Origin: a virus
Lineage: Duplodnaviria > Heunggongvirae > Uroviricota > Caudoviricetes
Length of the DNA stretch: 34,486 bases
Reading direction: 5' to 3' (one strand)
Virus record (IMG/VR): IMGVR_UViG_2645727868_000009
Notes under the pieces: model-generated
Seen by the model: the letters and a program-made list of their open reading frames with translations, nothing else
What the model was told of the DNA's origin: nothing
The model's database searches: none
Translations under genes and position numbers: made by a program
Shown here: in pieces, positions 1 through 34,486 of the stretch
Layout of the letters: every line of letters begins with the position of its first letter
Numbering within the stretch: position 1 is the stretch's first letter

Positions 1-10834: not shown

Positions 10835-12256
10835 TTACAAAATCATGTCGATGCGACCGGCAAACACATGCAGGCCGTTAACCACGTCGGCAGGGATCGC
10901 GCAGTCCAAGCGATTTGCATCTTTCCCGTTTCGCTGAACGCGCAGCTTTGCCTTGTTCGCTTCCACGTTCTCAAGAATTTCCGCTTCCTCCAGTTTGATC
11001 AGCACGTCATACAGTTCGCTTTCCACTTTTGCGATAGTGCGGGAGCTGAGTTTTTCACGCGGGAAGCGGAGACTGATACGCTCGCGGCACGCCTTGCGGG
11101 TGTAGTCCAGCGTTCTGATGGACGTGATATCCAGTAGCGAAACATCAGCCACGCCCTGCGCGTTCACCGTGTACGTACTGACCGCACGCACAATCTGCAC
11201 CGTGTTACCCGGGCCAACCTCAACCGGTGTCAGGCCGTTATGCAGGGCGTTTTCCTGCTCGTTACGGCTTTCGCGCTGTGACATGGCGACCACATCCAGC
11301 CCGGACAGCGCCAGCGAGTTCAGCGGGCGTGCCGGGTCTTCTTCGCTCGCCATTACTGCGCCGTAGATGGCAGCCAGTACCGCTGGCAACTTCACGGAGC
11401 CGCGATACCAGGGAACGGACACGCGCCCACTGTTCACACCGGCTGCCAGGGTGATCCCGTTTCCGAGACTACCTGTCCAGCCCGCACAACCAATCGCGCC
11501 ACGCTGTTCCATCGCGTTCCCGGTTTTCTCCAGGTGCTGCTTCAGGGCGGCAAGGGCTGGCGTGGTACTGAACGGACAAATCAGAATGTTGTGACCGGCG
11601 GCAAAGACCGCATCCAGTGCGGGCTGAATATCCGGGTCCATTTCGCCGCTCGCCATCGGCGTGGTAGCCACTACAAGGCCGGTTGCAGTGGTGGATACCA
11701 ACAGGGTGATATCATTCCCCCAGGTACCTTTGGTCCGGGCGGTCACTGTCAGTTGAGAGGTGTCAGATTTGTATTCCCCCGTGACCAGAAGCGATGGCGT
11801 CTGCGTCATTGCCGTCACCAGTGCCGGAATGATTTTCGACGGTTCATCCCCGACGTCCACATTAATGGCGATCTGCTCGCCAGCAATCCATACCGACAGC
11901 GTACCGCTGCTGGTTGCAGTGCCGGTGACTTTAACTGCGCCTGTTGCCGCTTTTCCTGCACCACCGTCTGCAATACCGATAACATCCAGTTGCAGATAGC
12001 TGTTGGCGTTAATGGCCGCGCGCGCCATTGCTGCGGCCAGTGAACCGGTCCCGAAATACAAATCCGCTTCGTCTTCGGAATACACGGAAACCGCATTCAG
12101 GGGGGTGGCGGTGCCATCAGGCAGCATCGGGCCAATCACCAGAACACGCTGTTCGTTACCCGGCAACGTGTTAACGGCCAGCCGGGTATTGAACTCAAAA
12201 TGTACACCGGGCTTACGGATACTGCCCGAAATGGTGTCAAACTGAATTTCACTCAT
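10835..12256 (-). CDS. L: Contractile tail sheath protein (Mu L-like)
   Basis: 473-aa ORF, ATG start; size and position typical of myovirus sheath proteins. Confidence 0.85.
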   Translation of the reverse strand: MSEIQFDTISGSIRKPGVHFEFNTRLAVNTLPGNEQRVLVIGPMLPDGTATPLNAVSVYSEDEADLYFGTGSLAAAMARAAINANSYLQLDVIGIADGGAGKAATGAVKVTGTATSSGTLSVWIAGEQIAINVDVGDEPSKIIPALVTAMTQTPSLLVTGEYKSDTSQLTVTARTKGTWGNDITLLVSTTATGLVVATTPMASGEMDPDIQPALDAVFAAGHNILICPFSTTPALAALKQHLEKTGNAMEQRGAIGCAGWTGSLGNGITLAAGVNSGRVSVPWYRGSVKLPAVLAAIYGAVMASEEDPARPLNSLALSGLDVVAMSQRESRNEQENALHNGLTPVEVGPGNTVQIVRAVSTYTVNAQGVADVSLLDITSIRTLDYTRKACRERISLRFPREKLSSRTIAKVESELYDVLIKLEEAEILENVEANKAKLRVQRNGKDANRLDCAIPADVVNGLHVFAGRIDMIL

Positions 12257-12482
12257 CTGAGCCCACCTGTTTCTCTTTCTTCGCCTTCGCTTTTTCTGGT
12301 CCGGTGTCCTGTTCTGCCGTTTCAGGCTCTTCAGCCACCAGAATCAGGTCACCATCCTGAACAGCGCGCCGGTAATAAGCGGTGTTTTCAACGATCACCG
12401 CTTTCGTGGTGATGTATTTCCGGGCGTTATCCTCCATCGGGAACTTCATCCCGGGAGCCGCCTTAACCTTCATTTTGTTCAT
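12249..12482 (-). CDS. Mu gp38-like small protein
   Basis: 77-aa ORF with ATG start overlapping upstream gene end; lysine-rich acidic C-terminus; position before sheath gene. Confidence 0.45.
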   Translation of the reverse strand: MNKMKVKAAPGMKFPMEDNARKYITTKAVIVENTAYYRRAVQDGDLILVAEEPETAEQDTGPEKAKAKKEKQVGSDE

Positions 12483-13044
12483 GCTGTTGCTCTCTTAATT
12501 CATCCAGACCACAGATATCTGCGCCGTATTGCGTACCAATTCGCAGTAAATCCGGGTCAGGGTCTGACAGACGGCCGTGGTAACGGTTGAAAGCCATATC
12601 CGCTTCTGCACCGCGCTCCGGCCATTTGCCGTTTTCCAGCGCGTGCTCCACCCAGCGGGTATCAAACTCACAGGCAAACACGGACATTGCCCGCTCTGCC
12701 ACGCCAGTGTTAAACAGCGTCCTGACCCGCCCGGGTTCGAAATAATCAATCTCCAGCCCCAAATCCTGACCGGTCAGCAGGCGACGGACGGATTCAACCA
12801 GCAGGTTTGTACCGACCTCATCCCGGACGGTGCCTCCCTGTCTGGCGCTCTGTTCGCTGCGGGTGTTGTAATCACCCACCACAACCACAAAGCGTCCGGT
12901 GGCAATGTATTTCCGGCGTGACGTGGAATAGCGTTCGGTTTTCGCGATGCCGCCGAACGTCACCCAGACTGCCGGAAGGCTGCGAACAATCCGGCCCGGG
13001 TCTTCATCCAGTTCACCGGCATAGGTGCGGACTTCCCGCACCAT
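12463..13044 (-). CDS. Mu gp37-like tail-completion protein
   Basis: 193-aa ORF, ATG start preceded by GGGG; located between gp36-like and sheath genes. Confidence 0.55.
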   Translation of the reverse strand: MVREVRTYAGELDEDPGRIVRSLPAVWVTFGGIAKTERYSTSRRKYIATGRFVVVVGDYNTRSEQSARQGGTVRDEVGTNLLVESVRRLLTGQDLGLEIDYFEPGRVRTLFNTGVAERAMSVFACEFDTRWVEHALENGKWPERGAEADMAFNRYHGRLSDPDPDLLRIGTQYGADICGLDELREQQHEQNEG

Positions 13045-13097
13045 TTTCCCCAGACCACAGCGCAGACGCTCAACCAGCGCCCGTTCAATTTCAGTAA

Positions 13098-13529
13098 TCA
13101 GAATGCACCTCCCCGCGTGGACTCACGCCCGAACTGACGGGAGCCGGAGCGGATACGCACCTGTGACGATGACTGGATCACGCTGCCGGACGTATCCCGC
13201 CCGAGGTTGATTTGTCCTGCCGCGACTTTCTCCAGAAAGCGGATGGCGTCCCGGTAGCGCATCTGAATTTCTTCTGAGCAGATACGGTAATCGGTCGCCA
13301 GGTGATAACGGGCGATATCGCAGCAGTAACCCACCAGAATCCCCGGGCTGTCAGGCCACGGGGTCCGGTAACGCCCCACCAGATAGCCATCAATCTGGGC
13401 ACTGGCACGCGCAAGCGCGGAGGCCAGCTTTTCCTCGTTGATAAGCCCGGTCATCTCTTCATCCGTCAGTGTGCACGCCTCGCGTTCACTGAACGCCCTG
13501 ATGAACTGTTCCGGTGTGGCGTAAGACAT
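13098..13529 (-). CDS. Mu gp36-like head-tail connector protein
   Basis: 143-aa ORF starting MSYATPEQF, ATG start; DUF1320-type N-terminus recalled from Mu-like prophages. Confidence 0.6.
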   Translation of the reverse strand: MSYATPEQFIRAFSEREACTLTDEEMTGLINEEKLASALARASAQIDGYLVGRYRTPWPDSPGILVGYCCDIARYHLATDYRICSEEIQMRYRDAIRFLEKVAAGQINLGRDTSGSVIQSSSQVRIRSGSRQFGRESTRGGAF

Positions 13530-13532
13530 GGG

Positions 13533-13865
13533 TTACTTCTCCTTCTTGTCCGCTTTCTTCGCCGCTTTAAGCTCCGCAGTCAGGTCCTGGACCTTCCGGC
13601 GTTCTTCTTCCAGCTGCGCCGTCAGTTCGCTGACTTTCTGACGTTCGGCATCCAGCTGTGCGGCCAGTTCATCACCCCGGACCGCGTCGTTCTGGCCGGA
13701 CGCTTTATCGCGCTCCACCACAATCAGCATGGGGTCAGCCTTCAGCACCGCCAGCTGTTCCGGGGTGAACGCATCCACAGGCCATGCCTTCGTGGTTGCG
13801 CTGTGTGCCACACCGCAGCGGCGAAAACCCTCGCGGCGGGCGGTAATTTCAATCACCTTTTCCAT
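13533..13865 (-). CDS. Hypothetical head-region coiled-coil protein
   Basis: 110-aa ORF, ATG start, C-terminal half predicted coiled coil (ELAAQLDAERQKVSELTAQLEEERRKVQDL); sits between major head gene and gp36-like gene. Confidence 0.45.
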   Translation of the reverse strand: MEKVIEITARREGFRRCGVAHSATTKAWPVDAFTPEQLAVLKADPMLIVVERDKASGQNDAVRGDELAAQLDAERQKVSELTAQLEEERRKVQDLTAELKAAKKADKKEK

Positions 13866-13868
13866 GCA

Positions 13869-14777
13869 TTACTCCGTCGTACCATCAGAACCAAATGCCA
13901 TCTGCCAGAAGCCGTAACCGCCGTTACAGCGCGCTTCGGCACCAAACAGGAACTTCTTACGCCTGAACACGTTGTCGCTGTTGTAGTCCGTCTGCTCCAC
14001 AAAAACAGGCTTTTTACGCAGCTGATAAATCAGCGGTTTCACCGGTTTGGTGGTGTCAAACAGGAACCACGCAGAATCCGACGCCAGCTCCGGCATCACC
14101 AGCACGTCGGCGGTACTGCGGTACGGGTTCGGCGTACCGTCCGGGAACTTCTCGGCGGTCATCAGGTAGTTCGCGTCATCTTCCAGCGCCGGTGGCACAA
14201 CCAGCAGATTCGGGCGAATTTTGAGGGATGCGCCTTCGTCATCTTTCAGGCTGCGCATGGCAGTACGGGCGGCACCGTAGGAGGCTTTCGCCTCGGCAAG
14301 CGAGCCAACTTTGAGTTTTTTGGTGCCTTTATTGGACACCGATTTACCGGCGACCAGGTGGTCGGTATCAAAGAACATCTGGCCGTCGTAACAGGGATTG
14401 GTAAAACCGTTACTGATAAGGGACGCCACAATATCTGCCGGGAGTTCTGCCGCCGACTGTCCGGCTCCTTTTGCCTGAAGGGCATAGCCCATAATCTGGT
14501 CGTCCTCGATGTCGTTACGATCGACTTCAACCGTGGCTTCCCAGTCCTTGTTACGGATGGTGTAGTTAAATGCCGCCAGTGATTTAACGACCTTGTCGCC
14601 AATCCACTCGCGCATTTTCGGGAAACGACTTAACCAGCTGTAGTCGTTTTCCTTGCCGTTTGATGGCACTTCCATTGCCACCTTCTGCCAGTCAGTTGGC
14701 GACTGGTCGAAGGCTTTCTGGAAGGTGGCCTTCAGATTGATAAAAATCTGTTTGACGTTTTTAACGTTGACTAACAC
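13869..14777 (-). CDS. T: Major head subunit T
   Basis: Long ORF matching Mu-type major capsid position after protease/scaffold and decoration genes. Start set to GTG at 14775-14777, which has AAGGAG 6 nt upstream; track start 14819 is also GTG and the in-frame ATG at 14813 lacks an RBS. Confidence 0.8.
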   Translation of the reverse strand: MLVNVKNVKQIFINLKATFQKAFDQSPTDWQKVAMEVPSNGKENDYSWLSRFPKMREWIGDKVVKSLAAFNYTIRNKDWEATVEVDRNDIEDDQIMGYALQAKGAGQSAAELPADIVASLISNGFTNPCYDGQMFFDTDHLVAGKSVSNKGTKKLKVGSLAEAKASYGAARTAMRSLKDDEGASLKIRPNLLVVPPALEDDANYLMTAEKFPDGTPNPYRSTADVLVMPELASDSAWFLFDTTKPVKPLIYQLRKKPVFVEQTDYNSDNVFRRKKFLFGAEARCNGGYGFWQMAFGSDGTTE

Positions 14778-14787
14778 GTTTTGCTCC

Positions 14788-15183
14788 TTAACTGAAATGA
14801 ACCCAGACGCCATCGCCACCGATGCCGATCACTTTCCCGGCGACAGGACGGGCGCTGCTGTTGTCGGTTTTTGCCACGGTCACGCTGTCTTCCACGTAGC
14901 ACAGCTTGCCGACCTGCGATTGCGTGACCGGGTCTGAGGTGCTGTTCGCCATCAGAAAATCTTTGCCGCAACGCACCAGAACGGTGGCGTCGCCATCGCT
15001 GCCCTTGCTGTTATCCACCCAGTCATCAGACACGCCCAGCGTAATCTGTGAGGCCGTGGCACTGGCCGGAACGGCATAACCGGATGCGTTAACGGCCACC
15101 ATATGACCACCAAAAATTTCGGTCGCAGCGGCAACCGGCACCGGGTTCAGTTCGCCGTCACGGTAGGGGGTATTGCGATCCAT
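14788..15183 (-). CDS. Putative head decoration protein
   Basis: 131-aa ORF, ATG start, Gly/Val-rich beta-type composition; location between scaffold/protease and major head genes where Mu-like phages carry a decoration protein. Confidence 0.45.
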   Translation of the reverse strand: MDRNTPYRDGELNPVPVAAATEIFGGHMVAVNASGYAVPASATASQITLGVSDDWVDNSKGSDGDATVLVRCGKDFLMANSTSDPVTQSQVGKLCYVEDSVTVAKTDNSSARPVAGKVIGIGGDGVWVHFS

Positions 15184-16308
15184 TTACTCATCTCCTGCGT
15201 AACGGGCGACATCCTCTGGATCGACGCCCATCATTGAACAAATGGCGATATCGACATCGACGTCATCGCCGGTTTTAATCTGCGCCGGGGCAGGCGACGG
15301 CGTTTTGGGGGCTTTGCCGCCGGTCTGTGTCTGACTGAGCGCAACAAGTTTCGGTGCGTTCTCCAGCCAGGACTTAAAGCCGTTGATATCGCGGCTGGCG
15401 TAATCTTTCGCCCAGTCTTCCTGTGCCGGAAGCAGTCGCCCGTCAGACAGCGCCGCCTGAATCAGTGTCCCGGCTTCGGCCTCACCGGACTGTTGCGCCA
15501 GTGCGGCATAACGCCCCTGAAGTTCTTCGAAGGCAGCAAGGGAAATGTGTTTTGACGGGTCATAGGCACTGGCTGACAGGCTGGCGATTTGCTCATCTTT
15601 CTGATTCAGCAGGGCCAGCAGGCTGACGGATGCCGCCGCCGTTCCCTGACCGTTCGAAATCATGTCAACGACCTTTTGCAGCTCGTTTTTGATATCTTCC
15701 GCCGTTGAGGTAACCGGGAGGTTAAGCATCCAGCGCAGACTGGACAGCAAATCGTTTAACAGTTCTTCATCCACTGTTGTGGTCTCCGTTTCAGTTGACA
15801 GACTCGCCAGACGGCTGGCCGCAGCCAGCATGACCGCGTCCATACCGTCCAGCGCCGGGGTATTGGTCAGTGCGGCGTGTAACAGTTCAATGACTTCGCC
15901 GCGCCGGTTGTATCCAAATACCGGGGAAATAAATTTGTACTCACCGGCGGCAATCATGGCCGCCGCGTTCTCCGTCCACTCCACACCGATGGCATACAGG
16001 CCTGAACCTTCACGCCATTCCACCTGGCTGAACCAGCCCGCCGCCGGGGCGGGCTTGCCGTTGTTTACGGCGCGCAGCGTCTGATGTTCGTAATCAATGA
16101 CAAAAGGCGTGGTACGGGCGGCCACCTGCGCGACAAGCTGCGCGGCCAGTTCAGCGGTCAGCACCCATTTACCGCTTTCGACTTCATCTGTATACGGGCG
16201 ACCATCCACCGCGCTGAACTCGCCCGCCGGTAACAGCTGGATTTCGCTGTGGGTTGCTTTAGTAATTTCGAGGCTTAACGCCGCAATGTTCATCTTCATA
16301 CGCGGCAT
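15184..16308 (-). CDS. I: Head protease/scaffold protein I
   Basis: ORF with conserved-looking core (IQLLPAGEF...) and Ala-rich scaffold-like C-terminal half. Track start 16353 is GTG; first ATG is 16308, with further in-frame ATGs at 16299 and 16293. Start uncertain. Confidence 0.75.
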   Translation of the reverse strand: MPRMKMNIAALSLEITKATHSEIQLLPAGEFSAVDGRPYTDEVESGKWVLTAELAAQLVAQVAARTTPFVIDYEHQTLRAVNNGKPAPAAGWFSQVEWREGSGLYAIGVEWTENAAAMIAAGEYKFISPVFGYNRRGEVIELLHAALTNTPALDGMDAVMLAAASRLASLSTETETTTVDEELLNDLLSSLRWMLNLPVTSTAEDIKNELQKVVDMISNGQGTAAASVSLLALLNQKDEQIASLSASAYDPSKHISLAAFEELQGRYAALAQQSGEAEAGTLIQAALSDGRLLPAQEDWAKDYASRDINGFKSWLENAPKLVALSQTQTGGKAPKTPSPAPAQIKTGDDVDVDIAICSMMGVDPEDVARYAGDE

Positions 16309-16339
16309 GATGACGGAAGGGGAACACGGGGTACTGTGG

Positions 16340-16356
16340 AGGGTGTTCAGCACCCT
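16340..16356. promoter_or_regulatory. Palindromic motif AGGGTG-TTCAG-CACCCT upstream of gene I (copy 1 of a shared element)
   Basis: Perfect 6-bp arms with 5-bp spacer; embedded in a 29-bp block (16328-16356) that recurs at 24488-24516. Confidence 0.5.
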
Positions 16357-16391
16357 GCCATAACGGGAAAGGATAAAAGGGGAAATAAAAC

Positions 16392-16480
16392 CGTTTTTAA
16401 AACCCTTTTAAAAACGATTCTGACGGCATTTATGGGGTGCGGTGCTGTTATGCCTCATCCGTGAGGCGTTTATGCCGTCA
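16392..16480. other. Structured G-I intergenic region with nested inverted repeats
   Basis: AT-rich perfect palindrome CGTTTTTAAAA-CCC-TTTTAAAAACG (16392-16416); 9-bp inverted repeat TGACGGCAT...ATGCCGTCA (16421-16429 / 16472-16480) enclosing hairpin GCCTCA-TCCG-TGAGGC (16452-16467); repeated TTATGCC. Confidence 0.6.
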
Positions 16481-16508
16481 CAGCCGATTACAGCGCGTTT
16501 GTCGCCAT

Positions 16509-17060
16509 TCAGTCAATCACACGCGCAAAATAGCGGTTTGCGGTGTTCTCCAGCTCGTCGATGTCGTCCTGCACGAGCTGAAGGAAGGGGCGCGCGGGCA
16601 TGTTGACCGTATATGCCCCGACAGTTGCGCTCTGCACAAAATTACTGTTGCGCTTTTTCACAAAGCGGGTGCTGACGCTGCCGTTTTTGTACTGTTTAAA
16701 ATACAGGTTCTGCGTCCGTGCCTGATGGCGGATTTCGCCGCCTTCGTTGTGGATACGGGCATAACGGACGTTTGTCCCGACCGTGGCCTCGTTATTGTTA
16801 ACCGCAGAGCGGATACTGGCAGCCAGTCGCCCGGACTTCTGAAGGATTTGCCCGGGGCCGCGTCGCTTCGCATAAGCCGGACTCCAGCCCATCCATTTCG
16901 GGCGACCCTGTTGTTCAAAGTTAGTCTCAACCGCATCCAGTATGGAACCCGCAAGTGCCGTCATCAGATCGCGCCGGTCCTTCACGGAGCGAATCAGTTT
17001 CCCCAGCGTGGTGTTATACGCGCTTAAATCAATCTTAATATCCAGTTTACCGTTGCTCAT
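16509..17060 (-). CDS. G: Virion morphogenesis protein G
   Basis: 183-aa ORF, ATG start overlapping F stop (ATGA); position after F gene as in Mu. Confidence 0.75.
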   Translation of the reverse strand: MSNGKLDIKIDLSAYNTTLGKLIRSVKDRRDLMTALAGSILDAVETNFEQQGRPKWMGWSPAYAKRRGPGQILQKSGRLAASIRSAVNNNEATVGTNVRYARIHNEGGEIRHQARTQNLYFKQYKNGSVSTRFVKKRNSNFVQSATVGAYTVNMPARPFLQLVQDDIDELENTANRYFARVID

Positions 17061-18223
17061 GATGCCTCCGGGGCGTCCTGCATAACCCAGTCTGTCAGCA
17101 CGTCATCCTCAACCGTCACCACCGACCAGCGGTCGCCCGACTGTAACGCATACCGCCACGCGTTGCCGTCCTGCGTGACATGCTCCGCCCGTTCGATGGT
17201 CTGCTGCATCAGCACATAATCAGCGGTGGTCGGGGGCGCGTCTGTTGCACTGAGGCGCTTCATGACGTCAGCCGTAAGGTTTACCGTCTGCCGTGCAGCG
17301 CCCGTGGCGGCGACCTGTTCCGGTGAACGGATGGCCAGCGGATATCGCTGGCGCGCATCCAGATCGCTGACGTTCGCCATCCCCCGGGCAAAGTCCGGCC
17401 CGGTCAGGGTGCCAGTGACGTACTGGCGGGCGCTGCGGTAATCGTATTTTTCCAGCTCCGGTTGCCATGCCACCCGACCGGGATTAAAACCGAAGCCCGG
17501 GTCGGCGGTATACACGGAGCCGTCCGGCATCTTCAGCCCCATTGTTCTGATGGTCTGGCCCGGCTGGCCATATTCCTGCTCAACCTCAACCAGTCGCCCC
17601 TCGCTGCTCTGTACCGTCAGGCCATATTTCTCCACATCCGACGCCGAACGCGCCCGGATACGGCAGCGGCATCCGTATCCGTCCGGCGCGTAGAAATACT
17701 CCCAGACCGGGTCATCCGCCCGGGCGGTAAAACCGTTCAGGGCGGCGTGTTTCGGGCGGGTGTGAAGGTCCATCACCGCCACGCGCTCAAAATAAGGCCG
17801 GTCGGCCACGTTCGCCATCTGCTGCTGATAACGCCCGGCGTTATATGACGACTGAATATTGGTATCAAATATCGTGCGCAACCGGCGCGGCGTCAGCTGT
17901 CTGCCATGCAGTTCGCCGGTGTCCTCGTCCACAATCAGCTTTTTACCCAGCCAGCCTTTTGACTCCAGCAGTGGTTCCATTTGTGCTGCAAACTCCCGGA
18001 ACGTCCCGCCGTCAGCCAGTGCCGCCGTCAGGCCATCACGGATATCCTTCAGCACATCCAGTTTCAGCACGCCTGCCACCGTGAACGCCCGGGCGTTGGC
18101 GATATCCTTCACATCGTGCCAGCGGAAGCCGATAACGTATCCCTTGCTTTCGAAATACTTAATCGCTTCTTCCGGTTTCAGGGTGTACGCATAACCCAGG
18201 TCAACATCGTCAGCTGTCGGCAT
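17057..18223 (-). CDS. F: Minor head protein F (Mu gp30-like)
   Basis: 388-aa ORF, ATG start, follows portal gene; Mu F-like head morphogenesis family by gene order and size. Confidence 0.8.
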   Translation of the reverse strand: MPTADDVDLGYAYTLKPEEAIKYFESKGYVIGFRWHDVKDIANARAFTVAGVLKLDVLKDIRDGLTAALADGGTFREFAAQMEPLLESKGWLGKKLIVDEDTGELHGRQLTPRRLRTIFDTNIQSSYNAGRYQQQMANVADRPYFERVAVMDLHTRPKHAALNGFTARADDPVWEYFYAPDGYGCRCRIRARSASDVEKYGLTVQSSEGRLVEVEQEYGQPGQTIRTMGLKMPDGSVYTADPGFGFNPGRVAWQPELEKYDYRSARQYVTGTLTGPDFARGMANVSDLDARQRYPLAIRSPEQVAATGAARQTVNLTADVMKRLSATDAPPTTADYVLMQQTIERAEHVTQDGNAWRYALQSGDRWSVVTVEDDVLTDWVMQDAPEAS

Positions 18224-19805
18224 TTAGTCGCCCCCAGATATCCGCCACAAAGAATGCCTGTGTCAGCAACTGCCGCAGCGTGTCATCCGGCAGTTCCGGC
18301 CAGGCTTCCGCCAGTACGTTCATGGCCTCGTCCGCATCCCGGCCTTCCTGTATGGCCTGCACCAGCGGGGCCACCAGTTCGTTCATCCCCTGCGCGATGG
18401 CCTCTGCCGGAAGTTCTGCCCGGTCGATGGCGCGTTGTGCCGGGTCGTCCTCCTCGTTGTCCTGCTGACTGAGTGCTGCAACATTCAGCCGCTCACGCAG
18501 CTGGCTGAGGCCCGCCTGCACAGGGAGACGCTGTGCCACCGGCACCAGTACCTCTTCGCCGTCTTTCGGGGTGGGGATACCGGTTTTTTTGCGCACCCAC
18601 GACGCCGGGATATCCTTCATCCCCACATTGTTGAGCAACACGCTGACGGCTTCCGCCACACCCTTAATGTCAGCTTCCTGCTGCACATCAAACACCAGGC
18701 GCGGAAGACGGCGTGACGGGATATCCTGCCAGCCGTTGAGACTGGCCATCATCTGTATCAGACTGCTGAACATGCCGGACAGCTGGCGTGCATCAGCGGT
18801 CAGAATGTCGTGCCGGACCTCGTTATGGACATTACCCAGTGCGTTGGTGGAGGTTTTACCGTCGGCCTGGCTGGTCAGCGTACTGCCCAGAATCACTTTT
18901 GAGGTGGTACGCTCCGCCCATTCCACCATCGACATGAATGCCTCCGGTCCGCCGGAGGCAGCTTCCTTGAACTCGATTTCGTTACCCTGCGGCAGGGCTG
19001 CCACCGCTTCATGCCCCAGATTGACCAGCGCCTCAAGAATGTTGTCCCGGTCCGCGTCACTGGTGCCCTGTGCATAGTACGCAATGCGCGCTGGAAGACC
19101 GTAAATCTCCAGAAATTCCGCCATATCACGCAGCGCAAAGTTTTTAAACAGATACGGCCAGACCAGTACGCGGAACAGGCCGGATGAACCCAGGAACCCC
19201 GACCGGGCGTTGTAACGGTGAACCAGCCAGCCGAACGGCCACAATGCGGAACCGTCCTTACCGTCTTCCCCACGGTTGCCGTCATCCAGCCGGAGTTCGT
19301 CATTGTGTTCCGGCAGAGTTATGAACCAGTTATGCGGGCGCAGCGTCACCGCATCCGGTAACCATGTTTTATCCACGAACGCCCAGCTGATTTCCTGACA
19401 GCTGAAGCCGTAACCGACACTGCTCATCCCGTTGAGGATGATGTCCTCCATGTCCGGGATGCCGTGCAGCCATTCATCCACGGCGGCGGCCAGCTCCTTT
19501 TCTGCCTTCGAGGCATTGCGGGGCGGCTCCACCGACCAGTCCAGCGTCAGCAACGCTTTTTTGCGCTTTTCCATCTCGGCGAACAGATGGCCATCACGTT
19601 CTTCCATATCCGCAAACAGCATCGCCTGCGCCGGAAGATAACCGCGTTCGGCTGCTTCCAGAATACGCGGCAGTTTTCTGATGTTCAGACCACGGGACGG
19701 GTGATCGGGATAGATGCGCAGTCGTTCCGCCACTCTGACCGACTGCGTTGTTTTGAGTGCCTCACGTTTCAGCGGGCGTCCGTAAATATCAACAAGCTGT
19801 GCCAT
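18210..19805 (-). CDS. Portal protein (Mu gp29-like)
   Basis: 531-aa ORF, ATG start with AGGAGG upstream, acidic C-terminal region; directly downstream of terminase large subunit. Confidence 0.85.
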   Translation of the reverse strand: MAQLVDIYGRPLKREALKTTQSVRVAERLRIYPDHPSRGLNIRKLPRILEAAERGYLPAQAMLFADMEERDGHLFAEMEKRKKALLTLDWSVEPPRNASKAEKELAAAVDEWLHGIPDMEDIILNGMSSVGYGFSCQEISWAFVDKTWLPDAVTLRPHNWFITLPEHNDELRLDDGNRGEDGKDGSALWPFGWLVHRYNARSGFLGSSGLFRVLVWPYLFKNFALRDMAEFLEIYGLPARIAYYAQGTSDADRDNILEALVNLGHEAVAALPQGNEIEFKEAASGGPEAFMSMVEWAERTTSKVILGSTLTSQADGKTSTNALGNVHNEVRHDILTADARQLSGMFSSLIQMMASLNGWQDIPSRRLPRLVFDVQQEADIKGVAEAVSVLLNNVGMKDIPASWVRKKTGIPTPKDGEEVLVPVAQRLPVQAGLSQLRERLNVAALSQQDNEEDDPAQRAIDRAELPAEAIAQGMNELVAPLVQAIQEGRDADEAMNVLAEAWPELPDDTLRQLLTQAFFVADIWGRLNADS

Positions 19806-19808
19806 TAA

Positions 19809-21449
19809 TTACCATCCTCCTGAACCAAAACGCCCGCCACGGTCACGCCCGCTGCTGCGTGGGGTGTGTATCTGAAATTTTGCGCTGCGCGATACCGCCA
19901 GCGTCCACAGCATGTGCAGACAGTCCGGGCCATCATCGTGGTCGGCTTTGGGGTAGTGGCGCAGCTGGTCAATCAGCGTCTGATGTGCCGGACTGATGCG
20001 GATCAGGCCGTTGGCCATATGCGGCTGAAGGGACTCAATACGCAGCGCTTTATCCTCCAGCGGGATGACCGGCAGCGCCGGAACCGGCACGCCCAGCGCC
20101 GCCGAACGCTCAACCAGCACGGTACGCAGAAACTCCTGAAACTGGACGGACTCAAACGACCAGCACAGACAGTGGTATTCCCGCTGATACTTAATCACGT
20201 CTTCGATAAGTTTGTTTGGTAGACGTCGGCGGATATCGGCTTCAACCACATCCAGAATGCCGGTAAAGCGGTTAAAGCCCCCCACGAGAATGGCCGACGG
20301 GTCGCGGTTTTTGTTTTTCTTCCCGAGACTGGGGTCAACAGCACCATAAAACACCCATTCATCAAGACGGTTAACCCAGAACTTAATGCAGCCCGCAAAC
20401 AGCGCATCTTCACCGCTGACCGGGTCGTTCTGGTATTCAGAATCAAAGGTGTCATGACCGTCACGGACACGGATTTTCATCAGTGCCAGCAGGGGACGCG
20501 CCGCCCATGACACCACCGACCCGGCGAGCATGTCGGCTTCGTTCTGTCGGTAAAGTGCCTCTGCTGCTTCCGGCTGTTTGTTGCGGATGAGTTCTTCCCA
20601 CTCGTCCCACAGCTTCATATTGGCAGGCCACTGAATGACGGCCTTAAAACGGGCCGTTTTCCACATCGGGTTATTGAGTGTGCGCGACAGTACGGAGTCG
20701 TAATGCAGGATGGTTCCGATATAAATAATATCTGTTTTACCACCAGCCTCGCCCAGCGGCATCACGGTTTTGGTGAGCCAGTCATGCAGCTTGTCGCGCT
20801 GCTCCGGGTTACGCACCATCTCGTCGTTCTCGATGTCGTCGAGGATAACCAGGTCAGGACGGTACGGACCGTGGCGCAGACCACGCAGCTTTTTACCACT
20901 ACCGGCAACGGTCACCTTGATATTGTTGGCCGTGACGATGGTCCCCATACGCCAGACGCGACCCTGCCCGCACACTTCCGGGAAATCGTTTTTTAAACGG
21001 GGGTTAAATTCCAGTTCAGCCTTGATGGCTTCCAGCATCGGATAAGCCTGGTCGATACTGTCCATAATGATGACCGGATAATGCTTAATGGCCCGGATAA
21101 TGGTCCACAGGGTAAACAACTGAGTCACCAGCGTGGATTTTGCTTCACCACGGGGCGCGGCGATGGCGTCGTTCTCCGGGTCCGGGCTTGCCACAACCTG
21201 TGGCAGACGGCTGAACAGGTATTTATGCAGCTCGCTTTTTGCCGGGTTGCGGACGTAGTGCGGGAAATAGTTTTCGACAAAATAATCGTAGCCCGTCACC
21301 GGGTCACAGACTGCCGCCCGGCGGGCCTGTGTGGCCTGCGGGTTTACATCGAACCCCAGACATTCAGCCTCGATGGTCTGGCGGAGGTTGGCGATGTACT
21401 CCTGCAGGCTTCTCTGAAACTCTTTAATGGAAAGTTTACATTTTGCCAC
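19809..21449 (-). CDS. Terminase large subunit (Mu gp28-like)
   Basis: Long ORF with ATPase-like N-terminal region and nuclease-like C-terminal region. No in-frame ATG near the 5' end; candidate starts are GTG at 21447-21449 (AGGTG 4 nt upstream, directly after the methyltransferase stop) or TTG at 21506. Confidence 0.8.
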   Translation of the reverse strand: MAKCKLSIKEFQRSLQEYIANLRQTIEAECLGFDVNPQATQARRAAVCDPVTGYDYFVENYFPHYVRNPAKSELHKYLFSRLPQVVASPDPENDAIAAPRGEAKSTLVTQLFTLWTIIRAIKHYPVIIMDSIDQAYPMLEAIKAELEFNPRLKNDFPEVCGQGRVWRMGTIVTANNIKVTVAGSGKKLRGLRHGPYRPDLVILDDIENDEMVRNPEQRDKLHDWLTKTVMPLGEAGGKTDIIYIGTILHYDSVLSRTLNNPMWKTARFKAVIQWPANMKLWDEWEELIRNKQPEAAEALYRQNEADMLAGSVVSWAARPLLALMKIRVRDGHDTFDSEYQNDPVSGEDALFAGCIKFWVNRLDEWVFYGAVDPSLGKKNKNRDPSAILVGGFNRFTGILDVVEADIRRRLPNKLIEDVIKYQREYHCLCWSFESVQFQEFLRTVLVERSAALGVPVPALPVIPLEDKALRIESLQPHMANGLIRISPAHQTLIDQLRHYPKADHDDGPDCLHMLWTLAVSRSAKFQIHTPRSSGRDRGGRFGSGGW

Positions 21450-21450
21450 G

Positions 21451-22191
21451 TCACACCTGCGCTGCTTCTGCCTGCGCTTTTTCGATACGTGCGCAGGCGA
21501 TATCAAAATACTGGTTAGTCATTTCAATGCCGGTAAACCGTCCGCCACGGGCAAGTACCGGGATGGCGGTGGTGCCGCTTCCCATAAACGGATCGAGAAC
21601 GTGCGCATCCGGTGCCAGCGGTTTAACCAGCTCGGCCATCAGCTGAACCGGCTTTGCGGTCATGTGCAGTTTTTCGGACGGGACAACACGCTGCGTAATC
21701 ACACCCGGGAACGGGCCACCGTGCGGACATTTGTCGAGTTTTCCGTTGCTGCCCCAGACCACATACTCGGCCTGATGCCGGAAATAGCCGGTGTGTGGCG
21801 CACGGGAAGCCTGCGTTTTATCCCAGACAACAAGACCACGCCACAGCACACCACCGGCCTGAAAAACGTCGGTCATGGTGGGAAGCTGTCGCCAGTCACT
21901 GAACACCATGACATAACCACCGGGGCGCACAAGGCGGGCAGCCCCGGACATCCACAGGGTGCTCCAGTATGCCCAGCTGCGCTGGTCGCGGTTATCCCCG
22001 CTGAACTCGGCATACTGGGTGTGACCGACATACTTGTCCGAAGGGGCCATGCTGCGGTCTGATTTATGTGTGCCACCACTGCTGTAAGGCGGGTCGGTAA
22101 TGACGGCATCAAAACGTTCGGATAACGCCGGCAGCACATCAAGAACATCACCGCAATACAACGTTGCGTTACCAATAATCTGTTTTTGCAT
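21451..22191 (-). CDS. DNA methyltransferase (beta-class N6-adenine/N4-cytosine type)
   Basis: 246-aa ORF, ATG start. DPPY catalytic motif near N-terminus (VITDPPYSSGG) and FMGSGTT AdoMet-binding motif near C-terminus, i.e. motif IV before motif I. No neighbouring restriction endonuclease. Confidence 0.85.
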   Translation of the reverse strand: MQKQIIGNATLYCGDVLDVLPALSERFDAVITDPPYSSGGTHKSDRSMAPSDKYVGHTQYAEFSGDNRDQRSWAYWSTLWMSGAARLVRPGGYVMVFSDWRQLPTMTDVFQAGGVLWRGLVVWDKTQASRAPHTGYFRHQAEYVVWGSNGKLDKCPHGGPFPGVITQRVVPSEKLHMTAKPVQLMAELVKPLAPDAHVLDPFMGSGTTAIPVLARGGRFTGIEMTNQYFDIACARIEKAQAEAAQV

Positions 22192-22202
22192 TACAAATCC
22201 CG

Positions 22203-22220
22203 AATATCAGACGGCCCGGA
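22203..22220. other. GC-rich hairpin between gp27-like gene and methyltransferase gene
   Basis: GGCCCGG-AAAA-CCGGGCC perfect 7-bp stem in the 46-bp gap between the two genes. Confidence 0.5.
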
Positions 22221-22237
22221 AAACCGGGCCGCTGTGG

Positions 22238-22738
22238 TTAACTGAAATTATCCTCAAGCTCTTTAGCGAAGCCTTCGAGCACCTCAAGAAACGGGGCATA
22301 CTGTGCCGGGTGACGCTCCTTGATGAACGCGCCGAGCCGCTGCACCACTTCCAGTGCCGTGGCGAGCCGGTCGGTTTCCGGCAGGATTTTTTTGCTGCTG
22401 GCCACCGCCTTACTGAGACTGTCGGACAGACTCGCCAGCAGTTCGACGGACTCCTGCGGCGGGATGTCCGGGTTCTGGTTCAGCCGTTCAAGCGTCGTCT
22501 GACACTTCACCACCAGACTGATAAGCACGGTGCGGGCGACACTTTCCAGTCCGTCACCGGCGAGCGCGTGAGCGGCCCGCAGCTTGTCCCAGTCGTCGCC
22601 GTTCTTCATCGCCTGCGTTTTCCAGCGCCGCGCGGTGTCGTGCGGCACGGCGAACTTCATGGCGACGATATCCAGCGGAAGCTGGTCAAAGATGTACCCG
22701 TTACGGACTTTGTCCCTGATATCCTGTGACCACGCCAT
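22238..22738 (-). CDS. Mu gp27-like protein (putative terminase small subunit)
   Basis: 166-aa ORF, ATG start; position upstream of terminase large subunit; DUF1804-type protein recalled from Mu-like prophages. Confidence 0.6.
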   Translation of the reverse strand: MAWSQDIRDKVRNGYIFDQLPLDIVAMKFAVPHDTARRWKTQAMKNGDDWDKLRAAHALAGDGLESVARTVLISLVVKCQTTLERLNQNPDIPPQESVELLASLSDSLSKAVASSKKILPETDRLATALEVVQRLGAFIKERHPAQYAPFLEVLEGFAKELEDNFS

Positions 22739-22980
22739 TAAGTGTCCTTCTGAGCCTGTTCAATCCTGCGCTGAACTTCGTCGGGATTTTCAAGAACAAA
22801 CACGTTTTTCCCGGTATCCAGTTCAATGACCGTGCCATCATGTGTACCGTACTGACGGTAAAAATGGGTGATGCGTTCAGCGAGCACCATGACAGCGCCA
22901 GCACCTCCTGAACCTCTGTATTCTGTAAATCTGATAATGCTCACTGTGTCAGACCTTCGAAAAATCAGTTCTGTGAACAC
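22738..22980 (-). CDS. Hypothetical protein
   Basis: 80-aa ORF whose only upstream start is GTG without a clear RBS; kept because it fills the gap between the lysis genes and the gp27-like gene. Confidence 0.3.
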   Translation of the reverse strand: MFTELIFRRSDTVSIIRFTEYRGSGGAGAVMVLAERITHFYRQYGTHDGTVIELDTGKNVFVLENPDEVQRRIEQAQKDT

Positions 22981-23147
22981 TGCCGGATGCCGTCAATAAT
23001 CCGGCAGACCTGCGCCGCCGCGTCTAACAGCTGTCCCGTTCTGTTAATGTCTGTGCATCCCACCGGAAGCAACATCACCAGAAACAGGGCCAGAACACAG
23101 CGCGCGGCTTTACGTGGCGTTCTGTGGGTCCAGTGCTGACGCGTCAT
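22965..23147 (-). CDS. Putative small lipoprotein of the lysis cassette
   Basis: 60-aa ORF; ATG overlaps endolysin stop (ATGA); basic N-terminus then hydrophobic stretch ending LLPVGC (imperfect lipobox). Confidence 0.4.
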   Translation of the reverse strand: MTRQHWTHRTPRKAARCVLALFLVMLLPVGCTDINRTGQLLDAAAQVCRIIDGIRQCSQN

Positions 23148-23689
23148 ATCGCCACGCGCTCCTTCAGCCAGCCATAAACAAACGATTCGTTAGCCTCGCG
23201 TTTCTCCGCCAGTTCCAGATAGCGGTCCCCCTGCGTACAGTTCAGGGCCGTCAGCATCACCCGTTCACCGTCCTGACCGCGATTATTCAGGAAGGCGCGC
23301 AATGCACTGATGGTACGAGGCCCGATGCGTCCGTCTGCGTCCATATCCGGGTACAGCCTGCCGCGCAGATTGAACACATTCAGCCAGCGCTGAAGCATTC
23401 TGGACGCCACGGTTGGCCCCATATTCACACCGGTATCACACAGCTCTGCGGCAATATCAGGGGATAATGCGGCGACCTGGTCGAATCGCGGACCGTACCA
23501 GTAATCGGCTTCAAGGATGTCCAGCGCCTGCTCGCGGGTTAAATCGCGCATATCACCACGGTATCCGTGGGCACGGGCGACTTTTTCCGTAATGCCCCAT
23601 TTGGTCGGACCGCCCTTATCATCCGGGTGATTGACATAACCACCTTCTTTGCCCAGGACTTCATCAAAAATTTTATCTTTTGATTTCAT
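23144..23689 (-). CDS. Endolysin (GH108-like muramidase with peptidoglycan-binding C-terminal domain)
   Basis: 181-aa ORF, ATG start with GAGG upstream; N-terminal EGGYVNHPDDKGGPTKWGIT motif typical of GH108-family phage lysozymes. Confidence 0.75.
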   Translation of the reverse strand: MKSKDKIFDEVLGKEGGYVNHPDDKGGPTKWGITEKVARAHGYRGDMRDLTREQALDILEADYWYGPRFDQVAALSPDIAAELCDTGVNMGPTVASRMLQRWLNVFNLRGRLYPDMDADGRIGPRTISALRAFLNNRGQDGERVMLTALNCTQGDRYLELAEKREANESFVYGWLKERVAI

Positions 23690-23969
23690 GTGGATGCCTC
23701 AGTAACGAAAGGATTTTTGACAAATTCCCGTGCGCCCACACGATAAGCGCACAGAAAACCAGATTCAGCGCCACAACCAGCCAGCTGGAATGTGTGTACG
23801 TACCGGACAGCCAGCGGAACGGGATGATGACGTAGCCGAGCATCAGCCAGTACGCCAGCCAGGTAATCATCGGTTTATGCGCTGCACCGTGGCGGCGATA
23901 CACAAACAACCCCAGCACAATGGCGAGACACAGCCAGACGTTCACGATACCGGCAAGGCTACTTTCCAT
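23673..23969 (-). CDS. Lysis-cassette membrane protein
   Basis: ORF with ~3 predicted transmembrane helices between holin-like gene and endolysin. Track start 23975 is GTG; ATG at 23967-23969 preceded by GGAGGGGG. Confidence 0.45.
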   Translation of the reverse strand: MESSLAGIVNVWLCLAIVLGLFVYRRHGAAHKPMITWLAYWLMLGYVIIPFRWLSGTYTHSSWLVVALNLVFCALIVWAHGNLSKILSLLRHPHEIKR

Positions 23970-24351
23970 TTCCACCCCCTCCGCCGCGCAGTCTGGAAAA
24001 CAGGCCGAACAGCGATGAAATTTCCTGTTGATAAAGAAAGGTCAGTATCTTGATGGATAACGCCGAGACACCGACCGCACACAATGCATCGAGTGGCTTG
24101 TCGTTGTAGTGGGTCAGCCACTGCATCAGTGACGCAGCCACGCCAGCCCCCAGAACGCCAACCACAAACGCGACGAGCAGGTGGATAGCCATTCGCCATA
24201 CCGGGATTTCTTTCTGCTGCGTGACAACAAAAAGCGCTCCGGCAAACGCGCCCACCACAACCCCGAAATCGGTATTGGTGAGAAGGCCAAACACACTGGC
24301 ACCACCGATGGTGACTGCCACAGCTCCGCCGCCTGATAAGGGTTCAGACAT
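23959..24351 (-). CDS. Putative holin
   Basis: Multi-pass membrane protein immediately upstream of endolysin. Start set to ATG at 24349-24351 with AGGAGA upstream; the track ORF extends further to a non-ATG start. Confidence 0.5.
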   Translation of the reverse strand: MSEPLSGGGAVAVTIGGASVFGLLTNTDFGVVVGAFAGALFVVTQQKEIPVWRMAIHLLVAFVVGVLGAGVAASLMQWLTHYNDKPLDALCAVGVSALSIKILTFLYQQEISSLFGLFSRLRGGGGGNGK

Positions 24352-24497
24352 GAGTTTCTCCTGTAAATCTGAGCCACTGACGGCCCGTAAATAACACCCG
24401 GTCAAAGGCACAGAATGACTTTTGCCGGGCGCTATCCCTTAAGGTGCCTTGTGGTCTGAGTGGACAGGGTAAACGGTATGCTGTGGTGGGTACTGCT

Positions 24498-24516
24498 GGG
24501 GGTGTTCAGCACCCCC
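24498..24516. promoter_or_regulatory. Palindromic motif GGGGGTG-TTCAG-CACCCCC upstream of the lysis genes (copy 2)
   Basis: Perfect 7-bp arms, same TTCAG spacer and same upstream GGGTACTG block as copy 1; located between the 95-aa gene stop and the holin start. Confidence 0.5.
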
Positions 24517-24539
24517 GGCAGGTTGATTATCTGGATGGG

Positions 24540-24827
24540 TTAAAGAGAAGCGAGTTTTAATGGTGGCTTATAACATGCCCGCGCCAGCAGGTTAGCTCTT
24601 TCCACGGCATTACGCATTTCCCGTTCTGCGTCAATCATTCTGTTTACGGCTGACAGCACTTCATCATGATTCGTTACTGATTCCGGGCTTTGGGCCTGTT
24701 TCGCCAGGTAACTGGATAAACTGCACATTTCAGCATGTCGGCGACGGGCTGCATCCCGGGCCTTGTCTGAAAATGCGGTATATTCACCGAGTACTGCATA
24801 GTCGATATCGGTGTCAGAACGCATCAT
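24540..24827 (-). CDS. Hypothetical protein
   Basis: 95-aa ORF with ATGATG start and strong RBS (AAGGAGA, 7 nt spacer); between Mor/C gene and lysis genes. Confidence 0.5.
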   Translation of the reverse strand: MMRSDTDIDYAVLGEYTAFSDKARDAARRRHAEMCSLSSYLAKQAQSPESVTNHDEVLSAVNRMIDAEREMRNAVERANLLARACYKPPLKLASL

Positions 24828-24854
24828 TTCGTGTCTCCTTTTTTCTGAGGCCCA

Positions 24855-25322
24855 TTAATCAAAAAGCCCCACCTGGGTGGGGCTTTTCAGCGAAGTCTGT
24901 TTTTGTCGTCGGTGTATCAGTTGCCATGCGTACCGGTCTGAAATGCCGTAACGGGGACAGAGCAGTGCCAGCGCCTGCCGGTGTGAGCATCCGCCTTTTA
25001 CATGCTGCTGTAAATCAGCCATAAAACGGGTGTTACGCAGGGCACGTAACGCATGATCGCAACGGGGAATGTAAAACGGTGCGCCGCCAAGAAAACGGAT
25101 CAGTTTGTTGATTTCGTCTTCGGTCAGCACGTCATGTAACAGGGCATGGACACCGCCGGTGCGTTCGGCGTGTACGCCGGTTTTACCGCTTAACGTCACG
25201 CCACCAAAAGAACGAATCAACCGGGTCAGGGCGGGGAAGCCAATCACGCTAATCAGTTGCTGCACGGAATCGGGCAGCAGTGCCTGCGCATCGCGAAGAT
25301 CTGTTTCACTGAAGGTCTGCAT
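24855..25322 (-). CDS. Mor/C-family transcriptional activator
   Basis: 155-aa ORF, ATG start with GGAGA RBS; contains the GGxxxYIPR motif (FLGGAPFYIPR) and C-terminal helix-turn-helix-like segment characteristic of Mu Mor/C activators. Confidence 0.8.
   Translation of the reverse strand: MQTFSETDLRDAQALLPDSVQQLISVIGFPALTRLIRSFGGVTLSGKTGVHAERTGGVHALLHDVLTEDEINKLIRFLGGAPFYIPRCDHALRALRNTRFMADLQQHVKGGCSHRQALALLCPRYGISDRYAWQLIHRRQKQTSLKSPTQVGLFD
24861..24887 (-). terminator. Bidirectional terminator-like hairpin overlapping the Mor/C stop codon
   Basis: Perfect GC-rich inverted repeat GCCCCACC/GGTGGGGC flanked by AAAAA on one side and TTTT on the other; the minus-strand U-tract precedes the stop. 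Confidence 0.5.
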
Positions 25323-25351
25323 GATGGCGTCTCCGGTAGTAACTTACTGTT

Positions 25352-25357
25352 ATTATA
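25352..25357 (-). promoter_or_regulatory. Candidate -10 hexamer of a promoter for the Mor/C-family gene
   Basis: Perfect TATAAT on the minus strand 30 nt upstream of the Mor/C ATG, with a poor -35 region (CTGTAC at 17-bp spacing) and the terminator dyad just upstream. Confidence 0.4.
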
Positions 25358-25384
25358 GCCATACATGATCGCCTGTACAGACCA

Positions 25385-25409
25385 TAAAAAACCTCCGCGT
25401 TTGCGAAGG
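25385..25409 (-). terminator. Rho-independent terminator after the secreted-protein gene
   Basis: Minus-strand RNA forms a 7-bp stem with one G-U pair (CCUUCGC-AAAC-GCGGAGG) followed by UUUUUU; lies 13 nt after the stop at 25422. Confidence 0.6.
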
Positions 25410-25421
25410 TTTTTGTTCATA

Positions 25422-25760
25422 TTATTTTTTATTCTCGTTTATCAACACCAGGTATCCTCTGACATACTCCCATACTTTCTGGTTATCTGTTGGATGCACT
25501 TTTCGACAATCTATGGCTTCATTTCCATAATCGCCAATGTCAGCTTGGGCTTGTGTTAAGAGAATAACCTTCCTGAGAGCGCATCCTCTGATGGTATCCT
25601 TTGAAATATCATCCCAGCCATTCATGTATGAATAAGCCAGATTACGTTGTGCCTGATAATCGCCCTGTAATGTTTTTTTGACCAAATCTTCCTCTGAATC
25701 AGAAGCATGGGATATCCCTGTAAAACATAAAGTCAGAATAAGTAATAACAGTTTTTTCAT
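25422..25760 (-). CDS. Secreted/periplasmic hypothetical protein
   Basis: 112-aa ORF, ATG start with AAGGAGA RBS; N-terminal signal peptide (MKKLLLLILTLCFTGISHA); followed by an intrinsic terminator. Confidence 0.55.
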   Translation of the reverse strand: MKKLLLLILTLCFTGISHASDSEEDLVKKTLQGDYQAQRNLAYSYMNGWDDISKDTIRGCALRKVILLTQAQADIGDYGNEAIDCRKVHPTDNQKVWEYVRGYLVLINENKK

Positions 25761-26152
25761 TTACGTCTCCTTGAATCTTTAACCAGCGCCACCATCACTC
25801 CAAAAAGCTGTTCATCCGTCAGCCATTCGATCACATGTTGCTTATACATGTGAGATGCCAGTCCTTCTGCATACGCCCAGGAACGACCGGCATCAGCCAG
25901 CAACGCTTCAATTTTGGATAATACTGATTTTCTGCTCATTGCAACACGAGGGCGGCGACCTTTACCAGCGGGTGCCTTGCGCGGGAATCCCTGTTCGTGC
26001 ATGTATTCCCGGATGATGCGCAGTTCATCGAGATTGCAGCGTGTGGTGCTGGTTTTACCGGTCAGGCGGGCCAGCGTCTGGCGATAAAGGGCATCATCCC
26101 ACCCCAGATACGCCTGACCAGCTTTAATGGCCCCGATCATCTTTTTCAGCAT
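25757..26152 (-). CDS. gemA: GemA-like protein (Mu gp16-like)
   Basis: Start set to ATG at 26150-26152 (GAGGA 8 nt upstream); track ORF extends to 26251 via non-ATG start. Sequence YLGWDDALYRQTLARLTGKTS...LRIIREYMHEQGF recalled as GemA/DUF1018-like; location just upstream of Mor/C gene as in Mu. Confidence 0.65.
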   Translation of the reverse strand: MLKKMIGAIKAGQAYLGWDDALYRQTLARLTGKTSTTRCNLDELRIIREYMHEQGFPRKAPAGKGRRPRVAMSRKSVLSKIEALLADAGRSWAYAEGLASHMYKQHVIEWLTDEQLFGVMVALVKDSRRRK

Positions 26153-26402
26153 GTTTGTTATCCTCAAAACGCACGGTAAAACGTGAAACGCCAATCCCTG
26201 ACAAGAACGCAGCGGCACGGTCAAGAGACAACCACGTCTTGTAATCGCCACGGCGTTCCTGTAGAAAATAGGACACCCCGGCGCGGCGATTCACAGCGAA
26301 GAGATGATACACACCACCGAACCGCTGCACGACGAACTCATCCACGCCACCGCTTTCAGCCTGTTGCCGAAAGGCTGCCATTCCGATTTGTTCAATCTTC
26401 AT
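26124..26402 (-). CDS. Hypothetical early protein
   Basis: Start set to ATG at 26400-26402 (track start 26411 is TTG). Preceded immediately by two tandem palindromic units (see regulatory feature). Confidence 0.45.
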   Translation of the reverse strand: MKIEQIGMAAFRQQAESGGVDEFVVQRFGGVYHLFAVNRRAGVSYFLQERRGDYKTWLSLDRAAAFLSGIGVSRFTVRFEDNKHAEKDDRGH

Positions 26403-26405
26403 AAT

Positions 26406-26448
26406 GACCAAAACACTACTTTTGGCAGACCAAAAAACATGTTTTGGC
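26406..26448. promoter_or_regulatory. Two tandem 21-bp palindromic units (candidate operator)
   Basis: GACCAAAA-N-TTTTGGC at 26406-26426 and 26428-26448, each with perfect CCAAAA/TTTTGG arms and a 6-bp spacer; centres ~22 bp apart; they end 4 bp from the start of the 26124-26402 gene. Confidence 0.5.
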
Positions 26449-26556
26449 CTGCATTTGATTACTGTTTAAACAACTCGCGAAATCAGGAACGTCGAGTTTC
26501 GGTGATGGCTTTCATCGTGTTGTTGCTCCGTGATTCAGAAAATTTCATGCCGGGCC

Positions 26557-26967
26557 TCAGTATGTGAAATAGACAGTTGCCACGCCGTTATAGTGATCAA
26601 ACGACACGGCGTTTACCTCATAACTGGCCGGTAGCTTCGAGCCAAGAACGTATCCGGGCCACGTTTTCCATGGAATTTCTCTGCTCCCACTGTCGCCATA
26701 TACCGTACATCCCAGTGAGCCTACAGCTTCATAAGAACGCTTACCGCACGTTATGAATCCCAGATTTTGCTTACTGCTCTTAATGGTGATTGAGTGAACG
26801 CTGGCTGATGCATTAGCAGCACGCTGTGCCTGTTGGTTTGCGATATTCGCAGAGTTCGCAGCAGCTACAGCAGCCGTAGTCGCGGCGGTAGAGGCTACAA
26901 TAGCTGCTGAAGCATGCACTTGTTGGATATTCACCAACAATGCCGCGATAAAAATCATCTTCTTCAC
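26557..26967 (-). CDS. Secreted hypothetical protein
   Basis: 136-aa ORF; GTG start at 26965-26967 with AAGGAG 7 nt upstream (alternative ATG at 26958); signal peptide, Ala/Asn-rich low-complexity linker, Cys-containing C-terminal domain. Confidence 0.5.
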   Translation of the reverse strand: MKKMIFIAALLVNIQQVHASAAIVASTAATTAAVAAANSANIANQQAQRAANASASVHSITIKSSKQNLGFITCGKRSYEAVGSLGCTVYGDSGSREIPWKTWPGYVLGSKLPASYEVNAVSFDHYNGVATVYFTY

Positions 26968-27665
26968 TTGTCAGCTCCTTTGCGAATCTGTTCCGCCCAT
27001 TCTTCAAGGGATTTCTCCGCATATTCACCAGACAGGCCATCAATCGGATGCGCTTCATTAGCCAACTCTTCTTTCGCTGACAAAATCATGCGTGTAACGT
27101 CGAAAACTTCACGCAAAGACTTATTGATAAATCCGTGATTGAACGCAGCAGCAAGACGGCTTGCGGTGTAGTTAATCCCCTCGTTGCGTGCCTCCGCACG
27201 TATTTCAGCCAGGAAAGCATCGGTGGCTGGTGTTTCAGGTATCTGTCTCCTCATCCGTTCTATTGCATGATTGAACCCGAAGTCTTCCGCGAGAGATACG
27301 TCATCCATATTGTCATTGTCATCTTCAATATCCCGTGATTCTGGAATTGCAGACTTTATTCCCGCACTCTCCGCTGCCAGCGCCGCACGACAGGCCTCCA
27401 GTTCAGCAATACGCTTGTTTTGGGCTTCCCGCTCATCCAGTAGTGCCTGTACTACTTCAGGGTTGAAAGCTGCGATATAACGAGCGTTGTTCTCTGCGTT
27501 TTCCTGTCCATCAAAGCCGGTCCATTTGATAACGTCTTCACATCGTTTATCACCGGGTGTATGCACCGCATATGTACCAGTACCCGACGAAATAAATGCG
27601 ACCCATTCGCCTTGTGTTGCCTTTTCTGCCGCCTCACGCAGTGCCTGATAGTTAATTTTGCTCAC
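26964..27665 (-). CDS. Ead/Ea22-like protein
   Basis: Start set to GTG at 27663-27665 with AGGAGG exactly 6 nt upstream (in-frame ATG at 27683 also possible); acidic coiled-coil-containing protein with N-terminal YQALREAAEKATQGEWVAF segment recalled from Ea22-like proteins of enterobacterial prophages. Confidence 0.5.
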   Translation of the reverse strand: MSKINYQALREAAEKATQGEWVAFISSGTGTYAVHTPGDKRCEDVIKWTGFDGQENAENNARYIAAFNPEVVQALLDEREAQNKRIAELEACRAALAAESAGIKSAIPESRDIEDDNDNMDDVSLAEDFGFNHAIERMRRQIPETPATDAFLAEIRAEARNEGINYTASRLAAAFNHGFINKSLREVFDVTRMILSAKEELANEAHPIDGLSGEYAEKSLEEWAEQIRKGADK

Positions 27666-28026
27666 GGGTTGCCTCCTGTTCATTTCCCTTGTTCAGTTTT
27701 CGTCTGCATACAGCGCAATCATCGGGGCTTTCGAAGCTGTCTGGTTCGCGTTCACCAGAGTACATCCATCTGCGGCAGATACTGGTTACTTCATTCTCGG
27801 CAAAATAATGATATTTTTTCGACCTGGCTGGTCTGCCCCATCCAGCTGTTCTCTCGCTCACATCACGTTTTAATCCCCCCGCGCGGACCTCCTTTAGCTC
27901 CAGAAGGGCCAGCCTCAGAAGCGTCCACCACTCACTGTCTGCAACCGGCTCCATATCAAGCGCTCTGTCAGCATCAGCAATCAGTCTGGTCAGGCTCTTA
28001 TCGCTTATTCTGGTTTGCTGGCTCAC
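27652..28026 (-). CDS. Hypothetical protein
   Basis: Start set to GTG at 28024-28026 with AGGAGG 6 nt upstream (ATG at 28044 also possible); the junction is a near-identical copy of the one in front of the Ea22-like gene. Confidence 0.4.
   Translation of the reverse strand: MSQQTRISDKSLTRLIADADRALDMEPVADSEWWTLLRLALLELKEVRAGGLKRDVSERTAGWGRPARSKKYHYFAENEVTSICRRWMYSGEREPDSFESPDDCAVCRRKLNKGNEQEATREQN
27660..27685. repeat. 26-bp direct repeat at a gene junction (copy 1)
   Basis: GCTCACGGGTTGCCTCCTGTTCATTT; contains the AGGAGG RBS and GTG/ATG start region of the Ea22-like gene; one mismatch to copy 2. Confidence 0.7.
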
Positions 28027-28312
28027 TGGTTGCCTCCTGTTCATTTTTTTCATTCCGGTACACAAGAATTACGACATCTCCCCGGGTAATTACGCGTGCG
28101 GGGTCGCCCTGTTGCATATGGTCAATATCAAACGCGTCATTAAACGCATTTAGCGCCTTCGCGCGCTTGTCTTTACAACGACGTTTTTCACGCTGCTTAA
28201 AGAGCGAAGAAATCAACCACCTGAATGACATAAAAGTGATATAGCCATAACCGATAAGCGCCAGACCTGTATTCATGGCTACATCTATCGTTATCGTTTT
28301 ATCAATGACCAT
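27998..28312 (-). CDS. Hypothetical membrane protein
   Basis: 104-aa ORF, ATG start with AGGAGG 6 nt upstream; one predicted transmembrane segment near N-terminus. Confidence 0.4.
   Translation of the reverse strand: MVIDKTITIDVAMNTGLALIGYGYITFMSFRWLISSLFKQREKRRCKDKRAKALNAFNDAFDIDHMQQGDPARVITRGDVVILVYRNEKNEQEATSEPANQNKR
28021..28046. repeat. 26-bp direct repeat at a gene junction (copy 2)
   Basis: GCTCACTGGTTGCCTCCTGTTCATTT; same junction architecture in front of the 27652-28026 gene. Confidence 0.7.
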
Positions 28313-28532
28313 TGCCAGCCTCCTGTTTTGCCACTTTAAACGCCCGTAACATCGGGACCGTTTTACCGCTGATGACAGTGTTCATAACAATACCGATTCC
28401 ACTGTGATGTAACGCTCCCGGTGCAACAAACAGCGCAGCATCTACAACTCTGAAGTAACGGTGGAACTCCCAGAACCAGCAAGAAATAGTGATAGTTGCG
28501 GTGACCCCATGGTCATAAAATTCAATTTTCAT
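28302..28532 (-). CDS. Hypothetical protein
   Basis: 76-aa ORF, ATG start, weak RBS; stop overlaps next gene's RBS. Confidence 0.35.
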   Translation of the reverse strand: MKIEFYDHGVTATITISCWFWEFHRYFRVVDAALFVAPGALHHSGIGIVMNTVISGKTVPMLRAFKVAKQEAGNGH

Positions 28533-28756
28533 TTGCAGTTAAACCTTCTCTTATGACGTTCTACGGCAGCCTTCATATTGTTGTGCACGGTTCTTTTAAT
28601 AATCCGACGTCCCACACTGTCATAGAACCGCCACCGGGAAGCCCCCGGATATCCGGGGAACTCAACCACCGCGCTACCGTCATTCATCCTGTATTCGTGG
28701 CGTTCTCCGGGCGGCTGGTATATTGCTTCGGTAACACTGAGAAGTTTAAAAGCCAT
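28529..28756 (-). CDS. Hypothetical protein
   Basis: 75-aa ORF, ATG start with GGAGG upstream. Confidence 0.4.
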   Translation of the reverse strand: MAFKLLSVTEAIYQPPGERHEYRMNDGSAVVEFPGYPGASRWRFYDSVGRRIIKRTVHNNMKAAVERHKRRFNCK

Positions 28757-28758
28757 CG

Positions 28759-29469
28759 TTACACCCTCCCCAGTGCCAGCGGTCTGTTGCTCTGACCATT
28801 AACCCCCTGATGCAGTCTGGCGTTTTTCCCGGCGATAAAACCGGCTGTAGCGGCAAACTCTGCACCTCGACACGCTTTAGCTGTGCGCATATCCCCGTCG
28901 CGTAGCCCCTTAGTGCTGTGCAGGTTCTTTCTGTAAAGCTCAAGGCGGCTTTTTTCTTCCGGGGAGACGTCATACACCGCAATGACATCACGGGCACCAA
29001 AGACCCAGCCTTCGCAGAACTGGTCGCCACGGGCTACCCGCGTGGACGGACCACAACGTTTGCAGTGTTTATCCTGATATTTCTTGCGCTCTGCCATCAT
29101 CTGACGGGAAAGCACATCAAACGCGTAAGCCGCGATTTCCGGGCGGCTGTCAGAGCCATAAAAACGCACGTGACGTTTGAGTGAACCAGAAGCCCGGTAT
29201 TCGCCGGATATGTAACACTCGACACCGAAGGCTTTACAGACCAGGTCACACAGGATGTGCATATAACGCGGCGGTGTACTGGCATCACTCGGCGCACCCG
29301 CGCTGGCAGCTTCCTGAATGTCGAACAATTCAGCGTCGTTTTCGCTGATGCCATGCTGGCGCATATAAGCCTGGGCTTTTGCAATAGCGTTAGCGGCTTC
29401 TTCCGGGCTTGATGTTCCTCTGGCAAGGCGTAACAGTTTTTTGATTTTGGCAATGTATTTATCTTTCAT
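28759..29469 (-). CDS. DUF2786-like phage protein
   Basis: 236-aa ORF, ATG start; N-terminus (IAKIKKLLRLARGTSSPEEAANAIAKAQAYMRQHGI) matches the helical motif recalled for DUF2786; Cys-containing C-terminal domain; function unknown. Confidence 0.5.
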   Translation of the reverse strand: MKDKYIAKIKKLLRLARGTSSPEEAANAIAKAQAYMRQHGISENDAELFDIQEAASAGAPSDASTPPRYMHILCDLVCKAFGVECYISGEYRASGSLKRHVRFYGSDSRPEIAAYAFDVLSRQMMAERKKYQDKHCKRCGPSTRVARGDQFCEGWVFGARDVIAVYDVSPEEKSRLELYRKNLHSTKGLRDGDMRTAKACRGAEFAATAGFIAGKNARLHQGVNGQSNRPLALGRV

Positions 29470-29747
29470 GGTCGTCTGAACCTCAGCATCCTGAATTCTG
29501 AATTACGCAACTTCCGGCACGGCCTTCAGGAACGTGGGGAGTTCGTTCTGGCTGCGGCGCTGGATGAACATCTGCCGTCGATTGAGAACTGGTCGCAAGA
29601 CGATTAAAACAAACGATTGTCAGATTAATTTCGCGGGCGAATTTTTTTTGCTTAGCGATATTCATAAATAAACTTCCTCAGATTCAGGCGTAAGCCAGCC
29701 CCGGCGGGTTTACGCCTGTTTTAAATAACAATTAAAAACAAATTAAA

Positions 29748-29939
29748 TTAATGCGGTTCTTTCAGTGTTTCGACTTTTACGAAATAAGGCTCGACATTAA
29801 TTTCAACCACACAACCACATTTAAAATCTCTGGCAGGTGAAACGGTTTTCACCACACGACCACCACGCAACGCCGGATGTGCAGTGTGCATGAAGCGAGT
29901 CCCTACCGGATACTGCTTATTAAAGTTCTTCGCATTCAT
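29748..29939 (-). CDS. Hypothetical protein
   Basis: 63-aa ORF, ATG start, weak RBS; overlaps upstream gene end. Confidence 0.3.
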   Translation of the reverse strand: MNAKNFNKQYPVGTRFMHTAHPALRGGRVVKTVSPARDFKCGCVVEINVEPYFVKVETLKEPH

Positions 29940-30153
29940 GGCGTGGCTTCCATCCTTTCAGGTGAGCATTAGCACAGAACTCGGCCCGGTGTTCCGCCCA
30001 GATGCGGCGCAGGGTGCTACACGGGCTTTGTGCTGCCTTACGCCACAGCTTTTCAGCCTCGGCATAATCGCCGCGTTGTTCTGCTCTGGACGCGCCCAGC
30101 GAATACGCCGCGCAACTATTTCCGGCTCTGTACTCTTTGATATCCTGATGCAT
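29920..30153 (-). CDS. Hypothetical protein
   Basis: Start set to in-frame ATG at 30151-30153, 1 nt after the upstream gene stop; the track ORF extends to 30243, overlapping the upstream gene. Confidence 0.4.
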   Translation of the reverse strand: MHQDIKEYRAGNSCAAYSLGASRAEQRGDYAEAEKLWRKAAQSPCSTLRRIWAEHRAEFCANAHLKGWKPRHECEEL

Positions 30154-30154
30154 G

Positions 30155-30799
30155 TTAAACCCCTGCAATATCAAGCGGGATTGCGCGGTATTCAGCAGAA
30201 TCACCGACGCGCTCATACACGCGGATATAGCTTTTGCTGCCAATTACCTGGACGGCTTCACCAATCAGTTTCATGGCGTTATCCCAGCGTTCCTCCGTAA
30301 TATCGAGACGACGCAGAGCCAGAACGCGCCCGGTGTTAATGTTGCCTTCCTTGTCCGTGCTGAATGCTTCACTGATGATGGCTTTAATTTCAGGGCGCGC
30401 TCCTTCCGTCCAGTCAGCCAGACAGTCATCAATCAGTGCCTTCGCGGTCTGAATGCGTTCATCAAGCGCGATACGGTCCTGCATGGCGCGCTGAATCTTG
30501 TAACGCCCGTCAAAGCTGTAAAGTGTGATATTCCCTTTTTTACCGCCTTTCACAGCGCCGTATTTCTCCGCCGACAGGTCAATAAATGCCTGAATATCAC
30601 CAAACGCACGCAGTTTCAGTTCACGCAGTGAGGCAGAGGCAGCAATCACCATCTCCACAAGCTCACCGACCAGCTGCTCACGGTCGCGGTCAATATCTTT
30701 GATAAGACTTTCAGGCGTCATCACACCACGGGCATCAACCCAGTAGCCTTCCTGCACTTTATTTTTTGTATATTGCTTAACTTTATTTTCAGTCGTCAT
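30155..30799 (-). CDS. Conserved Mu-like early-region protein (DUF3164-like)
   Basis: 214-aa ORF, ATG start with GAGGT upstream. Family assignment is from memory only; not Mu Gam by sequence. Confidence 0.5.
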   Translation of the reverse strand: MTTENKVKQYTKNKVQEGYWVDARGVMTPESLIKDIDRDREQLVGELVEMVIAASASLRELKLRAFGDIQAFIDLSAEKYGAVKGGKKGNITLYSFDGRYKIQRAMQDRIALDERIQTAKALIDDCLADWTEGARPEIKAIISEAFSTDKEGNINTGRVLALRRLDITEERWDNAMKLIGEAVQVIGSKSYIRVYERVGDSAEYRAIPLDIAGV

Positions 30800-30828
30800 A
30801 ATTAAATTACCTCAGTGATATTTACAGA

Positions 30829-31044
30829 TTAATGTGTGTTATGTGCGCGAGGCGCAACATTTTCAGAAAAAAGATTCACGCCGTTATAGTCATTTCTGAG
30901 CGTTTCCTTGATAGCATCATGTAATCTTGTTGCCACCTGAAACTCCTTTTCGGAAGCTCCGTCCTTCGAATAACTCCCCGTGGTCTGGGTTAAAACACAG
31001 CCTTTTTCATCGGTATAGATAATTACTTCTAACTTAACCGCCAT
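30829..31044 (-). CDS. Hypothetical early protein
   Basis: 71-aa ORF, ATG start with strong RBS (AAGAGGAA). Confidence 0.45.
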   Translation of the reverse strand: MAVKLEVIIYTDEKGCVLTQTTGSYSKDGASEKEFQVATRLHDAIKETLRNDYNGVNLFSENVAPRAHNTH

Positions 31045-31056
31045 TCTGATTTCCTC

Positions 31057-31296
31057 TTATTGCCATACGACGGTGCAGCCGTCGATACAGGACGTTTTCA
31101 CCACGCGGCGCAGGCCGCTGAATGTCTGGATGATTTCCGTTACCGGCCATACAGGGCCGCCCACGGGCGGGCAGGCATAAACCACAGGTAAACGGTGATG
31201 TTGCCCAGTTACGCGACCGCCGGTGGTGTGGATGGCCACACGGGCACGGGAACGGACGGCGTTAATGGTCTGCTTGTCCATCATCTTGTTCTCCAT
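31057..31296 (-). CDS. Hypothetical early protein
   Basis: 79-aa ORF whose ATG overlaps the B gene stop (TGATG), implying translational coupling; occupies the position of kil in Mu but no sequence identity is claimed. Confidence 0.45.
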   Translation of the reverse strand: MENKMMDKQTINAVRSRARVAIHTTGGRVTGQHHRLPVVYACPPVGGPVWPVTEIIQTFSGLRRVVKTSCIDGCTVVWQ

Positions 31297-32189
31297 CAGT
31301 GAATTAACATTTCTGCGAATTTATCAATGGCCTGCACACTGACCGGTGCATCGCTGATATCACAAATCCGGTACACACCGCGCGCCAGTTTGAACAGGCG
31401 GCGGGCATTACCCAGTGAGCGTGCGTAGAGCGCCTCGCTGATTTCCGGTTCTGCTGCTTCCGGCATCAGCCCGGTAGCTATCTGGTTAAAATCTTCCTGC
31501 GACAGCGTATCGCCCAGGTTAAGCGCCAGCGCCACACGGCTGTATAACTGGGCGAACTCACCGCGACGTCCCTTGAGGTTAATCAGAAGGCGTGGCATAC
31601 CCGCCAGGACAATCCCGATACCCGCTTTGTCATGCAGACGGCGCAGAACCTCCAGTGCGCGATAGGGGAGCAGTTCAGCCTCGTCCACCATCAGCAGGCG
31701 ACCGGAATCACGCAGTTCTCGCACACATGCATCAATCAGTTCGTGGATATTGCCGCGAACTTTTACCCCCAGCTGGCGGCACAGCTCCTCAAGCAGTGTT
31801 CTGGCTGTATAGCCCGGGTCGGCTTCAATCAGGACCGCATCCCGGTTTCTGGCGGCGTATTCACGCAGAATCATTGTTTTGCCAAGACCTGCCGCGCCAT
31901 ACAGTACGCAGATTTCACATTCCAGGTGAGCATAGGCCAACACCTCCAGTCCTTTGGCAGCCATACCGGTGGCAACAAATTTCGCTTTAATACGGCGGCT
32001 GTTTTCCTTTTCCCGCTCACGGGTCACAAAGGCAGAAATGCGTTCTTCAATATCAGCCATATCGCCCTGATATTTACCCTGTAAATACTGGTTGATAACG
32101 GCGCTGCTACGACCAATAGCACGGGCGACGTGGGTTTGCGTATAGCCGCGACGGGCCATTACGTCATTTAATTGCGTAATTAAACTCAT
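31296..32189 (-). CDS. B: DNA transposition ATPase B (MuB-like)
   Basis: 297-aa ORF, ATG start with AAGGT RBS; N-terminal helix-turn-helix region, Walker A (GAAGLGKT) and Walker B (LLMVDEAE) motifs; directly downstream of transposase. Confidence 0.85.
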   Translation of the reverse strand: MSLITQLNDVMARRGYTQTHVARAIGRSSAVINQYLQGKYQGDMADIEERISAFVTREREKENSRRIKAKFVATGMAAKGLEVLAYAHLECEICVLYGAAGLGKTMILREYAARNRDAVLIEADPGYTARTLLEELCRQLGVKVRGNIHELIDACVRELRDSGRLLMVDEAELLPYRALEVLRRLHDKAGIGIVLAGMPRLLINLKGRRGEFAQLYSRVALALNLGDTLSQEDFNQIATGLMPEAAEPEISEALYARSLGNARRLFKLARGVYRICDISDAPVSVQAIDKFAEMLIH

Positions 32190-32207
32190 AATTAAATACC
32201 TTTTAAA

Positions 32208-34250
32208 TTAACGGTTGTTTGTGCCGTTTTTCTTTAAATTGCGTTCGCGTTCAGATGCGAATAAATAAAGTTCTTCTTTTTCCTTTTTCTCCAGGCGTTC
32301 CAGTCCATATCCCAGATTAAAGTCAGGCTTCTGCGTAATGGCCGGGGTAAGCTCGCGTTTAGCCTCTTCGATTTTCTGCGTGGCCCGTGCAATGCGGCCC
32401 TTGACGCGTTTCTCCAGTTTTTGTTCGATAACTGGTTTAGCGAAGGCATCAACCTTGTTACCGTTCCAGATGGCATCGCAGATATAAGAGCCATCAGCCC
32501 GCCGGACAATGACGCTGTTTGCATCATGAATATCGTAACTGACCCTGACTTCATTCCCGTGCTCTGCGGCCAGATCATATGAGTAATAAATATTGTTGAA
32601 TAACTGAATTTCCCCGCGAAATGTTTTGCGCGTCACTTCCGGCCTGAACATTTCATGCAGTTCTTCCGGCGACAGGAAATCAATTTCAACATTCTGCTCT
32701 TTTATCAGTTTCCGGCGATACGCTGCCGGGCTGTAATGCTCGCCATCCTCTTTGCGAGGAAGGCTGCTGTGTGGCCGGTTGTTATAGCGTCTGACCTCCA
32801 GCTCTATGGCTGCCATCAGTTGCTCAAAGGTAGGGATTTCATCCCTCGCCTTAACCTGCCGTTTTGTCAGCTCTTTCCCTTTGTGGGTGGCCTTAATGGC
32901 TGACTGCATAATCCGTTGCTGCATCATTACGGTTTCCTTGTCTGCATCCCTTGCGCAGTACGTTTGGAAACTCAGGGCCACGTCTTTGGGTATTTCCTTG
33001 TTAACCCTTTCAATCACCCCGCGCCCCTGCGGGTTACCTGGTATCCCCGTGTGATGTTCCACACCCAGACGGGGCAGAATCCCGGTAATATCGGCATCAA
33101 GCACCAGGTTTTTTTCGCCGCCCCCGTTATCGGAGTAATAAATCAGCGGTATCCCGTGCTGTGCCATGCCGTAACGTAACGCATCAGCAACGGCTATCAC
33201 GTTCTCCGACAGGGACAGTGACCAGCCCACAATAAAGCGTTGTCCTGCATCCATAACCAGCGTCACTTCTGGCCGGAAAATATTGCCGGTCAGGGGGTTA
33301 AACGCGGTCATTTTCATACAGTGACCATCCCCGACCCATACCGCATTAACCGGTAATGATGTCCACTCGCGCCGCACAAAGGGATTGAGCGAACGCCAGG
33401 CTGAACCTGTGGAGCGGAAACGCTCTTTAACAATCACCGGGACGCTGCTTAACACCCGTCTTACTGCGTGAACTGAAGGCAGTGCCGCCAGCATTCCCGC
33501 ATCGTTCGCGTGTTTTTCATGCCACCAGGCTGAAAACTCGCGATACGCATATTCAACGGTCGGGCGCTTCCATGAGCGATAGAACATAAAGAAATCGCTC
33601 AACCACCAGACCTGCTCCCACGGTGTTCCCTTATGATGACCGGGAGCCAGTAACGCCAGTAACTGATTGGCATCACCGCGCGCCATCACCCAGCTGGAGT
33701 ACCAACTATCCAGGCTGCCTGTGCTGACACCGGTTCGCTTTCCCTGACGTGCATTTGCAGTATTAGCTGCTTCGATAATGCGGTCAGGTAACGCCCCCAT
33801 GCGCACACCATCAACGATGTGCTTTAACGCGGCCTTCCTAGTCATTCCGGCGTATTCACGCAGTTTATGCACTTCAGTAGCCAGCAATATCCGCGCATCA
33901 GCGATGGCCTTTTGCTTGTCAGTCAGTGCCTGGACTTCGCGTAATGCCAGTTCCGGGCATTTGACCATCACCTCCAGTTCATCGCGAACGGCGACGTTTT
34001 TAACTGCCTTCTGCTCAACCTCGGCGGGCAGTTGCGTATCTTCCAGGACCTGATGGGTCAGGCGCTTACGTAAAACTTTCTGCGCTTCAGCGGGCAGGCA
34101 GTCGATGTGATACTCGAATGCTTTGGTGCCTTCACGCTTGCGCTTCCATTCCGGGTGCGTCTCTGTGATCCGATTGAGCGTCCAGCGCACCCCCTGAACT
34201 GTACCGGGCAAACCAGGAAGACCGGCCAGCTCATTGGCTGAATAAAACAT
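32208..34250 (-). CDS. A: Transposase A (MuA-like DDE transposase)
   Basis: 680-aa ORF, ATG start overlapping ner stop (TAATG); N-terminus ANELAGLPGLPGT parallels the Mu A N-terminal DNA-binding region; size and position match MuA. Confidence 0.9.
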   Translation of the reverse strand: MFYSANELAGLPGLPGTVQGVRWTLNRITETHPEWKRKREGTKAFEYHIDCLPAEAQKVLRKRLTHQVLEDTQLPAEVEQKAVKNVAVRDELEVMVKCPELALREVQALTDKQKAIADARILLATEVHKLREYAGMTRKAALKHIVDGVRMGALPDRIIEAANTANARQGKRTGVSTGSLDSWYSSWVMARGDANQLLALLAPGHHKGTPWEQVWWLSDFFMFYRSWKRPTVEYAYREFSAWWHEKHANDAGMLAALPSVHAVRRVLSSVPVIVKERFRSTGSAWRSLNPFVRREWTSLPVNAVWVGDGHCMKMTAFNPLTGNIFRPEVTLVMDAGQRFIVGWSLSLSENVIAVADALRYGMAQHGIPLIYYSDNGGGEKNLVLDADITGILPRLGVEHHTGIPGNPQGRGVIERVNKEIPKDVALSFQTYCARDADKETVMMQQRIMQSAIKATHKGKELTKRQVKARDEIPTFEQLMAAIELEVRRYNNRPHSSLPRKEDGEHYSPAAYRRKLIKEQNVEIDFLSPEELHEMFRPEVTRKTFRGEIQLFNNIYYSYDLAAEHGNEVRVSYDIHDANSVIVRRADGSYICDAIWNGNKVDAFAKPVIEQKLEKRVKGRIARATQKIEEAKRELTPAITQKPDFNLGYGLERLEKKEKEELYLFASERERNLKKNGTNNR

Positions 34251-34486
34251 TACGCCGCCTTACTGGCATACCGGCTTGGCCAGATCTCCGCAGGTTCCAC
34301 ACCAATAGCATCGGCTATGATGCGTTCATATTTAGGGCATGAGCGATACAGTGCATTTTTTAAAGAGTCTTTTTTTAGACCAGCGCGTTCAGAAAGTTCA
34401 CGCAATGTAAAACCTTTGGTGTGCACAGCGGCAACGATGTACTCGCGGTGCCAGTCTTTGTTCATTACTTCATTTCTAACCATCAT
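34250..34486 (-). CDS. ner: Ner-like DNA-binding protein
   Basis: 78-aa ORF at the window edge; DWHR and EIWPSRY segments parallel Mu Ner. The ATG at 34484-34486 is the last codon in the window, so the true start may lie upstream outside it. Confidence 0.75.
   Translation of the reverse strand: MMVRNEVMNKDWHREYIVAAVHTKGFTLRELSERAGLKKDSLKNALYRSCPKYERIIADAIGVEPAEIWPSRYASKAA

Follow-up and report, generated by a model that had tools for sequence, protein, structure and literature searches.

Two junctions in a cluster of small early genes in this virus carry almost the same 26 nucleotides, and the question that the locus raises is whether such a repeat is a coincidence between strong ribosome-binding sites, a signal read by a dedicated factor, the leading edge of one widespread gene family, or a module at which neighbouring genes have been exchanged. 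The stretch of DNA analysed (IMGVR_UViG_2645727868_000009; 34,486 nt, hereafter the window) matches the chromosome of E. coli strain SCAID WND1-2021 at 100% identity, and the neighbouring genes are Mu-like (Mu transposase, AAA ATPase, DUF3164, gp16/GemA and Mor, followed by lysis genes and a terminase). The window is a Mu-like transposable prophage, with the cluster located in the variable early stretch that separates DUF2786 from gp16. Genes of the DUF4752 and Ea22-like kinds are characteristic of the lambdoid early-left accessory region; a lambdoid phage as the home of the cluster was ruled out, as the genes belong to the early region of a Mu-like prophage. All genes hereabouts lie on the minus strand, beginning with a 76-aa gene (phrog_1001; 28302..28532) that forms the conserved left anchor of a variable cassette array. 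It is followed by a DUF4752 gene (104 aa; 27998..28312; Pfam PF15944, E = 1.6e-39), by ORF-B (124 aa counted from a GTG at 28026; 27652..28026), which joins a phrog_14672 module to a phrog_2358-like part, by an Ead/Ea22-like gene (233 aa counted from a GTG at 27665; 26964..27665; Pfam PF13935, E = 5.6e-37, 127.8 bits against a gathering cut-off of 27), and by a 136-aa gene (phrog_8805; 26557..26967) that is the conserved right anchor. ORF-B gave no match to PF13935, and a search of NCBIfam with six proteins of the cluster returned 0 matches.

An earlier note on this DNA had described near-identical 26-mers, differing by one mismatch, at two of these junctions, and this description was borne out. 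On the minus strand, the 26-mer AAATGAACAGGAGGCAACC[C/A]GTGAGC occurs twice in the window, at 27660-27685 (copy 1; AAATGAACAGGAGGCAACCCGTGAGC, read from 27685 to 27660) and at 28021-28046 (copy 2; AAATGAACAGGAGGCAACCAGTGAGC, read from 28046 to 28021), the difference being CCC versus CCA before GTG, and a repeat search of the window recovered the pair at a spacing of 361 nt. Copy 1 consists of AAATGAAC, AGGAGG (27677-27672), the spacer CAACCC, GTG (27665-27663) and AGC, and it holds the tail of ORF-B (NEQEATRE...) together with the start of the Ea22-like gene, which PGAP places at 27665. Copy 2 is the same 26-mer but with the spacer CAACCA between AGGAGG (28038-28033) and GTG (28026-28024), and the genes that meet in it are DUF4752, with its tail (NEQEATSE...), and ORF-B, with its start. 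Each 26-mer thus carries, as had been proposed, an AGGAGG ribosome-binding site and, after a 6-nt spacer, the GTG of the downstream gene. The same note took NEQEAT for the C-terminus of the upstream protein; the reading frame is right for both copies (upstream codons AAT GAA CAG GAG GCA ACC), whereas the terminal position is not. The upstream frames end in ...NKGNEQEATREQN-stop and ...NEKNEQEATSEPANQNKR-stop across the two copies, so that NEQEAT lies near the C-terminus, and the upstream stops fall past the GTG by 14 nt in copy 1 (27652-27654) and by 29 nt in copy 2 (27998-28000).

At a third junction the core recurs, as had also been claimed, the shared stretch being the 10-mer AACAGGAGGC, which is found exactly three times in the window and only at junctions (27671-27680, 28032-28041 and 28318-28327). 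At junction 3 (28310..28327, minus strand), the 10-mer (28327-28318) is followed by TGGCA and ATG (28312-28310), connecting the tail of the 76-aa gene (..KQEAGNGH-stop) to the start of DUF4752, with AGGAGG again 6 nt ahead of the start codon. Both 26-mers and the 10-mer at 28318-28327 span stop/start junctions and therefore place a short identity at a gene border. A diverged form of the linker is seen at junction 4 (26965..26981, minus strand; AAAGGAGCTGACAAGTG, that is, AAAGGAG CTGACAA GTG), where the TGA stop of the Ea22-like gene overlaps the GTG at which the 136-aa gene starts (GTGA). Motifs as short as AGGAGG or CAGGAGGC might recur by chance beside any two strong ribosome-binding sites, and CAGGAGGC, present three times in the window with each occurrence at one of the three junctions (expected 0.95), reached at least three occurrences in 11 of 100 shuffles. 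As an account of the whole repeat, chance resemblance is nevertheless almost certainly wrong and is refuted by the 26-mer itself, which had 0 matches at up to three mismatches in any of 100 shuffles of the window, and by a core that is common to hundreds of phages.

On the evidence of its sequence, the linker is built like a translation-initiation region that is both strong and accessible. In both copies and at junction 3, the Shine-Dalgarno sequence lies inside the upstream ORF with a 6-nt spacer to the start codon. RNA folding at the linkers indicated no structure (z = +0.42, -0.31 and -0.53), a promoter and terminator scan found none at the linker, and an Rfam search of 26400-28800 gave no match at the linker, the only match being a sub-threshold mir-1538 (E = 0.23) elsewhere. 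In the mechanism that we propose, AGGAGG would serve as a strong Shine-Dalgarno sequence at a constant distance of 6 nt from a GTG, with a Ser codon next to it; set within the last codons of the upstream gene, this arrangement would supply the downstream cassette on a polycistronic early transcript with an efficient, unstructured translation start. A frameshift site at the A7 run before copy 2 was considered and rejected, as no slippery run is present in copy 1 and the Shine-Dalgarno sequence comes after the run instead of before it.

That the 26-mer is instead a recognition site, either for a site-specific recombinase of the integron type or for a protein or small RNA that co-regulates the early genes, would be in keeping with its recurrence, always in one orientation, where cassettes meet in phage groups that are unrelated, and the locus does resemble integron attC cassettes, since in both small cassettes that lack promoters are arrayed with an element that recurs at every border. 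We consider this very improbable, however, because no integrase or recombinase gene adjoins the array or lies in its neighbourhood, the linker has no imperfect palindrome, inverted repeat, hairpin or Rfam match, and its single-base variation is of the kind that ordinary divergence produces. Unlike attC, the element comprises a ribosome-binding site and a start codon, and Shine-Dalgarno sequence, spacer and start codon fully explain its anatomy.

The distribution of the linker depends on how much of it is considered. The full 26-mer pair belongs to one prophage lineage, represented by 2 IMG/VR contigs and 8 of 5,426 complete E. coli genomes, and the order is invariably DUF4752 / ORF-B / Ea22-like; the 24-mer with its 5′ ATGAAC was likewise found in only 2 IMG/VR contigs, which carry the same prophage with the same 361-nt spacing. 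Viral-contig scans with the full 24-mer and with a 17-mer including ATGAAC recovered only this prophage lineage and two unrelated contigs, indicating that the 5′ 8 nt of the 26-mer are local. The core AGGAGGCAACCNGTGAG occurs in at least 120 IMG/VR contigs, and 393 phage records match a 64-mer that has the canonical junction at its centre; lambdoid, P22-like, epsilon15-like and P1-like types are represented, among them Stx phages, HK and mEp phages, HK620, Salmonella ST104, epsilon15, phiV10 and P1/P7-like phages; phage lambda matches the 64-mer in the Ea22 coding part only, and the linker is absent there. With the 17-mer core as query against genome contigs, the matches listed come mostly from Streptomyces and other GC-rich sources and resemble chance. 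In its canonical form the linker reads AAAGGAGGCAACCAGTGAG[C/T], within the wider context ..CGCAAAGGAGGCAACCAGTGAGC..., and the upstream gene ends in ..R-K-G-G-N-Q-stop with its TGA overlapping the next GTG (..CAG TGA / GTG AGC). The check suggested for the earlier note, a search for the same linker beside different cargo, therefore came out differently for the two lengths, with the core found beside many unrelated genes and the full 26-mer in one lineage. As the 17-20-nt core adjoins many unrelated genes in many phages, the linker is neither limited to this prophage nor flanked by the same genes in all relatives.

Flanking diversity was evaluated on the 134 core sites listed, about 6 of which look like chance matches in GC-rich contigs. 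These 134 listed sites group into 19 downstream clusters and 19 upstream clusters in 35 combinations, and once the chance sites are dropped there remain, among the sites listed, about 10 families other than Ea22 on the downstream side and about 13 on the upstream side. The upstream frame gives ..RKGGNQ-stop at about 100 of the 134 sites listed and ..EATSE[QR][DN]-stop at about 25, and the frame used in this window is of the ..EATSE type, differing from the canonical ..RKGGNQ-stop. Since a single nucleotide string is read in two frames, conservation is at the level of DNA or mRNA and not of the tail peptide. A second set of 69 Ea22-like genes, gathered through protein sequence and independently of the linker, showed AAAGGAGGC[A/G][A/G]CCA before GTGAGC in about 55 cases and unrelated start regions in the others; the linker is thus the usual 5′ flank of the Ead/Ea22-like family. 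Agreement with the consensus over 48 distinct contexts was 0.80 at -14..-1, 0.53 at -25..-14 and 0.42-0.47 farther up, which puts the beginning of the conserved block some 15 nt ahead of the start codon, within the upstream gene, whatever that gene may be.

The reading that we favour, and to which we assign a probability of about 0.7, is that the 26-mers are local copies of a translation-initiation linker that doubles as a homology patch for cassette exchange. About 20 nt recurring at many gene borders in co-resident enterobacterial prophages would for that reason offer a short patch of identity for exchange, and recombination at the linker would join cassettes in such a way that the downstream gene retains a working ribosome-binding site and start codon. 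According to PMC3945230, Red-beta needs a minimum of 23-27 bp of exact identity to pair efficiently, and RecA 31-34 bp; by these figures the 26-mer, or the core of about 20 nt together with the conserved 5′ end of Ea22 (about 60 nt), falls within reach of a phage recombinase. The 10-mer, and the 17-20-nt core by itself, are shorter than these lengths, and the 10-mer alone would need microhomology-mediated joining.

Another account, possible but in our judgement unlikely, is that the linker is just the good translation start of the Ead/Ea22-like 5′ end, that gene borders arise through illegitimate recombination followed by selection (the Hendrix model), and that the 26-mers are a passive scar. 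Ea22-like genes lie downstream at 97 of the 134 core sites listed, so that the spread of the linker could mirror the spread of the Ea22 5′ end; the conserved block that begins at about -15 continues straight into Ea22 coding sequence; and the N-terminal module of ORF-B, the gene that follows copy 2, has a homologous counterpart in the C-terminal domain of some PF13935 members. What this account does not readily accommodate is that the identical 17-20 nt, spacer included, stand before about 10 families other than Ea22 and after about 13 upstream families in two frames, a diversity of flanks that demands repeated joining of the linker to new partners.

Where homology breaks off among relatives also bears on the choice between an exchange patch and a passive scar, and we aligned 14 related Mu-like prophage regions to the window for a comparison of breakpoints. 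Between the two conserved anchor genes, these regions show at least nine different gene orders. In 8 loci a block of homology ends at 26981, the 5′ edge of the junction 4 AAAGGAG; in three (L002, L125 and L126) it ends at 27602 or 27624, where the body of the Ea22-like gene is swapped for other alleles while the linker and the first 14-21 Ea22-like codons are kept. Between 26981 and 27602/27624, then, relatives have exchanged the Ea22-like allele. A homology end at 27680 coincides with a different upstream gene, and further ends lie at 28041 and 28316-28318; positions 26981, 27680, 28041 and 28318 are edges of linker cores. Four regions (L128, L129, L130 and L132) lack DUF4752; the segment that aligns to 27955-28041 and the one that aligns from 28318 on have exactly the 10-mer in common, which identifies DUF4752 as an insertion or deletion with AACAGGAGGC on both flanks. 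Past the left half of junction 3 (..gtggcaaAACAGGAGGC), three alternatives were observed: DUF4752, a small xQQTRIS gene and an unrelated 63-aa gene. Within the collinear part at 28318-29800, no breakpoints were found at the other gene junctions of the related prophages.

These breakpoints fit the claim that the genes were assembled by recombination at conserved linkers, in that homology blocks end at linker edges. That the linker brought the exchanges about is not proven by them, because random joining with selection for intact genes also produces breakpoints at gene borders. For illegitimate joining and a passive scar speak the breakpoints that are intragenic (27889-27966 and 27236) and the outcome of a search for the product of deletion between the two 26-mers (DUF4752-linker-Ea22, without ORF-B), which was found in none of the 5,426 complete E. 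coli genomes; the direct DUF4752/Ea22 adjacencies that were recovered are only lambdoid junctions, about 70% identical and without the linker. The 10-mer on both flanks of the DUF4752 insertion or deletion, on the other hand, is not predicted by illegitimate joining. Under the exchange-patch reading, the linker would promote exchange rather than merely mark borders, and exchange at it would have reshuffled the early genes of this Mu-like family, moving DUF4752, ORF-B, the Ea22-like gene and cassettes next to them.

The extra 8 nt AAATGAAC shared by both copies encode the conserved ..EKNE.. tail of DUF4752, and homology between ORF-B and its homologue in another Mu-like prophage (locus L192) stops at ..AACAAGGGAAA, the left edge of copy 1; for these two reasons copy 1 is best seen as a DUF4752-tail/linker/Ea22 junction. 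In the order of events that we infer, a truncated ORF-B body would have been joined to such a junction through A-rich microhomology, and a single unequal exchange between two related genomes could yield copy 1. Most simply, copy 1 would thus be the scar of one unequal, microhomology-mediated join. The tail of DUF4752 at copy 2 differs from that in relatives: there it is ..EKNEQEAAQ-stop, with the spacer CGGCGCA and a GTGA overlap, whereas in the window the tail is ..ATSEPANQNKR-stop, 9 codons longer, with the canonical spacer CAACCA. The extension results from a linker spacer that is 1 nt shorter here, which shows that the linker was imported as nucleotides, regardless of the upstream frame.

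The phenomenon is already known in principle, and this locus is a new instance that extends it to a Mu-like prophage. Clark and colleagues, in their 2001 work on HK620, reportedly described short conserved boundary or linker sequences at lambdoid mosaic junctions. The idea that such sequences mediate the exchange of modules among lambdoid phages is traced in PMC3029335 to the modular-evolution proposal of Susskind and Botstein (1978) and to the HK620 work of 2001. As in that model, the linker comprises tens of bases at gene borders, has non-homologous neighbours across phages and marks where homology blocks end; in HK620 itself, the canonical form is found at the junction of hkaH with hkaG, two genes with a 4-nt overlap. 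The difference is that those boundaries are lambdoid, whereas the one described here belongs to the early genes of a transposable, Mu-like prophage, where upstream genes read it in a non-canonical frame. A literature search for the exact linker sequence found nothing. Specialists would know the phenomenon, and no new question is opened by it; the locus offers a clean example of the old boundary-sequence model, in which an RBS/start element of about 20 nt recurs in phages of several types and forms the limit at which cassettes are gained, lost or replaced by other alleles. Reading of the linker in more than one frame accounts for the odd C-terminal tails NEQEAT.., EATSEQD and KGGNQ, and the early accessory region of Mu-like prophages taps a cassette pool that it shares with the lambdoid ea/exo-xis region.

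Two other known systems resemble the junctions in part. Translationally coupled junctions also have AGGAGG 6 nt before the start and within upstream coding sequence, and the canonical linker would couple translation through its GTGA stop/start overlap, which is seen at about 100 of the 134 sites listed and at junction 4. At coupled junctions the stop overlaps or abuts the start, whereas at the two window copies it lies 14 and 29 nt past the GTG, making classical stop/start coupling less likely here than for the canonical form; and ordinary coupled junctions, unlike the linker, do not share about 20 nt of identity between unrelated gene pairs. The Ead/Ea22-like family (lambda exo-xis, P22 ea region) includes the gene after copy 1, but the linker precedes about 10 other families too, and ORF-B, after copy 2, is no PF13935 protein. 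A stronger version of the exchange model, in which the linker is a cross-family adaptor plug used preferentially by a phage single-strand-annealing recombinase or another factor, seems to us very improbable. If it were true, small accessory genes could move in expression-ready form among temperate phages of Enterobacteriaceae whose types are otherwise unrelated (lambdoid, P22-like, epsilon15-like, P1-like and Mu-like), and C-terminal tails such as KGGNQ and EATSE.. would be diagnostic scars of transfer.

The linker also has consequences for gene prediction. The proposal that two genes start at GTG rather than ATG (27665 and 28026) is supported by comparison with homologues, and translation would probably begin at these codons. 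For the Ea22-like gene, PGAP calls the GTG at 27665 here but an upstream ATG in one relative; counted from the GTG, the protein matches the start of the Pfam PF13935 model at residue 2, and the equivalent codon is an ATG or GTG start in Ea22-like homologues, with lambdoid members reading ATG AGC GAG ATT AAC at this position. No adequate Shine-Dalgarno sequence was found in front of the upstream ATGs at 27683 and 28044. Starts in the cluster should accordingly sit at the GTG after the linker, a rule with which the reference annotation is inconsistent, choosing GTG in one genome and ATG in another and truncating ORF-B to its last 69 codons (PGAP; 27652-27861). ORF-B is a real fusion of 124 aa, because other pipelines call the 124-aa form (P0001, 168 member sequences), a full-length homologue that is 80% identical exists at L192 (P0004, in which the homologous start is ATG), and the N-terminal module (xQQTRISDKSL..., phrog_14672; the remainder is phrog_2358-like) stands alone in E2348/69 and AVS0151 as a separate 54-aa gene whose annotated start is the equivalent GTG.

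In three close relatives of the window (L002, L125 and L126), which are 96-99% identical to it outside the body of the Ea22-like gene, that body (window 26982-27601) has been exchanged for unrelated alleles, consisting either of a 209-aa protein or of a 162-aa protein together with an XF1762-family gene. What these loci retain of the Ea22-like gene is confined to its first 14-21 codons and a few codons at its end. At a further related locus, L128 2309 (strain AH19B041), the annotated Ea22-like gene has ATA as its start codon, and the sequence immediately before this codon encodes a normal Ea22 N-terminus; the gene is probably either disrupted or mis-started.

ORF-B, the gene between the DUF4752 and Ea22-like genes, forms an uninterrupted 124-aa reading frame (27652-28026, minus strand) from the GTG of the linker, the repeated junction 26-mer that carries AGGAGG, a 6-nt spacer and GTGAGC. 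The reference annotation (PGAP, NZ_CP082831.1) includes only its last 69 codons (27652-27861) and leaves 27862-27997 without annotation. A full-length homolog with 80% identity (P0004) is found in another Mu-like prophage, L192. The closest Shine-Dalgarno-like sequence to the PGAP start at 27861, AAGGAGG, lies 27 nt upstream and is therefore too distant to serve it. The codons at this short start (minus strand) are GTG AGC (V-S), the same pair that closes the linker.

In a public assembly, DUF4752 is joined in frame to ORF-B in a 189-aa protein (P0003; ..NEQEATSE/WWTLLRL.., slash at the joint) equivalent to window 27652-28312. AGTGAG stands both in the linker and within ORF-B, and the fusion looks as though the DNA from one to the other had been deleted; this, if true, would represent a further rearrangement at the linker. 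Among proteins P0014, P0015 and P0019-P0028, the xQQTRISDKSL..EWWTLLR module of ORF-B is found in three contexts: as a separate gene of 54-105 aa, as a C-terminal domain in Ea22-like proteins of PF13935, and downstream of a different N-terminal domain. This pattern suggests that genes have repeatedly split and fused around the module. Lambdoid prophages (L145, L157, L158, L161 and similar loci) carry the Ea22-like gene directly after DUF4752, with its ATG inside the DUF4752 tail (..gagaaaaATGAGCGAGATTAAC). Set against the 26-mer junction, this one appears to have lost 18 nt by deletion between ATGA[A/G]C and GTGAGC.

A 227-aa ORF on the plus strand (27561-28244) crosses three genes as well as the two linker copies. 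It is not annotated in NZ_CP082831.1 and, being antisense to well-supported genes, was regarded as spurious. The phrog_8805 gene contains a 17-nt inverted repeat (26859-26909, minus strand) in its alanine-rich N-terminal portion; the weak, sub-threshold match of this repeat to Rfam mir-1538 (E = 0.23) is almost certainly due to chance. Between the early genes at 29483-29665 and 29748-29939, a 16-nt inverted repeat (29685-29718; 88% complementary, 2-nt loop) may constitute a hairpin or terminator-like element.

What the first reader, a model, noticed from the sequence alone, without database searches (positions are those of the whole stretch)
29470..29747. 278-bp AT-rich non-coding gap in the early region with a hairpin and a possible 60-aa gene
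This is the largest gap in the early operon. It contains a 7-bp-stem hairpin (29687-29716) followed on the plus strand by TGTTTT, an 8-T run (29642-29649) and an AT-rich tract. A minus-strand 60-aa ORF (29483-29665) has a well-spaced GAGGAAG RBS but low-complexity product. The gap may hold an internal promoter or processing site for the downstream accessory cluster, or a small regulatory RNA.
Basis: seen in the sequence. Interest (0 to 1): 0.4.

Follow-up and report, generated by a model that had tools for sequence, protein, structure and literature searches.

The report
Conserved junction hairpin plus decayed gene cassette
The gap in this E. coli Mu-like prophage holds a highly conserved 30-base hairpin, which marks where the phage's fixed early genes end and swappable accessory genes begin, plus the broken remnant of a small backwards-facing gene; the proposed 60-aa gene is probably not real.

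Summary
The window is a Mu-like prophage of E. coli, with its genes on the minus strand.

(1) 29685-29747 is a conserved junction module: a 31-nt AT-rich spacer followed by a 30-nt GC-rich hairpin (29687-29716), then TGAATC and a Shine-Dalgarno sequence. The hairpin lies about 31 nt after the stop of the 63-aa gene (PHROG 5591) in 78 of 80 viral contigs and 39 of 41 metagenome contigs found by protein homology alone, in 23 Enterobacterales genome loci, and in Pseudomonas phage VW-6B. It is 90% identical across relatives whose flanks are about 61% identical. It shows compensatory base changes. Mosaic breakpoints fall at its edges, and extra copies separate inserted one-gene cassettes. It matches no Rfam family.

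(2) 29470-29686 is a decayed cassette. It is the 3' part of a plus-strand 72-aa orphan gene, intact in 8 of 58 E. coli genomes, that lost its 5' end in a 167-bp deletion.

The minus-strand 60-aa ORF lies behind the module's own ribosome-binding site. It occurs only in E. coli, has frameshifted variants and matches no family.

The hairpin's function is inferred, not shown. My best guess is an intercistronic mRNA stem-loop that also serves as a recombination joint.

The parts
29748..29939 (-). 63-aa gene (PHROG 5591), the last gene of the conserved early core. The junction module always follows its stop codon.
29717..29747 (-). 31-nt AT-rich spacer between the stop codon and the hairpin. It contains three TTTAAA-like motifs about 10 nt apart.
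   Evidence: GC of 29719-29747 is 7%. Spacer length is 30-32 nt in 66 of 75 unique relatives. The position matrix anchored on the hairpin shows TTAA at -30, TTAAA at -19 and TTTAAAAAT at -9.
29685..29718 (-). Conserved junction hairpin. The core is 29687-29716, which reads GGCGTAAACCCGCCGGGGCTGGCTTACGCC on the gene strand. In the window it is extended by CA/TG.
   Evidence: Inverted repeat I4 and folds. Exact copies occur in 38 viral contigs with diverged or unrelated flanks. Seven of 13 pairs show changes on both sides, and 0 of 500 shuffles reach the observed covariation score. It is the only covariance-model match in the window. It is present in 78 of 80 and 39 of 41 loci found through the neighbouring protein alone.
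29673..29686 (-). 3' flank of the module: TGAATC followed by the Shine-Dalgarno sequence GAGGAAG. It serves whichever gene lies next.
   Evidence: In relatives the SD starts 6-8 nt after the hairpin in 71 of 75 cases, and the flank is TGAATC, TGAATT, TAAATC or AAAATC. The same TGAATCTGAGG precedes DUF2786 directly in L014 and L027.
29483..29665 (-). 60-aa ORF that starts 7 nt behind the module's SD and runs antisense to the gene remnant. It is probably translated as a by-product and is not a conserved protein gene.
   Evidence: ORF list. Homologues occur only in E. coli and include frameshift variants P0008 and P0009. No family matches. The N-terminal 32 codons show mostly third-position changes (6 of 8 sites). 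In the C-terminal half every change alters the amino acid. PGAP annotation is inconsistent.
29470..29607 (+). 5'-truncated remnant (C-terminal about 43 codons plus stop at 29605-29607) of a plus-strand 72-aa orphan gene (WP_000564495.1). Its promoter, SD and first 29 codons were lost in a 167-bp deletion.
   Evidence: The intact gene is at L004 1858-2076 and in EPEC E2348/69. It is intact in 8 of 58 E. coli genomes and truncated at the same point in 35. It is an orphan family with 4 protein clusters, the named ones all E. coli.
29630..29649 (+). Weak stem TTCGCGGGCGAA plus the T8 run, 23 nt after the remnant's stop. At most a weak terminator of the 72-aa gene.
   Evidence: The fold gives -5.6 kcal/mol with z = 0.26. 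The T8 frequency is as expected by chance.
28759..29469 (-). DUF2786/DUF7168 gene. In many relatives it is the gene that directly follows the hairpin module.
   Evidence: Pfam PF10979 and PF23771. It directly follows the hairpin in L005, L012, L014, L020, L027 and others.

Best explanation
The gap consists of two things.

(A) 29673-29747 is a junction module of this Mu-like phage lineage: a 31-nt AT-rich spacer, a 30-nt GC-rich hairpin, TGAATC and a Shine-Dalgarno sequence. It sits at the boundary between the conserved early core (transposase A, B, DUF3164, ANR, the 63-aa gene) and the variable accessory genes.

Shown:
- The hairpin is under strong purifying and compensatory selection.
- It is the segment shared at mosaic junctions.
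- Inserted one-gene cassettes are separated by further copies of it.

Inferred:
- In the early polycistronic mRNA the hairpin acts as an intercistronic stem-loop. It would be a decay barrier or processing landmark, and an insulator that keeps the next gene's ribosome-binding site accessible whatever gene is placed there.
- Its conserved sequence gives co-resident relatives a patch of homology through which accessory cassettes are exchanged.

(B) 29470-29672 is a decayed cassette. A reverse-oriented 72-aa orphan gene lost its promoter and 5' end in a 167-bp deletion. On the plus strand, the junction hairpin followed by UGUUUU probably served as that gene's terminator.

The minus-strand 60-aa ORF is what ribosomes loaded at the module's SD would read across this remnant. 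It is not a conserved protein.
For: Context: a Mu-like prophage found in 58 of 5,426 complete E. coli genomes, with annotation.

The site is variable:
- remnant only (the window, L001);
- intact plus-strand 72-aa gene (L004);
- a 181-aa gene plus the remnant (L003);
- DUF7448 plus the 181-aa gene plus the remnant (L002);
- DUF2786 directly after the hairpin (L014, L027).

Conservation of the hairpin:
- Exact 30-mer in 38 viral contigs, many with unalignable flanks.
- Present in 78 of 80 and 39 of 41 loci found through the 63-aa protein alone.
- Present in 23 Enterobacterales genome loci and in Pseudomonas phage VW-6B.
- Mean pairwise identity: hairpin 0.90, spacer 0.61, downstream 0.61, neighbouring coding sequence 0.66 (third codon positions 0.45).

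Structure: 7 of 13 pairs change on both sides, 86.8% of cells are paired against 24-42% when the partner is slid, and 0 of 500 shuffles reach the score.

Mosaic joints:
- In 197 pairs with the same upstream but unrelated downstream sequence, similarity ends 0-15 nt after the hairpin in all but one.
- In 119 pairs with the same downstream but unrelated upstream sequence, similarity ends exactly at the hairpin's 5' edge in 102.
- Extra copies lie one gene apart in at least 11 loci. The L003 insert is exactly one hairpin-to-hairpin period.

Support for an mRNA-level role:
- The SD starts 6-8 nt after the hairpin in 71 of 75 relatives.
- Unrelated GC-rich hairpins occupy the same place directly before an SD and ATG in L087 and at the middle junction of L002.
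- L089 and L105 form perfect 13-bp stems only on the gene strand.

Remnant and ORF.
Against: - No transcript data exist here, so the RNA-level role is an inference.
- The strand is unresolved. The antisense (window plus) strand folds better in 19 of 25 variants. Wobble states are balanced, with 7 distinct G-U states valid only on the gene strand and 6 valid only on the other strand.
- A simple stability element would not need 90% sequence identity or an invariant GGG in the loop. This hints at a sequence-specific reader that I could not identify.
- Only one copy exists in the window and 1-3 in relatives, so this is not a genome-wide shuffling signal like PeSLs.
- The conserved orientation may simply reflect descent.
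- The N-terminal 32 codons of the 60-aa ORF show a weak synonymous bias (6 of 8 variable sites at third positions; my binomial p is about 0.02). A short translated peptide is therefore not excluded.
Confidence: 0.5

Rival explanations
1. The hairpin is an intrinsic terminator for plus-strand transcription, that is, transcription antisense to the early operon. It would shield the transposase and early core genes from transcription coming out of reverse-oriented accessory genes such as the 72-aa gene.
For: The plus-strand RNA folds to -24.2 kcal/mol (z = -5.1) and is followed by UGUUUUAAAU. The antisense strand folds better in 19 of 25 variants. In 69 of 75 relatives, 4-5 of the 8 bases after the antisense hairpin are T. 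Where the 72-aa gene is intact, the hairpin lies 79 nt downstream of its stop and no stronger terminator lies between them.
Against: The terminator scan did not call it. L089, L090, L105 and L087 and the middle junction of L002 have no antisense U-tract yet keep a hairpin at the same place. In most relatives the next gene is co-directional, so no antisense transcript is expected. Terminators are not normally 90% conserved in sequence.
Confidence: 0.2
2. The hairpin is the recognition site of a specific factor, either phage-encoded or a host RNA-binding protein or RNA polymerase. That factor would control read-through or translation from the early core into the accessory genes and the mor region. 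The mechanism could be a nut/put-like antitermination signal, an attenuator or timer, or a translational operator.
For: Sequence conservation exceeds what structure alone needs. G1-G4, the GGG of the loop, C27, G28 and C30 are invariant, and identity is 0.90. There is one copy per genome at a fixed place and a fixed 30-32 nt distance from the upstream stop. The neighbouring 63-aa protein is a basic small beta-barrel of the SH3/KOW/Tudor type, a fold that includes nucleic-acid binders. The semi-conserved C(U/C)(U/C)UUUUAAA before the hairpin faintly resembles boxA (the resemblance is from my memory of the boxA consensus).
Confidence: 0.15
3. The AT-rich spacer is an internal promoter, as in T4 PeSLs, that drives the accessory cluster. 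The palindrome would overlap the transcription start as an operator or a 5' stem-loop.
For: The spacer has a fixed 31-nt length with TTAAAC-like and AAAAAT-like hexamers about 17 nt apart, ending at the hairpin.
Against: The consensus scan found no promoter in 28500-30500. By my own hexamer reading, the match is at best about 7 of 12 positions. A start about 7 nt after the -10 would fall inside the 5' arm and abolish the RNA hairpin, yet the outer pairs covary. L089, L195 and L087 lack the AT-rich spacer.
Confidence: 0.08
4. The 60-aa ORF (29483-29665) is a genuine small protein gene, and the gap is therefore mostly coding.
For: It has a good SD and spacing. PGAP annotates it. The frame is open in all 14 unique copies, and 6 of 8 variable sites in the first 32 codons are at third positions.
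Against: It is found only in E. coli, and frameshifted versions P0008 and P0009 exist in nature. In the C-terminal half every change alters the amino acid. There is no family match. The SD belongs to the junction module and precedes other genes elsewhere. The ORF runs antisense across a recognisable gene remnant. Its product is of low complexity.
Confidence: 0.07

Closest known systems
PeSL (promoter-early stem-loop) mobile regulatory cassettes of T4-type phages (Arbiol et al. 2010, PMC2839356; Comeau et al. 2014, PMC4122927)
   Same: A short conserved motif containing a stem-loop sits at the borders of variable, mostly orphan ORFs. Indels between close relatives are bounded by copies of the motif. 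The motif is the point of exchange between otherwise unrelated sequences.
   Different: No promoter is detectable here. There are 1-3 copies per genome rather than many. The phage lineage is different (transposable Mu-like phages) and the sequence is unrelated. The main copy is anchored behind one particular core gene.
Intercistronic stabiliser hairpins and REP elements in polycistronic mRNAs, such as malE-malF REP, and 5'-terminal stem-loops of the ompA type (from my knowledge of the literature, not tested here)
   Same: A GC-rich stem-loop between cistrons of one operon, next to AU-rich single-stranded RNA and directly before the next ribosome-binding site.
   Different: No decay or processing data exist for this element. 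Its sequence conservation is much higher than such a role requires. It is phage-specific and does not match the REP consensus.
Boundary sequences and morons of lambdoid phages (moron definition as summarised in Cazares et al. 2014, PMC4378225)
   Same: The 72-aa gene behaves like a moron. It is a single reverse-oriented ORF that is present or absent between the same two genes in close relatives, with its own SD and a downstream hairpin plus U-tract.
   Different: Its promoter is seen only by eye (TGTCATAAT, an extended -10); the consensus scan finds none. In the window the gene is truncated and dead. That paper states that the flanks of accessory ORFs in Mu-like phages had not been analysed.
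Integron attC sites
   Same: An array of single-gene cassettes in one orientation, each separated by an imperfect hairpin-forming repeat.
   Different: The hairpin has no attC core-site consensus (GTTRRRY / RYYYAAC). No integron integrase was sought or noticed. At most three cassettes were seen. Breakpoint data fit homologous exchange within the repeat.

Membership tests
PeSL (T4-type promoter-early stem-loop) | Located at the borders of variable ORFs, with indels between close relatives bounded by copies of the motif | tested here: met
   The L003 insert equals one hairpin-to-hairpin period, and breakpoints cluster at the hairpin edges.
PeSL (T4-type promoter-early stem-loop) | Composite of an early sigma-70 promoter and a terminator-like stem-loop | tested here: not met
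   There is no promoter-like site in 28500-30500. The spacer consensus matches only about 7 of 12 hexamer positions (my reading). No U-tract follows the hairpin on the gene strand.
PeSL (T4-type promoter-early stem-loop) | Many copies dispersed through the hyperplastic regions of a T4-type genome | tested here: not met
   There is one copy in the 34-kb window and 1-3 in relatives. The host genome is Mu-like, with MuA and MuB homologues.
Rho-independent terminator (plus strand) | GC-rich stem-loop immediately followed by a U-rich tract | tested here: inconclusive
   The stem is strong (-24.2 kcal/mol) and the tail is UGUUUUAA. The scanner did not call it. Most relatives have 4-5 T in 8 after the hairpin, but some have none.
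Any Rfam family | Score at or above the family's gathering threshold | tested here: not met
   There are 0 matches in the whole window. The best sub-threshold hit is Lnt at 26 bits against 55.
Structured RNA/ssDNA element (generic) | Compensatory base changes that maintain the helix across relatives | tested here: met
   Seven of 13 pairs change on both sides, and 0 of 500 shuffles reach the score. The strand is unresolved.
Integron attC | Core sites RYYYAAC / GTTRRRY at the base of the hairpin | tested here: not met
   The hairpin ends are GGCGTAA / TTACGCC, which do not fit the consensus. I quote the consensus from memory.
Integron attC | An IntI tyrosine recombinase encoded nearby | not tested
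   I made no search for an integrase. None was noticed in the RefSeq annotation of the region viewed.
Lambda-type nut site | boxA (CGCUCUUA) followed by a boxB hairpin and an N-like protein | tested here: not met
   The window spacer UUUAAUUUGUUUUUAAUUGUUAUUUAAAACA has no boxA. Only a loose C(U/C)(U/C)UUUUAAA occurs in some relatives. No N-like gene was identified.
Protein-coding gene (60-aa ORF) | Conservation at protein level in relatives | tested here: not met
   There are five protein clusters, the named ones all E. coli, and two are frameshift variants. The C-terminal half shows only non-synonymous change. No family matches.
Moron (72-aa plus-strand gene) | A single ORF inserted between two genes that are adjacent in related phages | tested here: met
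   It is present, truncated or absent between the 63-aa gene and DUF2786 among 58 E. coli prophages.
Moron (72-aa plus-strand gene) | Own promoter and terminator | tested here: inconclusive
   AGGAG lies 7 nt before the ATG, and TGTCATAAT is seen by eye in L004. The scanner finds no promoter or terminator. The nearby T8 stem is weak.

The most novel reading that the evidence does not exclude
The 30-nt hairpin (GGCGTAAACCCGCCGGGGCUGGCUUACGCC) with its fixed-length AU-rich leader is an undescribed cis-regulatory RNA of transposable phages. A specific host or phage factor would read it to gate transcription or translation from the transposition core into the accessory genes and the distal mor activator. 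It would thus act as a lytic-cycle timer or antitermination signal. The same element would also define a portable expression slot into which any accessory gene, such as an anti-defence gene, can be dropped.
Probability: 0.15. Interest if true: 0.7.

Novelty: new variant of a known kind. Interest (0 to 1): 0.5.

Why it matters
- The hairpin gives a simple sequence landmark (a covariance model scoring about 50 bits) for the start of the accessory-gene hot spot in a widespread group of Mu-like prophages of Enterobacterales. Genes next to it are small, diverse and mostly unknown (DUF7448, zinc-ribbon-like proteins, PHROG 7741). This is the kind of place where anti-defence or host-takeover genes are usually found.
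- It provides a concrete case, outside T4-type phages, of a conserved stem-loop serving as the joint of mosaic exchange. Cazares et al. 2014 (PMC4378225) stated that the flanks of accessory ORFs in Mu-like phages had not been analysed.
- Sequence conservation stronger than in the flanking protein genes points to a still unknown reader, which can be tested directly.
- For annotation, the 60-aa 'hypothetical protein' (WP_128497447.1) is doubtful, and the region should carry a pseudogene remnant and a regulatory or structural feature instead.

Tried and rejected
- Near-identity search of phage genomes found no match. A sensitive search with the 91-nt module found only Pseudomonas phage VW-6B and a Salmonella fragment, so Mu itself and the other sequenced phages in that collection lack the element.
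- Rfam at gathering score and at E up to 10 gave nothing usable.
- Promoter and terminator consensus scans of the window region and of L004 were negative for the gap.
- Strand assignment from folding energies and from G-U versus A-C states was inconclusive.
- T8 plus a small stem as a terminator: no better than chance.
- Function of the 63-aa neighbour from structure: only a generic small beta-barrel, no specific relative.
- Defence-system profiles for all cassette proteins gave no match.
- Considered from the sequence and rejected:
  - A -1 frameshift signal (UUUAAAU plus hairpin). It lies after the stop codon and the spacing is wrong.
  - An RNase III site. The helix is only 13-15 bp.
  - A CRISPR-repeat mimic, a tRNA-like minihelix and the RfaH ops element. 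There is no sequence match, judging from my memory of those consensus sequences.
  - An IHF site. There is no consensus match.
- A second GGCG...CGCC string at 30851-30882 came from my loose search pattern. It lies inside a coding region and scores only 8 bits.
- Literature searches for a described Mu-like intergenic hairpin found nothing.

Full report
CONTEXT. The window is a Mu-like (transposable) prophage with its genes on the minus strand. An identical 2.2-kb stretch occurs in E. coli chromosomes. Its RefSeq annotation reads, in transcription order: Mu transposase, AAA ATPase (B), small ORFs, DUF3164, ANR-family regulator, a 63-aa protein, [the gap], DUF2786, then small accessory ORFs and a gp16-family protein. 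Of 5,426 complete E. coli genomes, 58 carry the region.

OBSERVATION.
- The inverted repeat is longer than described. The arms are 29685-29700 and 29703-29718. The fold is -24.2 kcal/mol as plus-strand RNA (z = -5.1) and -19.2 kcal/mol as minus-strand RNA (z = -2.05).
- The gap is only partly AT-rich: 54% GC in 29470-29607, 33% in 29608-29686, and 7% in 29719-29747.
- The T8 run is no more than chance, and the little stem beside it folds like shuffled sequence.
- PGAP annotates the 60-aa ORF in some copies of the prophage and not in others.

THE SITE IS A CASSETTE HOT SPOT. Close relatives (95-100% identical flanks) differ exactly here. The forms seen are:
- the window form;
- a form with an intact plus-strand 72-aa gene (L004, and EPEC E2348/69);
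- a form with an extra 181-aa gene (PHROG 7741; L003);
- a form with DUF7448 plus the 181-aa gene (L002);
- a form in which DUF2786 follows the hairpin directly (L014, L027).

In L003 the extra DNA is exactly one hairpin-to-hairpin period. In L002 each of the three junctions carries a hairpin, and the middle one is a different GC-rich hairpin.

THE LEFT HALF IS A DEAD GENE. Plus-strand 29470-29607 is the C-terminal part of the 72-aa gene WP_000564495.1.
- In L004 that gene has AGGAG 7 nt before its ATG and, by eye, an extended -10 (TGTCATAAT). The consensus scan does not call a promoter.
- The window lacks 167 bp that carry the promoter, SD and the first 29 codons. The deletion joins two ATGG motifs.
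- Among the 58 E. coli genomes, 8 have the intact gene, 35 have the same truncation and 15 share only the hairpin end.
- The protein is an orphan: four clusters, the named ones all E. coli, and no family match.
- On the plus strand, the junction hairpin followed by UGUUUU is the only strong terminator-like structure downstream of it.

THE 60-AA ORF.
- It starts 7 nt behind GAGGAAG. That SD belongs to the junction module: the same TGAATCTGAGG precedes DUF2786 or other genes in relatives.
- Across 14 unique copies both frames stay open. In the first 32 codons of the minus ORF, 6 of 8 variable sites are at third positions (my binomial p is about 0.02). In the remaining codons every change alters the amino acid in both frames.
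- A search of 5.8 billion proteins finds only E. coli copies. These include a 53-aa frameshift variant and a 59-aa double-frameshift variant.
- I conclude it is not a conserved protein gene. Ribosomes may well translate it, and this could matter for polarity over the 200-nt remnant. In the window its stop lies 13 nt before the DUF2786 ATG. That arrangement is absent in L004, so translational coupling is not a conserved feature.

THE HAIRPIN IS A CONSERVED ELEMENT.
- The exact 30-mer occurs in 38 IMG/VR contigs. In many of them the flanking genes are 73-78% identical to the window or cannot be aligned with it.
- The layout, read on the gene strand, is always the same: stop of a homologue of the 63-aa gene, AT-rich spacer, hairpin, TGAATC-like flank, SD, ATG of a variable gene.
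- Loci retrieved only through the 63-aa protein (down to 46-50% identity) carry the element in 78 of 80 viral contigs. One further copy is cut off by a contig end, and L087 has an unrelated hairpin at the same place. It is also in 39 of 41 metagenome contigs.
- A degenerate pattern finds it in 23 genome loci of Enterobacterales: Photorhabdus, Xenorhabdus, Yersinia, Serratia, Pantoea, Erwinia, Pectobacterium, Citrobacter, Kosakonia, Trabulsiella and others. The same scan gave six chance matches without the context.
- Pseudomonas phage VW-6B has it at the same position, after its homologue of the 63-aa gene.
- Mean pairwise identity is 0.90 for the hairpin, 0.61 for the spacer, 0.61 downstream, and 0.66 for the neighbouring coding sequence (0.45 at third positions).
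- The spacer is 30-32 nt long in 66 of 75 unique loci, and the SD begins 6-8 nt after the hairpin.
- The window has exactly one copy.
- No Rfam family matches, and I found no description in the literature.
- Cazares et al. 2014 state that the flanks of accessory ORFs in Mu-like phages had not been analysed.

STRUCTURE. On 25 distinct variants, the 13-bp helix has 7 pairs with changes on both sides. Cells paired are 86.8%, against 24-42% when the partner column is slid. None of 500 shuffles reaches the covariation score. G1-G4, the loop GGG, C27, G28 and C30 are invariant.

WHICH STRAND? This is unresolved.
- The antisense (window plus) strand folds better in 19 of 25 variants, because the common A-C mismatch at pair 8-23 becomes G-U there.
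- L089 and L105 have three or four G-U pairs that work only on the gene strand.
- Distinct wobble states are 7 (gene strand only) against 6 (other strand only).
- Indirect arguments favour the gene strand. Unrelated hairpins sit at the same place directly before an SD in L087 and at the middle junction of L002. The variants L089, L105, L087 and L195 lack any antisense U-tract. In most relatives nothing is expected to be transcribed on the other strand.

MOSAIC JOINT.
- Among 128 unique instances, 197 pairs share at least 93% identity upstream but are unrelated downstream. In all but one of these pairs, similarity ends 0-15 nt after the hairpin.
- In 119 pairs with the same downstream but unrelated upstream sequence, similarity ends exactly at the hairpin's 5' edge in 102.
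- At least 11 loci have two or three copies one gene apart, always in the same orientation.
- This is the pattern reported for PeSLs in T4-type phages (PMC2839356; PMC4122927). Here, however, there is no detectable promoter and there are few copies.

MECHANISM.
- Shown: the hairpin is a selected, structured element of fixed position that coincides with recombination breakpoints and with cassette borders.
- Inferred (about 0.4-0.5): in the early mRNA it is an intercistronic stem-loop next to AU-rich RNA and just before the next ribosome-binding site. It would act as a decay barrier or processing landmark and as an insulator. The flanks (R-N-A-U-U/C) resemble the RNase E preference; this resemblance is from memory and was not tested. 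Its conserved sequence also serves as homology for cassette exchange.
- Rivals: a plus-strand terminator (0.2), the site of a specific regulator such as a nut/put-like signal or translational operator (0.15), and an internal promoter or operator (0.08).
- The sequence conservation is stronger than a purely structural role needs. That is the main unexplained point and the basis of the novel reading.

VERDICT. It is partly wrong on three points: the gap is not simply non-coding, the 60-aa ORF is not a gene, and there is no detectable promoter. The hairpin is an undescribed, widely conserved junction element. It is a new variant of the known kind 'conserved stem-loop at mosaic gene borders and intercistronic mRNA hairpin'.

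Noticed in passing
window 26406-26448: Two adjacent 21-nt near-palindromes (GACCAAAACACTACTTTTGGC and GACCAAAAAACATGTTTTGGC) lie in the 154-nt gap between two accessory or early ORFs (26403-26556). They could be an operator pair or a terminator-like pair.
   Followed up: no
window 24862-24887 and 25387-25414: A perfect 12-nt palindrome with A/T tails (AAAAGCCCCACC..GGTGGGGCTTTT) and a second one (AAAAACCTCCGC..GCGAAGGTTTTT). They look like bidirectional intrinsic terminators and may mark the ends of the early and middle transcription units.
   Followed up: no
window 29920-30153 (minus): RefSeq names this 77-aa product an ANR-family transcriptional regulator. It matches phrog_2227 and no Pfam family. 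It is part of the conserved early core of this Mu-like lineage, including the EPEC E2348/69 prophage.
   Followed up: partly
L002 2047-2592 and 2657-3043; L018/L060 2724-3671: The accessory cassettes placed behind the hairpin in relatives are diverse small proteins. They include PHROG 7741 (181 aa), DUF7448 (128-130 aa), CxxC zinc-ribbon-like 59-aa and 154-aa proteins, and 53-, 71-, 88- and 104-aa orphans. None matches PADLOC defence models. They are candidates for anti-defence or host-takeover functions.
   Followed up: partly
window 28533-28758: This is the second-largest unannotated stretch in the early region (226 nt in the RefSeq annotation of the identical prophage). It contains a 75-aa minus-strand ORF (28529-28756) that PGAP leaves unannotated. 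In a relative (L002 920-1057) a 45-aa ORF is annotated there instead.
   Followed up: no
window 30851-30882: A 32-nt string with GGCG...CGCC ends (GGCGCAACATTTTCAGAAAAAAGATTCACGCC) lies inside the 71-aa ORF 30829-31044 and is conserved in relatives. It scores only 8 bits with the hairpin model and is probably a coincidence of my loose search pattern.
   Followed up: partly
L159 (metagenome contig OJLM01007422.1), just after the 63-aa gene: In this one relative the spacer breaks off after 17 nt and unrelated sequence follows where the hairpin should be. This may be an insertion or rearrangement at the junction, but the contig is too short to tell.
   Followed up: no
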